Origin: Ignavibacteriota bacterium
GTDB lineage: Bacteria; Bacteroidota; Ignavibacteria; UBA10030
Direction: 5' to 3'
Assembly (NCBI GenBank): GCA_963701295.1
Contig: OY969585.1
Location: 1,536,001-1,600,000 of the forward strand
Length of the DNA stretch: 64,000 nt
Shown: piece by piece, positions 1 to 64,000 of the stretch
Position numbering within the stretch: position 1 is the stretch's first letter
Layout: the number at the start of each line of letters is the position of its first letter
The notes under the pieces: generated by a model
Databases searched by the model: none
What the model was told of the DNA's origin: nothing
Seen by the model: only the letters and a program-made list of their open reading frames with translations
Made by a program: the position numbers and the translations under genes

Positions 1-445
1 GGAAAATGCCTTTCGCTGTACCCATTGGAGTATTTGCAGAATCAGTCGGCACAAAAATTGAGTCAGCTAGAACAGAGTGCGCATAGGATTCATTATCCGT
101 GTGGAGAATTGTAAATAATCCAGCCACAACGCTGGCAAGAACAAAAATCGATGCAAGAGCATATTTGGAATTTCGAAAATAGGTCCTTGCCTTTTTGAAC
201 GAAAAAACCGCTGCAACCAGCGTGATGATGTACAAAAGAAAACCACTGGCAATTGGTGCTGCCACTTTCATACACGGATACTCTGCTCGGCTCGGTTTTG
301 GAATGATCCGAATAAGCATCCAAATCAAACTAACCAATCCTATCAAAGGAAAGAAAAATCGTACCAATATGTTCCTTTTGAGGTTTTTATGATGTTTTTT
401 TGACATCTTATAGTGAGGACAATCCGAGGATTTTAGTTGTTCCAT
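1..445 (-). CDS. Partial CDS running off the window start; N-terminus of a probable DUF362-domain membrane/secreted protein
   Basis: Not in the ORF track. ATG at 445 opens a stop-free frame: MEQLKSSDCPHYKMSKKHHKNLKRNILVRFFFPLIGLVSLIWMLIRIIPKPSRAEYPCMKVAAPIASGF...ANTPMGTAKGIF. The IRIIPKPSRAxYPC and PMGxAKGIFP motifs are ones I associate with long DUF362 proteins. Confidence 0.7.
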   Translation of the reverse strand, partial: MEQLKSSDCPHYKMSKKHHKNLKRNILVRFFFPLIGLVSLIWMLIRIIPKPSRAEYPCMKVAAPIASGFLLYIITLVAAVFSFKKARTYFRNSKYALASIFVLASVVAGLFTILHTDNESYAHSVLADSIFVPTDSANTPMGTAKGIF

Positions 446-714
446 TTTTTTATTCCCTTGATTTATAATCGCTAAATACTTTTTCCCAAATTGTTCATAA
501 ACTCTTTTTTATATTGATCTAACCTTGACAAGCATGCGATACAGTCAAAGCAAAAAATGCTTCAACTATGATGCCTATAAAAACCGGCGTTCTGAGCATA
601 ATTCGTCATCAGACTTATTGAGAGTGGAAGTAATTGTGCTGAATTTCGCATATATGGTAAAAAAAAGGGGAGTTTTCTTTGAACTATTTGGAAGTGAGCC
701 TTAGGCACTTGCAA

Positions 715-932
715 TGAACAAACTCAGCCCAATCGCTCTAGCATCTTTTATCTCACTTTGGTTGGAGTTTTGAAAATGGAATGACATTGTCTATGTCAGC
801 ATAGAGAGCAAAAGAAGCAGATAGCAAAATGTAGGTGTACCGTTTCACGACACCTTCGAGAAGAGTGTGAATCGCTCGATCGATGAAGAAATGTTTCAAC
901 CGATACTTGTTGAGTATTTGTCGATTCCATAG
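715..932 (+). mobile_element. Degraded ISAs1-family transposase remnant (N-terminal part)
   Basis: 834-932 translates as GVPFHDTFEKSVNRSIDEEMFQPILVEYLSIP*, resembling the ISAs1 GIPSHDTFxRVF motif. Upstream fragments LTLVGVL and WNDIVY lie in broken frames. Confidence 0.4.
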
Positions 933-962
933 TAATCCATTCTAACAGAGAGAATGGATTAC
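932..962 (-). terminator. Hairpin just downstream of the GH13 gene
   Basis: Perfect 12-bp inverted repeat GTAATCCATTCT/AGAATGGATTAC with a 7-nt loop, 3 nt past the stop codon; no strong U tract. Confidence 0.55.
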
Positions 963-965
963 ATA

Positions 966-2699
966 TTATCTTACCTCATTTATCCTAAAAATGGCATAAA
1001 TGACAGGTCCCAGATTTACCGATACTTTATTTTTCTCAAGTAAAATTGTTCCTTTTCCTGAAATCAATTTTGGCTTTTGACATTTATAATTTAAAATGAA
1101 CGAACCCGAGACTTCTCTATCTGCAGGATTGACAACGATAAGTAATCTATCCTTTCCATTTCCCCTGACATATGCGAAAGGATATGTGTTCTTTTCGGCA
1201 TAGACAGGAACAAATTCTGCATAAGCCAATAGCGCTGGTTCTGTATTGTGAAGCTTAATAAGTTCCCTTACTCTATTGAGCAGAGAGTTCGGATCTTTCT
1301 CTTGTGAGGCTACGTCGGGTGCGTCGTTCGATGTATCGACAGCTCTGTAAAGTTTTTCCGGGCTTATAACAGAAAAACCTCTGTTTGGCCCGTTATTCCA
1401 TTGCATGGGTGTTCTGTCTCCGGCACGGCCCATATAACTTCCTTCAATATGAGGCAAGCCTTCTAATTGTTTCATCCCAATCTCATCACCATAATAAATA
1501 AAAGGAGTACCGGGCATCGTTAACATAAAGGCGAAGATTATCGCAATATCTTTATCCGTTCGTCCATTGTTTTTTATTCTTACTAAATCATGGTTCCCAA
1601 AAGGAACAGCAATATATCCATTATCTTTGCTATCATAATATTGATCTAAATAAACTTCAAGAAAATGAGTAATATCGCCCTTGCCCTCAGAATCAAAAAA
1701 ACTATGCCCATCGTGATTCGGATTTCTTATCTTTTCTTTTTGGAATAAATCGTCGTAACCATTGAACCAATGAAAGAAATCGGCATTGAAACCGCCTCTC
1801 ACAGCATCTTTAGGATATGACCATTCAGCAACAGTAAACGTACCTGGATATTCCTTATCAAGAAATTCTCTTACCGTTTTCCAATATTTACTGGTTTCTG
1901 ATCCATCATCATTTTTAACAATTGAACCGGCCATATCAATCCTGAATCCATCGCAACCCATATTGAGCCAAAAACGCATTACATTTTTCATTTCTTCCTT
2001 CAAAGCCAATACATCAGGATGATTTGTCGGTAACTGCCATGGTTGTTGAGGATCGGGCTTTGCATAACCATAATTCAAAGCAGGTTGATGCCAGAAAAAA
2101 TTATTCATAAACATTCCATCACGCTCGCAATATCCTTGTATAAAGTTGCCCTTATATTTATCCATGCCGGGGAACCATGTACTATTCGTCCAAACATACC
2201 AGTTGGAATATTTATTTGGTTTAGGGTCGCACGATGCTTTAAACCATGGATGATCGATGCTTGTATAGCTTGGAACATAATCAATAATAATATGCATACC
2301 TCTTTTGTGTGCTTCGGAAAATAATCTCTTTGCATCATCGTTTGTCCCATAACGCGGGGCCACCTTATAGAAGTCTGTTACATCATAGCCTGCATCCCGA
2401 AATGGTGATTCATAAAACGGGTTAAGCCAAATAGCAGTGACACCCAGACTTTTTACATAATCCAATTTCTCGATAATTCCCTGTAAATCTCCTACACCGT
2501 CGCCATTAGAATCATAATAAGTCTGAGGATAAATTTGGTAAAATACTGCATTGTCTACCCATGCTGGACTTATCGGACGTTGAGCTTTGCCTGTAACAAT
2601 CTGGGTAGCCTTGGAAGAAGTGTTGGCAGCATCTTGTGCCTGTCCTCCCCCCAAAAAACAAGCAACAGAAACGATGGATATAACTAATTTTCTGATCAT
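966..2699 (-). CDS. Secreted GH13 alpha-amylase-family glycosidase (alpha-glucosidase/TreS-like)
   Basis: Signal peptide; YQIYPQTYYDSNGDGVGDL, DAGYDV, and catalytic GFRIDMA, VAEW, NHD; YYGDEIGM. Confidence 0.9.
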   Translation of the reverse strand: MIRKLVISIVSVACFLGGGQAQDAANTSSKATQIVTGKAQRPISPAWVDNAVFYQIYPQTYYDSNGDGVGDLQGIIEKLDYVKSLGVTAIWLNPFYESPFRDAGYDVTDFYKVAPRYGTNDDAKRLFSEAHKRGMHIIIDYVPSYTSIDHPWFKASCDPKPNKYSNWYVWTNSTWFPGMDKYKGNFIQGYCERDGMFMNNFFWHQPALNYGYAKPDPQQPWQLPTNHPDVLALKEEMKNVMRFWLNMGCDGFRIDMAGSIVKNDDGSETSKYWKTVREFLDKEYPGTFTVAEWSYPKDAVRGGFNADFFHWFNGYDDLFQKEKIRNPNHDGHSFFDSEGKGDITHFLEVYLDQYYDSKDNGYIAVPFGNHDLVRIKNNGRTDKDIAIIFAFMLTMPGTPFIYYGDEIGMKQLEGLPHIEGSYMGRAGDRTPMQWNNGPNRGFSVISPEKLYRAVDTSNDAPDVASQEKDPNSLLNRVRELIKLHNTEPALLAYAEFVPVYAEKNTYPFAYVRGNGKDRLLIVVNPADREVSGSFILNYKCQKPKLISGKGTILLEKNKVSVNLGPVIYAIFRINEVR

Positions 2700-2921
2700 A
2701 GTATTTATTCCTCAGTATTTAATTTTTATTATTTCTCGATAATAAGTAATTAAGATACAGATTAAATGCAAGAAGAACATGCCAGCTTTATCCACCTGTT
2801 GTTCCTCATGTGCTGACATGACGTTTTCCGAGATGGCTGTATGTTGCCCATCCAATACCTTGGTAAAATACTCTTCATCATTTTTCACGTAGACAAGAAG
2901 AGGGGGAAAATGCAAGGGGAG

Positions 2922-4034
2922 TTATAATTTGCTGCGCAAAACCTTCTCGATCACATCGAGCATGATTTTTGCAGAGGCATCCCACGTAAGAGACTGTGCG
3001 TATGACAACGCGCCGGCTGCTAACCGCATGCGAAGATGTTCGTCCCGAAGGAGAAGAAGAATCTTTTCAGCAAGCTGTTCGATGTTCCCGTATTCGTAGA
3101 GCAATCCGGTTTCACCGTCGATGACGGCATCACGTAGTCCCGGAACATCGCTCGCAACGGCGGGCGCTCCGCATGCGTTTGCCTCCGTAACCGTTAATCC
3201 CCATCCTTCTTTTGCAGATGTGTTCACGACGATCTGTATCTGGTTTAGCAATCGTACTTTTTCTTCCACCGGAAGGAACCCGGTAAAAGTTGTTGCATGA
3301 TCGATGTGAAGCTCGTGCGCTATTCTCTGGAATCCAGGCTTGCCATCGCCTTCCCCAATGATAGCAAGTTTCGTCTGCGGCAGTTCCTTGAGCACGATAG
3401 CGAAGGCATGCAGTAAATGATCGACACTCTTGTATCTTTTAATCCTTCCAACATAGCCGATCATTGGCTCGGTTCGATGTATGCCCGGAAGTTGCCGGTA
3501 CGTTGTATGGTTGACGGCACAGGGGACAAGAAAAATATTTTCTTTCCGACAGCCATGTGAGAGTAATTCCTGCCGTGTGCTTTCGGAAATTGCCACGAGC
3601 GGAGTATTTCGGTACAAGGAAAGAGCAAGCTGCTCTGCAGCATACACATACGCCGCTGCCGGAACTGAGGCTTCCTTAAAAATGGCATTACCGAACAAGT
3701 GCATCACCATTCCCATCAACGGCTCCCGAATAAATAACGGCGTGTAAAACGGAATTTTATTGATATCGTCTATGACGATATCATAATGTTCACGGCGAAA
3801 TCTTTTTCTGTATTCGAGAGGAACGATATAGTTAAAGAGGTTACGATTTCCTTTTCGTATTACATGAACTCCGTCGATGTTTTCTTCAGATGGAGCGTTC
3901 GCAAATTGGCAGCTGAACAGCGTTACTGAATGCCCTAGTGACGCAATCCGTTTGAAGATTTGATGGAGATACACTTCAGCACCGCCGCCGTACGGATTTT
4001 TAATATCCTGCCAATTCAGAAGAAGAATTTTCAT
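2922..4034 (-). CDS. Glycosyltransferase family 4
   Basis: GGAE N-terminal motif, VGRIKRYKS, EGWGLTVTEANACG. Confidence 0.9.
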   Translation of the reverse strand: MKILLLNWQDIKNPYGGGAEVYLHQIFKRIASLGHSVTLFSCQFANAPSEENIDGVHVIRKGNRNLFNYIVPLEYRKRFRREHYDIVIDDINKIPFYTPLFIREPLMGMVMHLFGNAIFKEASVPAAAYVYAAEQLALSLYRNTPLVAISESTRQELLSHGCRKENIFLVPCAVNHTTYRQLPGIHRTEPMIGYVGRIKRYKSVDHLLHAFAIVLKELPQTKLAIIGEGDGKPGFQRIAHELHIDHATTFTGFLPVEEKVRLLNQIQIVVNTSAKEGWGLTVTEANACGAPAVASDVPGLRDAVIDGETGLLYEYGNIEQLAEKILLLLRDEHLRMRLAAGALSYAQSLTWDASAKIMLDVIEKVLRSKL

Positions 4035-4042
4035 TCGCAGTG

Positions 4043-5062
4043 TTATTTTGAGTGATTCTTAAGTCTTTGTACCTGGTGATCGACCATCATCTTCACCAGA
4101 TCCGTGAACGATGTGTGCGGAGACCAGCCTAACTCAGTTTTCGCTTTCGCTGCATCTGCTACAGTGGTTCCGGTTTCTGTCAGGCGGATAAATCGCGGAT
4201 CGACAACAACATATTGTTGCCAGTCCATACCGACACTACTGAATGCCGTTTCGCACAATTGCCGCACGGTACGAACTTCTCCCGTGCCGATGACATACGT
4301 GTCCGGTATATCGTGCTGCAGCATCATCCACATGGCTTCTACATAATCGCCTGCAAATCCCCAGTCGCGTCTTGCATCTAAATTGCCAAGCGCAATTCTC
4401 CCGTCTTTGACGATCGGTTCACCTTGCTCATTCAAGTCCGGAGAATTCAGAATGCCGAGTTTAACGCAAGCAGCGCCGTACGCTACTTTTTGTGTCAGGA
4501 AGTGAATCCCGCGCCGAGGACTTTCGTGATTGAAAAGAATTCCGCATGCGATAAAGAGCTTGTAACTCGTCCTGTAGATTTGCGCCATGGTATGTGCATA
4601 GAGTTTGGCGGCGCCGTAAGGGTTTACTGGTGCAAATGGTGTTTGCTCATTTTGCGGTACTATAGTCGGTGTGCCAAACATTTCCGATGAGGAAGCCTGA
4701 TAGATACGGCAATCTGGTTTTACGTACCGCACCGCCTCATAGACACGATGAGCGCCAATGCCTGTGATCTCCGCCGTCTCGATAGCAAGCCGCCACGATT
4801 CACCGGGGTACGACTGAGCTGCGAGATTGTATATCTCATCCGGCTGATACGAACGAATATTCTCTGCAATGGAAAACGTGTCGAGCAGATCGCCGTACGC
4901 AATATGGATTCTGTTCGCGAGATGTGCCACGTGAGAACTCGGCACGGCAGAGGTTTTGCGCATCAATCCCACTACTTGATAGTTCTTGGCAAGCAGGAAC
5001 TCTGTAAGGTACGAGCCATCTTGTCCGGTAATACCAATGACGAATGCAGTTTTTTGTTTCAT
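4043..5062 (-). CDS. gmd: GDP-mannose 4,6-dehydratase
   Basis: GITGQDGSYL, YNLAAQS, QASSSEMFG, PYGAAKLY, FNHESPRRG, GNLDARRDWG. Confidence 0.93.
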   Translation of the reverse strand: MKQKTAFVIGITGQDGSYLTEFLLAKNYQVVGLMRKTSAVPSSHVAHLANRIHIAYGDLLDTFSIAENIRSYQPDEIYNLAAQSYPGESWRLAIETAEITGIGAHRVYEAVRYVKPDCRIYQASSSEMFGTPTIVPQNEQTPFAPVNPYGAAKLYAHTMAQIYRTSYKLFIACGILFNHESPRRGIHFLTQKVAYGAACVKLGILNSPDLNEQGEPIVKDGRIALGNLDARRDWGFAGDYVEAMWMMLQHDIPDTYVIGTGEVRTVRQLCETAFSSVGMDWQQYVVVDPRFIRLTETGTTVADAAKAKTELGWSPHTSFTDLVKMMVDHQVQRLKNHSK

Positions 5063-5193
5063 CGTTCTCCTAAAGCGCCGTTCTCAATCCTTTTTTTTGC
5101 TTTGACGGCGGACGAAAGGGTTTTGATATATGCCGCCAGAGGAACAAGAAAAACTGCTAGTGCGATAAGTCGATTGAGTCTCTTGTGTTCCAT
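5059..5193 (-). pseudogene. 44-aa mini-ORF, probably an internally deleted DUF2723 (TMEM260-like) gene, coupled to gmd
   Basis: Not in the ORF track. MEHKRLNRLIALAVFLVPLAAYIKTLSSAVKAKKRIENGALGER*; the TGA overlaps the gmd ATG (ATGA). The first 30 aa resemble DUF2723 N-termini. Confidence 0.5.
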
Positions 5194-5276
5194 TTATTCT
5201 CTAAGGATTTTACTGTACTAAAATTCACAATCAATGTATAAGGAAAAGGCTTGAACTTCAAGGAATATTGAGCGGC

Positions 5277-6440
5277 TCAATGGAACGTCTGACAGATTTC
5301 ATCGCAGAGCACATATCCCTTTGCAGTGAGCCGGAATCGTCCGTCCTCCATCCGTGCACTTCCTTGTTGAATCAATTCAGAGATGATCGATGAATTCTCT
5401 GTTGAAAGGTTACGTGAAAAGCGCCGGCGAAATTGTTCCAGGTCGATTCCTTCGCTTCGCAAGCCGAGAAAGATCGCTTCTTCCATGAATTGAGTTTCTG
5501 TAAGATGTTCTCCGCCTGCAACCGGGAGTGTGCGCTCGCCCGATTGTTTGATGTATGCAGTGAGATCGGATATGTTCCACCAGCGTTCGTTCTTCCAAAA
5601 TGAATGTGCCGATGGACCAAAGCCAAGATAATGAGAGTGATTCCAGTAATTGAGATTGTGGCGGCATTTGAAATTCGGCTTGCCTGCCGCGGCGGGTCTG
5701 GCGAAGTTCGATACTTCGTATTGTTCGTAGGCATGAGAGGTGAGAAAATCGATGGTGAACTCGTATAAGTCGGCATCGCGTTCAAAATCAATCGGTGTTA
5801 CTTGGTTCAATTGAACCATGCGAAAGAGAGGCGTCTCCGGTTCGATGATAAGACTGTAGCACGAGATATGTTCGGGTTGAAGTTCTACCGCTTGTTCTAG
5901 GTTCGATTTCCACTTTGCCAAAGTTTGGTAAGGAAGCGAAAAGATGAGATCAAAGCTGACATTTTCAAACTCGGCGGAGATGCAATCCCGTACGCACTGC
6001 TTCGCCTCGGATGCATTATGAATACGGGTCAGAAACTTCAAGTCTTCATCGTGGAATGATTGAATACCCATGCTAATGCGGTTAATACCGGCAGATCGGA
6101 ATGCGCGAAGTTTCTCTTTGTCTACGGTTCCCGGGTTTGTCTCCAGCGTAATCTCGGCATTCGTCTGAATCGCAAACCGGGATGCAAGGAGGTCGAGTAT
6201 CTTTTCTATTTCAGAAGGATGAAGAAGAGAGGGCGTTCCGCCCCCAAAGAAAATTGTCTCGTATGGTTCATGGAAACGTTGATCCTCCGCCCGAAGTTCG
6301 ATCTCTGTTTTCAGCGCAGAAAGAAACCGCTCTTCCAGCGAGCGGTGCCCTGTTTCTGATTCCATAGGCACGACGGAGTAAAAATCGCAGTAGATGCACT
6401 TGTGTTCACAGAAGGGAATATGAAGATAAAGAGAAGCCAT
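5277..6440 (-). CDS. hemW: Radical SAM heme chaperone HemW (HemN-like)
   Basis: LYLHIPFCEHKCIYCDF (CxxxCxxC), GGGTPS, YEVSNFA...HNLNYW. Confidence 0.92.
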   Translation of the reverse strand: MASLYLHIPFCEHKCIYCDFYSVVPMESETGHRSLEERFLSALKTEIELRAEDQRFHEPYETIFFGGGTPSLLHPSEIEKILDLLASRFAIQTNAEITLETNPGTVDKEKLRAFRSAGINRISMGIQSFHDEDLKFLTRIHNASEAKQCVRDCISAEFENVSFDLIFSLPYQTLAKWKSNLEQAVELQPEHISCYSLIIEPETPLFRMVQLNQVTPIDFERDADLYEFTIDFLTSHAYEQYEVSNFARPAAAGKPNFKCRHNLNYWNHSHYLGFGPSAHSFWKNERWWNISDLTAYIKQSGERTLPVAGGEHLTETQFMEEAIFLGLRSEGIDLEQFRRRFSRNLSTENSSIISELIQQGSARMEDGRFRLTAKGYVLCDEICQTFH

Positions 6441-6475
6441 TTGGGATTTTCAATTTCCAAGTTGAAAATTGGCAA

Positions 6476-7399
6476 TTAACGAATCAGTGTACCAATCCTC
6501 TTCCATCGGATAGTCGACAACTTTTCTAAGATATTTGAGACGGAAACTTCCGTGTCCCACGACCAGTACACGAACAATGCTTCACCGATTAAATGATCAT
6601 CCGGTACAAAACCCCAATAGCGGCTGTCCATACTGTTGTCACGATTGTCACCAAGAACGAAATAGTAATTCTGGCGAACACGGTACGTCGATGCCACCAC
6701 GCCGTCAATCAAAATCATATTGTCGACAATCTGAACAGCGTGTCCTTCACGTTCAATGAGCATGTGCCATTGGGCGATGGTTGGCAGTTCAAGTTTTAGA
6801 ATATCACCCTGCTTTGGAACAATGATAGGCCCATAGTCGACATTGCTGAATGTTGAACCCTTTGGAAACATCTCTGGATTTTGTCGCCATGAATTTCCAT
6901 TCGAATGGTCGGATTGAATTCCATGAGGAGGAAGAGGAATGAGAATTTTGTTTACATAGGCAAGACCGGAATGAATTTCCAGCGTGTCACCCGGCAAGCC
7001 GATACATCGCTTGATATAATTGACATGCTCTGCAGGAGTGATCTCGTCTCTGTCGCCAGGAAATTCAAACACGATCACATCTCCGTGATGGATGTTCTGG
7101 AAAAAAGGAAGTGTGAACGATGGTATGGTTCGTGCAATAAGCGGCAGATAGCGCGGTGTACGCAAGCCATATGCAAGTTTGTTGACCAAAAGGAAATCAC
7201 CTATTTGGAGCGTTCGTTCCATCGAAGTCGAGGGAATGCGATATGCATCAAGCACAAAGACTTTTAAAAGGAGAGCTGCAAGCACCGTGATCAGAATGGT
7301 CTTGCCGTATTCCATCAGTGTTGATGTAAGATTCTTCTCCTTTTGTTGTATGTGAAGAGAGTGATCTCGAGATGTACTATGGGCAGATTGCTCCTGCAT
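6476..7399 (-). CDS. lepB: Signal peptidase I (paralog 2)
   Basis: IPSTSMERTLQIGD, YIKRCIGLPGD, GDNRDNSMDSRYWG. Confidence 0.93.
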   Translation of the reverse strand: MQEQSAHSTSRDHSLHIQQKEKNLTSTLMEYGKTILITVLAALLLKVFVLDAYRIPSTSMERTLQIGDFLLVNKLAYGLRTPRYLPLIARTIPSFTLPFFQNIHHGDVIVFEFPGDRDEITPAEHVNYIKRCIGLPGDTLEIHSGLAYVNKILIPLPPHGIQSDHSNGNSWRQNPEMFPKGSTFSNVDYGPIIVPKQGDILKLELPTIAQWHMLIEREGHAVQIVDNMILIDGVVASTYRVRQNYYFVLGDNRDNSMDSRYWGFVPDDHLIGEALFVYWSWDTEVSVSNILEKLSTIRWKRIGTLIR

Positions 7400-8304
7400 T
7401 ATTTAATGAGTGAACCGATGCGACCCCAGCGCACTGATGCAAGTCTCCCAAAAATATCATAGAGTGGGAGGTCGGAGTTCCACGACCAATAGACGATCAT
7501 CGGTGTGCCGACAATGTTTTCTTTTGGAATAAATCCCCAGTAGCGGCCGTCAAGACTATTGTCTCGGTGGTCGCCCATGCCAAAGAGATAATCGCGCTGC
7601 ACGGTGTATGAGGTTGCAGGTTTTCCGTCAATCAAGACTGATCCGGTGATCGCTTCCACTGTGTGTCCTTCCCGTTTAATGAAGATTTGCCATGCAGAAT
7701 AATTTTGTACGTTCAGTGGAATCACCATACCTTGTTTCGGGACGACAAGCGGACCGAAGTTGTCTTCATTCCATCCGGCGCCGATAGGGAAGATACGATC
7801 GTCTGCTTCGTTTGCAGGCACCGACCAACCGCGATCGAATCTGACATTGCGGGGTAATGGCAGCATTTGTCCATTCACCGATAAGACACGATTACGAATT
7901 TGAATTGTATCGCCGGGTGTTCCAACACACCGTTTGAGGTAGAAGGTAAAATCCTGCGGTTCGACTTCGTCGCGCATGCCTGGGAAGACGAATACAATGA
8001 CATCACCGCGTTTCACATCTCTGAATGCCGGTACGCGAAACCATGGTAAACGTACATTGGTGAAAGGAATGTTCCGCGGCGATGTTCCACCGTAAATAAA
8101 TTTGTTGACGAAGAGCAGTTCACCTGTTAGCACCTCATTTTCCATCGATCCGGTTGGAACCAGAAAGGACGCAACGACAAAGTTGTTGATAAGAAGAAAG
8201 AGACCTAAGACGATTCCTGTTTCTTTCAGGAATGCTTTTGTCTTTTCTTTCAATGTCTGCGGAGTCGATTGTTCTTCCTTTTTTTGTTTCTTGTCGTTAC
8301 TCAT
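7399..8304 (-). CDS. lepB: Signal peptidase I (paralog 1)
   Basis: VPTGSME, YLKRCVGTPGD, GDHRDNSLDGRYWG; follows lepA. Confidence 0.93.
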   Translation of the reverse strand: MSNDKKQKKEEQSTPQTLKEKTKAFLKETGIVLGLFLLINNFVVASFLVPTGSMENEVLTGELLFVNKFIYGGTSPRNIPFTNVRLPWFRVPAFRDVKRGDVIVFVFPGMRDEVEPQDFTFYLKRCVGTPGDTIQIRNRVLSVNGQMLPLPRNVRFDRGWSVPANEADDRIFPIGAGWNEDNFGPLVVPKQGMVIPLNVQNYSAWQIFIKREGHTVEAITGSVLIDGKPATSYTVQRDYLFGMGDHRDNSLDGRYWGFIPKENIVGTPMIVYWSWNSDLPLYDIFGRLASVRWGRIGSLIK

Positions 8305-8332
8305 AGTTGTCCTTCTGTTTAATTTTTATCCG

Positions 8333-10132
8333 TTATTCTTCCAATGATAGAACGGCAAGGAATGCTTCCTGCGGCACTTCTACACTGCCGACTCGTTTCA
8401 TCCGCCGCTTGCCTTCTTTTTGTTTCTCCAGCAGTTTTCTTTTTCGTGAGATGTCGCCGCCGTAACATTTTGCCAGCACGTTCTTGCGAATGGCGCTGAG
8501 TGATTCACGCGCAATCACTTTACTGCCGATAGCGGCTTGTATTGCCACCTCAAACATTTGACGTGGAATCAGCTCCCGAAGTTTCGAGCAAAGTTTGCGT
8601 CCCCATTCATACGATTTCACACGGTGGACGATGGTGGAAAGTGCATCAACTGGTTCCCCATTCAACAAAATGTCCAATTTTACGAGGTCAGAATCGCGAT
8701 ACTCAAGAAAATCATAGTCTAATGAAGCATAACCACGCGAGAGTGATTTAAGTTTATCGTAGAAATCGAAAATAATTTCAGATAATGGCAGTTCAAAATG
8801 GATATCGGCACGCTCTGGACTGAGATAAGTAGTGTTACGGTGAATACCGCGTCGGTCCATACAGAGTTTCATAATGTTGCCGATGTATTCTGTCGGTGTG
8901 ATGATTTGTGCCTTCACGAATGGCTCTTCTACTTTTTCAATCTTGCCGGCATCCGGCATAAGCGAGGGATTATCGACAAAGAGAACATCTTTGTCTGTCT
9001 TTGTAACGCGGTACTCGACGTTCGGTACTGTATTGATGAGGTGCTGGTTGTATTCGCGTTCCAATCGTTCACGGACGATTTCCATATGAAGAAGTCCGAG
9101 AAATCCGGCACGGAATCCGAATCCAAGGGCAACGGAGGATTCAGGTTCGAAGATGAGTGAAGAATCGTTCAATTTCAGTTTGTCGAGCGCGTCGCGCAAC
9201 TCGCCAAAGTCATCACTGTTGGATGGATACATACCGCTGAAGACCATCGGCTTGGCTTCTTTGTAACCCGGAAGCGGTTCTGCAGCAGGATTATCTACGA
9301 GCGTAATCGTATCGCCGACTTTCGTGTCGTGTACATCTTTGACATTCGCAATGATGTAACCGACATCGCCCGCAGAAAGTGAACCGATTCGTTTTCTCTG
9401 CATCTCGAGAATACCGATATCTTCTGCTTGAAATTCCTGCCCCTTTGAGAAGAACCGAATCTTATCTTTTTCGTGCACGGTTCCTTCCATTACACGAATG
9501 TAGGCTATTGCTCCGCGGTACTCATCAAACACTGAATCGAAGATCAATGCTTTCAGCGGCGCGTTCGGATCGCCTTTCGGAGCGGAAATACGCGAGACGA
9601 TAGCTTCGAGCACTTCCTCCACCCCTATGCCGGATTTTGCACTGCCCATGAGAATTTCTTCTTCCGTACACCCGATGAGATCGATTACCTGCTTCTTCAC
9701 CATGTCGATCATCGTCTTAGCGCTTGGTAGATCGATTTTATTGATGAACGGAATAATTTCAAGTCCGGCGTCGATAGCGAGATACAGATTGGAGATGGTC
9801 TGTGCTTCTACACCCTGCGTTGCATCTACCACCAGAATCGCACCTTCGCAAGCGGCAAGCGAGCGCGAGACTTCGTACGTGAAGTCTACATGACCCGGCG
9901 TGTCGATGAGATTTAATGTATAACTCTTTTTGTTGCGGGCTTGATACCTGATCTGGATTGCGTGTAGCTTAATGGTGATGCCGCGTTCCTGCTCAAGATC
10001 CATGTCATCGAGCATTTGCTTCGTCAGGTCACGGGTAGCAACGGTGCCGGTATATTCTAACAAACGGTCGGCGAGTGTCGATTTACCGTGGTCGATGTGA
10101 GCGATAATACAAAAATTGCGGATATGTTCCAT
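8333..10132 (-). CDS. lepA: Translation elongation factor 4
   Basis: [49 protein letters not shown]. Confidence 0.98.
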
Positions 10133-10462
10133 GGAAACCTGAGTCTATTTTTCTGATACAAATCCCGATTATTTTCAATTCATTCAGTCGAGAACAACGT
10201 ATTTCCTAAAATAATAAAGAGTAAAGAGGGAAAAACCACTGTGAGCCGCTCTTTACTCCTTCAACAAATGCAAGATAGCAGAAAATGCTTAGAAGAGCAA
10301 GGAATGCAATTCCTCGTGCGTCAATGTTTCGAATTCCTTGCTGATATTCCACAGCTTTGCGTTATGTTTGTTGGACGATACAAATGATTAAACCATGCGA
10401 ATCATCATGGCCGGAGGAATCAAATTTTGATATTCAGATCTCACCTTACAAAGTATTTTGCT

Positions 10463-11053
10463 TTAGCGAAGGGGAATCTGAAATCGGATTTTTGCGTTGC
10501 CGCCCAGATCATCGGAGACATTAAAGTCATACAATGTTGCACCGACATATGCATCTATAATATTAAGAAAGTATGTGAGAGCGAGGTAGAAGATAAATTC
10601 GTCGCGTTGATTGTGATAAAATTCGCGAAAACTTAGTATATATGGATTGCCGGTATGATTTATCGTATCCGATCGAACAGATTCTGAGTATTGTCCCCGA
10701 TAATCCATGTATTGATTATTTGCTTGGATCGCACTTGAAGCGAAATAATACCCAAATCCCCAAATTAATGGAATAGTATAATACCGATGGGCGTACACTT
10801 GTCCTGACCCGGGCAGGATTGCAGAAAACAACATTGCGCGATTACCCGATTTTGCCTGTCTCTCATCGGACAATTTCATACTGTTAAATTGATATTGCAG
10901 TGTGTCGCGAGAAGTGGGAAGCGTTTCTATTGTATCAGGTTTGATGAGAGCGGAAGTGACTTTTGCTTGTGCGGTTGAATCGTTTATTGACAATACAAAG
11001 ACAAGAGCAAGACTTACAATACTCCATGGTGTGAATGATCGGTTTCTCATCAA
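10463..11053 (-). CDS. DUF5683 family protein
   Basis: SAILPGSGQVY and NIIDAYVGA motifs; usual position downstream of parB in Bacteroidota-related lineages. Confidence 0.75.
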   Translation of the reverse strand: MMRNRSFTPWSIVSLALVFVLSINDSTAQAKVTSALIKPDTIETLPTSRDTLQYQFNSMKLSDERQAKSGNRAMLFSAILPGSGQVYAHRYYTIPLIWGFGYYFASSAIQANNQYMDYRGQYSESVRSDTINHTGNPYILSFREFYHNQRDEFIFYLALTYFLNIIDAYVGATLYDFNVSDDLGGNAKIRFQIPLR

Positions 11054-11074
11054 CAGGTCTGTGCAAAAAAGTTG

Positions 11075-11467
11075 TTATTTCTCAATGACGGCGACGGCTT
11101 CAATTTCGACGCGAATATCGCGAGGGAGCCGGGCTGCTTCCACGGTACTGCGGGCTGGCGCCGCAGCTCCAAGAAATTCAGCATACACTTCGTTCATGGC
11201 AGCGAACTCGTTCATATCTTTCAAAAAGACTGTCGTCTTCACGACAGACGCGAGCGAAGCTCCACCGGCAATAAGAATTGCTTCAAGATTCTTCATGACC
11301 TGTCGTGTTTGTTCCTTGATGCTGCCTTCCACTAGTTTGCCGGTTATTGGGTCCATTGGTCCCTGTCCGGCTGTGTAAAGAAATTTGCTGTCAACAAGAA
11401 TTGCCTGGCTGTAGGGCCCGATAGGAGCCGGAGCTTTCTCTGTGAGAATTTTTTTTATGTTTGTCAT
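11075..11467 (-). CDS. ridA: RidA family enamine/imine deaminase
   Basis: [27 protein letters not shown]...VEIEA. Confidence 0.92.
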
Positions 11468-11468
11468 A

Positions 11469-12377
11469 CTATTTTCCTGTGAATAAATCCATCAGGCGGT
11501 CGAAGTCATCGAGAGAATAATATTCAACAATAATCTCGCCGCGTCCTTGTCCTTTTGTCCGGACTTTTACTTTTGTGCCGAGTGCTTGGCGCAGCTGCGC
11601 TTCTAAATTTTGGATGCCTGCCGGCGTACCGGTGCTCTCTTTATGTGTCCCGGATTTCTTTTTCGGCTGTTGTGCCGCACGGACAATGTCTTCCACTTTG
11701 CGTACCGATAATCCGTTGTCGACTATTTTTTCAAACAGCCGTATTTGCATCCGTTCATTTGGAAGCGAAATAAGCGCGCGCGCGTGTCCCATGGAAATTT
11801 TTTCTTTACGCAAACCCTCTTGAATTTTTCCCGGCAGCTTCAACAAACGAATGAAATTTGTGACCGTGCTGCGGTCCTTACCGACACGTTTTGCGATGTC
11901 TTCCTGATTGATATGGCATTCGTCCATAAGACGCTGGTAAGCGTTGGCAATTTCCATTGGGTTCAAATACTCGCGCTGGATATTTTCGATGAGCGCGAGT
12001 TCCAGCATTTCTTCATCGGTTGCAACGGCAATGATATATGCAGGAATGTGCCGCAAATGTGCAGCCTGTGCCGCCCGCAGACGCCGTTCACCGGAAATGA
12101 GCTGATATGTGCCATCGAATCGGCGTACAGTGATCGGTTGGATAACGCCTTTTTCTAGAATGGATCGGGTAAGCTCTGCAAGAGATTCTTGATCGAAATC
12201 AATGCGCGGCTGGAATGGATTTGGTCGTATCTTGGCAATGTCAATACTGGCGATGATGCCTATCTCACCGGTATCCCGACCAATAGAACCATCGCGAACA
12301 TTTACTTCTATCCTTGAATTTTTCGGGATAAGAGCGTTCAGTCCACGCCCAAGAACCGATTTTTTTTGATCGACCAT
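11469..12377 (-). CDS. parB: Chromosome partitioning protein ParB
   Basis: [31 protein letters not shown]. Confidence 0.95.
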
Positions 12378-12380
12378 ATA

Positions 12381-13190
12381 TTATATCCTACCGACAGGTT
12401 CCTGATGTATTAGCGGTTCGATAGAGAAAAACTTGTTGTTCTTTAAAACTTCTTTCGCTAATTCCATGTAATTACGAGTGCCGATGCAAATAGCATCGTA
12501 CAAAATGATCGGTTTGCCAAAACTGGGTGCCTCGCTCAATCGGATGTTGCGTGAAACGATGGTAGTAAATACTTTATCACCGAAGTAGCGTTTTACTTCT
12601 TCCACAATTTGGTTGGAGAGCCGAAGCCTTGAATCGAACATCGTCAACAGAACACCTTCGATATCGAGATTGGGATTCAGTGTCTTCTTGACCATGTTGA
12701 TGGTACTGAAGAGCTGACCGAGTCCTTCCAGAGCAAAGTATTCGCACTGGACAGGAATGAGGACAGAATCCGCTGCCGTTAAAGCATTGAGTGTCAGCAA
12801 GCCAAGCGAGGGCGGACAATCTACAATAATGAAATCGAATCGGTCACGCACCGGTTGGAGCGCAGTTGTGAGAAGCCGTTCCCGATCTTCCATTCCTACC
12901 ATTTCGATTTCGGCGCCGACAAGATTGATGTGCGATGGAAGGATGGAGAGGTACGGCATTTGCGTCGGCTGGATTGCCGCCGCCGCTTCCACTTCTCCAA
13001 CAATTACCTCGTAAATGGTTTTCTTATCAATGCTGGTGGAGCCGACACCACTTGTGGCGTTCGCTTGCGGGTCATTATCGACGAGCAATGTGCGTTTCTC
13101 CGCTGCCGCAAGCGAAGCTGCAAGATTGATAGCAGTTGTGGTTTTGCCAACACCACCTTTTTGATTTGCTACGACGATTATTTTTGCCAC
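12381..13190 (-). CDS. parA: Chromosome partitioning ATPase ParA/Soj
   Basis: NQKGGVGKTTT, DCPPSLG, QCEYFALEG, EAPSFG; TTG start. Confidence 0.95.
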   Translation of the reverse strand: MAKIIVVANQKGGVGKTTTAINLAASLAAAEKRTLLVDNDPQANATSGVGSTSIDKKTIYEVIVGEVEAAAAIQPTQMPYLSILPSHINLVGAEIEMVGMEDRERLLTTALQPVRDRFDFIIVDCPPSLGLLTLNALTAADSVLIPVQCEYFALEGLGQLFSTINMVKKTLNPNLDIEGVLLTMFDSRLRLSNQIVEEVKRYFGDKVFTTIVSRNIRLSEAPSFGKPIILYDAICIGTRNYMELAKEVLKNNKFFSIEPLIHQEPVGRI

Positions 13191-13288
13191 AATGATCCGG
13201 TCGTTCCTGGAGGTGTATACTTCATTGCGAAAAATATACTGCCTTTTTTCTGCTCAAGCAACCGATGAAATAAGACGGAGGTATGTTC

Positions 13289-13720
13289 TCAGGATGCAAC
13301 ATCACACTTCTTGTGAAATGGCTCCGGCAGGGGAGAAATCTTACGTGTTTGCGGATTTATGAATACAATACCAGTTTTTACACGCGCAACTTCTTTACAC
13401 GTTGCTTTATTGATGAGTCTGAAAATGAAATCGCAATTTGTCGTCTGAAAGTCGGTGACCCCAGCTTCTATCGTTAATATGTCTCCATATAATCCTTCTG
13501 AAGAATAAACAACAACTGCATCTGTCATCATAATTCCCAATCCTTCGATATTTAGTTCAGAATAACCAAGGTTCTGGAGAAATTGAATACGTGCTTCATG
13601 AACGATGGAGAGCACAGCATCATTGCCGAGATGACCGCCGTAGTTGATGTCACTTATACGGATTGGAATTTCAGTTCTAAACGGAAGATAGGTGGGGAGT
13701 ATCAGTTTTACGCGAGCCAT
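13289..13720 (-). CDS. Thioesterase (4HBT/FcbC hotdog fold)
   Basis: IRISDINYGGHLGND motif. Confidence 0.85.
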   Translation of the reverse strand: MARVKLILPTYLPFRTEIPIRISDINYGGHLGNDAVLSIVHEARIQFLQNLGYSELNIEGLGIMMTDAVVVYSSEGLYGDILTIEAGVTDFQTTNCDFIFRLINKATCKEVARVKTGIVFINPQTRKISPLPEPFHKKCDVAS

Positions 13721-13850
13721 ATATGTTTCCCATGAGAATTTCTAATCAGTATCCCAACAGTTGTTTATATTGATGAAAGGTACAAGAATTCTTGAAATAA
13801 TGCAGAAGTCTTCGGAATGAACATTTGGATGGAAAATTGGTCAATATCCA

Positions 13851-13879
13851 TGCAACTTAAATTGCTAGATCATCGTAAA
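13851..13879 (+). promoter_or_regulatory. Putative ECF sigma promoter for the 65-aa membrane protein
   Basis: TGCAAC-N17-CGTAAA, 26 nt upstream of the ATG at 13906; fits the AAC...CGT ECF consensus. Confidence 0.45.
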
Positions 13880-13905
13880 TAAATGAGTAACAATGGAAAT
13901 TACCT

Positions 13906-14103
13906 ATGACAACCTTTATTCTTTGGCTCATCCTTTTCTTACTCTGCTGGCCATTAGCATTGCTGGCGTTTGTACTCTATCCAATCGTTTGGCTTCTTAT
14001 GCTGCCATTCCGCGTCATTGGCTTGACGGTGAAGGGATTGTTTGAATTTCTCACTGCGTTGATACTCCTGCCAGCAAGAATTCTTCGTGCATCCAAAGGG
14101 TAG
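13906..14103 (+). CDS. Small hydrophobic membrane protein
   Basis: 65 aa, Leu/Trp/Pro-rich (CWPLALLAFVLYPIVWLLMLPFR); GGA RBS; isolated between larger genes. Confidence 0.7.
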   Translation: MTTFILWLILFLLCWPLALLAFVLYPIVWLLMLPFRVIGLTVKGLFEFLTALILLPARILRASKG

Positions 14104-14238
14104 GCAGAACTACTTTCCTAGTGCTTGTTCCTTCAGTATTGTTTTTTTCCTTCCTCCGAATGATTTTCCGGTGATATCCCGTTGCAATTAGACGCATTTT
14201 TCGGTACCGTTTCATAAAATAATCTGATAAGTATCTCT

Positions 14239-16998
14239 GTGCATCTACGAATATTTTGTATAATTTTCATTCTCTTGTTGACGGTGCCAACTCTGATTTG
14301 CGCACAAAGCACTGCTCATCTGCAGGCCTGTGTCACAATTATTCGGCCGGAATTTGGTGAAGGTGCATACCGCTATCCCCATTTGCTTTCCTGCAGATCT
14401 GTGCAACATCCGCGCATTGCTGTGGTATTCAGTGGAGGTGGCGCGCGCGGTGTAGCTTCTATAGGTGTGCTGCGTGTGTTGGAACGAAACGATATTCCCA
14501 TTGATCTTATTGTAGGCACAAGCATGGGCAGCGTTATTGGCGGTTTGTATGCAATGGGATATTCCCCTAACCAGCTTCAGCAAATGATTGATACAACAAA
14601 TTGGGAAGACTTACTCAGCTATACGGATGAAGCACGGCGGCGTGATATGTTTTTGGATCAAAAAATTGCGCGTGATAAGAGCGTACTGGTGCTTCGATTT
14701 GAAGGACTCACGCCGGTCATTCCGGAGGCATTCTCCACAGGTCAGCGGTTGACGAATTATCTCAACATCCTCACACTTCAAGCTCTCTACAAACCTGAAC
14801 CAAGCTTTGACGATCTCCGTATTCCATTCCGGGCTGTGACGACAGATCTGGTGACTGGAAAACGTATTATCCTTGATCGAGGAGATATGACGGAAGCGCT
14901 CCGTGCAAGTTTATCCGTGCCTTTGCTTTTTAGCAGCGTTCCGCGTGATTCCATGCAGCTTCTTGATGGCGGTTTGATAGATAATCTTCCTGTCGATGTG
15001 GCGATTGCGCATCATGCAAATATCGTTGTCGCGGTTGATATGGTCAGCCCGCTCAGACCGAAAAGTAAACTGAATGCACCATGGGAAATTGCAGATCAAA
15101 TTACTACTATTATGATGCAAGAGGCGACCAAGTTAGCACGTGCGAAAGCGAATATTGTTATTACCCCAAAATTGGGTGATCATTTATCTTCCGACTTTAC
15201 AAACCTTGATTCTTTAATTATTGCCGGTGAAATCGCTGCCGAAGAATCACTTCCCATGTTCAAGAAACTCATCAGTGAATGTACGCTCAAAAAATATCAG
15301 GCGGACAGCACAATACGGTACAAGCGGCCTCGGTTTTCTTGGACAAGTGAACTACCGTCAGAGTATCAAGACAGCCTTCAGATGTATGAGAAACGAGGCT
15401 GGGTAACAAAAATGGATCTGCAAATTCTTGTCAATGATATGTATGAACAAGGTGACTATGCCGCTGTGGAGGAATTTGTTGAACAGCAGATGGATTCTAC
15501 TATTATAAAAATTGTCCTTTCACCCAACCCTATTTTATGCGACATAAACATATTGGGAAATTCTATTTTTCCTGCCGATACATTGCTTTCGGTATTCCGG
15601 TCGTTGTATGGGCAGCACCTAAATATCAAACGAATAACGCTCGCCTTCGAAAGTCTCCTTGCGATGTATAGAACGTCCGGTTACCCACTTGCCCGCATAT
15701 TAAAGGTGCAATTTGATTCGACATCGAACAGGATCAACATCGTTTTAGACGAAGGTGTTGTATCTCGTACGGATATTTACGGCACAACGAAGACTCGTGA
15801 TTGGGTTCTCAGGCGTGAATTGCCATGGCATGAGAACGATCTGTTGACTCTCTCAAAGGTCTCACAAGGAATGGCAAATCTCTATGGGACAAATCTTTTC
15901 GAGCAGATGCATCTTTCCGTCCATCATGAAGGCGATAGCAGCCAATGGAATGTTACTACGGTTCATGCTCATGAACGCAATACGGAATTAATCCGCTTCG
16001 GGCTCCGAGTAGATGACGAACGCAATATTCAGCCATCCATCGATGTACGGGACGAAAATTTGTTTGGCGCTGGTGCAGAAATCGGCTTGCTGATTGGAGG
16101 AGGGACGCGAAATCAGAGCTATGTCGCTGAGATCAAGGCAACGCGCATTTTCAACACATACCTGACGTTCAATCTGAAGGGGTATTCGGTCATCCGCGAT
16201 GTGAATTTTTATGACGATGCACCGACAAATAATTCACTCTGGTTCGAACGTATTTGTGTAGGAGAATATGAAGAGCGCCGTAATGGTGGCTTGATGAGTT
16301 TCGGCGCTCAACTCGAAAGACTCGGCAGTGTTACCATCGAAGGGCGGTTAGAAAAAATCAATGTAGATAATATTATCAATTCTACTATCACCGATCAAGG
16401 ATACAATATTTCGTCTATCCGATTTGGTACGAACGTGGATACGCAGGACAAATTTCCGTATCCGACCGATGGAATTGTTATGAATTTCTCCTATGAATCA
16501 GCGTTGATGAAACTGGTCGATGCACCGGGATTTACGAAAATGTACTTTTCATACGAAACGTACCATACAATGTACATAGGACACGTGATTCATCCTCGAT
16601 TCGAGATCGGTATGGCGGATGAAACTTTGCCGATCAGCGAACAATTTTCGCTTGGCGGTCAGCAAGATTTTTTTGGGTTTCGAGAAGATAATACGCGCGG
16701 CCGGCAATTATTGGCAGCAAGTTTGGAGTATCAATACAAACTACCATTCGAGCTCTTTTTTGATACCTATTTCAAAGCACGCTATGACTTTGGCTCTGTA
16801 TGGGCAAAAACAGAAGAAATGCGGTTAAAGGATTTTAAGCATGGTATTGGAGTAACGATCGGATTGGATACACCTATTGGTCCGGCAGAGTTTTCGCTTG
16901 GCCGCAGTTTTTATTTCATAAACCGTTCAGTGAGCTTTGGGCCGTTTGCAGCATACTTTAGTATCGGTTATCCTATTTTTGGGGTTGTGAGGAATTAA
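14239..16998 (+). CDS. Patatin-like phospholipase with POTRA repeats and BamA/TamA beta-barrel (PlpD/type Vd-like)
   Basis: Signal peptide, SGGGARG, GTSMG, DGG; C-terminal Omp85-like barrel (LGG...GF, TPIGP, YFSIGY). Confidence 0.85.
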   Translation: MHLRIFCIIFILLLTVPTLICAQSTAHLQACVTIIRPEFGEGAYRYPHLLSCRSVQHPRIAVVFSGGGARGVASIGVLRVLERNDIPIDLIVGTSMGSVIGGLYAMGYSPNQLQQMIDTTNWEDLLSYTDEARRRDMFLDQKIARDKSVLVLRFEGLTPVIPEAFSTGQRLTNYLNILTLQALYKPEPSFDDLRIPFRAVTTDLVTGKRIILDRGDMTEALRASLSVPLLFSSVPRDSMQLLDGGLIDNLPVDVAIAHHANIVVAVDMVSPLRPKSKLNAPWEIADQITTIMMQEATKLARAKANIVITPKLGDHLSSDFTNLDSLIIAGEIAAEESLPMFKKLISECTLKKYQADSTIRYKRPRFSWTSELPSEYQDSLQMYEKRGWVTKMDLQILVNDMYEQGDYAAVEEFVEQQMDSTIIKIVLSPNPILCDINILGNSIFPADTLLSVFRSLYGQHLNIKRITLAFESLLAMYRTSGYPLARILKVQFDSTSNRINIVLDEGVVSRTDIYGTTKTRDWVLRRELPWHENDLLTLSKVSQGMANLYGTNLFEQMHLSVHHEGDSSQWNVTTVHAHERNTELIRFGLRVDDERNIQPSIDVRDENLFGAGAEIGLLIGGGTRNQSYVAEIKATRIFNTYLTFNLKGYSVIRDVNFYDDAPTNNSLWFERICVGEYEERRNGGLMSFGAQLERLGSVTIEGRLEKINVDNIINSTITDQGYNISSIRFGTNVDTQDKFPYPTDGIVMNFSYESALMKLVDAPGFTKMYFSYETYHTMYIGHVIHPRFEIGMADETLPISEQFSLGGQQDFFGFREDNTRGRQLLAASLEYQYKLPFELFFDTYFKARYDFGSVWAKTEEMRLKDFKHGIGVTIGLDTPIGPAEFSLGRSFYFINRSVSFGPFAAYFSIGYPIFGVVRN

Positions 16999-17079
16999 AG
17001 GAAAATAAGTAACTTGTTGTACTGATGGACCGTATCTATGGATACGGTATTCATGGTCAAATATAGTTAGAGATCAACA

Positions 17080-19617
17080 ATGACAAATCTATTTTCTAAC
17101 TTATCGGCTCGATCCATCAGAGCTATCTATACCGTAGTAGCCCTGATTGTATTGAGTGTATGTCTAATGAACTTCTATGTTCAGATGTTCGAGCGTATTG
17201 TTGGTAATGATCAATGTCGATGGGTGCCGAAAGGCGAATCGCGTTTGTTGATTACCGATATTGTAAGCGGTGGTGTTTCAGATCAGGCGGGAATCAAAGA
17301 CGGCGATGTTCTTATTAGAATTGATGAACTGCAGTTCAAGCGTGATCTTGACGCACAGGAAATCATTAATAACAAGGTTGGTTCATACGCAACTTATACT
17401 TTGGAACGAGATGGTGCTCAATTTGACAAACGCATACTCATTCTTAAAGCAATTGATTTAGAGTATGTTTCACAATTGCTCTTTGGGTTGGGTTTTTTGC
17501 TTGTGGGGTATATTGTTGTAATGGTCAAGCCGCAGGGAAGTCTCCAGAGAATGTTTGGCCGTTTCAGTATTGTTTCCATGCTCTTCTTCGGGCTTTCTAC
17601 GTTGAACCAAAACCCAATAACCGATCCTCGCTGGCGGATTATTACGCTTAGTATTTTCTTTATTATAGGTTCTATTTTCGCACCAATTTTTGTGCGGTTC
17701 TTTTTATTCTTTCCTATCAAGAGAAAGGGGTACAATAGCAAACTCCTTTCAATTCTCCTGTATGTCCTCAGTGTTTCATTTATGGTCGCGCTCATTTTAC
17801 TGACTATTTCCTATTTTAAAGGTATGGATCAGTTTCGTCAATATATTAACGCCGTTTTTTTCTTTCGATATGGATTTTTCCTTGCAGGATTTGCTATTTT
17901 TATCCAAAGCTACTATAGCAATTCCATAAAAGGACGGCGCAGTCAACTTCGACCTATACTTATTGGTGTCGCCATTGGCATCTTAATGTTCAGCTACGCT
18001 CTTATAGTTCAAGCGAGATATCGATTTATTGCATTTATCAATCCTACAATTTTGTTGCCGGTGCTGCTACTGGCTTTTGTACCTGTAGCTTTTGGTTATG
18101 CAATCTTCCGGCATCGGTTGATGGATATAGATGTTGTCATCCGGCGTAGTTTGATTTATGGAACTGTTACGGCATCATTGGCAGCGATTTATTTAGTCTC
18201 TGTTTACGGTATAGGTACGCTTGTGAATTACTTTTTTGGTGAACAAGAGAATCATTTGCTTATTATTGTATCACTGGTGGTAGTTGCTTTTGTGTTCGAT
18301 CCAGTCAAACAGAGATTTCAAAATGGGATCGATCGAATATTCTTCCATGAAAGGTACGATTATCAGCGGGCATTACTGGAATTCACACAAGAACTCCCGC
18401 GCTTAATGGAGATGGAACATATTCTTCATTCAATTGTCTCGCGACTCTCCTCAATTATGCACATCGAAAAATTGTCTGTCTTTATTTGCGGAGAAAAAGA
18501 AGGATGCAAAACGGCCGCACAGAACATAGATCAAACAGATTGCACGTTTAGTGACGGTGAAAACACACTGATGGCACTCTTACAGAAAACACGTAAGCCA
18601 GTTGATCTTCATCTTCTTGATGATGAGTATGATGTGACTGAGGTGAAGAGCGAAGAAAAACAAAAACTTCTCCGGGCCGGTGTGGTGTTATCGGTGCCTA
18701 TGTTTCTGCAAGATCGTTTGGTAGGATTTATCAATGTTGGGCCGAAAATGTCGGGGAAAGTATATTCGCAAGAAGATATCAATTTGCTGGCGACCGTTGC
18801 TGGACAAGCCGCTATTGCCATCGAGAACTCGCGTTTGCATAAATCCGAGATCGAACAGGGGCGTATCAAAGAAGAACTGGATCTGGCGCGGAAAATTCAG
18901 CAAGGCCTGTTCCCGAAAGCGAGTCCTGAGATTACCGGTCTCGATATTGCCGGTGTATCAGTCCCGGCACTGAGCGTTGGCGGGGATTACTACGACTTTG
19001 TCCAACTTGGTCCCAAAAAAATTCTTGCCGTTGTGGCAGATGTCTCCGGCAAGGGAATGTCTGCTGCGTTGTATATGTCGAAAATTCAGGGGATGGTCCA
19101 GCTTGCGGCACATATGTACGATACACCGAAGGAGATGCTCGTCAACATTAATCGGCGTATATTCGACGGGCTTGATCGTAAATCGTTTATCACGATGATT
19201 CTCGCACTTTTCGATTTGAAGAAAAAAGAAGTACGCATTTGCCGCGCCGGACACAATAAGGCACTTTTGAGTGTGAATGGAAAAATTCGTTTCCTTGAAG
19301 GCGGTGGAATTGGGTTGGGGTTAGAACGCGGCCCATTATTCGAGAATGCTATTGAAGAAGTACGGATTCCGATCAAATCGGAAAGTCTTTTCCTCTTTTA
19401 TACTGATGGTATCACCGAAGCGATGAATGAAAAGCAGCAGCAGCTGGGTGAAGATGCAATCGTGCATGTGTTGAAAAAGAAACGGCTTCTACCTGCAGCA
19501 AGAATCCAACAAGCAATTCTTACGGCCGTAGAAAAATTTCGCGGTACTGCTGAACAGCATGATGATGTAACGATGGTGGTAGTTAAAAGCGTGTCAACAA
19601 AGAAAGTAAAAAGATAG
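17080..19617 (+). CDS. PDZ + multi-TM + GAF + SpoIIE/PP2C phosphatase (RsbU-like sensor)
   Basis: AGIKDGDVL (PDZ), TM block, GAF, VGGDYYD, DVSGKG, YTDGITEA, DDVT. Confidence 0.88.
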   Translation: MTNLFSNLSARSIRAIYTVVALIVLSVCLMNFYVQMFERIVGNDQCRWVPKGESRLLITDIVSGGVSDQAGIKDGDVLIRIDELQFKRDLDAQEIINNKVGSYATYTLERDGAQFDKRILILKAIDLEYVSQLLFGLGFLLVGYIVVMVKPQGSLQRMFGRFSIVSMLFFGLSTLNQNPITDPRWRIITLSIFFIIGSIFAPIFVRFFLFFPIKRKGYNSKLLSILLYVLSVSFMVALILLTISYFKGMDQFRQYINAVFFFRYGFFLAGFAIFIQSYYSNSIKGRRSQLRPILIGVAIGILMFSYALIVQARYRFIAFINPTILLPVLLLAFVPVAFGYAIFRHRLMDIDVVIRRSLIYGTVTASLAAIYLVSVYGIGTLVNYFFGEQENHLLIIVSLVVVAFVFDPVKQRFQNGIDRIFFHERYDYQRALLEFTQELPRLMEMEHILHSIVSRLSSIMHIEKLSVFICGEKEGCKTAAQNIDQTDCTFSDGENTLMALLQKTRKPVDLHLLDDEYDVTEVKSEEKQKLLRAGVVLSVPMFLQDRLVGFINVGPKMSGKVYSQEDINLLATVAGQAAIAIENSRLHKSEIEQGRIKEELDLARKIQQGLFPKASPEITGLDIAGVSVPALSVGGDYYDFVQLGPKKILAVVADVSGKGMSAALYMSKIQGMVQLAAHMYDTPKEMLVNINRRIFDGLDRKSFITMILALFDLKKKEVRICRAGHNKALLSVNGKIRFLEGGGIGLGLERGPLFENAIEEVRIPIKSESLFLFYTDGITEAMNEKQQQLGEDAIVHVLKKKRLLPAARIQQAILTAVEKFRGTAEQHDDVTMVVVKSVSTKKVKR

Positions 19618-19794
19618 AAGGTAAAAGTTAAAAAGCTCTTTTATGCGTTTCTCTTCATATCCCCATCAAATGTCTACCGGTTCATTTCTTTAATCTGATC
19701 TCTATATTTTGTTTGTCTCGTTTCTTTGTCTTTTCTTTGAAAACTCTCTATATTCATAGAGATTCTTTTTTTATAATAGAATTTAATAGAACGT

Positions 19795-20061
19795 ATGACG
19801 ACAAAACCTCCATCATCCATTGTAGAATTTCCGGCCGAGTCGCTGGAAAAATTCGCATACAGCATTACCGCGGAAATTCCAGCGCAAGAACCGAATGATA
19901 ATAATCGTCTTGGCTATTGTCTGTGGGGATGGTTGAGCGAACGGCGTGGATCACTGCTGCAGGCTATTCATGCGGCAGGCGCTCGCACAAAACTTACCGA
20001 TGAAGAAATTTCCTCCATAATAAGTAAGCGGCTCGAAGAAAAGGGTATCAAGTTTTCCTAA
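19795..20061 (+). CDS. Hypothetical protein (88 aa)
   Basis: Clean ORF in an intergenic gap with protein-like composition (EPNDNNRLGYCLW). Confidence 0.65.
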   Translation: MTTKPPSSIVEFPAESLEKFAYSITAEIPAQEPNDNNRLGYCLWGWLSERRGSLLQAIHAAGARTKLTDEEISSIISKRLEEKGIKFS

Positions 20062-20129
20062 CGAAGGAATGAGAAATTCTGCATTCTTATAATGTTATAC
20101 TTTATTGTCTTACTATGAGTTAAAACAGT

Positions 20130-20723
20130 ATGCTCTATACTTATAAAATTTTTATTCTTTCTTTCATTCCATTATTTGTTGCCATTGATGTCTTGGGATT
20201 AGTGCCGATCTTTCTGACACTCACGGGTGAGATGAATCATAAGGAGAAAAAAAAACTCATCACGGATGCAACGTTGACTGCGCTTGCTGTTTCATTGGTG
20301 TTTCTGTTCGGCGGCAGAATGATTTTTAATTTTCTTGGAATCACAGAAAACGATTTTCGTGTTGGCGGTGGCATTGTTCTTTTGGTACTTGCCATTGTGG
20401 ATCTCATCTTTGCCGGCGAAGAAAATCGGACACCCCAAACATCTGTAGGTGTTGTTCCCATCGGTATCCCGCTCATCATTGGTCCCGCCGTGCTCACGAC
20501 GCTCCTGATTGTTGTAGATGCATATGGGTATCTGGCTGCGGTGATAGGATTACTGGCAAATCTTTTTCTTGTTTGGCTGATCTTCCGAAATTCCAATCTT
20601 ATCATACGGATTATGGGAGACGCGGGCTCGAAGGCATTCGCGAAAGTTGCGGCACTCTTTATGGCGGCTATTGCGATTATGATGATACGTGTTGGACTGA
20701 CTGCAATGATTTCTGCAAAATAA
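20130..20723 (+). CDS. MarC family membrane protein
   Basis: FRVGGGIVL, VVPIGIPLIIGPA; six TM segments. Confidence 0.9.
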   Translation: MLYTYKIFILSFIPLFVAIDVLGLVPIFLTLTGEMNHKEKKKLITDATLTALAVSLVFLFGGRMIFNFLGITENDFRVGGGIVLLVLAIVDLIFAGEENRTPQTSVGVVPIGIPLIIGPAVLTTLLIVVDAYGYLAAVIGLLANLFLVWLIFRNSNLIIRIMGDAGSKAFAKVAALFMAAIAIMMIRVGLTAMISAK

Positions 20724-20727
20724 CTAC

Positions 20728-21519
20728 ATGAACCTGGGACTAAAAAATAAAATAGCAATTGTTACTGCGGCAAGCCAAGGACTTGGTAAAGCATCCGCGC
20801 TGGCGCTGGCACAGGAAGGCGCAACCGTCGTTATCTGCTCACGGAGACAGAAAGAAATTACAGAAGCGGCAAATGAAATTCAGAGAACCACGAATGCAAC
20901 TGTTATTCCGTTGGTTGCCAATGTTGCCAAGCCGGGAGACATCGAGCTATTGGTTGCAGAAACAAAGGGGCGCTTCGGCACTGTACACGTGCTTGTCAAT
21001 AATGCGGGCGGCCCACCTACCGGCGACATTCTCTCGTTGAAGGATGAAGATTGGCAGAAGGGACACGACCTGACACTCATGAGTATGGTGCGTCTCACTC
21101 GCGCTGTTCTTCCGATGATGATTCAACAGCAATGGGGAAGAATTATCACCATTACATCGATTGCCGCAAAGCAGCCGATCAACGAATTGCTTCTTTCTTC
21201 TGCAATTCGCCCCGGAATTCTCGGACTCACAAAAGTGCTTGCGAACCGGTACGCAAAAGATAATATTACCGTGAATACAGTGTGCCCCGGTAACGTTCTG
21301 ACCAAGCGGCAGGAAGAACTCGCAGCATCGCGAGCAGCCGCACAGAATATTTCCAAGGAGCAATATTTGAAAGAGACTGCAGGTGCTATTCCCGCCGGTA
21401 GACTCGGTAAGCCAGAAGAAATTGGCAATGTTATCGCATTCCTCGCATCTGAGCAAGCAAGTTATGTCAATGGAGTGAATATGCTTGTTGACGGTAGTGC
21501 TACTAAGGGAATCCATTGA
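20728..21519 (+). CDS. SDR family oxidoreductase
   Basis: VTAASQGLG, NNAGGP, GRLGKPEE, VDG. Confidence 0.9.
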   Translation: MNLGLKNKIAIVTAASQGLGKASALALAQEGATVVICSRRQKEITEAANEIQRTTNATVIPLVANVAKPGDIELLVAETKGRFGTVHVLVNNAGGPPTGDILSLKDEDWQKGHDLTLMSMVRLTRAVLPMMIQQQWGRIITITSIAAKQPINELLLSSAIRPGILGLTKVLANRYAKDNITVNTVCPGNVLTKRQEELAASRAAAQNISKEQYLKETAGAIPAGRLGKPEEIGNVIAFLASEQASYVNGVNMLVDGSATKGIH

Positions 21520-21563
21520 AATAATATAAATCGGATCATCACTCTATTTCAGAAAGTATTCGC

Positions 21564-22358
21564 ATGCACGACATCTTGAACGCTATTTTCTTGGGCATTA
21601 TCGAAGGTGTCACAGAATTTCTCCCGATCTCCAGCACCGGACATCTCCTCATTGCAGAAAAGCTGGGATTGGGACACCGCTCGGATTTGTTCAACGTCGT
21701 TATTCAGGCGGGCGCCATTCTCGCTGTCACAATCATTTATTGGGAGCGGTTGGTTTCCCTTGTGACCGGTTTTGCCAAGAAGGAGAATCGGGACTACGCG
21801 CTCAAACTCCTCACGGCGTTCTTCATCACTGGCGTACTGGGGTTAATTGCCACCAAGCTCGGTTTCAAATTACCGGAGGCGATTACTCCAGTTGCGTGGG
21901 CTCTTCTTATCGGCGGCGTTTGGATTCTCGTTGCAGAGTGGCTTGCAGCAAAGAAGGCAGACAGGACCAACGTCAGCTGGCTTGTCGCCGTTGTTGCTGG
22001 GTTTGCACAGATTGTTGCAGCGATCTTTCCGGGTTCATCCCGCTCCGGCGTTACAATCTTTGCCTGCATGCTTGCCGGTACCAGCAACCGTGCAGCCGCA
22101 ACCGAATTCACATTCCTTATCGGCATTCCCACGATGTATGCGGCTAGCGGAAAACTTTTATGGGATGCGTACAAGCATGGCAGTGGAGGAGAGAACTGGG
22201 GCGAGCTTGGCATCGCGTTCATTGTTTCGACGATCACGGCATTCCTTGTTGTCAAATGGCTACTGCGATATATTCAAACGCATCGTTTCACACCTTTTGC
22301 CATCTACCGTATCATTCTTGGTGGAGCTATTCTCGCATTCTTCCTATTCGTTGGATAG
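21564..22358 (+). CDS. uppP: Undecaprenyl-diphosphate phosphatase
   Basis: GIIEGVTEFLPISSTGH, PGSSRSG, ATEFTF. Confidence 0.93.
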   Translation: MHDILNAIFLGIIEGVTEFLPISSTGHLLIAEKLGLGHRSDLFNVVIQAGAILAVTIIYWERLVSLVTGFAKKENRDYALKLLTAFFITGVLGLIATKLGFKLPEAITPVAWALLIGGVWILVAEWLAAKKADRTNVSWLVAVVAGFAQIVAAIFPGSSRSGVTIFACMLAGTSNRAAATEFTFLIGIPTMYAASGKLLWDAYKHGSGGENWGELGIAFIVSTITAFLVVKWLLRYIQTHRFTPFAIYRIILGGAILAFFLFVG

Positions 22359-22436
22359 TTCTGCATTATTTTTGAAAAAGATCCATCTCTTTTTTTTACA
22401 TCTTGTATCAGAGTGGACTTTTATCTCAGAGATTCT

Positions 22437-22904
22437 TTATCTCTTCCTCACATAATCGAGGAAGGAGAATCCAGCATGAAGTTCTTCTTGTATGAGTTGA
22501 AAATGTGTGTAGAGAAATTCCTGATACGGAGGAAAGTATGTATCTCCGTCAACTTCTCTATCAACCAGGGTTAAGCGCAGTTCATCAGCATATGGAAGAG
22601 CATCCGCAAATACCCGCCCTCCTCCAATTGCGAATACTCGCTTTTCATTTTTTAATGCTTGTAAAGCAAAGTCTAATGAGGGATAGGATTTTACGCCGTT
22701 GATGACTTTTGACGTGATTACAATATTAATTCGATTGGGAAGCGGGTTGTCGAGAGAATCAAATGTTCTGCGGCCCATTATGACTGTGTGACCGGTGGTA
22801 AGCTGCTTGAATCGCGCGAGGTCTTCCGGTATATGCCAGGGGAGTTTGCCGTTCTTGCCGATGACTCGGTTGCGGGCTATTGCAGCGATGATGACGAGTT
22901 TCAT
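22437..22904 (-). CDS. folA: Dihydrofolate reductase
   Basis: IGKNGKLPWHIPEDLARFK, VIMGRRT, IGGG, GDTYFP. Confidence 0.93.
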   Translation of the reverse strand: MKLVIIAAIARNRVIGKNGKLPWHIPEDLARFKQLTTGHTVIMGRRTFDSLDNPLPNRINIVITSKVINGVKSYPSLDFALQALKNEKRVFAIGGGRVFADALPYADELRLTLVDREVDGDTYFPPYQEFLYTHFQLIQEELHAGFSFLDYVRKR

Positions 22905-22931
22905 AGCCGGTCTCCTTTTGACCGGAGCAGT

Positions 22932-23861
22932 TTAGTCCTCAACCCATGGTGGGCGTATGCCAAGGAGTTTCATTTTCGCTTCGATTTCTTCCCGCTCGAT
23001 GTTGCGCTTCATCTCTTGTCCAAGAGGGGGAACAAGTCCGTACTCTTCTGCCACTGCTCGCGCGCCGGCTCTATCGCCTGCCTGCACACGTGAAATGATA
23101 GCGATCTCCTGTTTGGAAAGCTCTTCACCACCGAAGAGATAATCCTGAAATGCTTTCCACACCATCGGGCACCACTTACTGACGATCTCATTACCGATTG
23201 TCGCTGCATAGGAGCGAATTTCGTACTGCGCATGTGCTTCCATCCGGAGTGCAAGGAAATGAAGAAGATTGCGGAGGTCGATTTTCCAGTACGCTTCTGT
23301 ATACGTACTGAGCGTTAAATCCTTGCGTGCTTGTTCGCGTGCAATCCCCGCAGCGATGCGTTCGTTGTACACTTTGCGTGTGAATTCCTGCAACTCCGAT
23401 TCTTGCACAGAGAAATATTTTCCTTGCTCTGCTGAGAGAAGTCCGTCGCTTCCTTGCCGGTTTGTTGTACCCTGTGTCCGCCATTCTCCGGGTTTCGTTC
23501 TTTGCACCGCATCGACTGCAAGAGAATAGCGGGTAGAATATTCATTGACATTTGCAGTGCGGTGCCGGATCCATTGGCGCCAGCAATCCATCGGAACGCG
23601 AATGTGTAATTTGATTTCGCACATCTCGAAAGGCGTCGTGTGATGATGACGGAGCAGATACCGGATGAGTGTTTCATCTTCGCGGAGTTTCTTTGTGCCT
23701 TTGCCGTATGAAACACGTGCTGCCTGCACGACGGACGAATCATTTCCCATATAATCGACCACACGCACAAATCCATCATCGAGAACCTTAAAAGGAACTC
23801 CGAGAATCTCATCTATCTCTTTGACAACTGTGCGCTCCAGTTTTTCGACAGTTTGTTCCAT
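22932..23861 (-). CDS. thyX: FAD-dependent thymidylate synthase
   Basis: AARVSY, HTTPFE, RQWIRHRTANVNEYSTRY (ThyX motif), EQAR, HAQYEIR. Start taken at ATG 23861, just after the speB stop. Confidence 0.93.
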   Translation of the reverse strand: MEQTVEKLERTVVKEIDEILGVPFKVLDDGFVRVVDYMGNDSSVVQAARVSYGKGTKKLREDETLIRYLLRHHHTTPFEMCEIKLHIRVPMDCWRQWIRHRTANVNEYSTRYSLAVDAVQRTKPGEWRTQGTTNRQGSDGLLSAEQGKYFSVQESELQEFTRKVYNERIAAGIAREQARKDLTLSTYTEAYWKIDLRNLLHFLALRMEAHAQYEIRSYAATIGNEIVSKWCPMVWKAFQDYLFGGEELSKQEIAIISRVQAGDRAGARAVAEEYGLVPPLGQEMKRNIEREEIEAKMKLLGIRPPWVED

Positions 23862-23862
23862 T

Positions 23863-24762
23863 CTATAATGCGTAGTTAAGAATTTTAGAAACAAGTTTTG
23901 CCGTTGTCACATCAGCGTGAGGCAGCAGTTTGATGGGTGCCAATTCAACTACATCGAAGCCCACAATGTGCCGTTTGCGGCCGACCCTTCGGATACATTG
24001 CATCACTTCGTCCCAAAAGAGACCATTTGGTTCCGGGGTTCCTGTTGCTGGCATGAGAGATGGATCGAATGCATCGACATCGAATGAGATGTATACGTCA
24101 TCCGTCAATTTTTCTGCAACAAAGTCGTCCCAGTATTTCAAGATTTTGGAGTAGCTGCCCTGGCGTATCTCGTGCGCGTAAAATGTGTGAATACCGTGGT
24201 CACGAATGAACTCCGCTTCCTCTTTGCATTGTGCCCGGATGCCTACTTGTACCAACCGATTCGGATCCAAAAATTCGCATACACGTGCCATCACCGAGGC
24301 GTGGCTGTATTTATTTCCTTTATACTCGGGACGAAGGTCGGAGTGTGCGTCGAATTGCAGGACAGAGAGATTGGGATACAATTTTGCATGTGCTGCAATG
24401 ACAGCGGAAGAGATTGTGTGTTCGCCTCCAAGCGTCACAACAAATTTCTGCCGCTCGACCATATGGAGAACGGTGTCGTACATAAGCTGCAATGCGGCTT
24501 CATCCTTTTTCTTTTCAAGAACAAGCGGGGAAAGCGTGGTGATTCCGTGTTCCTTGTAGATTTCGCGTTTTGTTTCCTCATCGAAAAATTCAACATAGTG
24601 CGATGCCTTCAGGATTGCATCCGGACCTTTCTTGGTTCCGCCGCCGTAACTCACGGTGCGCTCGTACGGTGCCGGCAGCACAACAACCTTTGAAGTCTCA
24701 AACGTGGAATATTGTTTTTCTATACCGAGGAAATTGTGTTTGCTATCAAGTACCTTTACCAT
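23863..24762 (-). CDS. speB: Agmatinase
   Basis: GGEH, DAHSD, DVDAFD, GTPEP; start ATG 24762 after GGAGAAGG. Confidence 0.9.
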   Translation of the reverse strand: MVKVLDSKHNFLGIEKQYSTFETSKVVVLPAPYERTVSYGGGTKKGPDAILKASHYVEFFDEETKREIYKEHGITTLSPLVLEKKKDEAALQLMYDTVLHMVERQKFVVTLGGEHTISSAVIAAHAKLYPNLSVLQFDAHSDLRPEYKGNKYSHASVMARVCEFLDPNRLVQVGIRAQCKEEAEFIRDHGIHTFYAHEIRQGSYSKILKYWDDFVAEKLTDDVYISFDVDAFDPSLMPATGTPEPNGLFWDEVMQCIRRVGRKRHIVGFDVVELAPIKLLPHADVTTAKLVSKILNYAL

Positions 24763-24909
24763 AATTCCTTCTCCAAAAAATTGTGTTCCAATATATCTCA
24801 AACCTGATGGAAAAGCAAGCATCTGAGTATGCAGGATCTGAAAAAGTAAGCTTTGAGAAAGCGAACTTGACAAAGAGGGCTTTTGTTCCGATAATAACAA
24901 CACACTCTT

Positions 24910-25432
24910 ATGAAATCATCCATACGACTATATAGTTTTTTTACAGTTCTTGTATCGCTCTGGTGTATTGGAATTCTTGCCGCTCCGCTCCTGAAGCATG
25001 CCGGCTGGACGCAAAGCGCAGATATGCTTTACTCGTTCTTCTCGCGTGTCTGCCACCAAGACGATGCACGTTCCTTCCATGTCGAAGGAGAGAAAATCGG
25101 CGTATGTATTCGCTGTGCTGCTATATATTTTGGATTCCTTTTGGGATTGATTACCTTGCCTTTGTCGCGCGCATTGAAGCGGAAAAAAATTCCTGCAATG
25201 AGATTCTTTCTCCTCGCGGTTCTTCCAATGGTTGTTGATGTCGGTACTGAATGCCACTGGTATTCATGCGAGCACGCCGATAACTCGAGTTATCACTGGT
25301 GCTTTGTTTGGCATGAGCATGCCATGGTTTGTTGTCCCAATTTTTATTGAAGCGTGTCTGCAACTCAATCATCGAAATAAAAACCATTCACCAGATTCCG
25401 GAGTCGTTCCCTATGCTCGAAAAACCCAGTAA
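24910..25432 (+). pseudogene. DUF2085 membrane protein with a +1 frameshift
   Basis: CHQ..RS and CIRC motifs. One extra G near 25243 (GATGTCgGTACTG) splits the expected PMVVDV-VLNATG...RVITGALFG across two frames. Confidence 0.7.
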
Positions 25433-25961
25433 ACTACGCGCCGCTCTTCTTGGCGGACTCATTGTCGGCGCTATTTCAGGCCTTCCAGGCCTAAATTTTC
25501 TGAACTGTTGCTGTTGTGCCGGAATTCTTTTCGGCGGGGCAATGTCGGTCTATCTCTATCGTCAGGAATTTACAGATGAAATGCCTCCGATGGAATCTTC
25601 CGATGCGTTGGTTTTGGGAATTATCGCCGGCATTATCGGTGCGCTGATCACAACGTTCCTGAGCGCAATGATTTCTCTCATCCTTGGGCCTGTAGAAACA
25701 GAGATGGTGCGTACCTTTGTAGAGAAATTTGGACAGAAGCTTGAAAATTCTAGATCACTTCCATCAGGCACGATGGATGATCTACGTGACAAATTGGAGT
25801 TGGCAATGAAAGAAGGAGGAACGATCGGCGGTATTCTCCGCTCGCTTGTCTATGCGCTGATTCTCTATCCGATTTTTTCTATGCTTGGTGGGCTGATTGG
25901 ATTTGGAATTTTCGGAAAGAAAAAATCGACGGTTCCACCAATGCCGCCGATGCAACAATGA
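25413..25961 (+). CDS. Membrane protein with NCCCCAG motif
   Basis: ATG 25413 after GGAG; four TM segments; four consecutive Cys. Confidence 0.75.
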   Translation: MLEKPSKLRAALLGGLIVGAISGLPGLNFLNCCCCAGILFGGAMSVYLYRQEFTDEMPPMESSDALVLGIIAGIIGALITTFLSAMISLILGPVETEMVRTFVEKFGQKLENSRSLPSGTMDDLRDKLELAMKEGGTIGGILRSLVYALILYPIFSMLGGLIGFGIFGKKKSTVPPMPPMQQ

Positions 25962-26013
25962 AGCAGTACCGAAACTGTCATCTTGAAATGAAAGTATTTT
26001 TGGTTTTGATAAT

Positions 26014-26101
26014 TATCAACGGCGCAGTCCGATCCCGCGAAGCGGGATCGCGATCGCGTGGAGCTAAAAAACACAACGGACTTATGCACCGTCCGTTAGG
26101 C
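26014..26101 (+). repeat. Degenerate attC-like imperfect inverted repeat with central hairpin
   Basis: AAC-GGCGCAGTCCG ... CGGACT-TA-TGCACCGT-CC-GTTAGGC (GTTRRRY end); central GATCCCGC-GAA-GCGGGATC; ORF starts 14 nt after it. Confidence 0.45.
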
Positions 26102-26115
26102 AAAGAAAGGAAAGT

Positions 26116-26553
26116 ATGAGTATTCACATCCCACATCCTCGAATTGGGGAAAGGTCCAAAATAGGTCCTCATCTCACAAAGCATGAGCACGTTGGACTTA
26201 ATGGTCGTATAGCAATGCTAATAACCAATATGGTAAGCACAATGTGGTGTGCTTATCTTTTCGCTATCATAGCTTTGATAAGTCTCCCTGCGGCTATTGC
26301 GGGAGGGACTGCTACCCTCGTGTCCTGGCTTGCCCAGACATTTCTACAATTAGTTCTCCTTTCGGTTATTATGGTGGGACAAAAAGTGGCGGCCCGGGCT
26401 TCTGACAAACAGGCATTACAAACATTTAAAGACACTGAAGCGCTGTTGAAAATTCAGGATGAACTCCACAAATTGATTAAGATTAATAATGAACTTACTG
26501 AAGAAATTCACAGTCTTTTAATAAAAAACAAAAATAATGTTAAATCACCTTAA
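26116..26553 (+). CDS. DUF1003-like membrane protein, possible integron cassette gene
   Basis: TMWCAYLF...WLAQTFLQLVLLSVIMVGQ followed by a coiled coil; AT-rich. Confidence 0.7.
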   Translation: MSIHIPHPRIGERSKIGPHLTKHEHVGLNGRIAMLITNMVSTMWCAYLFAIIALISLPAAIAGGTATLVSWLAQTFLQLVLLSVIMVGQKVAARASDKQALQTFKDTEALLKIQDELHKLIKINNELTEEIHSLLIKNKNNVKSP

Positions 26554-26573
26554 ACGGCAGTATCTTTACTGAT

Positions 26574-26729
26574 ATGCCAAATAATAATGATCAGATCAAT
26601 CGAACGGAAAACTGGAAAAATTATCGAATCCATGTTGATAAAATCGAAACCAGAACTGGTCTTGATTTCTTTTCGAATGGTCCAGCGTCACTACAAGCAG
26701 TGATAGAAGGTGTCACTGACAGTCTGTGA
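26574..26729 (+). pseudogene. C-terminal fragment of a DNA/RNA non-specific endonuclease (NucA-like)
   Basis: MPNNNDQINRTENWKNYRIHVDKIETRTGLDFFSNGPASLQAVIE resembles the NucA end MPN...W..Y.VSVD.IE..TG.DF.SN.P..Q..IE. Confidence 0.6.
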
Positions 26730-27036
26730 TTTCCGGATTATAGGGGGTAAGTCAATATCCTCCCCAAGAATGCCGATGGTTATTTCTTTGTTTCGATCGA
26801 CCTAAGAATTACAACATGGCGTTGGCGCGCTGTGGTGCATTTTGCTCACATAGGTTTAGCGCAGAATTGAAAGTGAAATGAGTGAACTTGGTTCGTGTAG
26901 TGCAAGTACTATGTCAAATCTCTTGGCGATTAGTCGTTCCAATATTTTATTTATGATTTTTATCGACTATTATTTCGTATAAATGAATATCAGATCATAC
27001 GGAGTTGCAGGATTTGTAAACTCTACCGGAGAAACT

Positions 27037-28617
27037 ATGAAGCTCTATCGACGGAAATGGATTATGTTGTTTTCATTATTATTCGGAATGAATACAGTAC
27101 ACGCGCAGCAGCTACACTACGTGCAGGTGCGTACCGTTAGCGGTGTATTGGAAGGTGTTGTCAGCCCTGACGGAAAAGTACGCACATTCAAGGGTATTCC
27201 TTATGCTGCGCCGCCTGTCGGTCCCTTGCGCTGGAAAGCGCCGCAACCGGCTCCTTCCTGGACTGGTGTCCGGAGAGCTGTGGACTACCCAAAGCGCGCT
27301 ATGCAGGGACGCGTCTTCAATGACATGGTCTTCAACGACGAAGGACCCAGCGAAGACTGCCTGTATCTTAATTTATGGATGCCGGAAAATTATCAGGGCA
27401 AGTTGCCAGTGATGGTCTGGATCCACGGTGGAGGTTTTGTAGCTGGGTCATCTTCCGAACCCCGCCAGGATGCCGGGAATCTGTCAAAGAAGGGCGTACT
27501 AGTAGTCAGCTTGAACTATCGGTTGGGAGTGTTTGGATTCTTCGCGCATCCTGAACTCACCAAAGAATCGGAACACAACGCGTCAGGCAACTATGGACTT
27601 CTGGATCAGGTCGCCGCACTCGAATGGATTAAAAAGAACATCGCCACATTCGGCGGTGATCCTGGCAATGTTACGATCTTCGGCGAATCGGCCGGTTCGT
27701 TATCGGTCAGCGCATTGATGGCATCGCCTCTTGCGCAAGGCCTCTTCAATCGTGCAATCGGGGAGAGCGGAGCATTCTTCGGCATCACACTTCCGCTGAA
27801 GTCGCGCGTTGAAGCTGAAAAGGCAGGCGTTGAATTTGCAGATTTGGCATTCGGGACAGCCTCTCTCGAAGTGTTGCGGGCCATGCCTGCCCAAAAAGTA
27901 CTCGATGCGGCATTGAAAGCGCCATGGGGGTCGTTCTCGCAGGACATCGATGGATACTTCTTGCCGATGGACTGTCGTTCAGTCTACGCAGCAGGCAAGC
28001 AAAGCCACATCCCGCTTTTAGCCGGATGGAATAAAGACGAAGGAAACTTCCAGGCCTTCTTTGCCGGCGATGAGCCGTCCGTCGCCAACTATATCGCGCA
28101 TGCTAAGGCACGGCTCGACAGCAACGCGGAGGCATTTCTGAAAGTCTATCCGGCAGCAACAGATGCAGAGGCAAAGCGGGCAGCGCAAGATTTCGCTGGG
28201 GACAATTTCATCGCCTACTCCACCTGGAAGTGGCTCGAAATGCAACTAAAGACTGGCGAGTCTCCGGTCTTCCGGTACGAGTTCGATCAAACACTTCCAC
28301 TGCCCGCAGATGCTAAACCGGGCGCAGAGCCAACAGCGTCACACTCCTGGGAAATCGAGTTCGTCTTCCAGGTGCTTTCATCGAAGAATTTGCCATGGCG
28401 ACCGGAGGACTATACGGTATCGGAACTAATGTCTTCCTACTGGACTAACTTCGCAAAGACGGGCAATCCGAATGGCCCGGATTTGCCATGGTGGCCGGAG
28501 TACAACAACAATAACGGTTACCAGGTGATGCATCTTGGAGGAGTTACCTCTGGCTCGACCCCAGACAAGTATCGGGACCGCTATGAATTTCTTGAGAACA
28601 TTAGCATGAAACCGTAA
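27037..28617 (+). CDS. Secreted carboxylesterase type B
   Basis: FKGIPYAAPPVGPLRW, SEDCLYLN, HGGGF, GESAG nucleophile; start ATG 27037 after GGAG. Confidence 0.92.
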   Translation: MKLYRRKWIMLFSLLFGMNTVHAQQLHYVQVRTVSGVLEGVVSPDGKVRTFKGIPYAAPPVGPLRWKAPQPAPSWTGVRRAVDYPKRAMQGRVFNDMVFNDEGPSEDCLYLNLWMPENYQGKLPVMVWIHGGGFVAGSSSEPRQDAGNLSKKGVLVVSLNYRLGVFGFFAHPELTKESEHNASGNYGLLDQVAALEWIKKNIATFGGDPGNVTIFGESAGSLSVSALMASPLAQGLFNRAIGESGAFFGITLPLKSRVEAEKAGVEFADLAFGTASLEVLRAMPAQKVLDAALKAPWGSFSQDIDGYFLPMDCRSVYAAGKQSHIPLLAGWNKDEGNFQAFFAGDEPSVANYIAHAKARLDSNAEAFLKVYPAATDAEAKRAAQDFAGDNFIAYSTWKWLEMQLKTGESPVFRYEFDQTLPLPADAKPGAEPTASHSWEIEFVFQVLSSKNLPWRPEDYTVSELMSSYWTNFAKTGNPNGPDLPWWPEYNNNNGYQVMHLGGVTSGSTPDKYRDRYEFLENISMKP

Positions 28618-28704
28618 AACACAAAACGCTCACTAATCGTCAAGCTTCAAAACTACAGTTAAGATAAAAGTCCCTTACTATCGGAAGGCTTCTGTAGGTG
28701 AGGA

Positions 28705-29232
28705 ATGAAGGTATTATTAGTTATCGATATGCAGGTAGGATCTTTTAAGCCGGAAATGTCGCGTTTTAATGCTGATGTTATTGTTCAGAGGATAAATTCA
28801 TTATTAAATGACTTCCAAAAAAATGGAGATAAGGTAATCTTCATTCAACATGATGGAATGAAGGAAAATTCCTTTCTCCCTGGTACATCTGATTGGAATA
28901 TTTTACCAACTTTAATTAAACGTCCGGACGATATTGTTCTCCGTAAAACGGCCAACATTCATTCTATGATACAGATTTAGAAACCGTATTGAAAAAATAT
29001 GAAATAATGGATTTATTTATTACTGGTTGTGCAACAGATTTTTATGTCGATGCGATAGTACATTCTGCTTTAAACAGGGATTATAATGTCGTCGTTGTTA
29101 AAGATTGCCATACAAGTCCTCATTTGAGTGCTAAAAAAGTGATTCAGCATCATAATTGGCTTTGGGAAAATATGATGCCTACGAATGGGGGAAATAAAAT
29201 TGATTTCATCAAAGGATTTGTTAAAAAAGTAA
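28705..29232 (+). pseudogene. Isochorismatase/cysteine hydrolase pseudogene
   Basis: VIDMQ start; -1 frameshift near 28957 (KTAN/D-SFY); catalytic TDFC changed to TDFY; second frameshift in the G run near 29190, with the natural end GEIKLISSKDLLKK* at 29232. Confidence 0.8.
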
Positions 29233-29323
29233 AACGCCACCTAACCCGCCGCTCAAACTCAGCTTTTCCAGAAGGAAGACATTACCAGTATTTGAAATTA
29301 TTAGCGTTACAGAAATAAAAGAA

Positions 29324-30208
29324 TTACTTTCCTGACTCGTTCAAGAGCATCAGCAAAGTTTTCGTGAATTCAAATGACATTTTCAGCGATGCCGGAGAGA
29401 CAAGCTTCGAACGATCCTCAAATGTATGCATGACGCCAAGAACTTTTGGCGTATCGATGGAGTCGGCTTTGTAGCTGTTATGCACAAACTTACTTAAACG
29501 CTCTGAGTCGCCTTTTGGAACGATCGAAATGGCAATATCCTGTAAATTGGATTTTGCAAACGATACCTGATCCGAACCGGGGAACTCCGCGCTTTCGAAG
29601 AAAGGGAACCCTGTTTTTTTTGCCGCTTCATGAACATAGCGGAGAAATGTTCGATTATTATCGCCGACCGGCCCTACATATACTTCCTCACCTGTGCCTT
29701 CAATATCGAGATTTATCATTGCAAAATGACACGCAGGGACGACAAACTGTGTGATATAATAATATGATCCGAGGAGTCCGGCTTCTTCCTGATCGAAGAA
29801 ACAAAAATCCACAGAGTAATTCCACTCCACATCCTGCAACTGTTTAATGAGAGAAAGCAAAACAGCAACGCCACTGCCGTTATCATTGGCGCCCGGAGAA
29901 TCCTCAAACGCATCATAGTGTGCACCGACAACGATCCGCTTTGTCCCTTTTCCGGTCCGAACGATAATATTTTCGCCCTTGATTATTGTTGTATCTTTTT
30001 TATTGACGACAATATGATTAAACGGCGCAGTGACGTACCCAACACCGAGAATATGTAATTGATTTTTGATGAACTCATTGCGTCCTATATGTGTTTTGCC
30101 TTCAATGCCCATAACAGATAATAACAGTTCATCTTCGATCGGCGTCTGAGCAAATATGAGTGAAGATGCGAGTATTGCAACAAAGAATAAAAGACAAGAA
30201 CGTTTCAT
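29324..30208 (-). CDS. Secreted M28 family metallopeptidase
   Basis: GAHYD, GANDNGSG, EEAGL, NLD, SDQ; signal peptide. Confidence 0.88.
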   Translation of the reverse strand: MKRSCLLFFVAILASSLIFAQTPIEDELLLSVMGIEGKTHIGRNEFIKNQLHILGVGYVTAPFNHIVVNKKDTTIIKGENIIVRTGKGTKRIVVGAHYDAFEDSPGANDNGSGVAVLLSLIKQLQDVEWNYSVDFCFFDQEEAGLLGSYYYITQFVVPACHFAMINLDIEGTGEEVYVGPVGDNNRTFLRYVHEAAKKTGFPFFESAEFPGSDQVSFAKSNLQDIAISIVPKGDSERLSKFVHNSYKADSIDTPKVLGVMHTFEDRSKLVSPASLKMSFEFTKTLLMLLNESGK

Positions 30209-30215
30209 AGAATCC

Positions 30216-31448
30216 TCATGTATTTAACCTTATGCGAAATGTTGTTTTGAACCCGGATTTACTCTCTTTGAGAAACAACTTACCGCCGTGATGCGACTCG
30301 ACGATGCGTTTTGATAAACTTAAACCTAAACCCCAACCGCGTTTCTTTGTCGAGAAGCCAGGGCGAAATACGTCGTTGCGATGTTTGAGGTCGATGCCTT
30401 TTCCGGTATCGGAGATATCGATGAAGCTATAGGTACCGTGTTTGGAAATGGAGTAGGCGATCGTTCCCTCGCCGTTTTCAATGGCATCAAGTGCGTTCTT
30501 TGTCAGATTCTCAATGACCCATTCAAATAACTCTCGGTTAATGCGTGCATATATCGGTCCCGGGGAATCAACGACAAGATGAACTTTCTTGCCAAGTTGG
30601 GGAATACGCCGCTGGAAATATTCTGTCACTTTACTGATGACTTCGGTAAGATTCTCTTTATGTAAATCCGGTTTGGAACCGATCTTCGAAAATCGATCAG
30701 CGATTTTTTGGAGACGATAGAGATCGGTCTCCATGTCGAGCAGCGTCCCCATTGCTTTTGTATCTCCGGTCGATTGATCTTTCAACAATTCTACCCAGCC
30801 GAGCATACTCGAAATCGGTGTTCCGAGTTGGTGTGCTGTTTCGCGCGCCATACCAACCCAGATGTTAGATTGCTCGCTTCGTTTGACATAGCTGAAACTG
30901 ATATAGCCGATGAGAATGAAGAGCGCCGCAACTGCAAGTTCAATATAGGGAAGCTGACGGAGCTGAATAATAAGTGTCGATTCGCCATAATGGAGATAAC
31001 TGAGAACGATCGTATCTTGATATGCAACCTTGATGGGCGGGCGAGAGTGGTCCATTTCGGTGATGAGGGCTTTGAGGAATTGGCGTTGTTCTTCCCGTGA
31101 TCGTGTTGAATCCAAAGAGACGTTCTTAATATTGTCCTTGTAAGGATATCCCGGTTCGTCGTTTCGGTCTGTCATTACGACGGGAAAGTCGATGGCATTG
31201 ATGATCTCAGAAAAGAGGAAATTGTAATCACCATCACCTGCTTTGCCGTTCGCAATATATTCATACGATTTGGCATAGAGATCAGCAACTTCTTTTTCTT
31301 TCTTGCTGAGCGCATTCACAAGGTCATGGGTGTACCACAATGTCGCTGCGATGATTGCAAAAGCGAGCACCAACAGGAAAATCTTCAATCTGCCGGAAAG
31401 TGGAATAGAACCGGTCGCAGCAGATTTGATAAGCGATGCTGTTTTCAT
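30216..31448 (-). CDS. Sensor histidine kinase (no adjacent response regulator)
   Basis: Two TM segments, ETAHQLGTP, NLTKNALDA, DTGKG, GWGLGLS. Confidence 0.92.
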   Translation of the reverse strand: MKTASLIKSAATGSIPLSGRLKIFLLVLAFAIIAATLWYTHDLVNALSKKEKEVADLYAKSYEYIANGKAGDGDYNFLFSEIINAIDFPVVMTDRNDEPGYPYKDNIKNVSLDSTRSREEQRQFLKALITEMDHSRPPIKVAYQDTIVLSYLHYGESTLIIQLRQLPYIELAVAALFILIGYISFSYVKRSEQSNIWVGMARETAHQLGTPISSMLGWVELLKDQSTGDTKAMGTLLDMETDLYRLQKIADRFSKIGSKPDLHKENLTEVISKVTEYFQRRIPQLGKKVHLVVDSPGPIYARINRELFEWVIENLTKNALDAIENGEGTIAYSISKHGTYSFIDISDTGKGIDLKHRNDVFRPGFSTKKRGWGLGLSLSKRIVESHHGGKLFLKESKSGFKTTFRIRLNT

Positions 31449-31463
31449 ACCAAATAGATAGAG

Positions 31464-32774
<1,311 letters not shown>

Positions 32775-32881
32775 TTAGTGGTTGATGGTGCTAATTCTAT
32801 GTTCATTTTAGAGAACTGGAAAATCATGCTCCAAAACTATTTAGCTATTTTTCGTATGAAAGACAAGTACAACACAAAACT

Positions 32882-33415
32882 CTACCATGTTTCCGAGTGA
32901 ATCTTTTTGGGATCGAATTTTTTCTTTGGTTTATCTTCACCTGTTGGATGACCGATGGGGATGACATTGAGAGGGATGATAGCTGATGGAATATTCAAAA
33001 TTGATTTTACAGATTTCATTCTATCGGGATAGGGATATGCTGCTGTCCAAATGGCACCAAGGCTGAGAGCTTCTGCAGCAAGAAGTATGTTTTCACTTGC
33101 CAATGTAGAATCAATGACAGCGTATTCGACCATTTGTTTGTGTGCTTTGGACGGGTTTCCGCAGACGATAATTGCTGCACTTGCCTTGAAAAGCATTTTA
33201 GCATAGGGCAGTGCATCAGCAAGATTATCAAGAGTCTTTCTATCGGTAACAACGATAAATTCCCACGGCTGACAATTAACTGCACTTGGAGCTGCCATAG
33301 CAGCTTTCAAAAGAATTTCTAGTTGGTCTTGAGTTACCGACTCTCCAGTGAAATTTCGGACACTCTTGCGGTTGTGAATGACAGTAAGTGCATCAGGAAT
33401 GGTCCGTTGGATCAT
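32882..33415 (-). CDS. Nitroreductase family protein
   Basis: RKSVRNF, AMAAPSAVNCQPW, LGAIW; start ATG 33415 after GAGG (the longer ORF overlaps murA). Confidence 0.9.
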   Translation of the reverse strand: MIQRTIPDALTVIHNRKSVRNFTGESVTQDQLEILLKAAMAAPSAVNCQPWEFIVVTDRKTLDNLADALPYAKMLFKASAAIIVCGNPSKAHKQMVEYAVIDSTLASENILLAAEALSLGAIWTAAYPYPDRMKSVKSILNIPSAIIPLNVIPIGHPTGEDKPKKKFDPKKIHSETW

Positions 33416-33520
33416 TGTCACCTCATAATTCAATAAGTTTTTGCCTTTATTCGCATAATGGGCTATATTGCCTCCGTTAGTACATACAATCCTACCGAAA
33501 TATAAACAAAGGAGCAAGCG

Positions 33521-34792
33521 GTGGATAAGTTCGTAATCAATGGTGGAAAGCCCCTCAGGGGCACAGTCACAATCGGAGGTGCGAAGAATGCAAGTCTCGC
33601 ACTGATGCCAGCGACAATTCTGGCGAGTGGAACTTATCATCTTCATAACACTCCAGATTTGCGCGACATACTTACGATGGCGCGTTTGCTTGAAACGATG
33701 GGGGTAACTGTATCATCAGTCAACCAAACATTGACGGTTGATACGAAGACGATGAACAGCTACGAAGCACCATATGAGCATGTAAAAAAAATGCGGGCTT
33801 CTATTTATGTATTAGGTCCTTTAGTAGCAAGATTTGGTCAGGCGAAGGTTTCGCTTCCCGGCGGCTGTGCGTGGGGACCGCGTCCGGTGAACTTGCATAT
33901 CGAAGGTATCCGAAAACTTGGAGCTGAGATTGAACTTGATGCCGGCTATATCATTGCAAAGGCGAATCGTCTCAGTGGTACGCGAATTCTTTTTGATATC
34001 TCGAGTGTCGGTGCAACAGGCAACGTGATGATGGCAGCTGTACTGGCAAAGGGAACTACTCTTATCGAAAATGCAGCGCAGGAACCGGAGATTGTCCAGT
34101 TGTCAGAGTTTCTTGTGAAGATGGGAGCGAAGATTCACGGGATCGGTACAGGCCGTCTGGAAATAGAAGGTGTAGATGAATTACATCCGGCAGATGTTAC
34201 CACCATATCGGATCGAATCGAAGCCGGTACATTTCTCATTGCCGGAGCAATGGCGGGAAAAAAGGGAGGAATGATTCGCCTGGAGAAATGCAATCCGCAT
34301 CATCTCGGTGCACTTATAGTGAAGTTGGAAGATATCGGTGCGAAGATCAGAACGGGTGCCGATTGGGTAGAACTTACACCGCCAGAGAAAATCTATGCAG
34401 TCAATGCGACGACAGCAATCTACCCCGGTTTTCCGACTGACATGCAGGCGCAATGGATTGCGCTGATGTCGTTGGCACAAGGGACAAGTACCGTAACGGA
34501 TACAGTCTATTTCGACCGTTTTACACACGTGCCGGAACTGAACCGCCTCGGCGCGAATATTATGATGAAAGAAAATATTGCCACCGTTGTAGGTGTGAAA
34601 AAATTAACAGGTGCAAAAGTAATGTCCACCGATCTGCGTGCAAGCGCATCGCTTATTCTCGCCGGACTTGTTGCCGAAGGAACGACAGAAGTACTGCGTG
34701 TGTACCACATCGATCGCGGGTACGAATCCATTGAAAAAAAACTTCAAACGCTCGGCGCGGATATCTGTCGTGAAAAGGGAGAGGAATTCTAA
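33521..34792 (+). CDS. murA: UDP-N-acetylglucosamine 1-carboxyvinyltransferase
   Basis: GAKNA, MRASI, LPGGCAWGPRP, DRIEAGT, PGFPTD, DLRASA, HIDRGY. Confidence 0.97.
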   Translation: MDKFVINGGKPLRGTVTIGGAKNASLALMPATILASGTYHLHNTPDLRDILTMARLLETMGVTVSSVNQTLTVDTKTMNSYEAPYEHVKKMRASIYVLGPLVARFGQAKVSLPGGCAWGPRPVNLHIEGIRKLGAEIELDAGYIIAKANRLSGTRILFDISSVGATGNVMMAAVLAKGTTLIENAAQEPEIVQLSEFLVKMGAKIHGIGTGRLEIEGVDELHPADVTTISDRIEAGTFLIAGAMAGKKGGMIRLEKCNPHHLGALIVKLEDIGAKIRTGADWVELTPPEKIYAVNATTAIYPGFPTDMQAQWIALMSLAQGTSTVTDTVYFDRFTHVPELNRLGANIMMKENIATVVGVKKLTGAKVMSTDLRASASLILAGLVAEGTTEVLRVYHIDRGYESIEKKLQTLGADICREKGEEF

Positions 34793-34837
34793 TTTATTCA
34801 TAAGGGAGGATATCTCGCTCCTGCCGAGATATTTCCA

Positions 34838-37093
34838 ATGATAGTAATGCAAAGATTCGTTCAAACACGTGCATTTCAAATTTCTGCGCTTCTTCTTATT
34901 CTCTTCACCATCGTTTGTACACGTGTTCCGCTTTTCAACTATCTTGGCTTTGAATTCTCTGCGCTCACCGTTGTTCTTGCTGGGTTTATTTGCGGATTTC
35001 TCACACTTTCAATCTGGAAACAAACCGACTGCGAATGTAAAGCAGACGTGTGGCGGTTTGTCGGTGAAATCGCGTGCGTTCAATGTATCCTTCTTGCTAT
35101 TCCATTTCTTATTTCACTGGCAAATGCGCTGTTTGTGAAGAACTGTTCCATTGGAAATGGAATGGTGTTCTATGTTCTTATTGTTATTCCCGGTGTACTC
35201 TTCTTGGTTGCTTTAGCGATCGTTGTTGGAATAGTATTCGGAAAATGGCGAAAGACAATATTTACATTTTTGTACATTCTTGTACTTCTGCATATTCCGG
35301 TTGTTACATTTTTCCATCCGCAAATATTTGCTTTTAATCCAATTCTTGGTTTTTTCCCCGGATTTACATATGATGAAACGCTGCAAGTGACTCAACGCTT
35401 GCTGATTTACCGATTAGCGATATTTGCTGCCTCCGGATGTCTCGTTACTACTGCAATATGGATTTGGCACATTCGTTTTTACAGGAAAGAGCGTAAAGAT
35501 GTTTCTCAGCAATCATTTCCCTTTATAGAAATCGCAATACTTGCATTATTGGTCCCAATTGTTCTTGTGATGTTGTCATTTAGCGATCGACTCGGATTCT
35601 CGTCGTCTCAACAATATATCCAGCAGAAGCTCGTTGGGAATTATAAGACTGCACATTTCGAAATTATTTATCCTGCCGGTTCTGTGAAACATGAACAAAT
35701 CGAGCAGTTGGGCCGCTTACACGAGTACTATTATAGTAAGCTTTCACACGATCTGAATGTCCAGTCTCAGGAGCGTATTGTTTCCTTCTTGTATTCCTCA
35801 CCTGAAGAGAAAGGAAAGCTCATCGGGGCAGGACATACGGATATTGCCAAGCCGTGGCTGCGGCAGATTCATATCAATCTTGCAGATGTGAAAGCAGGTT
35901 TAAAGCATGAAATGGCGCATATCCTTGCCGGGGAATTTGGCTGGTCGCCTCTCAAAATATCACACAACTCGGGGCTTGTGGAAGGAATTGCAGTGGCAGT
36001 CGGAGACGATGTATGGTATGATGAACCACTCGACTGCGCCGCCGCTTTGGTCTTTGCCGCTGGTGTTAATCCGGACATGGAATCATTATTCTCGTTCTCT
36101 GGATTTGCGAAAGTAAATGCAGGAGTGAGTTACGCGCTGGCAGGTTCGTTCTGCAAATTCCTTATTGATTCGTTCGGGATTAATCAGTTCAAGAAGCTTT
36201 ATCAATCCGGAGATTTTACTCTCACATACAACCGCGCTCTTCCTTCGCTTCTCACGGATTGGCGAACGATCCTTCACCATCAACAATTTACGACAAACGA
36301 CAGCATAAAAGCTAAGTATTTCTTTCGCCGTTCATCGATCTTTGGAAAAGAATGTGCACGGGTGATTGCGAATCTCAACTCGGAAACAAGAGACCTTCTC
36401 GTTTGTCATGAATTTGAAAAAGCCCTTGCATCGGCAGAACGGTCACTTGGATTGAGCAAAACACCTGAAGCTGTTTTTCAAAAAACCACAGCATTGTTCG
36501 AGTTGAGAAAATTCAAAGATGCTGCAGACTTTATTGAAACTCAATTGCGCGACACGAGCTTTGGTTCCGCTCTTCTCCCGCTCCATCTCCGGCTTGGTGA
36601 TGCGTATTGGGCGCTGGATTCACTCGTTCGTACGGGACAAGAATATGAAATGATGGCACGTATTCACCTGAGTGCTTGGTATGAAGAAGCATGTATACTT
36701 CGGTTAGAATCATTAAAGAACGAGAGAGAAGCTCAAGAGTTGAGAAATTATTTTGTTTGTTCAATGGAAGATACAGTTCGAATGGATCGACTTTCAAAAT
36801 TGTCCTCTCCCATCGCCCAATACTTGCTCGCACGTGAACTTGCAGGAAAAGAGAAATACAGAGAAGCTTGCAGTATACTTGAACATATAAGTCGTTCGGA
36901 CTTAGTGCCGCTTGAGTTCTTTTATCTTCAGCGGCTTGGGCGAGCTTATTTCTCTATGCAAGAATGGAAAAAAGCAGAAACATTGTTTGAGAAAGCTTTG
37001 CCAATTGCTCCGACTGGCGCGTTAAAAATTGAAATAGAAGAATGGATAGAACGATGTGAGTTTGAATCAAAGTCACCTTCGGAAGGCATCTGA
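34838..37093 (+). CDS. Multi-TM protein with HExxH (gluzincin-like) domain and TPR repeats
   Basis: About seven TM helices, then HEMAH...EGIAVA, then helical TPR-like C-terminus. Confidence 0.75.
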   Translation: MIVMQRFVQTRAFQISALLLILFTIVCTRVPLFNYLGFEFSALTVVLAGFICGFLTLSIWKQTDCECKADVWRFVGEIACVQCILLAIPFLISLANALFVKNCSIGNGMVFYVLIVIPGVLFLVALAIVVGIVFGKWRKTIFTFLYILVLLHIPVVTFFHPQIFAFNPILGFFPGFTYDETLQVTQRLLIYRLAIFAASGCLVTTAIWIWHIRFYRKERKDVSQQSFPFIEIAILALLVPIVLVMLSFSDRLGFSSSQQYIQQKLVGNYKTAHFEIIYPAGSVKHEQIEQLGRLHEYYYSKLSHDLNVQSQERIVSFLYSSPEEKGKLIGAGHTDIAKPWLRQIHINLADVKAGLKHEMAHILAGEFGWSPLKISHNSGLVEGIAVAVGDDVWYDEPLDCAAALVFAAGVNPDMESLFSFSGFAKVNAGVSYALAGSFCKFLIDSFGINQFKKLYQSGDFTLTYNRALPSLLTDWRTILHHQQFTTNDSIKAKYFFRRSSIFGKECARVIANLNSETRDLLVCHEFEKALASAERSLGLSKTPEAVFQKTTALFELRKFKDAADFIETQLRDTSFGSALLPLHLRLGDAYWALDSLVRTGQEYEMMARIHLSAWYEEACILRLESLKNEREAQELRNYFVCSMEDTVRMDRLSKLSSPIAQYLLARELAGKEKYREACSILEHISRSDLVPLEFFYLQRLGRAYFSMQEWKKAETLFEKALPIAPTGALKIEIEEWIERCEFESKSPSEGI

Positions 37094-37177
37094 GAGCTTT
37101 GTTAAAGTTGCCAATAACTTAAACAAAAAAATTTTGAGAAGGTTACATACAGCGGAAATAGTAAACGAGGACACGCT

Positions 37178-37381
37178 ATGGAATGCAATAAATCAAAGAA
37201 CTTGAAGAAATGTAATTGTAGTTATGAACCTTGCTCACGTAAAGGGACATGTTGCGAGTGTATACAGTATCATTTGCGCATGCAAGAATTGCCCGCCTGC
37301 TGTTTCCCGGACAGTATTGAACAAACATATGATCGGAGTTTCCGCACGTTTTCCCAAGGTGTGATGAACGGGAAAATCTAA
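37178..37381 (+). CDS. DUF6485-type small Cys-rich protein
   Basis: [21 protein letters not shown]...LPACCF...YDRS; GAGG RBS. Confidence 0.75.
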
Positions 37382-37571
37382 TGGATGATGAAAGACAATT
37401 GACAGAGGTACGAAGAATATCTAACGTCTAACATGGGCATGAACCTTCAGTATTTTTGCCTGTTACTTGAAATTGCATTTCCACCAATTTTTGACTTTAT
37501 TTAAGTTCAGAACAAGAAAATACCCGAGAGCTCTCGACGAGTTCTGTGGTAGATTTTGGGAATCAATTTAA

Positions 37572-38903
<1,332 letters not shown>

Positions 38904-38917
38904 GTATTCTATAAACC

Positions 38918-38957
38918 AATGGCTGGGAAGAATATATTCTCCCAGCCATTTTCTTTT
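38918..38957 (+). terminator. Rho-independent terminator after eno
   Basis: AATGGCTGGGA/TCCCAGCCATT stem followed by TTCTTTT. Confidence 0.75.
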
Positions 38958-38969
38958 GAGGAAAGACAT

Positions 38970-40367
38970 ATGCCCCCACATATAAAATTTGGTACAGACG
39001 GATGGCGAGGAGTAATTGCCGATGATTTCACTTTTGAAAACATCGCAAAGGTTGCACTCGCAACAGCGAATTTCTACAAACGGCATAAGAAGATTAAGAA
39101 TGGGATTGTTGTCGGTTATGATTCACGTTTCTTATCACAAGAATTTGCAGAGAAAGTCGCCGAAGTACTAGGTAATCGCGGCATCAAAGTCATCCTTTCC
39201 GATAAAATTTCTTCAACGCCGATGGTCTCGTTATTGACAAAGAAGTTAAATGCTGCGGGAGGTGTGGTTATCACGGCAAGTCACAATCCAGCGAAATATA
39301 ACGGCTTTAAGATCAAAGGTGATTTTGGCGGCCCGGCTTTTCCTGAAACGATTGAGAAGGTAGAGAAAGAACTTAAAAAAGTAATAAAGTCAAAAGTGGA
39401 AAACAGAAAGTCGTTTACAGAGTTAGTGGAAAAAGGAACGATCAAGAAGATCGATTTCACGGCCATCTATATCGACGACATTAAAAGCAAGATCAATATC
39501 GATTTAATAAAGTCTGCCACAATTAAAATTGCTTATGATGCGATGCATGGCGCGGGCCAAGGAGTGATGGATCAGATTCTTCCACTGAAAGTTTCGATAC
39601 GCGGTGATTTCAACCCGTCATTTGATGGAAGTCATCCCGAACCATTGCCTCAACATACTCCTGGATTGATTGAGGCGATTGTGAAGAATGGCTGCGACAT
39701 TGGTATTGCAACCGATGGTGATGCCGATCGCATTGGTGCGTTTGATGAGAATGGTAACTTTGTTGACTCGCACCGGATCTTTGCGATTATTCTGAAATAT
39801 TTTATTGAAGAAAAAAAGATGACCGGCGAAGTTGCGAAATCGTTTTCTGTCAGCCAGATAATTAACGAAATGTGCAAGAAGTACGGCTTAGTACTGCACG
39901 AAACACCGGTTGGATTTAAATATCTCTGCCGATTGATGGTCGAGCGCGACATTCTGATTGCAGCAGAAGAAAGCGGTGGAGTTGGCGTCAAAGGACATTT
40001 GCCAGAGCGCGATGGGACGTACATCGGATTACTGTTAGCCGAAATCATGGCAACTCGGAAAAAGAAACTCAGTGAACTTGTGAATGAATTGATGAGCGAG
40101 TTTGGCTGGCATTATTTCAATCGATACGATGCGCGTCTAGCCGAAAAAGAGAAACAGCGTATTCTTGTTGCCTATAAAAAAGGTCCGAAACAGCTTGCTG
40201 GATTTCCAATTCAGCGGATTGAAACAAAAGACGGTTTCAAACTTTTTGTTGAGAACGGATGGGTGCTCGTCCGTGCGTCAGGCACAGAGCCGTTGATTCG
40301 ATTCTATGCTGAAGCAGAGACACCGGAGAAAGTTGAAACATTACTGAAGGCCGCACGAGAAGTGTGA
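38970..40367 (+). CDS. Phosphoglucomutase/phosphomannomutase family protein
   Basis: FGTDGWRG, TASHNP, DGDADR, EESGG, RASGTEP; start ATG 38970 after GAGG. Confidence 0.93.
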   Translation: MPPHIKFGTDGWRGVIADDFTFENIAKVALATANFYKRHKKIKNGIVVGYDSRFLSQEFAEKVAEVLGNRGIKVILSDKISSTPMVSLLTKKLNAAGGVVITASHNPAKYNGFKIKGDFGGPAFPETIEKVEKELKKVIKSKVENRKSFTELVEKGTIKKIDFTAIYIDDIKSKINIDLIKSATIKIAYDAMHGAGQGVMDQILPLKVSIRGDFNPSFDGSHPEPLPQHTPGLIEAIVKNGCDIGIATDGDADRIGAFDENGNFVDSHRIFAIILKYFIEEKKMTGEVAKSFSVSQIINEMCKKYGLVLHETPVGFKYLCRLMVERDILIAAEESGGVGVKGHLPERDGTYIGLLLAEIMATRKKKLSELVNELMSEFGWHYFNRYDARLAEKEKQRILVAYKKGPKQLAGFPIQRIETKDGFKLFVENGWVLVRASGTEPLIRFYAEAETPEKVETLLKAAREV

Positions 40368-40420
40368 TAAAGTAGTAGAGTTAGAAATCTTTGAGTCGAA
40401 AGTATTTTAGTAGTTGAGAG

Positions 40421-40450
40421 AACCTCTGATAGCTGTATCAGAGGTTTTTT
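40421..40450 (+). terminator. Rho-independent terminator after pgm
   Basis: AACCTCTGATA-gctg-TATCAGAGGTT plus T run. Confidence 0.7.
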
Positions 40451-40463
40451 ATTCTAAAAAGAA

Positions 40464-41921
40464 ATGAGTGTTTCTGTGATTGAATTACATCGGGGAGATG
40501 AATTACAGCTAGAGATAACAGACGCGGCATTCGAAGGAAAAGCCGTCGCACGTCATGAGGGATTGGTCATATTTGTTGAGAATGCTGTGCCCGGCGATCT
40601 TGTTACTGCAAAGTTTCTGAAGATTAAAAAGAGTTTTGCAGAAGCAAAACTCGTGCGTGTGGAACGCCCGTCCCCGTTGCGCGTGGAGCCGCGTTGCAAG
40701 TACTTTGGTGTGTGCGGCGGATGCAAGTGGCAGCATGTCGATTATCAGGCACAGCTTCGTTTCAAACAGCAGCAAGTTGTAGACGCATTCGAACGAATCG
40801 GTGGTTTCTCGAATATTCAGATCTCATCGATTATCGGAGCAGACGAGATTTACTTTTATCGTGGAAAAATGGAATATTCGTTTGCCGAAAAACAATGGTT
40901 GTCTTTTCCGCCGCAAAAATCGAAAGAAGAAATGATCTCTCAGGGAGTACTCTTAGAACATCAGCAGTCGTCGATATTTCTTGGTTTGCATGTTCCCCAG
41001 CGGTACGATAAGGTTCTGGATATTGACGAGTGCTATCTTCAATCTCATTCCTCTAATCAGATATTAAACTTTACAAGAGATTTTGCCCGTCGGAATCGTT
41101 TGAATGTATATGACTCTGACCACAACACTGGGTTTCTCCGTTTCCTCGTTATCCGTGAGAGTAAGAGGGAAAAAGAAATGATGGTGAATCTTGTGACGTT
41201 TGAAAACCGTCCTGATGTGATGGAGCAATATACGGCAGAGTTGAATACGAATGTAGGTGAAGTGACGACAGTGGTGAATACGATTAACACCAAGAAAGCA
41301 CAAATAGCATTCGGCGAAACAGAGATGGTTTATCTTGGCAATGGATGGATTCATGAACTCCTTGGGAGCCGTCACTTCTCAATTTCTGCAAGTTCATTTT
41401 TCCAAACGAATGTGGCGCAGGCGGAGAAGCTCTATTATGCGGTGAAAGAACTTGGCGCGTTCAAATCCACAGATAGTGTGTATGATCTTTACTCCGGCAC
41501 TGGTTCCATTGCTCTTTTCATTTCGGATGCAGTCAAGGAAGTAATTGGGATTGAATCTGTCGAAAGTGCGATCCGTGATGCGGAAAAGAATGCACGGGAG
41601 AATGGTATTACCAATTGCCGGTTTTTACTTGGTGATTTGAAAGACCGATTGACAAAAGATACAGAATGGATGTCATCTCATCCGAAACCCGATGTACTGA
41701 TCATAGATCCACCGCGTAACGGTATGCATCCAAAAGTTGTTGAGGAAATAGCAGCGATAGCGCCGGAACGGATCGTCTATGTAAGCTGTAATCCGGCAAC
41801 GCAAGCGCGCGATGTCAAGTTGTTGTGTGCCGAGAAGTATCTGCTTATGAAGCTTCAACCGGTGGATATGTTCCCGCATACATTCCACATCGAGAATGTA
41901 GCATTATTGCACAAAAGGTAA
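40464..41921 (+). CDS. rlmD: 23S rRNA (uracil-1939-C5)-methyltransferase
   Basis: TRAM domain, C..FGVCGGC, SFFQTN, DPPR, YVSCNP, DMFPHT.HIE. Confidence 0.92.
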   Translation: MSVSVIELHRGDELQLEITDAAFEGKAVARHEGLVIFVENAVPGDLVTAKFLKIKKSFAEAKLVRVERPSPLRVEPRCKYFGVCGGCKWQHVDYQAQLRFKQQQVVDAFERIGGFSNIQISSIIGADEIYFYRGKMEYSFAEKQWLSFPPQKSKEEMISQGVLLEHQQSSIFLGLHVPQRYDKVLDIDECYLQSHSSNQILNFTRDFARRNRLNVYDSDHNTGFLRFLVIRESKREKEMMVNLVTFENRPDVMEQYTAELNTNVGEVTTVVNTINTKKAQIAFGETEMVYLGNGWIHELLGSRHFSISASSFFQTNVAQAEKLYYAVKELGAFKSTDSVYDLYSGTGSIALFISDAVKEVIGIESVESAIRDAEKNARENGITNCRFLLGDLKDRLTKDTEWMSSHPKPDVLIIDPPRNGMHPKVVEEIAAIAPERIVYVSCNPATQARDVKLLCAEKYLLMKLQPVDMFPHTFHIENVALLHKR

Positions 41922-41923
41922 TA

Positions 41924-43294
41924 TTAATTCATTATGCTTCTAACTTCTTCAATAGATATAGGTTTAGAAATTATTTTAAGTTGCCTATCAATCAAAAACA
42001 TTGTTGGTGTAGCGTAAATAAAATAATTATTCGCAGCTTCTCCATCCCAACCCTTTAGATCAGAAGCATTAATTAGTGAAGAACAATTACCTTTTATAAA
42101 ACTTTTCCAATCTTCTTTTTTTGCGTCAAGAGAAATCGCAAGCACCTCAAATTTTTTTCCGGTTTTATCTTCCTTCATTTTATTCAACTTAGGTAATATT
42201 TCTTTGCAATGCGGGCACCAGCTTGCATAAAAAACAATTAGGATTTTCTCGGCATCAATGCTACTTAGATTTATTTCTCTTCCGTTAATATCGGGGATAG
42301 AAATATTCGGCACCGTGTTGCCAATTTTAAAATTCTTCGCCTGCTCAATTCTCCTTTTAATTAATCCTTCCGTTTTTACATCCAAACAGAGATCATCTTT
42401 TATAACATAGTTTTCCACTATGTAATCGAGCACTTTATCGAAGCCGAATTTCTTAAAGCCGTCAATCAAGTATTCAGTGATATGTTGATAGACAAGCTGA
42501 TTCACTTTTGCTTTGTTAAGAATCGAATCAACAGCTCTCATAAATTCTTTTTCGAGAAGTTCTTTAGGAAGCTGTGGGTTGCGGTAATATGTTAAATACT
42601 CAATCGCTTTGTTGGTAAAAAGATCTGAATTGATCAGTAAAGTATTATTGAAATCAACATTATCTAAAGCGTGTACTTTGAGATAGTCAAGCTGTCTTTC
42701 CAAAGAGATAGAACCATTTATAACAGGAAGCTGAGCTGAACGAATATATTTTGCAATGAATGAATTAGGATTATTCTGAGCAGTTACATTTACAAATTCT
42801 AAGTATTCGTTTTGTATTTGGGTTAATCTGTTTTGTGTTGCATGGTAATAACTATCATCTTTTGGATAGCGGGCAAGGATAAGTTGAAGCAATTCTGTTT
42901 TGGTTTTGTATGCTTTGTTAAGAATAACAAAAGAGCAATAAAGTTTATTACTTTCAGAATCAATCACTTCCATGCTGTCTAAGATATTATTTGCGTCTGT
43001 CCTTAGCTCAATATCTTTTCCGTCATAAATAAAATCGATCAATTTATTGGTGCCAAAAGTTAAGCGGTAAAATCCGGCATGAAATTTTTGAGGATCGGAT
43101 TGATAAATAATTATCCCATCTTCATTCGAATTAACCGAATCGATCCTTGCTGTTTTTTCTCCGCTTAAAGAATAGAAAATAAGTTTACCGGCTTTGTAAT
43201 TAGACAAATAGACACTAATGGATTGGGAGTAACTCTTGAATTGAATGTATAATAAAAATAGAATAGAAATAGAGACTGCTGTTTTTCTATTCAT
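41924..43294 (-). CDS. Secreted TlpA/redoxin-type thiol-disulfide oxidoreductase with long N-terminal domains
   Basis: Signal peptide; C-terminal FYASWCPHC...YFIYATPTMFLID; AT-rich. Confidence 0.85.
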   Translation of the reverse strand: MNRKTAVSISILFLLYIQFKSYSQSISVYLSNYKAGKLIFYSLSGEKTARIDSVNSNEDGIIIYQSDPQKFHAGFYRLTFGTNKLIDFIYDGKDIELRTDANNILDSMEVIDSESNKLYCSFVILNKAYKTKTELLQLILARYPKDDSYYHATQNRLTQIQNEYLEFVNVTAQNNPNSFIAKYIRSAQLPVINGSISLERQLDYLKVHALDNVDFNNTLLINSDLFTNKAIEYLTYYRNPQLPKELLEKEFMRAVDSILNKAKVNQLVYQHITEYLIDGFKKFGFDKVLDYIVENYVIKDDLCLDVKTEGLIKRRIEQAKNFKIGNTVPNISIPDINGREINLSSIDAEKILIVFYASWCPHCKEILPKLNKMKEDKTGKKFEVLAISLDAKKEDWKSFIKGNCSSLINASDLKGWDGEAANNYFIYATPTMFLIDRQLKIISKPISIEEVRSIMN

Positions 43295-43437
43295 CTCATA
43301 AAATTCTTTTTATTTTTTGCAAACGTACGCTTTTATGCACGCTAAATCAATGAATGCTTTTAAATTCTTTCCATCATTTCTTCTTTTCTTCTTTCCTTTA
43401 ACCCGTCAACCATAATAAATCATCCATCAAACATCTT

Positions 43438-44199
43438 CTAATCCTTGATGCAGCGAACACTCAAACCGAGTGTTTTATTGAAAGGGAAGTAGTTGACATT
43501 ACTATTGTCGAGGACCAGGTACATGCCCCATGCGCCGCCAGTATTGTACTCCGTAGAACTCCAAAAGTGAGCGTAGTCATTAACGACGAAGGAATTATCG
43601 ATGTTGCGGTAGCCCGCAAGCAACGCAGAAAACCCGCTGGTATTTGTACCAACACCGCTTCCCGTTCCTTGCCCTACTGCTTTTAATGCATTTCCATCAT
43701 TGCTTACTGTTGTTGATAACGTTTCAAATTCTGTATATGTTGGTATGTGCCAACCGGTTGGGCAAATGCCTTGTACATTTCCAGAAAAAGCTGGACTAGG
43801 TGATGTTGTATTTGTAGCTCCATTTAGATATTGAACTGCTTCAGCCCATTGGTATAAACCGCCGTATGCTGTACAATTTGCCTCATCATCGCTGTAGCAG
43901 TATTTTTCTATTGTACTGTTATTCGTTTGGTCTGTGCTACCGGCTATTCTTATTCCTAAATTAAGGTTCTCTTTTAACCAGCATTGGCTGCCTATTACTA
44001 CAGTGGTATAAGTTTGCCCAGCATATGTAATGGTACTAGTTCCACAAGTAAAAGCAACATTAGTAAATGTTAAATTAATAATATCGTGAACCCAAATATC
44101 CTCCGTTGTGTTATCTGCCTTCTTTACGCTCATCTTATATTGCGCAAATATTGCACTAGTCCCTAACACAAATATCATGGTAAATAATATCTTTTTCAT
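43438..44199 (-). CDS. Secreted FISUMP (Fib_succ_major) domain protein; probable DGR-type target
   Basis: YTTVVIGSQCWLKENL, YGGLYQW, QGICPTGWHIPT, SGFSALLAGYR, FWSSTE, GLSVRCIKD. Confidence 0.9.
   Translation of the reverse strand: MKKILFTMIFVLGTSAIFAQYKMSVKKADNTTEDIWVHDIINLTFTNVAFTCGTSTITYAGQTYTTVVIGSQCWLKENLNLGIRIAGSTDQTNNSTIEKYCYSDDEANCTAYGGLYQWAEAVQYLNGATNTTSPSPAFSGNVQGICPTGWHIPTYTEFETLSTTVSNDGNALKAVGQGTGSGVGTNTSGFSALLAGYRNIDNSFVVNDYAHFWSSTEYNTGGAWGMYLVLDNSNVNYFPFNKTLGLSVRCIKD
43450..43611 (-). repeat. Putative DGR variable repeat in the FISUMP gene
   Basis: 26 of 54 codons end in C and 44 in C/T, versus 3 of 35 ending in C just upstream (hand count). Confidence 0.6.
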
Positions 44200-44219
44200 T
44201 TTTAATTCCTTCTCAATAT

Positions 44220-45062
44220 TTATTTTATCATTAACATTTTTATAGTACTTGAATAATTAGCAGAACTCATTTTACAGATATAAACACCGCTTGCTAATCT
44301 GCTTCCATCTAATGTTGCTTCATAGCTTCCGGCTTTTTTATTCTCATTTACGAGAGAAGCTACTTCTCTTCCTAAAACATCAAAAACTTTCAGAGTAACA
44401 AAACCATCAATCGGGAGGTTATATACAATTTTTGTTTGCGGATTAAATGGATTTGGAAAGTTATGCTTTAATGCAAAGTTTGCCGGTGCTTCTATAGTTA
44501 CTTCAACAACATTGCTGTATTCGAACTTGCCGTCAAGGTTTATCTGTTTTAAACGGTACTGGAATTTTGTTCCTTCTTGTGGTGTATCTTTGAATGAATA
44601 CGTTTTTGGACTGTTGCTGTTTCCATGTCCTTGAACAAAACCAATCTTCTCCCACACACCCCTGCCTTCGGCTTCCCCTCTCGAGAGGGGATTAAGGGGT
44701 GTGCTTCTTTCTATCTCAAACCCGTAATTGTTCACTTCAGTGGCAGTATACCAAGATAACGTAATTGTTTTCTGATCTACCGTTGCAATGAAACTCACAA
44801 GTTCAACCGGTAATAATGATCCGCCGTTGCTTGCACCAAATGTAATGTTCGAAATGGTTGACATTCCATCAGTTGTTACATCAGAACTAGCTAGTTGGAA
44901 AATAATATCAGTTCCATTAAAAGTGATTTTTGTTAATCCTGAGATGTCAATTGTTTTCTTGGAGCTATTAGTATAAAGAACATTAAGATAGGTTTGAGAA
45001 TAGAGTTGAACTGAAAAGAAAAACATAAATAAGATATTTAAAGCATTAATAGAATGTTTCAT
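44220..45062 (-). CDS. T9SS type A sorting-domain protein with two N-terminal ~26-aa repeats
   Basis: Signal peptide; LPVELVSF...ATEVNNYGFEIER...Y RLKQINLDG; CTD NFPNPFNPQTKI...LASGVY...KMLMIK. Confidence 0.88.
   Translation of the reverse strand: MKHSINALNILFMFFFSVQLYSQTYLNVLYTNSSKKTIDISGLTKITFNGTDIIFQLASSDVTTDGMSTISNITFGASNGGSLLPVELVSFIATVDQKTITLSWYTATEVNNYGFEIERSTPLNPLSRGEAEGRGVWEKIGFVQGHGNSNSPKTYSFKDTPQEGTKFQYRLKQINLDGKFEYSNVVEVTIEAPANFALKHNFPNPFNPQTKIVYNLPIDGFVTLKVFDVLGREVASLVNENKKAGSYEATLDGSRLASGVYICKMSSANYSSTIKMLMIK
44655..44703. repeat. Palindromic (REP/RPE-like) element inserted in-frame in the T9SS gene
   Basis: Outer CACACCCCT/AGGGGTGTG, inner GCC-TTC-GGC and perfect 18-bp palindrome TCCCCTCTCGAGAGGGGA. 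Confidence 0.7.
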
Positions 45063-45090
45063 TATTCCTCCTTTTGAATATTGGAATCAC

Positions 45091-45196
45091 CTCGTTACCA
45101 ATGTCCTCGTTGGTAACGCAACAAGAAAGAAGCTCTGCTTCATCAGCAATGAAACGGAGTTTCATAATAGTCCGTTACAAAGCAAGAGCTTTGTAA
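45091..45196. repeat. Four-hairpin REP-like element
   Basis: CGTTACCAA/TTGGTAACG, GAAGC/GCTTC, ATGAAAC/GTTTCAT, TTACAAAGC/GCTTTGTAA. Confidence 0.6.
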
Positions 45197-45232
45197 TATT
45201 ATACAAAAGAAAAAGTGCAAAAGAGCAAAGGA

Positions 45233-46348
45233 TTATCTCTTCTGGAGAACATGAAACCCGAGGCAGTTGTAGCGAGCGCCCGGACCGTATCCGCCGCGGT
45301 AGAACACGCGACAGTCATCATTGACGTTGAGCCAGGAGCAACCGCGACCCACACCTGATGTGCCGCACCACTCCCACACATTACCAGACATATCAAAAAT
45401 TCCCAATTCATTCGCTCTCTTTGCGCCTACTTCGTGTGTTTTTTTACCGGAGTTACCATCATACCACGCAACTTTATCAATTATGTTGCTGCCACTGTAT
45501 TCATATCATTTGGAATTTTCTCCACCTCGGACAGCGTATTCCCATTCATTTTCTTCCGGTAGGCGAACGGTTGTTCCTGTTTCTTTGCTCAACCAATTGC
45601 AAAAAGCGACAGCATCGGCAACATTCACGTTGATAACCGGCTGTTTTCCTCTACCAAAATCTGCACTGAGCTTATCGTATCCTGTCGCTTCGCAAAACTT
45701 ATCATACTGATCGAAGGTAATCTCCGTTGCAGATATATAAAAATCTCCTCCCGTTTTGCCTTTTACTAAAATCCAAGTGATTAAAGATTGCTTATCACGC
45801 TCTATACGAAGAAGAGATAATTTCATCTCAAGTTGAGTGATTTTATCCTGCTCCTGTGTAATCATTTCAGGTTCGCCATAAACATAAATTGGGACATTAC
45901 CGCCAAATGCGTTTTGACCATAGGTTTTTCCAATAAAGTGATGGAAAGTGGGACCATTGCCACCGTAATTATTGGCTGTAACACTTTTCAAGCTATAGTT
46001 TTTGACTTGTAGATTTGCTTTTCCTGAAACAAATGCTCCGAAATCATTAATTCTATTCTGGTCATGCGAGCCATCTATATTGACGGGGTAGGCATTTCCA
46101 TAAACAAGTATCTGATTTTCATCACGATCAACAATTTCGCCCATAATCCAAAAACGAGGGTACTTTAAATTTAGGGATAATATTAATGACTTAGAATTCT
46201 CAATTTTCGTTTCGATGTCCGAAATTCACTGTTCAATGGTACGAGTGTGTGAAGGTGTTTTCTTTTTTTCTTGAGCGTCTATCACATGGGAAGAAAAAAT
46301 GATTGCAAAGATAATTAAGGGAAGAATTGAACAGGAATGTTTCATCAT
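45233..46348 (-). pseudogene. Secreted FGE-sulfatase (C-type-lectin-fold) protein with two in-frame TGA stops; probable DGR-type target
   Basis: One frame from ATG 46348/46345 (MKHSCSILPLIIFAIIF...) through TGA 46226-46228 and TGA 45506-45508 to TAA 45233. It contains RLPEENEWEYAVRGG, NELGIFDMSGNVWEWC and RGCSW...LGFH. Confidence 0.85.
45254..45346 (-). repeat. Putative DGR variable repeat in the FGE gene
   Basis: 19 of 31 codons end in C and 26 in C/T (hand count); GC-rich block in an AT-rich gene. Confidence 0.6.
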
Positions 46349-46486
46349 TCAAATTCCTTTCGAAATGACGGCTCCGCCAGAAAACGGCGAACGCATAAAA
46401 TGCGAAAGCATTGCAGATTATCAATTTATGACATCACTAACCTTTGATGTTTTTTAAGGAGGAATCGTTTCATGGAAAAATCTCTC

Positions 46487-47395
46487 TCAAGCTAAATGTT
46501 CTTTAAAAAATGAAGCTACGGAATCTTTATATGCAGCACCGCCAACTTCCCATACATCATTGTGGCCTGCATTGTCGATAAGGAGAAGCCGTTTAGGTCT
46601 ATTGGCTGCGTCATAAAGCAACTTGGAGTAATCAGATTTGATAAATGAGTCATTCTTCCCATGAACAATGAGGATAGGTACATGTACGCGTTTGATGTCT
46701 TCCAGCGGCGAGACAAGTCTCGCTTTGAAGTTTGCTATTTTCTGGGATTGGACGAGCGCGATATTCCGTAAAAAATGCCAGGGCAATTTGATAATACGCT
46801 TTTGGTAATCCACGAAGACAATGCGTAATGACGTATAACTGCATTCGGAAACGACGGCAGATATACGAGAATCAATTGCAGCTGCCTGAATCGCAACAGC
46901 TCCGCCCATTGATGTGCCGAAGAGACCGATCTTTCCAATTTCTCTATCTTTTCTTGACCGGAGATATCTGCTCACTGCCGAGACATCATACTTCTCATAA
47001 AATCCGTAGGTGCAATAAGAACCTTCGCTTTCGCCATGCTGTCGTGAATCGTAGAGAAAAATATTGAATCCCTCGTCATAGAGAGATTGCGCGAATGACA
47101 GACCGGCAATTTTACAATCGCCAACCCCATGCAAATAAATTATTGTACCGCGAGTTTTCTTCTTTTGCGGGATGAACCAGCAGCTCAGCTTCCATCCGTC
47201 AAACGTCTCAAGTGTAATATTCTCATTCGGAAGCCCGGCATCCTTTGGTTCAAGAAGAGGGGTAAATTGAGCGTACCATTCCTTCTTCCGTCGAACCGGT
47301 TTGAGTAAAATCAACGGACCTGCGACAAGCAGCACAAACGCCGCCTGAATCAGGAAAAGAACAGAGATAATAAGAAGGTTGAGAAAGATTTCCAT
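46487..47395 (-). CDS. Alpha/beta hydrolase with N-terminal TM anchor
   Basis: YLHG, HGESEG, GTSMGG, HGKND, GHND. Confidence 0.9.
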   Translation of the reverse strand: MEIFLNLLIISVLFLIQAAFVLLVAGPLILLKPVRRKKEWYAQFTPLLEPKDAGLPNENITLETFDGWKLSCWFIPQKKKTRGTIIYLHGVGDCKIAGLSFAQSLYDEGFNIFLYDSRQHGESEGSYCTYGFYEKYDVSAVSRYLRSRKDREIGKIGLFGTSMGGAVAIQAAAIDSRISAVVSECSYTSLRIVFVDYQKRIIKLPWHFLRNIALVQSQKIANFKARLVSPLEDIKRVHVPILIVHGKNDSFIKSDYSKLLYDAANRPKRLLLIDNAGHNDVWEVGGAAYKDSVASFFKEHLA

Positions 47396-47542
47396 GGAAA
47401 ATCTATCGTAATCTGTTCCTCAAAATGACCGGAATTACTCCACTGTATCAATATATCAAGGCAGATCGATGGATGCAAGTTATGCGATGAAGCGATGGGT
47501 CCTTGAATGAAGTCTGAGGAGTCATTATCTTTAAGCAAAGCC

Positions 47543-47571
47543 CCAACCTTTTCCACAGATCAAAGGTCTAA
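47543..47571 (+). promoter_or_regulatory. Putative autoregulatory ECF promoter
   Basis: CCAACCT-N17-TCTAA upstream of the ECF gene. Confidence 0.4.
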
Positions 47572-47605
47572 TTTCATGTCTGACAAACAAAGGAATTCCG
47601 AATGT

Positions 47606-48184
47606 ATGACCGGCAATGAAACCGAGTTGATTATGCAAGCCCAGCAGGGCAATGTGAATGCATTTGAGCAGCTTGTTCATCGGCATGATAAACGAGTTCT
47701 CACAATCGCGGCAGGGTATGTGCACAGCGCCGACGACGCAAAAGATATCTATCAGGAAGTATTCCTCCGGGTATATAAAGGTCTGCCGAAATTTCAATAT
47801 AAGAGCGAATTTTCTACTTGGATTTATCGGATAACGACAAATGTGTGTTTAAGTCATCGATCGCGCAGAAACAGAAATTCGAATACGTCACTCGATCAGA
47901 GTATGGATGATGAAGACGGTCAACCGCATGCATTGAAAGATACGCTCTCCGATACTGCTGTTGCTGGTCAGCAGACATATGATGCGGAGATAGCTTTGCG
48001 TGTGGAACAAGCACTGAAAACGCTATCACCACGCCAGCGGATTGTTTTTACATTGAAGCATTATGATGGCTATAAGTTAAGAGAGATTGCAGAAATGATG
48101 AAATGCAATGAAGGAACTGTGAAGAAGTATCTCTTCGAAGCAACGGCACGTTTGCGAAAGCAACTGAAAGATTTAGCACGTTGA
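47606..48184 (+). CDS. ECF RNA polymerase sigma factor
   Basis: DAKDIYQEVFLRVY, FSTWIYRITTN, LREIAEMM...GTVK; start uncertain (47576 or 47606). Confidence 0.92.
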   Translation: MTGNETELIMQAQQGNVNAFEQLVHRHDKRVLTIAAGYVHSADDAKDIYQEVFLRVYKGLPKFQYKSEFSTWIYRITTNVCLSHRSRRNRNSNTSLDQSMDDEDGQPHALKDTLSDTAVAGQQTYDAEIALRVEQALKTLSPRQRIVFTLKHYDGYKLREIAEMMKCNEGTVKKYLFEATARLRKQLKDLAR

Positions 48185-48206
48185 AGAAAAAAGTGAGGAA
48201 CGATCT

Positions 48207-49169
48207 ATGAAGCACAAACAGTTTGAAGAATGGCTCCAGCTTTCCTTGTATTATGAATTAAGCGAACAGGAACGAGTTTTTCTGGATAACCATCTTACAA
48301 CATGCGAGCGATGTCGTAGTGATCTCGAAGAATTGAAAAAACTCCATGGTACGTTAGCACATCGTCAATCGGTCGCAGTACAAGAGTCCTTGCTTCAGGA
48401 TGCACGAAGAAATCTACAATTACAAATTCATGCTGGAGCAATACGGAAATCATTCTGGGGCGGAGTGAAAGATGTACTCGATGGAATTCTTATTCCATCA
48501 GTTCCAGTGGCATTGGGTGGAGTCGTGATGATTGCAATTGGAATTCTTGTTGGATATTTCGTCTACAAATCACCTTCAGAAAAATCCTTGACAACAAAAC
48601 AGGCTGCGGCGATAGAAGCCGGAGAGTCTCAAATTACGAATATCCGTTTCCTTGATCGCGATGCACAAACAGGAGATGTTGAGTTTACATTTGAAACAAT
48701 CACGCCAGTGCATATACGCGGCAATATAAATGAGGAGCATGTGCAAAAAGTACTTGCACGAGCACTCGTGAGCGATCAAAATGCTGGCACGCGACTCCGT
48801 GCTGTGAATATGATTGGTACACAAACCGGGCAAAAACAGAACCACGTTCCTGAATTTGATGCAGAAGTAAAATCCGCTCTCGTTACAGCGCTTTTACATG
48901 ATCGAAATCTTGGAGTACGGAAGGAAGCACTCAATGTGCTCAGAAATTATTTACCGGATCCGGTCATTGTTCGCGCATTTCTTCAAGTATTATCGAGTGA
49001 AAAGAACACCGGCTTGAAGATTGCAGCGATTAATTCGTTAGACTTGTCTCAATATGAAAACCAACCGGTGAATAAGGAAATTCTTGAAATGTTCAAGAAT
49101 AAAGCTCAATCAGACGATAATAGCTATATCAGAATCAAAGCAAAGACAGCTTTGCAGGAGGTGCAATAA
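48207..49169 (+). CDS. Anti-sigma factor (zf-HC2 + TM + HEAT repeats)
   Basis: HLTTCERC, one TM, DQNAGTRLRAV and DRNLGVRKEAL HEAT-like repeats. Confidence 0.82.
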   Translation: MKHKQFEEWLQLSLYYELSEQERVFLDNHLTTCERCRSDLEELKKLHGTLAHRQSVAVQESLLQDARRNLQLQIHAGAIRKSFWGGVKDVLDGILIPSVPVALGGVVMIAIGILVGYFVYKSPSEKSLTTKQAAAIEAGESQITNIRFLDRDAQTGDVEFTFETITPVHIRGNINEEHVQKVLARALVSDQNAGTRLRAVNMIGTQTGQKQNHVPEFDAEVKSALVTALLHDRNLGVRKEALNVLRNYLPDPVIVRAFLQVLSSEKNTGLKIAAINSLDLSQYENQPVNKEILEMFKNKAQSDDNSYIRIKAKTALQEVQ

Positions 49170-50317
49170 TGAAAACTTATATGCGGATACTCATTGCCAC
49201 ACTTGTGGCATTGCTTGCAACGACGCTTGCGTTGGCAAGAGAAAATGGAAGTAGTTCGAAATCGTTTAGCGTCAGCAAAGGAGGGACGATAGAAATTTCC
49301 ACCAGTACGGGGGATATTCGTATTTCTCCGTGGGAGAAAAATGAAGTTTCTGTAGTGGTAGAGGGGTTAGACGATGAAGACCTTGACAAAGTAAAAATGA
49401 CTCAAAACGGGAATATTGTTCGTGTATCCTATCGATCACGGTGGGATGATGGTTCAGGACATGTTCGCTTTGTTATCTCTGTGCCGTCACAATTTAATTT
49501 AGACATGAACACATCCGGTGGTGACTTGGAAGTAAAAGGGGGACTAACTGGGAAGATCGATGGATCGACCTCTGGGGGTGATATCAAATTAGGAAATGTT
49601 TTTGGCGGTCCGGTAGAAGTGTCGACGTCCGGAGGCGATATTAGTACAGGAAAGATTGAAGGCGACGGAAGTTTGAAAACCGCCGGCGGAGATATCCAGG
49701 TTGGAAGTGTGAATGGGTCACTCTCAGTCAATACTTCCGGCGGGGATATCCAAGTGGAGACAATCACAAAATCTCTTGATGCGAAAACTGCTGGGGGCAG
49801 TATCAACATTGGTAATGTTGGCGGAGAAGTAAATGTCTCGACATCCGGCGGTGATATCAAGGTAGGCAAGGTTTGGGGCAAGGCAACACTCAACACGGCA
49901 GGCGGTGATATCGAATTAAAAGGAGCGAGCGGCAATGTGAGCGCAAAAACTTCCGGTGGAGATGTAAAGCTGCAGAACATCACCGGTTCGGTTAATGCAA
50001 AAACTTCCGGTGGCGAAGTGGAAGCAGAATTGATCCCCAGCGGAAAAGGCGGCAGTAAACTTTCATCATCGGGCGGAGATGTGCGGCTTTATATTGATGA
50101 AAATTCTAAAGCAACAATTGAAGCGACCATTCGTCTCGATGGATGGGGCTCGCGAAAAAGCCGATATATTGTAAAGTCGGAATTCCCCAAAGAATCGTAT
50201 GAAACTGACGAAGAAGCTGACGAAATTCGCGCCGTTTATAAATTAAACGGCGGCGGTGAGTTGATTGAACTGAGCACTTCAAATTCGAATATCGAGATTC
50301 ATAAGCTGCGGCATTAA
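49169..50317 (+). CDS. DUF4097 (beta-strand repeat) secreted protein 1
   Basis: Signal peptide; many TSGGDI/TAGGDI repeats. Confidence 0.85.
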   Translation: MKTYMRILIATLVALLATTLALARENGSSSKSFSVSKGGTIEISTSTGDIRISPWEKNEVSVVVEGLDDEDLDKVKMTQNGNIVRVSYRSRWDDGSGHVRFVISVPSQFNLDMNTSGGDLEVKGGLTGKIDGSTSGGDIKLGNVFGGPVEVSTSGGDISTGKIEGDGSLKTAGGDIQVGSVNGSLSVNTSGGDIQVETITKSLDAKTAGGSINIGNVGGEVNVSTSGGDIKVGKVWGKATLNTAGGDIELKGASGNVSAKTSGGDVKLQNITGSVNAKTSGGEVEAELIPSGKGGSKLSSSGGDVRLYIDENSKATIEATIRLDGWGSRKSRYIVKSEFPKESYETDEEADEIRAVYKLNGGGELIELSTSNSNIEIHKLRH

Positions 50318-50377
50318 TAAGACGTTGATCAATATAACGGAATGAATTATTCAAATAATATTTTAAGGAAGAGTCCA

Positions 50378-51478
50378 ATGAAAAAAATATTTGCATTCCT
50401 TTTGATGGGTTTCGTAATACCGTCTCTCTCGTTTGCTCAGAAGCAATCAGACGATGCATCTGATTACCAATCAAAATCCTTTTCTGTCCAGAAAGGCGGA
50501 TTGCTTACGGTCGATGTTGATCCGGGAGCGGTGCGTATTGGGACGTGGGCTAAAGACGAAGTTTTTATTGAAGCGGAGGGAATAGATGAACGTCATCCTG
50601 ATCGCCTTGTGATGAATCAATCCGGAAATAATGTTACGGTGGAATATAAGGACAAACGTTCTCATTCTGACCATCTAAAATTCAGTGTTAAGGTTCCATC
50701 GAATTTTAATGTTGTCGTACAAACTTCCGGCGGAAGTATAAAACAAAAAGATGTGCTTACCGGCGATTTCCAAGCGGAAACGAAGGGAGGCAGTATCGAG
50801 ATAGATCATATCATCGGCAAGGTTGATGTCGAAACCGGAGGCGGCAGTATTAAAGCGGATATAGTTGAAGGCGACGCCGCAATGAAAACCGGCGGAGGAA
50901 GTATTGAAGCAGGAGTTATCAAAGGGACATTGCATGCGAAAACCGGAGGCGGTAGTATTACATTACGGGAAACCGGCGGCAAAGTGAATGCATCAACGGG
51001 CGGCGGAAGCATCAAGGCAGAAAATGCAAGCGCCTGGATTGATCTTTCCACCGGCGGCGGCAGTGTGCATGTGCGTGGAGCGAAGTATGGAGCGAAAATA
51101 AAAACAGGCGGTGGCAGCATTGAAATGGAAGATATTGTAGGACTTGTAGATGTATCGACAGGAGGAGGAAGTATTAATTGTGAACTAACTCCAGGCAGCA
51201 CTGGAAATAGTACGATCAGCACCGGCGGAGGAGAGATTCAACTCTCCTTACCTGAGAACGCAAAAGCTGTTATTGAAGCCACTATCAACGTGGGAAATGG
51301 ATGGGGTCGGCATCACAAGAAATGCGCGATCCATTCCGATTTCAAAGCAGATACTTACGAAGGTGATGATAAAAGCGATGAGATTCATGCTGTCTATACT
51401 TTAAACGGCGGCGGACAAAAGATTACGCTTGAGACTTCGAATAGCGACATTGAAATCCAGAAGATGTCTGCTAAATAG
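50378..51478 (+). CDS. DUF4097 (beta-strand repeat) secreted protein 2
   Basis: Signal peptide from ATG 50378; TGGGSI repeats; C-terminus paralogous to the previous gene. Confidence 0.85.
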   Translation: MKKIFAFLLMGFVIPSLSFAQKQSDDASDYQSKSFSVQKGGLLTVDVDPGAVRIGTWAKDEVFIEAEGIDERHPDRLVMNQSGNNVTVEYKDKRSHSDHLKFSVKVPSNFNVVVQTSGGSIKQKDVLTGDFQAETKGGSIEIDHIIGKVDVETGGGSIKADIVEGDAAMKTGGGSIEAGVIKGTLHAKTGGGSITLRETGGKVNASTGGGSIKAENASAWIDLSTGGGSVHVRGAKYGAKIKTGGGSIEMEDIVGLVDVSTGGGSINCELTPGSTGNSTISTGGGEIQLSLPENAKAVIEATINVGNGWGRHHKKCAIHSDFKADTYEGDDKSDEIHAVYTLNGGGQKITLETSNSDIEIQKMSAK

Positions 51479-51506
51479 TCATGTGAATGTCTGCAAAAGT
51501 TTAGCC

Positions 51507-51562
51507 ATAGCCGTCATCTGCCAAAGGCATGCCTTCGGCATTTGATGACGGCTATTTTTTTT
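51507..51562 (+). terminator. Rho-independent terminator with two mini-hairpins in the loop
   Basis: ATAGCCGTCATC/GATGACGGCTAT 12-bp stem enclosing TGCCAAAGGCA and TGCCTTCGGCA; T8 tail. Confidence 0.8.
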
Positions 51563-51657
51563 CTATCACTATGTTCTTCTTCAAGGATTGAATTCAATAG
51601 TAGTCATAGCGGACATGTTTGAAATTTGTCTTGATCCGTTGAATAGCTTCCTTCCCC

Positions 51658-51685
51658 TTTAACCTTTATCTTCTTGTGTCGTATC
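51658..51685 (+). promoter_or_regulatory. Putative ECF promoter for the second ECF operon
   Basis: AAC-N16-CGTA (51661-51683), 27 nt upstream of ATG 51711. Confidence 0.5.
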
Positions 51686-51710
51686 ATTGCAAGAACAAAG
51701 ACACCTACGA

Positions 51711-52289
51711 ATGCAGAATAGTAAACCAGTTGATGCACTTGCGAAACTTATTGAAGATGCCCAAAAAGGTGATATAATGGCATTTGAAAAAATCGTCAAA
51801 TGTCATCAATCATATGCATACGCTATTGCCTTCAGGTTCTTTTGCGATGAAGATGACGCAGAGGATGTTGTTCAGGAAAGTTTTATCAGAATATAGAATC
51901 ATTTAAAAGATTTCGATTCGAGAATGAAATTTACAACATGGATGTACAAGATCGTTGTCAATCTTTGCTATGACAAAGCTAAGTCCAACAAGAGAAGAAC
52001 GAGTGTGTTTGCGAGATTGAATGACGATTCCTCTAAAGACGACTGTATCGAAAATACCGATATAGAACAGGATTTGACCAATAAAGAAACAGCGGCGTTG
52101 ATCAAACGTATTGCCGATGAATTATCCGAAAAGCAGCGAATGATTTTTCTGCTGAGAGATTTGCAGGACCTGACCATTGAAGAAGTTACCGAGATTACAG
52201 GTATGTCTGAATCGGCGATAAAAACAAACCTGTTTTACGCAAGACAAAACATCAAAAAGAAATTAGCGAAGTTAGAGGTAAGCGTATGA
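51711..52289 (+). pseudogene. ECF sigma factor interrupted by an in-frame TAG
   Basis: DAEDVVQESFIRI*NHLKDFDSRMKFTTW; TAG at 51894-51896 where Trp (TGG) is usual; both halves in one frame. Confidence 0.85.
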
Positions 52290-53035
52290 CGTGCAAAGAA
52301 CTACAACGGCTTCTTTACTCGGCAAGAATCGAAGACTTCGATCCGGCTGAAAGAGAATTCTTAAAGAAGCATCTTGCTGATTGCGAAACGTGCAAAACGA
52401 TCTTTCAGGAAGTATCGAAAGCTGATCGGATACTTGCCCGCATCAAGGAGGCAGCACCCCGCATCCGAAACGAGCACGCGTTGACAGAATTCATTATCGA
52501 TGCAATTGTTAGCGGCGAGAGACCAACGGCAGATGTTGGCACAAATACCTTCCTCGATAGTCTGATGAACATATTCAGCATGAAAGCAGTCCGATTGACT
52601 TGTAGTATCATGATCCTCTTGTGTGGAATGACGTATTTATTTATGGAATACAGTGACATGAAAGAAATAGTGAGCCTGGAACAAAGATTAGGTATACAAC
52701 ATGATTTCAGCCGGGCAAGCATAGTTCTACCCGGGGTCAATGTTCCAGGTTTCCTCTATGATTTTTACGAATTGTCTGATGGGAGTCGGAATTATATAGA
52801 GCTGACTAATAAACTTATTCTTATGAAGAAGGAGGATTTGCAGACTTTGTTAAAGGATTATAAGACATTGGATGAATCCTCTCGCAAAAGATTGGATGAG
52901 ATGCAGAATCAATTTCTTGAAGATGAATATCTGAAACTTAGTTCTACGAATAAAAACCAAGAAATCAAAAAGCTTCAAAACGAAATCAAACGGCTGAAGA
53001 AAGAACTAGAACAAAGTAACCTTAAGGATAAATGA
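52286..53035 (+). CDS. Putative zf-HC2 anti-sigma factor with TM and coiled coil
   Basis: MTC...HLADCETC; TM segment; overlaps the sigma stop (ATGA). Confidence 0.75.
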   Translation: MTCKELQRLLYSARIEDFDPAEREFLKKHLADCETCKTIFQEVSKADRILARIKEAAPRIRNEHALTEFIIDAIVSGERPTADVGTNTFLDSLMNIFSMKAVRLTCSIMILLCGMTYLFMEYSDMKEIVSLEQRLGIQHDFSRASIVLPGVNVPGFLYDFYELSDGSRNYIELTNKLILMKKEDLQTLLKDYKTLDESSRKRLDEMQNQFLEDEYLKLSSTNKNQEIKKLQNEIKRLKKELEQSNLKDK

Positions 53036-54018
53036 CAATGAATAGAAAAATAGCATATCTATTTATCGTGACCATTACCTTTGTAATGTTGACTGCGTCA
53101 GACTGCAATCATAAGCAAAGGACTACAACAAAAATTAATAACGACGGCTCATGCGAGAGAACAGTCTTTGTCAAGAACGTCAGCGATACGTCTATGTATA
53201 GATCTTTTCCAGTTCCGACCGATAAAAGCTGGGAGAGTCGCATAGAGAGAGATTCGGTGAAAGAAGAAGTATATGTTGCCAGTAAGCGGTTTGACAATGT
53301 TAACCAAATGAATAACGAGTATAAAAGACCAAGCAAAGTTGGCATTGACCTCAAGTTTGAAAAGAAATTTCGATGGTTCTTTACGTACTTCAGCTATCAG
53401 GAAACGTATAAACCCTGCTTTCAAATTCAGAGAATTCCCATTCGCGCCTTTTTAACGAAAGAGGAATATGCTCAGTACGAGAATGGAGATACCAGTAAAG
53501 CATTAAAGGAGAGAATGGACGAGTTTTTGATGGCAAATCTCGTTGAAGAATTTTATAAACAATTGATCGATTCGGTGGAAAGTCTTCACGATCCATCCCT
53601 CCCTGTGAGTGTTTTCATCGCGAAGAAACATGAAATTGACTTTCACAACATGGAGCATAGCACAAAAGATGTCATTAAATATCTAGAGAGAACCCTTGGT
53701 CTTAAATTGAGAGGTAAATTGGAACGACAAATAGATGGTATTGAAAAGTTGATGGAAGCTAAGATTCAATTTATAATGGACGCGGGTGGCGATTATGTTA
53801 ACGAAGTGGTAATGCCTGGGATCATCTTGAACACAAACGCGAATACGGTAGAGGGAACTAAGGTTCTATGGCATTTTAATGAGGATAAATTCACATTCAT
53901 AAGTTATACAATGACTGTCGAATCCCGTATTGCCAATCCTTGGGCAACATATACAACCGGAGGAGTGTTGATTGTGATTGTTACACTCTTGATGTTGCCA
54001 CGATTGAAAAGAAAATAA
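53032..54018 (+). CDS. Hypothetical exported/lipoprotein with C-terminal TM anchor
   Basis: Hydrophobic N-terminus ending ASDC; INNDGS; C-terminal TM followed by KRK. Confidence 0.7.
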   Translation: MTMNRKIAYLFIVTITFVMLTASDCNHKQRTTTKINNDGSCERTVFVKNVSDTSMYRSFPVPTDKSWESRIERDSVKEEVYVASKRFDNVNQMNNEYKRPSKVGIDLKFEKKFRWFFTYFSYQETYKPCFQIQRIPIRAFLTKEEYAQYENGDTSKALKERMDEFLMANLVEEFYKQLIDSVESLHDPSLPVSVFIAKKHEIDFHNMEHSTKDVIKYLERTLGLKLRGKLERQIDGIEKLMEAKIQFIMDAGGDYVNEVVMPGIILNTNANTVEGTKVLWHFNEDKFTFISYTMTVESRIANPWATYTTGGVLIVIVTLLMLPRLKRK

Positions 54019-54178
54019 CTGGGAAATAATGGAAATGCCATTGTAGGGTGTTCCTATGTAAGAGAATACGCTTGAATGGCTAATCCTCACTATCGGTGCC
54101 GCCCCAATCTTTGATAACGGTTATTCTTTTGTTATTATTCTCATGATCCATTATCTTCCTTAGGTAGGAGTGCATACG

Positions 54179-55207
54179 ATGAAGACTCTGCTAATTACTG
54201 TTTTAATTTGCTTTTCCATATCATGTCTTGTTGCTCAGGAAGTCCGGCCGGTACGTGATAGTATCGGTTATTGCTGGAATGCGGAACAGATGAAGCGACT
54301 CATAACTTATTTAGAAACAGAGGAAAAGGGATCAGTTCCACAACAATCATTTATTGCCGGAATTTCTCCTCATGATGATTTCCTTTATGCTGCGAGTGTT
54401 TATTATCCGCTTTTCCGATCCATAAAACCAAAAGAAGTTGTCATCTTTGGTGTTACTCACGCAACAGTACGGAAGGAAATCGGCGATCCACAAAATATCC
54501 TTCTTCTTGATGAATACAAAGCATGGACAGGTTGCGGTCGAAATATTGCAATTTCACCGTTACGGAATTTTCTCAGAAGCGAACTTGATACTCAATACTA
54601 TCGTGTGAATAACCAAGCGCACAAGCTTGAACATTCCATAGAAGCGATGATCCCGTGGCTTCAGTATTTCAATCCCGATATTCGTATCACACCGATAATG
54701 GTGACTGCGATGCCGTTCGAACGAATGGATGAAGTCTCGAAAAACTTATCTGAAATTTTAGCCACCTATATAAAGAGAAATAAACTTATTCTCGGAAAAG
54801 ATATCTTCTTTCTTTACTCATCAGATGCCAATCATTACGGAAAAGACTTTAATAATGTCCCATTTGGAGATGACAGTATAGCTCATGCAAAGGGAACAAA
54901 ACGAGATCAACAAATTGCCGACAAATATCTTGCCGGCACAGTCCAATCGGAGAAAATTCGCAACTTTACTTCAGAGATGAAAAATCTTGTGTGGTGCGGC
55001 AAGTTCTCGGTTCCGTTTGGTTTGTTGACTACTAAAAAAACTGTCCAGCTGCTATCCGGGAAGACGCTAACAGGAATAATTCTCCGCTACTCCGATTCAT
55101 ACACGGAGGGCGTTCTTCCGTTGAGACAAACGGGAATGGACACGACCGCACCGTTCTCTTTGAAACACTGGGTCGGTTATCTTTCGGCTGGATATAGAAT
55201 GGAATAG
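54179..55207 (+). CDS. MEMO1/AmmeMemoRadiSam protein B homolog with signal peptide
   Basis: ISPHDDFLYA, GVTH, EHSIE, SSDANHYG, WCG, WVGY. Confidence 0.85.
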   Translation: MKTLLITVLICFSISCLVAQEVRPVRDSIGYCWNAEQMKRLITYLETEEKGSVPQQSFIAGISPHDDFLYAASVYYPLFRSIKPKEVVIFGVTHATVRKEIGDPQNILLLDEYKAWTGCGRNIAISPLRNFLRSELDTQYYRVNNQAHKLEHSIEAMIPWLQYFNPDIRITPIMVTAMPFERMDEVSKNLSEILATYIKRNKLILGKDIFFLYSSDANHYGKDFNNVPFGDDSIAHAKGTKRDQQIADKYLAGTVQSEKIRNFTSEMKNLVWCGKFSVPFGLLTTKKTVQLLSGKTLTGIILRYSDSYTEGVLPLRQTGMDTTAPFSLKHWVGYLSAGYRME

Positions 55208-55246
55208 AGCTTCCATCAGGAAGCAAGAATAAGGATCGGGAAGAAA

Positions 55247-56380
55247 ATGTACTTAAATGAAATATCCTCTCATCGAGTTGCGCTTGTCCAAGATTGGCTC
55301 ACCGGTATGCGTGGTGGCGAGAAGATTCTCGAAGTCTTTTGCGAATTATTTCCTGATGCAACGATTTTTGCCACCATCCATAATGAAGGGATGATGTCGC
55401 CTGCTATTGAGCGTATGAAAATCAAAACTTCATTCATTCAGCATTTTCCTCTAAAGGCAACGAAGTACCGCAACTATTTACCGCTGATGCCCGCCGCCAT
55501 AGATGCGCTCGATTTTTCAGAATATGATTTCATCCTTTCTACCAGTGTTGCTGTAGCCAAAGCAGCAAAGCCGCACAGAGGTGCAGTGCACATCTGTTAT
55601 TGCAATACACCCATGCGGTACATTTGGGATCAGTACGATGAATATTTTGGAAAGGATCGCGCAGGAATCGTTACACGCACGACCATGTCGTTGATTGCGC
55701 CGTACCTTCGGCGCTGGGATATCCGCACGAGCGACCGTGTTCATCATTTTATTGCCAATTCTCATAATGTCGCAGAGCGTATCTCGCGGATCTATCACCG
55801 CACATCGGATGTCATTTATCCGCCGGTGAGTACAAATTTGTTCACTGTTTCGAATAAGGATGAAGGGTACTATCTCATTGTCAGTGCACTAGTCCCGTAT
55901 AAAAGAGTGGATCTCGCCATTGAGACGTTCAATCGGTTTGGTGAGAAACTTCTTGTTGTCGGTTCCGGACCTGAGATGGAAAAATTAAAGAAGGCGGCGA
56001 AAAAGAATATAGAATTTCTTGGATGGCAGAGCGATGAAAGTCTCGTGAGGCTGTATACAGGATGCCGTGCTTTGATTTTTCCGGGTGTCGAAGACTTCGG
56101 CATCGTTCCGCTCGAAGCGATGGCAAGTGGGAAGCCAGTGGTCGCGTTTGCAAAAGGGGGAGCGCTGGAAACTGTTGTCGGAGACGGCGACGCACCAACC
56201 GGTGTTTTCTTTCTCCACCAGACTGTTGAAGCGCTTGCCGAAGCTATGAAGGCTCTATCAAGAATGAAATATGATCCGTATGCCATTCGCCGGCATGCAG
56301 AGAAGTTTGATCGGAAAGAATTCAAACAGAAGATCTCGGAATACCTAACAAGACAAATCCCTGATGCAATTTGTAAATAA
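55247..56380 (+). CDS. Glycosyltransferase family 4
   Basis: DWLTGMRGGE, TPMRYIWD, YKRVDL, EDFGIVPLEAMASG. Confidence 0.9.
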   Translation: MYLNEISSHRVALVQDWLTGMRGGEKILEVFCELFPDATIFATIHNEGMMSPAIERMKIKTSFIQHFPLKATKYRNYLPLMPAAIDALDFSEYDFILSTSVAVAKAAKPHRGAVHICYCNTPMRYIWDQYDEYFGKDRAGIVTRTTMSLIAPYLRRWDIRTSDRVHHFIANSHNVAERISRIYHRTSDVIYPPVSTNLFTVSNKDEGYYLIVSALVPYKRVDLAIETFNRFGEKLLVVGSGPEMEKLKKAAKKNIEFLGWQSDESLVRLYTGCRALIFPGVEDFGIVPLEAMASGKPVVAFAKGGALETVVGDGDAPTGVFFLHQTVEALAEAMKALSRMKYDPYAIRRHAEKFDRKEFKQKISEYLTRQIPDAICK

Positions 56381-56435
56381 ATAACAGATCTGGAACTGGA
56401 AATTGAAGATCTGAGACTTCCGTCCTACCTATTCA

Positions 56436-57323
56436 CTACGCTAACTTTATTTCCATGCCTTCAGCGGCGCCGAAACATTGGATGGTCGACTTTTGAGCGA
56501 GAATCAATTTCTGTGCATGTTTCACCATAGCATCGATTGTGGCATCGTCATGTGCGGGATCGTGATGGAACAAAGCAAGTTGCTTCACGTTTGCTTTGAT
56601 CGCAAATTCCACAACTGATTCGATTGGAGAATGTCCCCAGCCGATCTTTGATCGATATTCATCCAATGTATATTGCGCCTCGCTGACAAGGAAGTCTGCT
56701 CCTGTGAGAAAGTCAATGAACTTCTGATCTAATTCTGCACCGTATTGAGACGCAAGTTGATCTTTTCGTGCGGCATGAAGTGTGTACCGGTATGGCTCAT
56801 TATCCGACGCAAAAATAAATGTTTTTCCGCCTTCGGAGATTTTATAGGCAAATGTCATTGCGGGATGATTAACATAGAAGGGGGTAATCTGTACATCTCC
56901 AATCCAGAAGGGCTCGCGTACTTCCTGCATTACTATTTGCGCGTTCAGGTCGCCTAATGGTACAGGAAAATATTCCGAATCCATTTGAAACTTCAAAAGA
57001 TCCTTCAAACTTTTATCGCGCGCTGGAGGCCCATAGACATTCACTTGGAAATTCTTTGCATAGGCGGGCATGAAGAATGGAAAACCCTGAATATGATCCC
57101 AATGCGTATGGCTGATGAAAAGATGTATGGTCACGGAGGGCTGGGTGGCAAATTCTTTTATCAGATGATTGCCGAGATCCCGTATTCCAGTTCCCGCATC
57201 GAAAATCAGTATTTGTTTGCTGACACGCACTTCGATGCATGATGTGTTCCCGCCGTACTTCACCGTCGATTTTCCCGGTGATGGAATGGATCCGCGTGTT
57301 CCCCAGAATCGAATGTCCATCAT
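56436..57323 (-). CDS. MBL-fold metallo-hydrolase
   Basis: FWGTRGSIP, YGGNTSC, HTHWDHIQG, WGHS, FHHDP. Confidence 0.9.
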   Translation of the reverse strand: MMDIRFWGTRGSIPSPGKSTVKYGGNTSCIEVRVSKQILIFDAGTGIRDLGNHLIKEFATQPSVTIHLFISHTHWDHIQGFPFFMPAYAKNFQVNVYGPPARDKSLKDLLKFQMDSEYFPVPLGDLNAQIVMQEVREPFWIGDVQITPFYVNHPAMTFAYKISEGGKTFIFASDNEPYRYTLHAARKDQLASQYGAELDQKFIDFLTGADFLVSEAQYTLDEYRSKIGWGHSPIESVVEFAIKANVKQLALFHHDPAHDDATIDAMVKHAQKLILAQKSTIQCFGAAEGMEIKLA

Positions 57324-57718
57324 GGCTGACTCGCTCGTAAGTTCATGTAGAGAGTGGCAATTTCAAGAAGTTCCTTGGGTAAAAATGGTTTCACTACATA
57401 GGCATCAGCGCCCAATTGTATCGCCTTGTCCACATCGGTTTTATATGATTTTCCTGATGTGACAATAATTGCTGTGTGCCGCATGTTTGAATTAGCCCGA
57501 AGCATTTTGCAGACTTCAAAACCGTGCAATCCTTCCATCATAAGATCAAGGATGACTACGGCAGGAGGATTGATGAGCGCCTGTCGAACTCCTTCACCGC
57601 CGTCATGGGCAATCGATACATCAAACCCATTCCGTTCGAATATGACTTGAGAAAGCCGGCGGTGCGAAGCGTCATCGTCAATGATAAGTACTTTGGGTTT
57701 TGGTGCTGCTGTATCCAT
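57320..57718 (-). CDS. Single-domain response regulator
   Basis: IIDDD, LDLMM, KPF; stop overlaps the MBL start. Confidence 0.9.
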   Translation of the reverse strand: MDTAAPKPKVLIIDDDASHRRLSQVIFERNGFDVSIAHDGGEGVRQALINPPAVVILDLMMEGLHGFEVCKMLRANSNMRHTAIIVTSGKSYKTDVDKAIQLGADAYVVKPFLPKELLEIATLYMNLRASQP

Positions 57719-57814
57719 GAATTCAGATTTCCAATTAAATTCCAGTGTGACCCGCTCTTAAGAATAGTACGTCGAATTTATCAAAGAAGGAATACAAAAC
57801 TTGTGATGTAACAC

Positions 57815-57923
57815 ATTGTTTAGAAGGAAGAGAAGCATGCCGGATCACCCGCTGCTGTGTCGGAATACTATGAGCCCAGGTAGGTTTTATGCGCATGATG
57901 CCAAAGAAACCGTTGTAAACAAT
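57815..57923 (+). repeat. Degenerate attC-like inverted-repeat element
   Basis: ATTGTTTAGAAG vs GTTGTAAACAAT (10/12 complementary) with partly complementary inner arms. Confidence 0.35.
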
Positions 57924-58012
57924 CATAGCGTTTGATAGATTAGCGAAGCAAGTCTTTGTTCAGTTCTAATTATGTACAATAAAAAAATGTTGATAATAAT
58001 TGAGGAACTACA

Positions 58013-58581
58013 ATGACGTTAAATTGGGCGGTTGCTTTGATTCTCTTAGGGTTTGGCGGCCTAGGACTCTTCATTCGCACATTTATCAAATCGACTGTCT
58101 CTGAATCTATAAAGCATCAGTTTGAGATGGAACGCTACAAAATGCGCTGAGAGTTTGACCGAGGGATTCATACAATTGACCGGAAAGATAAATTCGAGCT
58201 TGCAACTTTGGATAAAAGACTTGAAGGGCATCAACGTGCATATACACTTGCCATTAAAATGAACCAGACATTAGGGCAGCCAAACGAGGGAAAAGAAATC
58301 ATAAAAAAATGCCAGACATTCTGGGAGAAACAAAACCTTTTCCTGAACAATAATATAAGAAAAATATTTCAGGAATCCTTCTTCTTTTATCAAGAGTATC
58401 ATTTTATATTACGAAATGCAGGGGAACATGAACGAAAGGTTTCAGGTGCGAGCATAAATTATACAACGAGATAGAAAATAAGGAGGAAGAATTGAGAAAC
58501 CTTCCCTCAAACATTGAAGAAGCCGTAAATCTTGAATCGATCAAAAAGAAAGAATCGCCGAAGTTAGAGCAAAATTCATGA
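58013..58581 (+). pseudogene. Hypothetical TM/coiled-coil protein pseudogene
   Basis: ATG 58013 after GAGG; in-frame TGA 58148-58150; continues into ORF 58208-58474; probable frameshift to ...LRNLPSNIEEAVNL...QNS*. Confidence 0.55.
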
Positions 58582-58682
58582 CCGAACTGATTTGTGAAGG
58601 TAAATACAAGGACAGTAAGGAAGTTGCATGGGAAAGAGGAAGAGCAGACATCACCGACGTCGGCTACAGATGATCGCGGGAT

Positions 58683-60629
58683 TTATTCTGCGGACTGAAT
58701 CTTTTCCATTTGCTCAGACACTTTTCCCCAGCGCCAATAAGCATCTTCTAATTCCTTCTGGCTCGATTTGTATTCTGCGGAAATAGTTTTTACTTCATCA
58801 CCCTTTTTATATAATTCTGGATCAGCGAGAAGACGTTCGATCTCACTTTTTCTCTGTTCGTGATGAGCGATCTCTGCTTCAATCGCTTCTAATTGCCGCT
58901 TCATGATACGTAGTTCTTTGTCTTTTACCTTTTTGCGGTCTTGCTCTTCTTGCCGGGCAGCATGCGCTGTTGCTTTCGAATTATCCGGTGGTTTCATCTG
59001 TATGGCGGTTTGCCGGGAAAGAATTTCCTGTTTTTTCTTTGCGAAATATTCAGACATGGAACCGAGATAGAGGTACATTAAGCCGGAATGTAATTCCAGG
59101 ACTTTGTTTATGATTGGATCGAGAAAGGCACGGTCGTGCGAAACGATGAGGAACGTTCCTTCGTATTCGGCGAGTGCGGTTTGTAGCACTTTCTTCGAAC
59201 GCATATCAAGGTGATTAGTTGGTTCGTCCATGATGAGAAAGTTGGCTGGTCGAAGAAGCATGCGTGCGAGGGCTAATCTGCTTTTTTCGCCTCCGGAAAG
59301 TACCGATACTCGTTTAAATACATCGTCGCCGTGGAAGAGGAAAGAACCGAGAAGAGTGCGTAATTGTGTCTTTGTCTCGGATGAAGAAACCTCTTCTACC
59401 GTTTGAAGAACATCTTTGGAAAGGTCGAGTTCATCCGCCTGATCTTGCCCGAAGTAAGAGAGCAGAACGTTATGTCCAACGATCCGTTCGCCTTTCTCGA
59501 ATGATTCTTCTCCGGATATAATCCGGACGAGCGTCGATTTCCCCGAGCCGTTTACACCCACTACTGCAATACGGTCACCGCGTTCCACCTTGAAATCAAG
59601 ATGACTAAATACTTGAAGCGAATCATAGTTCTTTTGTATTCCCTGTAAATCTAAAACCACACGCCCACTCGAAACTGGCTGTGGAAACCTGAACCGAAGC
59701 GCTTCTTCTTCACGTTCTACTTCGACAATTTCGATTTTCTCCAGCATCTTCACGCGGCTCTGTACTTGCCGTGCTTTCGTGGCTTTGTACCGAAAGCGGT
59801 CGATGAATTCTTGCGTCTGCTTGATCTGGTCTTGCTGATTCCGTTGTTGACTCAAAAGAAGTTCGCGCCGAACGAGGCGCTCTTTTTCAAAGAAAGAATA
59901 ATTGCCGGCGTATTCCTCAAACCTCCCGGCAGAAAGAGCAAATGTACGTGAAGTGAGGTTATCGAGAAATGCACGGTCGTGCGAGACGAGGATAATAGCG
60001 CCGTTATATTGACGAAGATATTCTTCTAACCATTGGAGCGATTCGAGATCGAGGTGATTCGTCGGTTCGTCAAGAAGTAAAAGACTCGGTTCCTGCAACA
60101 GCAATTTTGCCATCGCGATACGCATTTGCCAGCCGCCGCTGAATTCTTCTGTCAGCCGATTGAGATCTTTTTGAGAAAAACCCAATCCATTCAAGATACG
60201 TTCGATCTTTGAGCGCATCCGGTACGCGTCAAGATCTTCAAGCTTATGCTGTAATTCCCCATAGACTTCAAGTGTGTCGGCGTACTCTTCACTTGTTGAA
60301 TCGAGCTCAGCCAGAGTATCCTGTGCTTCGCTTAGTTTTTGCTGTGTATCTAATATATCTTCAAACGCTGTCTCCGCTTCTTCATAAAGTGTTTTGCCAT
60401 GGAGAGCGATCGTTTCCTGCTGAAGATACCCGACCGTTATATAATGGGCTTTCTTGACGGTTCCTTCTTCTCCCTGCGGCATACTGGAGATGATACGGAG
60501 CAGCGTGGTTTTTCCGCTACCGTTGGAACCAACTAATCCGATACGGTCGCGCGGGCCGACTGTTGTTGAGATGTCGTGGAAGAGTGTTCGTTCTCCAAAC
60601 TCAAGAGTAACATGTTCGAGTGAAAGCAT
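58683..60629 (-). CDS. ABC-F family ATP-binding protein
   Basis: Two ABC domains (GSNGSGKT, FSGGWQMR, DEPTNHLD; GVNGSGKS, LSGGE), C-terminal coiled coil, no TM. Confidence 0.95.
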   Translation of the reverse strand: MLSLEHVTLEFGERTLFHDISTTVGPRDRIGLVGSNGSGKTTLLRIISSMPQGEEGTVKKAHYITVGYLQQETIALHGKTLYEEAETAFEDILDTQQKLSEAQDTLAELDSTSEEYADTLEVYGELQHKLEDLDAYRMRSKIERILNGLGFSQKDLNRLTEEFSGGWQMRIAMAKLLLQEPSLLLLDEPTNHLDLESLQWLEEYLRQYNGAIILVSHDRAFLDNLTSRTFALSAGRFEEYAGNYSFFEKERLVRRELLLSQQRNQQDQIKQTQEFIDRFRYKATKARQVQSRVKMLEKIEIVEVEREEEALRFRFPQPVSSGRVVLDLQGIQKNYDSLQVFSHLDFKVERGDRIAVVGVNGSGKSTLVRIISGEESFEKGERIVGHNVLLSYFGQDQADELDLSKDVLQTVEEVSSSETKTQLRTLLGSFLFHGDDVFKRVSVLSGGEKSRLALARMLLRPANFLIMDEPTNHLDMRSKKVLQTALAEYEGTFLIVSHDRAFLDPIINKVLELHSGLMYLYLGSMSEYFAKKKQEILSRQTAIQMKPPDNSKATAHAARQEEQDRKKVKDKELRIMKRQLEAIEAEIAHHEQRKSEIERLLADPELYKKGDEVKTISAEYKSSQKELEDAYWRWGKVSEQMEKIQSAE

Positions 60630-60752
60630 AATGATTTCTGAAAACTATAAATAATAATTCAATATAAGGAAAAGTGTTTGAGCAGAAAATCTTTTCGCCG
60701 TCGTGGGCAAAATTATTTGTTATTGAGCAATGTGTTGTCTTTTGCTCTATTG

Positions 60753-62576
60753 CTATTCGAAGTTTTCTGGTTCCAGCTTATTGCGAATAGCAGCAATCCA
60801 CTTTGGCACGGCGTTGATCATGACGACTATGACGCTTCCCATTATAACTACGGTGAGAAGAAGGTTGATGCTTCCCTGAAGCTGGGTCTTCGGCACAGAT
60901 AGCATTGGGTAGAAGAGATTCATGATATTCAAGCAACCGGCAGATAATGTTGTGAATGCTACGAAGATGAGGGGCAAAAGAGTGACCCAGGCGTACTTTG
61001 CTTTTCCACGATTAATGATGAACGATGTGCCGACTGTGAGTGCAATAGCCGCAAGCAGCTGATTTGCTGTCCCAAACATCGGCCAGATAGAAGAAACACT
61101 GCCAGTGTAAATAAAATATGCCCACATGGAAACAATGAGAAGACTGGCTATGAGGTTGCCAGGAAGCCAATCAGCTTGTCCAAACGGTTTGTAAATCTTG
61201 CCAATCATTTCCTGCAAGATAAAGCGGCCTATGCGTGTTCCGGCATCAATAGTTGTGAGAATGAAGAGTGCCTCGAACATAATTGCAAAGTGATACCAGT
61301 ATGACATGAGTTTGCTTAAACCGGGAATACTGGAAAATATCTGTGCCATACCGACAGCTAACGATACCGCACCGCCTGTTCTGCCGATAATGTTCTCTCC
61401 CACTTCAGCGGAAAGCTGCGTAATGTTTGATTCGGTGAATCCCATTGCATGCAGTTGAGGAAGAATAGCTTGGAATTTTTCCACCGGTACGTTGATCATG
61501 AAATAATCGAGCGGAAGCATACTCGCCGCGGCAATTAGAGCTAGTACGCTGACTATTCCTTCTGACAACATTGCACCGACAGCAATGAACTTGATCTGCG
61601 ATTCTTGCATTAGCATTTTGGGTGTTGTCCCGGAACTGACCAGCGAATGAAATCCTGAAATGGCTCCGCATGCAATGGTAATAAACAAATACGGAAACAA
61701 TGTACCGGGAATGATCGGTCCACCACCATGAATGTATGAAGTAAACGCAGGCATTTTTAAATCGGGTGCGACAATAATAATACCCACAGCAAGCATAGCA
61801 ACCACACCGAGTTTCATAATGGAGCTCAGATAATCGCGTGGTGAAAGCAGAAGCCAAACCGGTAGGACCGAAGCAAAGAAACCGTAGAAAGCCAAAAGGA
61901 TCGTCAATGTGTTGCGATTATATGTGAACCATGAAGCAATCGATGATTCCGGAATGTAGCGGCCATAGATCACAGCAGCAGTAAGTAAAACAACGCCGCC
62001 TATAGTCGCTTCGACGACCTTTCCTTTCCGAAATTGAAACATCCAGATACCCATGAGAAGTGCAATTGGGATGGTACACGCAATAGTGAATGTTCCCCAA
62101 GAACTTTCGGCAAGCGAGTTCACAACGACCAGTCCTAATCCAGCCATCGCCACAACGAGAATGATGAGAATAGCCAGAGAGGAAATCGAACCGCTCAGTT
62201 TACTGATTTCCATCTTCGCAATTTCTGCCAAGGACTTCCCGTCATACCGTATTGAAGCGACGAGAATAACAAAATCGTGTACTGCACCTGCCATAACTGC
62301 TCCGATCACCATCCACAGAAAGCCGGGGAAGTACCCAAACTGCACCGCGAGTACGGGTCCAACCAGTGGACCTGCGCCAGCAATTGCTGCAAAGTGATGA
62401 CCAAAGAGAACCCATTTGTTCATTGGGTAATAGTTCTGGCCATCGTAGAGGCGATTGGCTGGTGTGACATTCGTGTCGTTAATAACAGCTACTTTTGCAG
62501 CTATAAAACTAAAGTAGAAACGATAGGCAAGCGCGAAGAATGCAAGTGCAGCGATAAGTAATGGCATAGCATTCAT
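60753..62576 (-). CDS. cstA: Carbon starvation protein A (peptide/pyruvate transporter family)
   Basis: [46 protein letters not shown]. Confidence 0.93.
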
Positions 62577-63059
62577 AGAAGTTTTGTTCCGCTACGTACA
62601 ATTGACATGTATAGAAACACTCTCTATTCTCTCATATCCCTGTTCATTCTGTTCCTTATGACATCAATCAGGAATATATCAATGTGATCGTCATTGATAT
62701 GTCCTACAATTGAGATCAACGGCACCTTCCATTTGTAAGAATGTTGATCAATCTAAAATGATTTCTCTGAATATTAAACACGCATTGCCTTTATCGTTTA
62801 TTTAATTAAGTACGATTTGACTAGTCGGATGGTTTCTGTGAAAAAAGAGACAATTCAGAAAATGAATATTTTTGATACACTATATAAAAGACATTTGCTG
62901 AAATGCACAGTCGATATAAAATTCAACTCGTGAGAAGCAATTATTGTGGAAAAATATTCTTCAACAAATTGATCACAAAAACGACTTTGGTACACTCTCT
63001 GATGGTGAGGAGGTGTTGTGAGTGATATTTCTATCAATACAAAAGTGATACATGTACCG

Positions 63060-64000
63060 TTATTTCCTCACTAAAGAACCCTTTTGCATCTGTTCGAACA
63101 AGAATGAGCGCAGTCTCATTAATGAAGGACTAATCCCGACTTTGTATTGCTGCGGATTTTCAAAACGTTTATATTCCGGAGATAAGCAAACGAATCTGTG
63201 CGAGACATAACTTGCACTTTCTGTCGTAGTCGGCATTTTGCCGACGATGCGTCCATTTTCCATCATTTTGAACATAATGGGCTTTGCTGTGTACTCTTCT
63301 ACATTACGATGTTGTTCTGTAAAAAAAGGATGATAGAAAATATCAATACCCTCTTCTGTTTCCAGCATAATCCCGTCTGTATCAAAGTATCCATTCCCGT
63401 CAAAGTAGCGCATCACTTTTTTTCGTCCGGGCAGCGTTGTCCTTGCATAATTGTCCGAGAACTTTAGCGTAGGCTGATTCCCTATAACGCTTTGTTTGTA
63501 CACACCTTGCAAAACGGGGCAATTGTGGGCAGTCAAGAGACGTGTTCCAACGCCGAATCCATCAATGGGCGCTCCTTGTTGGAGGAGACTGCTAATGAGA
63601 ATCTCATCCAGTTGATTGGAAGCGACAATTTGTACATAATTAAGTCTTGCTGCATCGAGTTGCGCACGAGCCTTCTTGCTCAGAAGGGCGAGATCGCCAC
63701 TATCGAGCCGGATAGCTTTGAGTTTTTGACCTCTTGCTTCCATTTCCTTTGCCACCTTCATAGCATTTGGTAAGCCGCTGCGTAATGTATTATAAGTGTC
63801 GACGAGAAGGATACAATTGTCGGGATAGATTTCTGCATACTTGCGGAATGCGATTAGTTCATCGCCGAAACTTTGGACCCATGAATGCGATTGTGTACCC
63901 GTTACTTCAAGTGAGTAATGATAAGCAGCGTACACATTTGAGGTCGCATCCACTCCACCGATAATAGCAGCTTTGCTTGCGTGGATACCCCCTAAACCCT
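63060..64000 (-). CDS. pncB: Nicotinate phosphoribosyltransferase (partial; start outside the window)
   Basis: GGIHASKAAIIGGVDATSNV, GTQSHSW, LVDTY, IRLDSGD, ASNQLDE, GFGVGT. Confidence 0.93.
   Translation of the reverse strand, partial: GLGGIHASKAAIIGGVDATSNVYAAYHYSLEVTGTQSHSWVQSFGDELIAFRKYAEIYPDNCILLVDTYNTLRSGLPNAMKVAKEMEARGQKLKAIRLDSGDLALLSKKARAQLDAARLNYVQIVASNQLDEILISSLLQQGAPIDGFGVGTRLLTAHNCPVLQGVYKQSVIGNQPTLKFSDNYARTTLPGRKKVMRYFDGNGYFDTDGIMLETEEGIDIFYHPFFTEQHRNVEEYTAKPIMFKMMENGRIVGKMPTTTESASYVSHRFVCLSPEYKRFENPQQYKVGISPSLMRLRSFLFEQMQKGSLVRK

Follow-up and report, generated by a model that had tools for sequence, protein, structure and literature searches.

The locus and its three genes

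The window analysed here, a stretch of 64,000 nucleotides, contains three co-directional ORFs on the minus strand, which lie where the preliminary description had placed them and are separated by intergenic gaps of 20 bp and 143 bp (Table 1). A scan for promoters and terminators revealed nothing above chance level. The genes had been described as AT-rich, which is correct for P0001 (GC 0.352) and P0003 (0.324), whereas the FISUMP gene P0002 is barely AT-rich (0.404 compared with 0.424 for the whole genome).

Table 1. Features of the locus (window coordinates)
Feature	Position	Strand	Remarks
Carrier gene P0001, 280 aa	44220..45062	-	signal peptide, two docking-type modules (candidate), Ig-like domain, T9SS type A CTD
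Carrier module 1, residues 23-48	44919..44996	-	basic type, T-K-I-T-F
Carrier module 2, residues 51-75	44838..44912	-	pairs with module 1 in a predicted six-stranded beta domain, pLDDT 92
Ig-like domain, residues 84-190	44493..44813	-	between modules and CTD
T9SS C-terminal sorting domain	44223..44486	-	PF18962 / TIGR04183
Passenger gene P0002, 253 aa	43438..44199	-	signal peptide, one module, FISUMP (CLec-type) domain; no CTD, no lipobox
Passenger module, residues 20-45	44065..44142	-	I-N-L-T-F; atypical, final strand not immediately preceded by an acidic residue
DGR-type variable tail of P0002, residues 197-253	43441..43611	-	low conservation, C-ending codons
P0003, 456 aa	41924..43294	-	TlpA/ResA-like thiol-disulfide oxidoreductase, WCPHC at 42206-42220; accessory gene with loose linkage to the pair

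In P0001, the sorting domain was recognized by Por_Secre_tail PF18962 (residues 202-278, 44.7 bits, cut-off 27) and by TIGR04183 (41.6 bits, cut-off 23). T9SS machinery is encoded in the genome, with matches to SprA (E 3.6e-233), PorV (E 1.2e-34) and peptidase C25 (E 2.6e-91), and 102 ORFs with a C-terminal CTD were counted. The Ig-like domain of P0001, previously overlooked, is also found in 12 larger ORFs of the genome.

P0002 belongs to the FISUMP (Fib_succ_major) family (TIGR02145, 143 bits, cut-off 41.65; PF09603, 108 bits). It had been described as a protein with several cysteines and no T9SS CTD or lipobox, and this was confirmed: six cysteines were counted, each 98-100% conserved, no CTD was present and a pattern check detected no lipobox-like pattern in either P0001 or P0002. 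The signal peptides of both proteins were called by eye, not by a predictor, from a hydrophobic stretch ending before Q.

A short module shared by carrier and passenger

The motif copies quoted in the preliminary description were exact, with a length of 24-25 aa, and their similarity between P0001 and P0002 is significant by profile comparison. The hhalign scores were 27.9 for carrier repeat 1 against repeat 2, 25.4 for the passenger against repeat 1 and 19.0 for the passenger against repeat 2. In 100 column shuffles not one of the three scores was equalled, and the best score among 44 control windows from the Ig/CTD region was 10.4. At the level of single sequences the similarity is weak: phmmer gave no link between the two N-termini, and an HMM based only on the carrier repeats gave most passengers less than 7 bits. 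The module class was defined by an HMM built on hand-picked members; in leave-out tests 30 of 37 of them scored at least 8 bits, compared with none of the 37 reversed sequences.

No Pfam family for the module was found in the Pfam copy used, with 21 carrier and 37 passenger modules searched up to an E-value of 1. On some homologues, precomputed annotation lists PF26707/DUF8237. PDB sequence searches with alignments A1, A2 and A4 gave no credible match, and the Atlas feature search gave nothing for either the carrier module or a passenger module. The Atlas structure search returned 10 rows, nine of which were clusters mostly from Bacteroidota (lipocalin-like, cellulase, DUF4465, FN3, nuclease); all remained under the naming bar and serve as leads only.

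The two carrier modules were predicted to form one all-beta, six-stranded domain with an internal two-fold repeat. Since this pair is confidently predicted to fold alone (pLDDT 92), it would need no partner strand, which counts against a docking function. The nearest solved folds are small Sm-like barrels, namely the DUF903 family with YgdR and YgdI (Z 5.0-6.1) and Hfq (Z 4.4-5.0), with an rmsd of 2.8-4.3 over approximately 50 residues. These scores are too low for a claim of homology and may show only a common arrangement; in contrast to the barrels, to which there is no sequence similarity, the domain described here is an internal repeat. Foldseek gave no match at E 0.001 with the module pair and only FN3/Ig matches with the full carrier.

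Carriers and passengers differ in charge at the two positions before I-T-F. Among 41 carriers, these positions were basic in 34, acidic in three, both in two and neither in two; among 52 passengers, they were acidic in 45, basic in three, both in one and neither in three. The K of T-K-I-T-F is invariant in all 21 carriers of alignment A2. At one locus (L056) the charge is reversed on both carrier and passenger. The acidic site is missing from the P0002 module, which counts against docking. The predicted all-beta fold and the charge pattern are compatible with docking.

Carrier and passenger genes are paired across genomes

Whether the motif recurs on CTD-less proteins and on CTD-bearing neighbours, a question raised in the preliminary description, was answered positively from both directions. 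In a FISUMP-first survey (165 ORFs left from 185 after dereplication at 90%), a carrier was located within 3 kb of 30 of 31 module-bearing FISUMP genes but of only 1 of 89 module-less ones, counting only genes with at least 1 kb of upstream sequence. Per locus, module and carrier occurred together in 22 cases, the module only in one, the carrier only in none and neither in 73. The corresponding Fisher p of 9e-21 is overstated because the loci are related. Starting from the carriers, each of the 16 new strong full-length ones lies next to a gene with the module; this count omits seven weak carrier matches (E 0.0025-0.009) and CTD-only rows. None of the 13 complete passengers found in this way has a CTD, the other three being cut or truncated. 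The loose passenger pattern occurs at a background rate of 54 in 2138 ORFs. The CTD protein at locus L217 is a different small one without a module.

A passenger-first scan of 221 genomes had low sensitivity and may have missed counter-examples; every strong match was a training member. Inspection of 15 weak loci yielded one further carrier-passenger pair (L275); the other 14 were noise-like. A scan for the Cthe_2159 family was positive in only 3 of 121 genomes.

The payloads of the passengers comprise FISUMP, FGE-sulfatase, Lcl_C/DUF1566, Cthe_2159, FN3 and TIG with Endonuclease_NS. In 35 of 41 pairs, -4 to 28 bp separate carrier and passenger genes, and single carriers are accompanied by two or three passengers at L032, L084 and L202. 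The module numbers on carrier and passenger can be 1+1, 2+1, 2+2 or 3+1, which points to no single stoichiometry and counts against the docking model. Of the three-gene order proposed before, the conservation of the carrier-passenger part extends well outside the source genome and to payloads other than FISUMP, whereas the third gene is only loosely linked.

Module and CTD exclude each other on passengers

A CTD was present on 14 of 118 other FISUMPs but on none of 35 complete module-FISUMPs. Likewise, among 120 homologues, 64 carried the module and 15 a C-terminal CTD, with no overlap, and proteins found by the passenger module alone had a CTD in none of 74 cases. Matches to the carrier profile, on the other hand, contained a CTD in 77 of 97 cases, and most of the remainder look like fragments. 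Lipoprotein versions of the same payloads have neither a module nor an adjacent carrier (FISUMP at L051 and L177, Cthe_2159 at L260). Many FISUMP proteins with a signal peptide lack module, CTD and lipobox alike (e.g. L042, L071, L114); thus, FISUMPs need not leave the periplasm, which counts against the docking model. It had been argued that variable tail and CTD compete for the same end of a protein. FISUMP-CTD fusions are common (the 15 of 120 above) and non-CLec payloads use the module as well, so that such competition is not absolute, and a strict form of it was rejected as the cause.

The variable tail of P0002

The value for C-ending codons (C3) was 0.47 in the tail of P0002 compared with 0.16 in the core, and the DGR of a relative has a template repeat to which the tail is 72% identical across 93 nt. 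The hypervariability previously supposed was not supported as an active process in the source genome. No reverse transcriptase (PF00078) was detected in this genome, which is 99.32% complete, tblastn with the reverse transcriptases of two relatives gave no match at E 0.01, and neither blastn nor an adenine-tolerant scan found a template repeat, the best non-self site having 31 non-A mismatches in 130 nt. An active DGR in the source genome was therefore rejected. Scans around 15 passengers found no template repeat either. In a comparison of alleles for variation of the adenine-template type, codon 218 reads TAC in the window, GAC in L109 and GGC in one 151-nt record (depth 2.6), and 6 of the 14 differences between the window and L109 fall in the tail, the alleles being too few to show a pattern; contigs from sequencing runs provided fragments only.

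In relatives, Avd, a template repeat and a reverse transcriptase or a fragment of it are present at L052 and L262, and one relative has carrier, passenger, Avd and template repeat together. The reverse transcriptase at L044 lies near a module-less FISUMP with no template repeat found, and was not classed as part of a DGR. Probably, the tail of P0002 descends from a DGR target and is now orphaned.

A proposed docking model and its alternatives

Judged from sequence comparisons, the shared N-terminal beta module probably docks the CTD-less FISUMP onto the T9SS carrier for co-export and surface display, a reading to which we assign a probability of roughly 60% because of the shared module, the conserved adjacency, the interchangeable payloads, the lack of passengers with both module and CTD, and the T9SS genes. 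Both proteins would enter the periplasm via Sec/SPI, where the beta strands of their modules would pair, aided by the basic site of the carrier and the acidic site of the passenger. The translocon would then recognize the carrier CTD and export the complex, and a PorU-like sortase would cleave the CTD and anchor the carrier, leaving the passenger displayed non-covalently with a free C-terminus. The requirement of a CTD for T9SS export, as stated in PMC11285876, counts against this model.

Binding might also be confined to the periplasm. The CTD protein would then serve as chaperone, inhibitor or retention factor, and its partner would not be co-exported or would leave in vesicles. The FISUMPs without module, CTD and lipobox fit such a role, and so does an extracellular enzyme lacking a CTD that an excerpt of PMC6247017 attributes to vesicles, a case which also speaks against docking. 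Carriers mostly keep an intact CTD, however, the payloads are typical surface domains that elsewhere have a CTD or lipobox, and the same module occurs with six payload types although a chaperone should be matched to its client; we consider this explanation unlikely. Similarly doubtful is a co-assembly of carrier and passengers in the manner of Sm/Hfq proteins, as a polymer or ring giving a carrier-anchored multi-subunit array or fibre, possibly subunit by subunit. The Sm-like nearest folds, the variation from one to three modules and the presence of up to three passengers per carrier would suit it, but the Z-scores are middling and may reflect a shared arrangement only, and a CTD-less subunit would still need the carrier to cross the outer membrane, so that this idea merges into co-export.

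It is quite improbable that the two proteins do not bind each other at all, with the module serving both for ligand binding or self-dimerisation and the genes being adjacent only through co-regulation. The closed domain predicted for the two carrier modules, which a single module could imitate by homodimerisation, and the low similarity between single sequences would agree with this, but the near-obligate adjacency from both directions, the module/CTD exclusion on passengers and the opposite charges with their joint reversal at L056 would be left unexplained. Passengers could finally have arisen from a duplicated carrier 5' end (signal peptide and first module) and carry the module as a functionless relic, as the tandem arrays and broken copies at L084, L091, L202 and L208 might indicate. 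Passenger modules, however, retain a signature of their own, I-D-S-I-T-F/Y, even in distant lineages, unlike that of the neighbouring carrier, which implies selection and makes a relic very improbable.

Comparison with known systems

T9SS type A cargo is described in PMC11285876 and PMC5445135 as carrying a CTD, being exported by PorV/SprA, cleaved by PorU and anchored to LPS. Measured against this description, P0001 is canonical in its signal peptide, Ig-like domain and CTD, in a genome with SprA, PorV and C25 homologues; the differences are that the passenger lacks a CTD and that the carrier has no recognisable payload besides its modules. The ABM1/ABM2 motifs of P. gingivalis gingipains (PMC10319874, in excerpt) likewise are short motifs that non-covalently hold CTD-less pieces at the surface of a T9SS bacterium, as proposed here; compared by description only, they hold together the pieces of a single polyprotein with a CTD once it has been exported, whereas the present partners are encoded by separate genes.

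DGR targets of the CLec2 class (DUF1566/Fib_succ_major; Legionella LdtA) have a C-terminal variable region, and LdtA is a lipoprotein (PMC5758913, partial text); DGR-diversified type V pili of Bacteroides consist of lipoprotein pilins (PMC11601372, partial text). P0002 shares the domain class and the C-terminal variable region with the former, and L052 and L262 resemble them in their DGR components. In contrast to these lipoproteins, as far as the excerpts describe them, display would here run via a T9SS carrier, in a genome with no reverse transcriptase or template repeat found. With no lipobox-like pattern in P0001 or P0002, membership of the type V pili was rejected.

In cohesin-dockerin pairs of cellulosomes, hitch-hiker export by Tat and AB5 toxins secreted via T2SS, a tag attaches a payload to an anchored or exported partner. 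The putative docking resembles these systems in its generic tag and interchangeable payloads and differs in module type, secretion system and the minimal carriers with one to three modules. Cohesin-dockerin membership was discarded, since no such Pfam family was among the matches of the 21 carrier and 37 passenger modules at E-values up to 1.

Implications for T9SS secretomes

Predictions of T9SS secretomes rely on the CTD only. The pairs described here could represent an unrecognised second tier of T9SS in Bacteroidota-type bacteria, which we hold to be slightly favoured by the evidence: minimal carriers, which bear a CTD and would dock by a polarised beta module, would export and display interchangeable CTD-less payloads such as lectin-fold binders, carbohydrate-binding proteins and nucleases. 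In some lineages the payload would be a DGR-diversified binder, so that a constant scaffold would be combined with a variable binder, and the module would be a transplantable 26-residue export tag. In that case the translocon would be able to transport complexes of proteins, a group of surface proteins would have gone unnoticed so far, and the occurrence of CTD-less proteins outside such cells could be explained in a testable way. A route to the display of C-terminal DGR-type variable domains with their C-terminus free would become apparent as well, and the 26-residue tag with a carrier of 150-280 residues would make a compact tool for surface display. No published description of a module-sharing carrier/passenger pair was found in the literature searched.

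The thiol-disulfide oxidoreductase P0003

As proposed, the third gene carries WCPHC in an oxidoreductase-type domain. P0003 matched AhpC-TSA with 64.6 bits, indicating an AhpC-TSA/TlpA-type domain, and stayed below the cut-offs of all named equivalogs. The additional claim that it is a foldase dedicated to the pair did not hold. Genes of the CxxC family are located near 13 of 17 module-FISUMPs and also near 12 of 63 module-less ones, only one of the 10 close homologues of P0003 in nine other genomes adjoins a pair, and in at least two genomes the family is unlinked from the carrier-passenger pair. Its occurrence is thus not confined to loci with the pair, and P0003 probably helps periplasmic disulfide formation generally.

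The carrier–passenger gene pair

All three minus-strand open reading frames of the preliminary description were found as claimed, with the quoted motifs, the T9SS C-terminal domain (CTD), the FISUMP domain and the WCPHC motif. We coined the labels carrier (P0001) and passenger (P0002) for the first two products, which share the N-terminal module. Sequence pattern and domain searches found neither CTD nor lipobox in P0002. Both mature proteins would be predicted to start with Q, which is usual for SPI substrates of this group according to the available part of PMC5837995. The Ig-like domain of P0001 has 12 paralogues elsewhere in the genome. The window sits on a single 3.64-Mb contig, and the genome (99.32% complete) encodes SprA, PorV and C25 homologues, one FISUMP gene and one module pair; its SprA gene is possibly in two pieces, or carries a frameshift close to its end. 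Neither the carrier profile nor the oxidoreductase matched other genomes of the same genus (n=5) or family (n=14), and an AT-rich composition is seen in two of the three genes; for these reasons the block was probably acquired. The FGE-sulfatase-like gene next to it is either a pseudogene or contains a sequence error.

Features of the window and of compared loci
Feature	Coordinates	Strand	Content
P0001 (carrier)		-	signal peptide; modules 23-48, 51-75; Ig-like domain 84-190; CTD
P0002 (passenger)		-	signal peptide; one module 20-45; FISUMP
FGE-sulfatase-like gene (CLec)	45165-46144	-	immediately upstream of carrier; one in-frame TGA near 45506-45508; frame runs on to CLec-type tail
Sigma factor region (by eye)	47507-53035	+	ECF sigma factor, probable anti-sigma, two glycine-rich repeat proteins, second sigma-like ORF
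SprA match	G000:C1:3470871-3477363		spread over 2037-aa and 313-aa open frames
L052, Ignavibacteria genome	1517-5488		complete DGR: module-less FISUMP target, bAvd, TR, RT; transposase-like ORF between bAvd and TR (by eye)
L262, genome G749	5857-8482		one cassette: three-module CTD protein, module-FISUMP, bAvd, TR, truncated RT
L263	971-3312		DGR-like cassette: RT, TR-like text, FGE-type targets (by eye)
L264	26-2943		as L263
L203, genome G161	6624-8888		CTD-less passenger: two modules, TIG repeats, non-specific endonuclease domain
L123	4955-8186		small CTD proteins nearly devoid of an N-terminal domain, each immediately followed by a CTD-less FISUMP

Similarity between single module sequences is weak. 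Comparison of profiles from 21 carrier N-termini (alignment A2) and 37 passenger modules (A4) gave scores of 27.9 for repeat 1 against repeat 2, 25.4 for the passenger against repeat 1 and 19.0 against repeat 2. These were equalled by 0/100 shuffles, and 44 Ig/CTD control windows reached at most 10.4, so that the proposed likeness of the motifs is significant. Pfam and PDB sequence searches returned no family and no structure covering the module. An AlphaFold2 model of the carrier module pair (pLDDT 92) has a beta-beta-short helix-beta arrangement, twice; the closest solved folds are small Sm-like barrels, with middling Z scores.

Genome and metagenome scans yielded 158 FISUMP loci, which together with five more contained 185 FISUMP ORFs complete at the 5′ end. 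After dereplication (n=165), 38 carried the module (score at least 18.3) and 127 did not (at most 3.6). A carrier lay within 3 kb of 30/31 module-bearing and 1/89 module-less ORFs, counts that require at least 1 kb of upstream sequence (leaving out 7 and 38 ORFs, respectively), use a partly circular module-class HMM (leave-out recovers 30/37) and include related, non-independent loci. The motif thus recurs on CTD-less FISUMP proteins beside CTD-bearing neighbours, as had been anticipated. The sole module-positive ORF without a carrier (L136) lies in a region filled to the contig end by other FISUMP genes; the sole module-negative ORF with one (L168) shares its locus with two module-bearing genes. 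FISUMP loci were mostly labelled Ignavibacteria, 'Bacteroidota bacterium' or Bacteroidales.

Starting from the carriers, the A2 profile revealed three new strong ones in 301 genomes, flanked by three module+FGE genes, by two modules+TIG+endonuclease and by module+Lcl_C; recurrence on FGE proteins had also been suggested. The profile matched 97 representative proteins, many being two-module+CTD proteins of 145-180 aa. An alignment of 38 of these (A5) recovered 13 full-length carriers from a distant part of the phylum. For all 13, the next gene, at -4 to 21 bp, encodes a signal peptide followed by 1-2 I-D-S-I-T-F/Y-like modules and FISUMP, Lcl_C, Cthe_2159 or FN3 payloads (three passengers truncated or cut by contig ends). 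The carrier–passenger system is real and conserved. In one protein, P0179, a repeat read by eye as dockerin-like takes the place of the CTD behind two carrier-type modules, which suggests an alternative anchor for the carrier.

Proposed docking and the alternatives to it

The modules differ in charge just before the last strand: this site is basic only in 34/41 carriers and acidic only in 45/52 passengers, and K/R occupies position -1 in 58/59 carrier first repeats compared with 2/37 passengers. The window passenger is an exception to the acidic site (I-N). At L056 the polarity is reversed (carrier D-S, both passengers L-K), and this joint reversal, at a single locus, fits a heterotypic interface.

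The best-supported mechanism, to which we assign a probability of roughly 0.6, is that the module docks the passenger on the carrier, which would lead to T9SS co-export and display; some such docking becomes rather more probable if a polymer variant is included. Cohesin-dockerin pairs, Tat hitch-hiking and AB5 toxins are analogous. Three arrangements are seen for the same payloads: a CTD of their own, a lipobox, or the module together with a neighbouring carrier. Module and CTD coincided in 0/35 complete module-FISUMPs; among 120 database homologues, 64 had the module and 15 a C-terminal CTD, with no overlap, and the CTD was absent from 74/74 proteins found in a search with only the passenger module (212-678 aa only, mostly close kin). 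The earlier argument that CTD and variable repeat compete for the C-terminus holds only in part, since FISUMP-CTD fusions exist. A fourth class, with a signal peptide and FISUMP and nothing else, makes it less certain that export is required of every passenger.

An internal CTD-like domain (near residues 70-150) precedes FISUMP in 25/118 module-less proteins (L036, L040, L043, L048, L051, L055, L059, L063 and others), leaving the C-terminus free, and may offer a further escape from the CTD rule. At L123 the FISUMPs have an N-terminal Ig-like domain of a different kind; this is perhaps a second carrier–passenger type.

The system is apparently undescribed so far: in the main texts of the open-access papers searched, neither carriers of this kind nor T9SS co-export independent of a CTD was described, and the term 'FISUMP' was absent. 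The nearest T9SS precedent, in the accessible portion of PMC10319874, is the gingipain ABM1/ABM2 motifs. The available excerpt of PMC11601372, on DGR-diversified Bacteroides type V pili, makes no mention of T9SS.

The oxidoreductase

Oxidoreductase genes are enriched near FISUMP genes yet not specific to the pair, lying close to 13/17 module-positive and 12/63 module-negative FISUMP genes. The 10 close homologues, spread over 9 genomes, include one beside a pair, one beside a module-less FISUMP and two at a distance of 2-4 kb from FISUMP genes; in G161 and G193 the gene is unlinked from the pair. The idea of a dedicated foldase was thus not borne out. From the proposed three-gene order, the carrier–passenger adjacency stood; the oxidoreductase was missing from 4/5 14-kb carrier regions.

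Probable traces of a DGR in the passenger tail

The proposed DGR-like tail of P0002 looks DGR-derived from its conservation, codons and TR alignment, but RT and template-repeat searches of the window genome found neither element. Conservation drops to 0.45-0.49 in the tail, and third-position C is 0.47 compared with 0.16 in the core (tail exceeds core in 119/133 homologues). Against the TR of L052, mismatches fall at 35/66 TR adenines and 34/127 other positions; this TR is related, not cognate. Within L052 itself, 14/15 TR mismatches are at A. Near-identical alleles differ at codon 218 and are too few to show DGR activity. The available parts of PMC5758913 and PMC8144416 describe, respectively, Fib_succ_major as a class of CLec2 targets of DGRs whose VRs are mostly C-terminal, and remote DGR targets.

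An RVT_1 match was absent in 4/5 other pair-bearing genomes. L263 and L264 belong to genomes related at the level of order and family, and no module was seen in either cassette. Searching 301 genomes for RT gave three matches, one of which, L262, is a decayed DGR on a carrier–passenger pair: its TR mismatches fall at 27/67 adenines compared with 8/132 other positions, and its modules, which belong to a divergent subtype, score only 5-12 bits.

Follow-up and report, generated by a model that had tools for sequence, protein, structure and literature searches.

A gene in the window (the 64,000-nt stretch of an Ignavibacteriota genome analyzed here) raises the question of whether its C-terminal end was written by a diversity-generating retroelement (DGR) and, if so, whether that element is still at work. 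The gene occupies positions 43438-44199 on the minus strand and encodes 253 amino acids in an intact frame. It matches the Fib_succ_major/FISUMP models PF09603 (E 6.7e-31, 108 bits against a cut-off of 33.9) and TIGR02145 (E 1.3e-41), and is below the cut-off of PF07603 (Lcl_C). By its PF09603 match it would belong among the targets with CLec2 variable repeats (DUF1566, DUF823 or Fib_succ_major domains, e.g., Legionella LdtA). These form category d, with 51 of 372 DGRs, in Wu et al. 2018 (PMC5758913).

The N-terminus is signal-peptide-like when read by eye and has no obvious lipoprotein cysteine. A structural model predicted from an alignment of 64 sequences (pLDDT 96) matches C-type-lectin folds. 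The best structural match is Treponema denticola TvpA (PDB 2y3c; Z 9.0, rmsd 3.7, 166 aligned); InvE, Lcl and PorK/N are within 1 Z unit of it, and Mtd and TaqVP have Z values of 6.5 and 6.3, respectively. TvpA is a DGR variable protein with the same fold and 11% sequence identity, although a shared fold shows no function. A Foldseek search with the model gave no match at E<=0.001, and there are no sequence relatives among solved structures. The protein would be an exported ligand binder.

The C-terminal segment stands out by its codon usage. A recount of positions 43450-43611 agrees exactly with the initial annotation: the 54 codons include 26 with C and 3 with A as the last base. That annotation set this against 35 codons just upstream with 3 ending in C and 20 in A. 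The count is real for stretches starting at codons 149-153 (about 43640-43755), but these do not lie directly upstream; the 35 codons immediately 5' of 43611 have 5 ending in C and 14 in A. The skew itself is not a chance property, since among the genome's 2138 open reading frames with 200 aa or more, only 11 contain a 54-codon stretch as extreme, and in only two is it within the last 60 codons. Derivability of the variable-looking codons from AAC had also been put forward, but this is trivially true of any NNC codon and was therefore tested on a real template repeat (TR) from a relative: 18 of the 26 C-ending codons face AAC there, as counted by hand from the codon table. Homology to this TR spans 43631 to 43440, so that the variable region does begin at the SGFSALLAG boundary, as proposed. 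The resulting orphan variable repeat (VR), of the CLec2/Fib_succ_major type, is 192 nt long (43440-43631, minus strand), comprises codons 190-253 of 253, forms the C-terminal end of the C-type-lectin-fold domain and is one codon shorter than the relative's template.

Comparison with the template repeat of a relative

Among 40 relatives, one genome (G025) has two close FISUMP genes and one copy of the C-terminus only. It carries a canonical DGR cassette with a reverse transcriptase (RT, RVT_1), an Avd-like gene and a TR. The Avd-like gene is below the curated cut-off in NCBIfam and above the cut-off in Pfam. The order on contig C20 is target, hairpins, GIY-YIG gene, avd, TR, RT, GIY-YIG gene, PIN gene, IS200 and AhpC/TSA gene. 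In a comparison of this TR with its own target, adenine sites account for 36 mismatches (of 77) and all other sites for one (of 118). A distant second target, which is remote from the cassette and has no clear hairpin, differs from the TR at 36 of 75 adenine sites and 10 of 117 others.

The window VR (read from 43631 to 43440) is homologous to this bona fide TR, and its differences are adenine-biased. Mismatches are found at 40 of 75 adenine sites and 20 of 117 other sites (p 2e-7), as obtained with neutral scoring; the scoring of the first alignment had favored adenine mismatches. The bias on which the initial annotation had staked its reading is thus present, and both a TR and an RT exist in a related genome. 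Adenine bias alone is weak evidence, however, because template adenines sit in variable codons. Retention of the third codon base is the stronger DGR test. The G025 TR has 28 AAY codons, of which 22 are altered at positions 1-2 in the window VR, and the third base is kept in 19 of these 22 (86%); codon usage alone would give 6.4-6.8 (P about 1e-8). The change in pattern is also visible in a comparison of the window gene with the G025 target: in the part of the gene preceding the VR, mismatches at codon positions 1, 2 and 3 number 25/25/69, and within the VR 24/22/18 (p 2e-4). The proposed DGR origin of 43440-43631 is thereby backed by the real TR of a relative.

The G025 TR is a sibling of the parent template of the window VR, and not that parent itself. 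It differs from the VR at 17% of non-adenine sites. Other TRs differ from the G025 TR to a similar extent (19 of 115 and 21 of 116 sites), and 14 of the 192 VR positions fit none of three TRs. For non-adjacent (trans) targets, the criterion stated in Wu et al. is A-to-N differences only (PMC5758913), from which the window VR departs by this same 17%. A metagenome scan for the parent TR with a 21-nt constant motif gave three loci, none of them a TR. Because the parent was not found and the G025 TR is as far from the VR as TRs are from each other, the age of a cassette loss is not readable from these distances.

The two small GIY-YIG genes of the G025 cassette (locus L023, contig C20, positions 10725-11000 and 8457-8747, minus strand) are a separate observation. 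The beginning of avd is interrupted by the first of them. Each gene starts directly behind a short CCC(C/T)GTG...CACGGGG-like motif and terminates in a similar one, which suggests a small mobile unit that targets these DGR cassettes. The same unit start is found after the FISUMP stop codon at two other loci, L062 and L077.

Absence of machinery and apparent stasis of the tail

The genome of the window consists of one contig of 3,643,693 bases, is 99.32% complete and contains a single FISUMP gene. The initial annotation had looked to a whole-genome search for a TR lying near an RT gene, and that search found neither. No RT was detected with the PF00078 profile, which was positive in 3 of 14 control genomes, nor with the G025 RT as query at E<=1, nor with a profile of 13 RTs run over six frames read through stop codons (best E 0.28). 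No TR was detected by blastn or by nhmmer with a profile of three TRs; a weak nhmmer match (E 0.023) proved to be unrelated sequence, as did the three most AAC-rich stretches of the genome. In an adenine-aware scan the best non-self sites scored 0.51-0.56, compared with 0.78-0.80 for control TRs. The genome thus holds neither the RT nor the TR with adenine-only differences that would mark an active DGR. The bAvd model gave five matches, none above the cut-off and none near the locus; other four-helix-bundle genes also match this model.

The 70 nt after the stop codon have a predicted fold energy of 0.0, i.e., no hairpin is predicted downstream of the VR. All five cassette-linked targets have a stem-loop after the stop, with values from -5.4 to -21.2. 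In BPP-1 a downstream hairpin is required for efficient homing (PMC3240598). Viral contigs gave three pattern matches, none of which encodes a relative of the protein.

An ortholog on a metagenome contig from another lineage (L150) provides a measure of stasis. It has the same three genes (T9SS-tail, FISUMP and AhpC/TSA), with 96.8% identity over 3.2 kb. The VRs differ at 6 of 195 nt, compared with 67 of 2781 in the remainder of the three genes (p 0.48). At template-adenine sites, 4 of 75 differ between the window and L150, compared with 38 of 75 between the two G025 targets (p 3e-10). In this single comparison of two sequences, the low figure indicates that the window VR has probably not been fully rewritten since the two copies split. 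Four of the six VR differences fall on template adenines and three are in two adjacent codons (p 0.17), possibly a trace of late mutagenesis. For the FISUMP gene, 14 changes give a dN/dS ratio of 0.69 between the two copies; its neighbors have 0.51 and 0.28, and the changes are too few for a verdict on selection.

The window VR is therefore most likely frozen rather than still being diversified: a DGR most likely produced it, but it does not belong to an active element. The initial annotation had offered two options, a relic or a remote target of a DGR elsewhere in the genome. The evidence supports the relic and not the remote target, as the searches gave no RT, TR or downstream hairpin and the ortholog has a nearly unchanged VR.

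The genomic island and its history

The gene lies in a low-GC insert (41924-46450; 36.5% GC, with flanks of 43.7% and 42.3%) between rlmD-like and hydrolase genes. Downstream is a 143-bp spacer (43295-43437, minus strand). Related loci carry a hairpin, avd, TR and RT at this place; here there are none of these, only a short tract with a period of about 7 bp after the stop codon (43395-43437, minus strand), in which L150 has 14 extra bases, equal to two units. The spacer is followed by a thioredoxin-like AhpC/TSA gene (41924-43294, minus strand), and the same gene is found downstream of the intact G025 cassette and of an avd stub at locus L066. On the upstream side is a gene with a T9SS-type C-terminal sorting domain (44220-45062, minus strand), a recurrent upstream neighbor of FISUMP genes.

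Beyond it is an FGE-sulfatase-domain pseudogene (45233-46348, minus strand) with in-frame TGA codons at 46226-46228 and 45506-45508. Its last approximately 117 nt (about 45237-45353), located 1.6 kb upstream, represent a second orphan repeat, of a different, FGE-type DGR. The last 40 codons include 20 ending in C and 2 in A. In a comparison of the repeat with the TR of an FGE-type cassette in genome G304 (target, avd-like gene, RT and TR), the adenine sites show 25 mismatches in 38 and the other sites 15 in 79 (p 1e-6). It is absent from L150. Two different DGR types have thus left marks in one 4.5-kb island.

The rlmD-like and hydrolase genes are directly adjacent in 5 of 15 genus relatives. 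In nine others the gene after rlmD is the one that precedes the block in L150, and the T9SS-tail/FISUMP/AhpC block is present in none of the 15. The 3' end of the rlmD-like gene (41900-41927) is an apparent variable junction, followed by three different arrangements in the genus relatives. Identity to L150 is 96.8% in the block and 86.4% in the 250 nt of rlmD next to it, a difference that, over this short stretch, suggests a recent transfer of the block between species.

A survey of 76 FISUMP loci, taken from the best 80 of 350 matches, contains one locus with an adjacent close RT and avd (L082) and one with a truncated avd (L075). An AhpC/TSA gene lies downstream of the FISUMP gene at 6 of the 76. 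An RT beside a further locus (L048), at 26% identity, was not counted as a DGR RT, since by its motifs it looks like a group II intron enzyme. The relatives can be arranged as a series of decay. Intact cassettes are present in G025 and L082. In G321 (L156, contig C5, about 2570-3900) the hairpin remains, but avd is broken by stop codons, the TR has lost one nucleotide and the RT is cut after about 40 codons by transposase-like sequence, as judged by eye; this cassette lies near the apparent end of a tmRNA gene. L075 has a truncated avd. L066 retains a hairpin and an avd stub of 10 codons before AhpC/TSA, L065 has hairpins only and then AhpC, and the window retains none of these parts.

The explanation that we favor with good confidence is that a DGR cassette, now lost, wrote the window VR and left behind a single fixed variant of a surface predicted to bind a ligand, because the tail differs from a relative's template mainly at adenines and the genome is without RT or TR. 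It is established DGR chemistry that the RT miscopies adenines and that the cDNA replaces the tail of the target. The ancestral locus would have had the order target, hairpin, avd, TR, RT, possible cargo and AhpC/TSA, as in G025. The RT would have copied the TR RNA with adenine miscopying, and the cDNA would have replaced the end of the gene. The hairpin and the avd-TR-RT unit would then have been removed by deletion, and the decay series makes a local deletion the likely route of this loss. The T9SS-tail/FISUMP/AhpC block would have been retained, with a probable transfer between species at the 3' end of rlmD. The protein would now serve as an ordinary C-type-lectin-fold binder, presumably exported.

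The step most open to an alternative is the deletion. The same DGR origin would hold if no cassette ever stood at this locus, the gene having been a remote target, or its tail having been recombined from a diversified paralog, and having arrived already frozen by horizontal transfer. This is a variant of the relic reading that differs from it only in the deletion step and overlaps the best explanation; it is a close rival, plausible without being probable. G025 itself has a distant second target that lacks a clear hairpin and shows 36/75 against 10/117 mismatches, the block is missing from all 15 genus relatives, close FISUMP genes are missing from all 22 family genomes sampled, and the spacer 43295-43437 has no cassette remnant. 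The body of the window gene before the VR is nearest to four cassette-free genes (L051, L047, L048 and L054). In a tree of 64 pre-VR domains (a quick, weakly resolved search without the remote G025 target, in which 8 of the 61 inner branches reach a support of 95), the window gene lies outside a 35-row group (support 93) that contains all five cassette-bearing rows; the labels are no more clustered than in shuffles, so that the tree supports neither a single origin nor multiple ones. A cassette at this exact site beside rlmD was found in no genome, and together with the position in the tree this makes writing in trans or recombination possible instead of local deletion. Against this reading is the FISUMP-AhpC junction, at which G025 has a complete cassette and L066 a stub of avd, and the recurrence of AhpC/TSA after FISUMP genes at 6 of 76 loci.

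Two other explanations fare worse. It is improbable that the tail is a live remote target, slowly rewritten by an RT and TR on a replicon or region outside the assembly. DGR action in trans is established (PMC5758913), plasmids can be missed by an assembly, and four of the six differences to L150 are at template adenines. However, the assembly is a single, 99.32% complete contig without RT or TR, the hairpin that BPP-1 needs for efficient homing (PMC3240598) is lacking, the VR has diverged from L150 no more than the background, and no relative of the protein was found in viral contigs. Less probable still, to the point of being hard to maintain, is that no DGR was involved and that the segment is either foreign, with its own codon usage, or a case of ordinary surface-loop variation of a lectin domain. 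Any diverged homolog would give about 50% mismatch at adenine sites, since TR adenines are at positions 1-2 of variable residues, and distant homologs do show this. The third-base signal is lost in such homologs, however (37% retention in the farthest 13 tails and 84% in the nearest 20, compared with 86% in the window), and the ends of the segment match the TR ends. The 19 of 22 third bases kept, where about 6.5 are expected, contradict this explanation.

Orphan tails in known systems and across the family

Compared with category d and LdtA (PMC5758913), the window gene is similar in its Fib_succ_major domain, C-terminal VR, AAY-rich template in relatives and adenine-biased differences, and in encoding a likely exported, cysteine-containing protein. 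It differs in that its genome has no RT, TR or hairpin, and in the N-terminus, which by eye has no obvious lipoprotein cysteine. Cyanobacterial CLec paralogs such as all3226 of Nostoc PCC 7120 retain remnant TR-VR homology, and loss of the machinery after selection was suggested for cyanobacteria (Vallota-Eastman et al. 2020, PMC7517822). The Nostoc genome, as described there, retains DGRs, unlike the window genome, which is without an RT and for which stasis was measured against an ortholog. Degenerate DGR loci in Thiohalocapsa PB-PSB1 have missing or pseudogenized machinery, with IS elements implicated in the decay (PMC10907252); the transposase-like sequence seen by eye after the RT fragment in G321 is similar. 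Unlike the window VR, most PB-PSB1 loci continue to be diversified, in part by cassettes of that genome acting in trans. In the mainly open-access literature covered, no paper on orphan FISUMP repeats at the scale of a whole genome was found; the supplements of Wu et al. and Roux et al. may list such loci. The mechanism and the target domain were known beforehand, and loss of the machinery after selection had been proposed in print (PMC7517822). The value of the present locus is in its documentation: a near-complete genome without an RT, a static ortholog and a stepwise decay series at one gene junction. In addition, the template-based third-base test makes past DGR action recognizable where an RT is missing.

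In one draw of 400 class genomes, with E<=1e-40 both for FISUMP genes and for RTs compared with the G025 enzyme, 23 genomes have close FISUMP genes and 4 have an RT, and G025 alone is in both sets. An RT match at E<=1e-10 is present in 7 of the 46 assemblies that contain the 76 FISUMP loci, and is close in 3, counts to be read with the fact that most surveyed assemblies are fragmented and may drop DGR loci. The named homologs among the matches listed are mainly from Ignavibacteria and Bacteroidota assemblies. Third-base retention in 104 homologous tails decreases with increasing distance to the TR, from 84% to 37% (rho -0.68 with AAY third positions excluded; the rho of -0.89 with them included is partly circular). 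By a rough test 54 of the 104 tails have a significant scar and the window ranks 11th, although the number is approximate, as these family-wide figures use adenine-favoring scoring and a null of 0.35 taken from the codon usage of the window genome.

Some unusual arrangements were also seen. Two single open reading frames, of 2843 and 1050 aa (G339, contig C1, 958262-966133; G376, contig C24, 58335-60662), have four and three tandem FISUMP domains, respectively, in genomes without a close RT match. Isolated VR-like tails with few AAC codons are present at L049 (9455-9623) and L063 (1155-1291); the L049 tail matches only the last approximately 43 residues of the domain and is possibly a gene-less remnant.

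A picture of the whole family can be sketched tentatively, and we consider it somewhat less likely than not: the large FISUMP family of Ignavibacteria-like bacteria may be mostly a fossil repertoire, in which a rare mobile avd-TR-RT cassette visits a surface-protein locus, diversifies it and is deleted, while the fixed variants spread by duplication and transfer and their third-base scar fades in a clock-like manner. Relevant here are the scars in 54 of the 104 tails, the single genome with the matching RT among 23 carriers, and the marks of two DGR types in the island of the window. If this picture holds, 'diversify, select, discard' could be tested by comparing orphan tails for stasis and selection. 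What DGRs produce in the long term would then be repertoires of frozen paralogs, uncounted by RT-anchored surveys, from which most DGR products would be missing.
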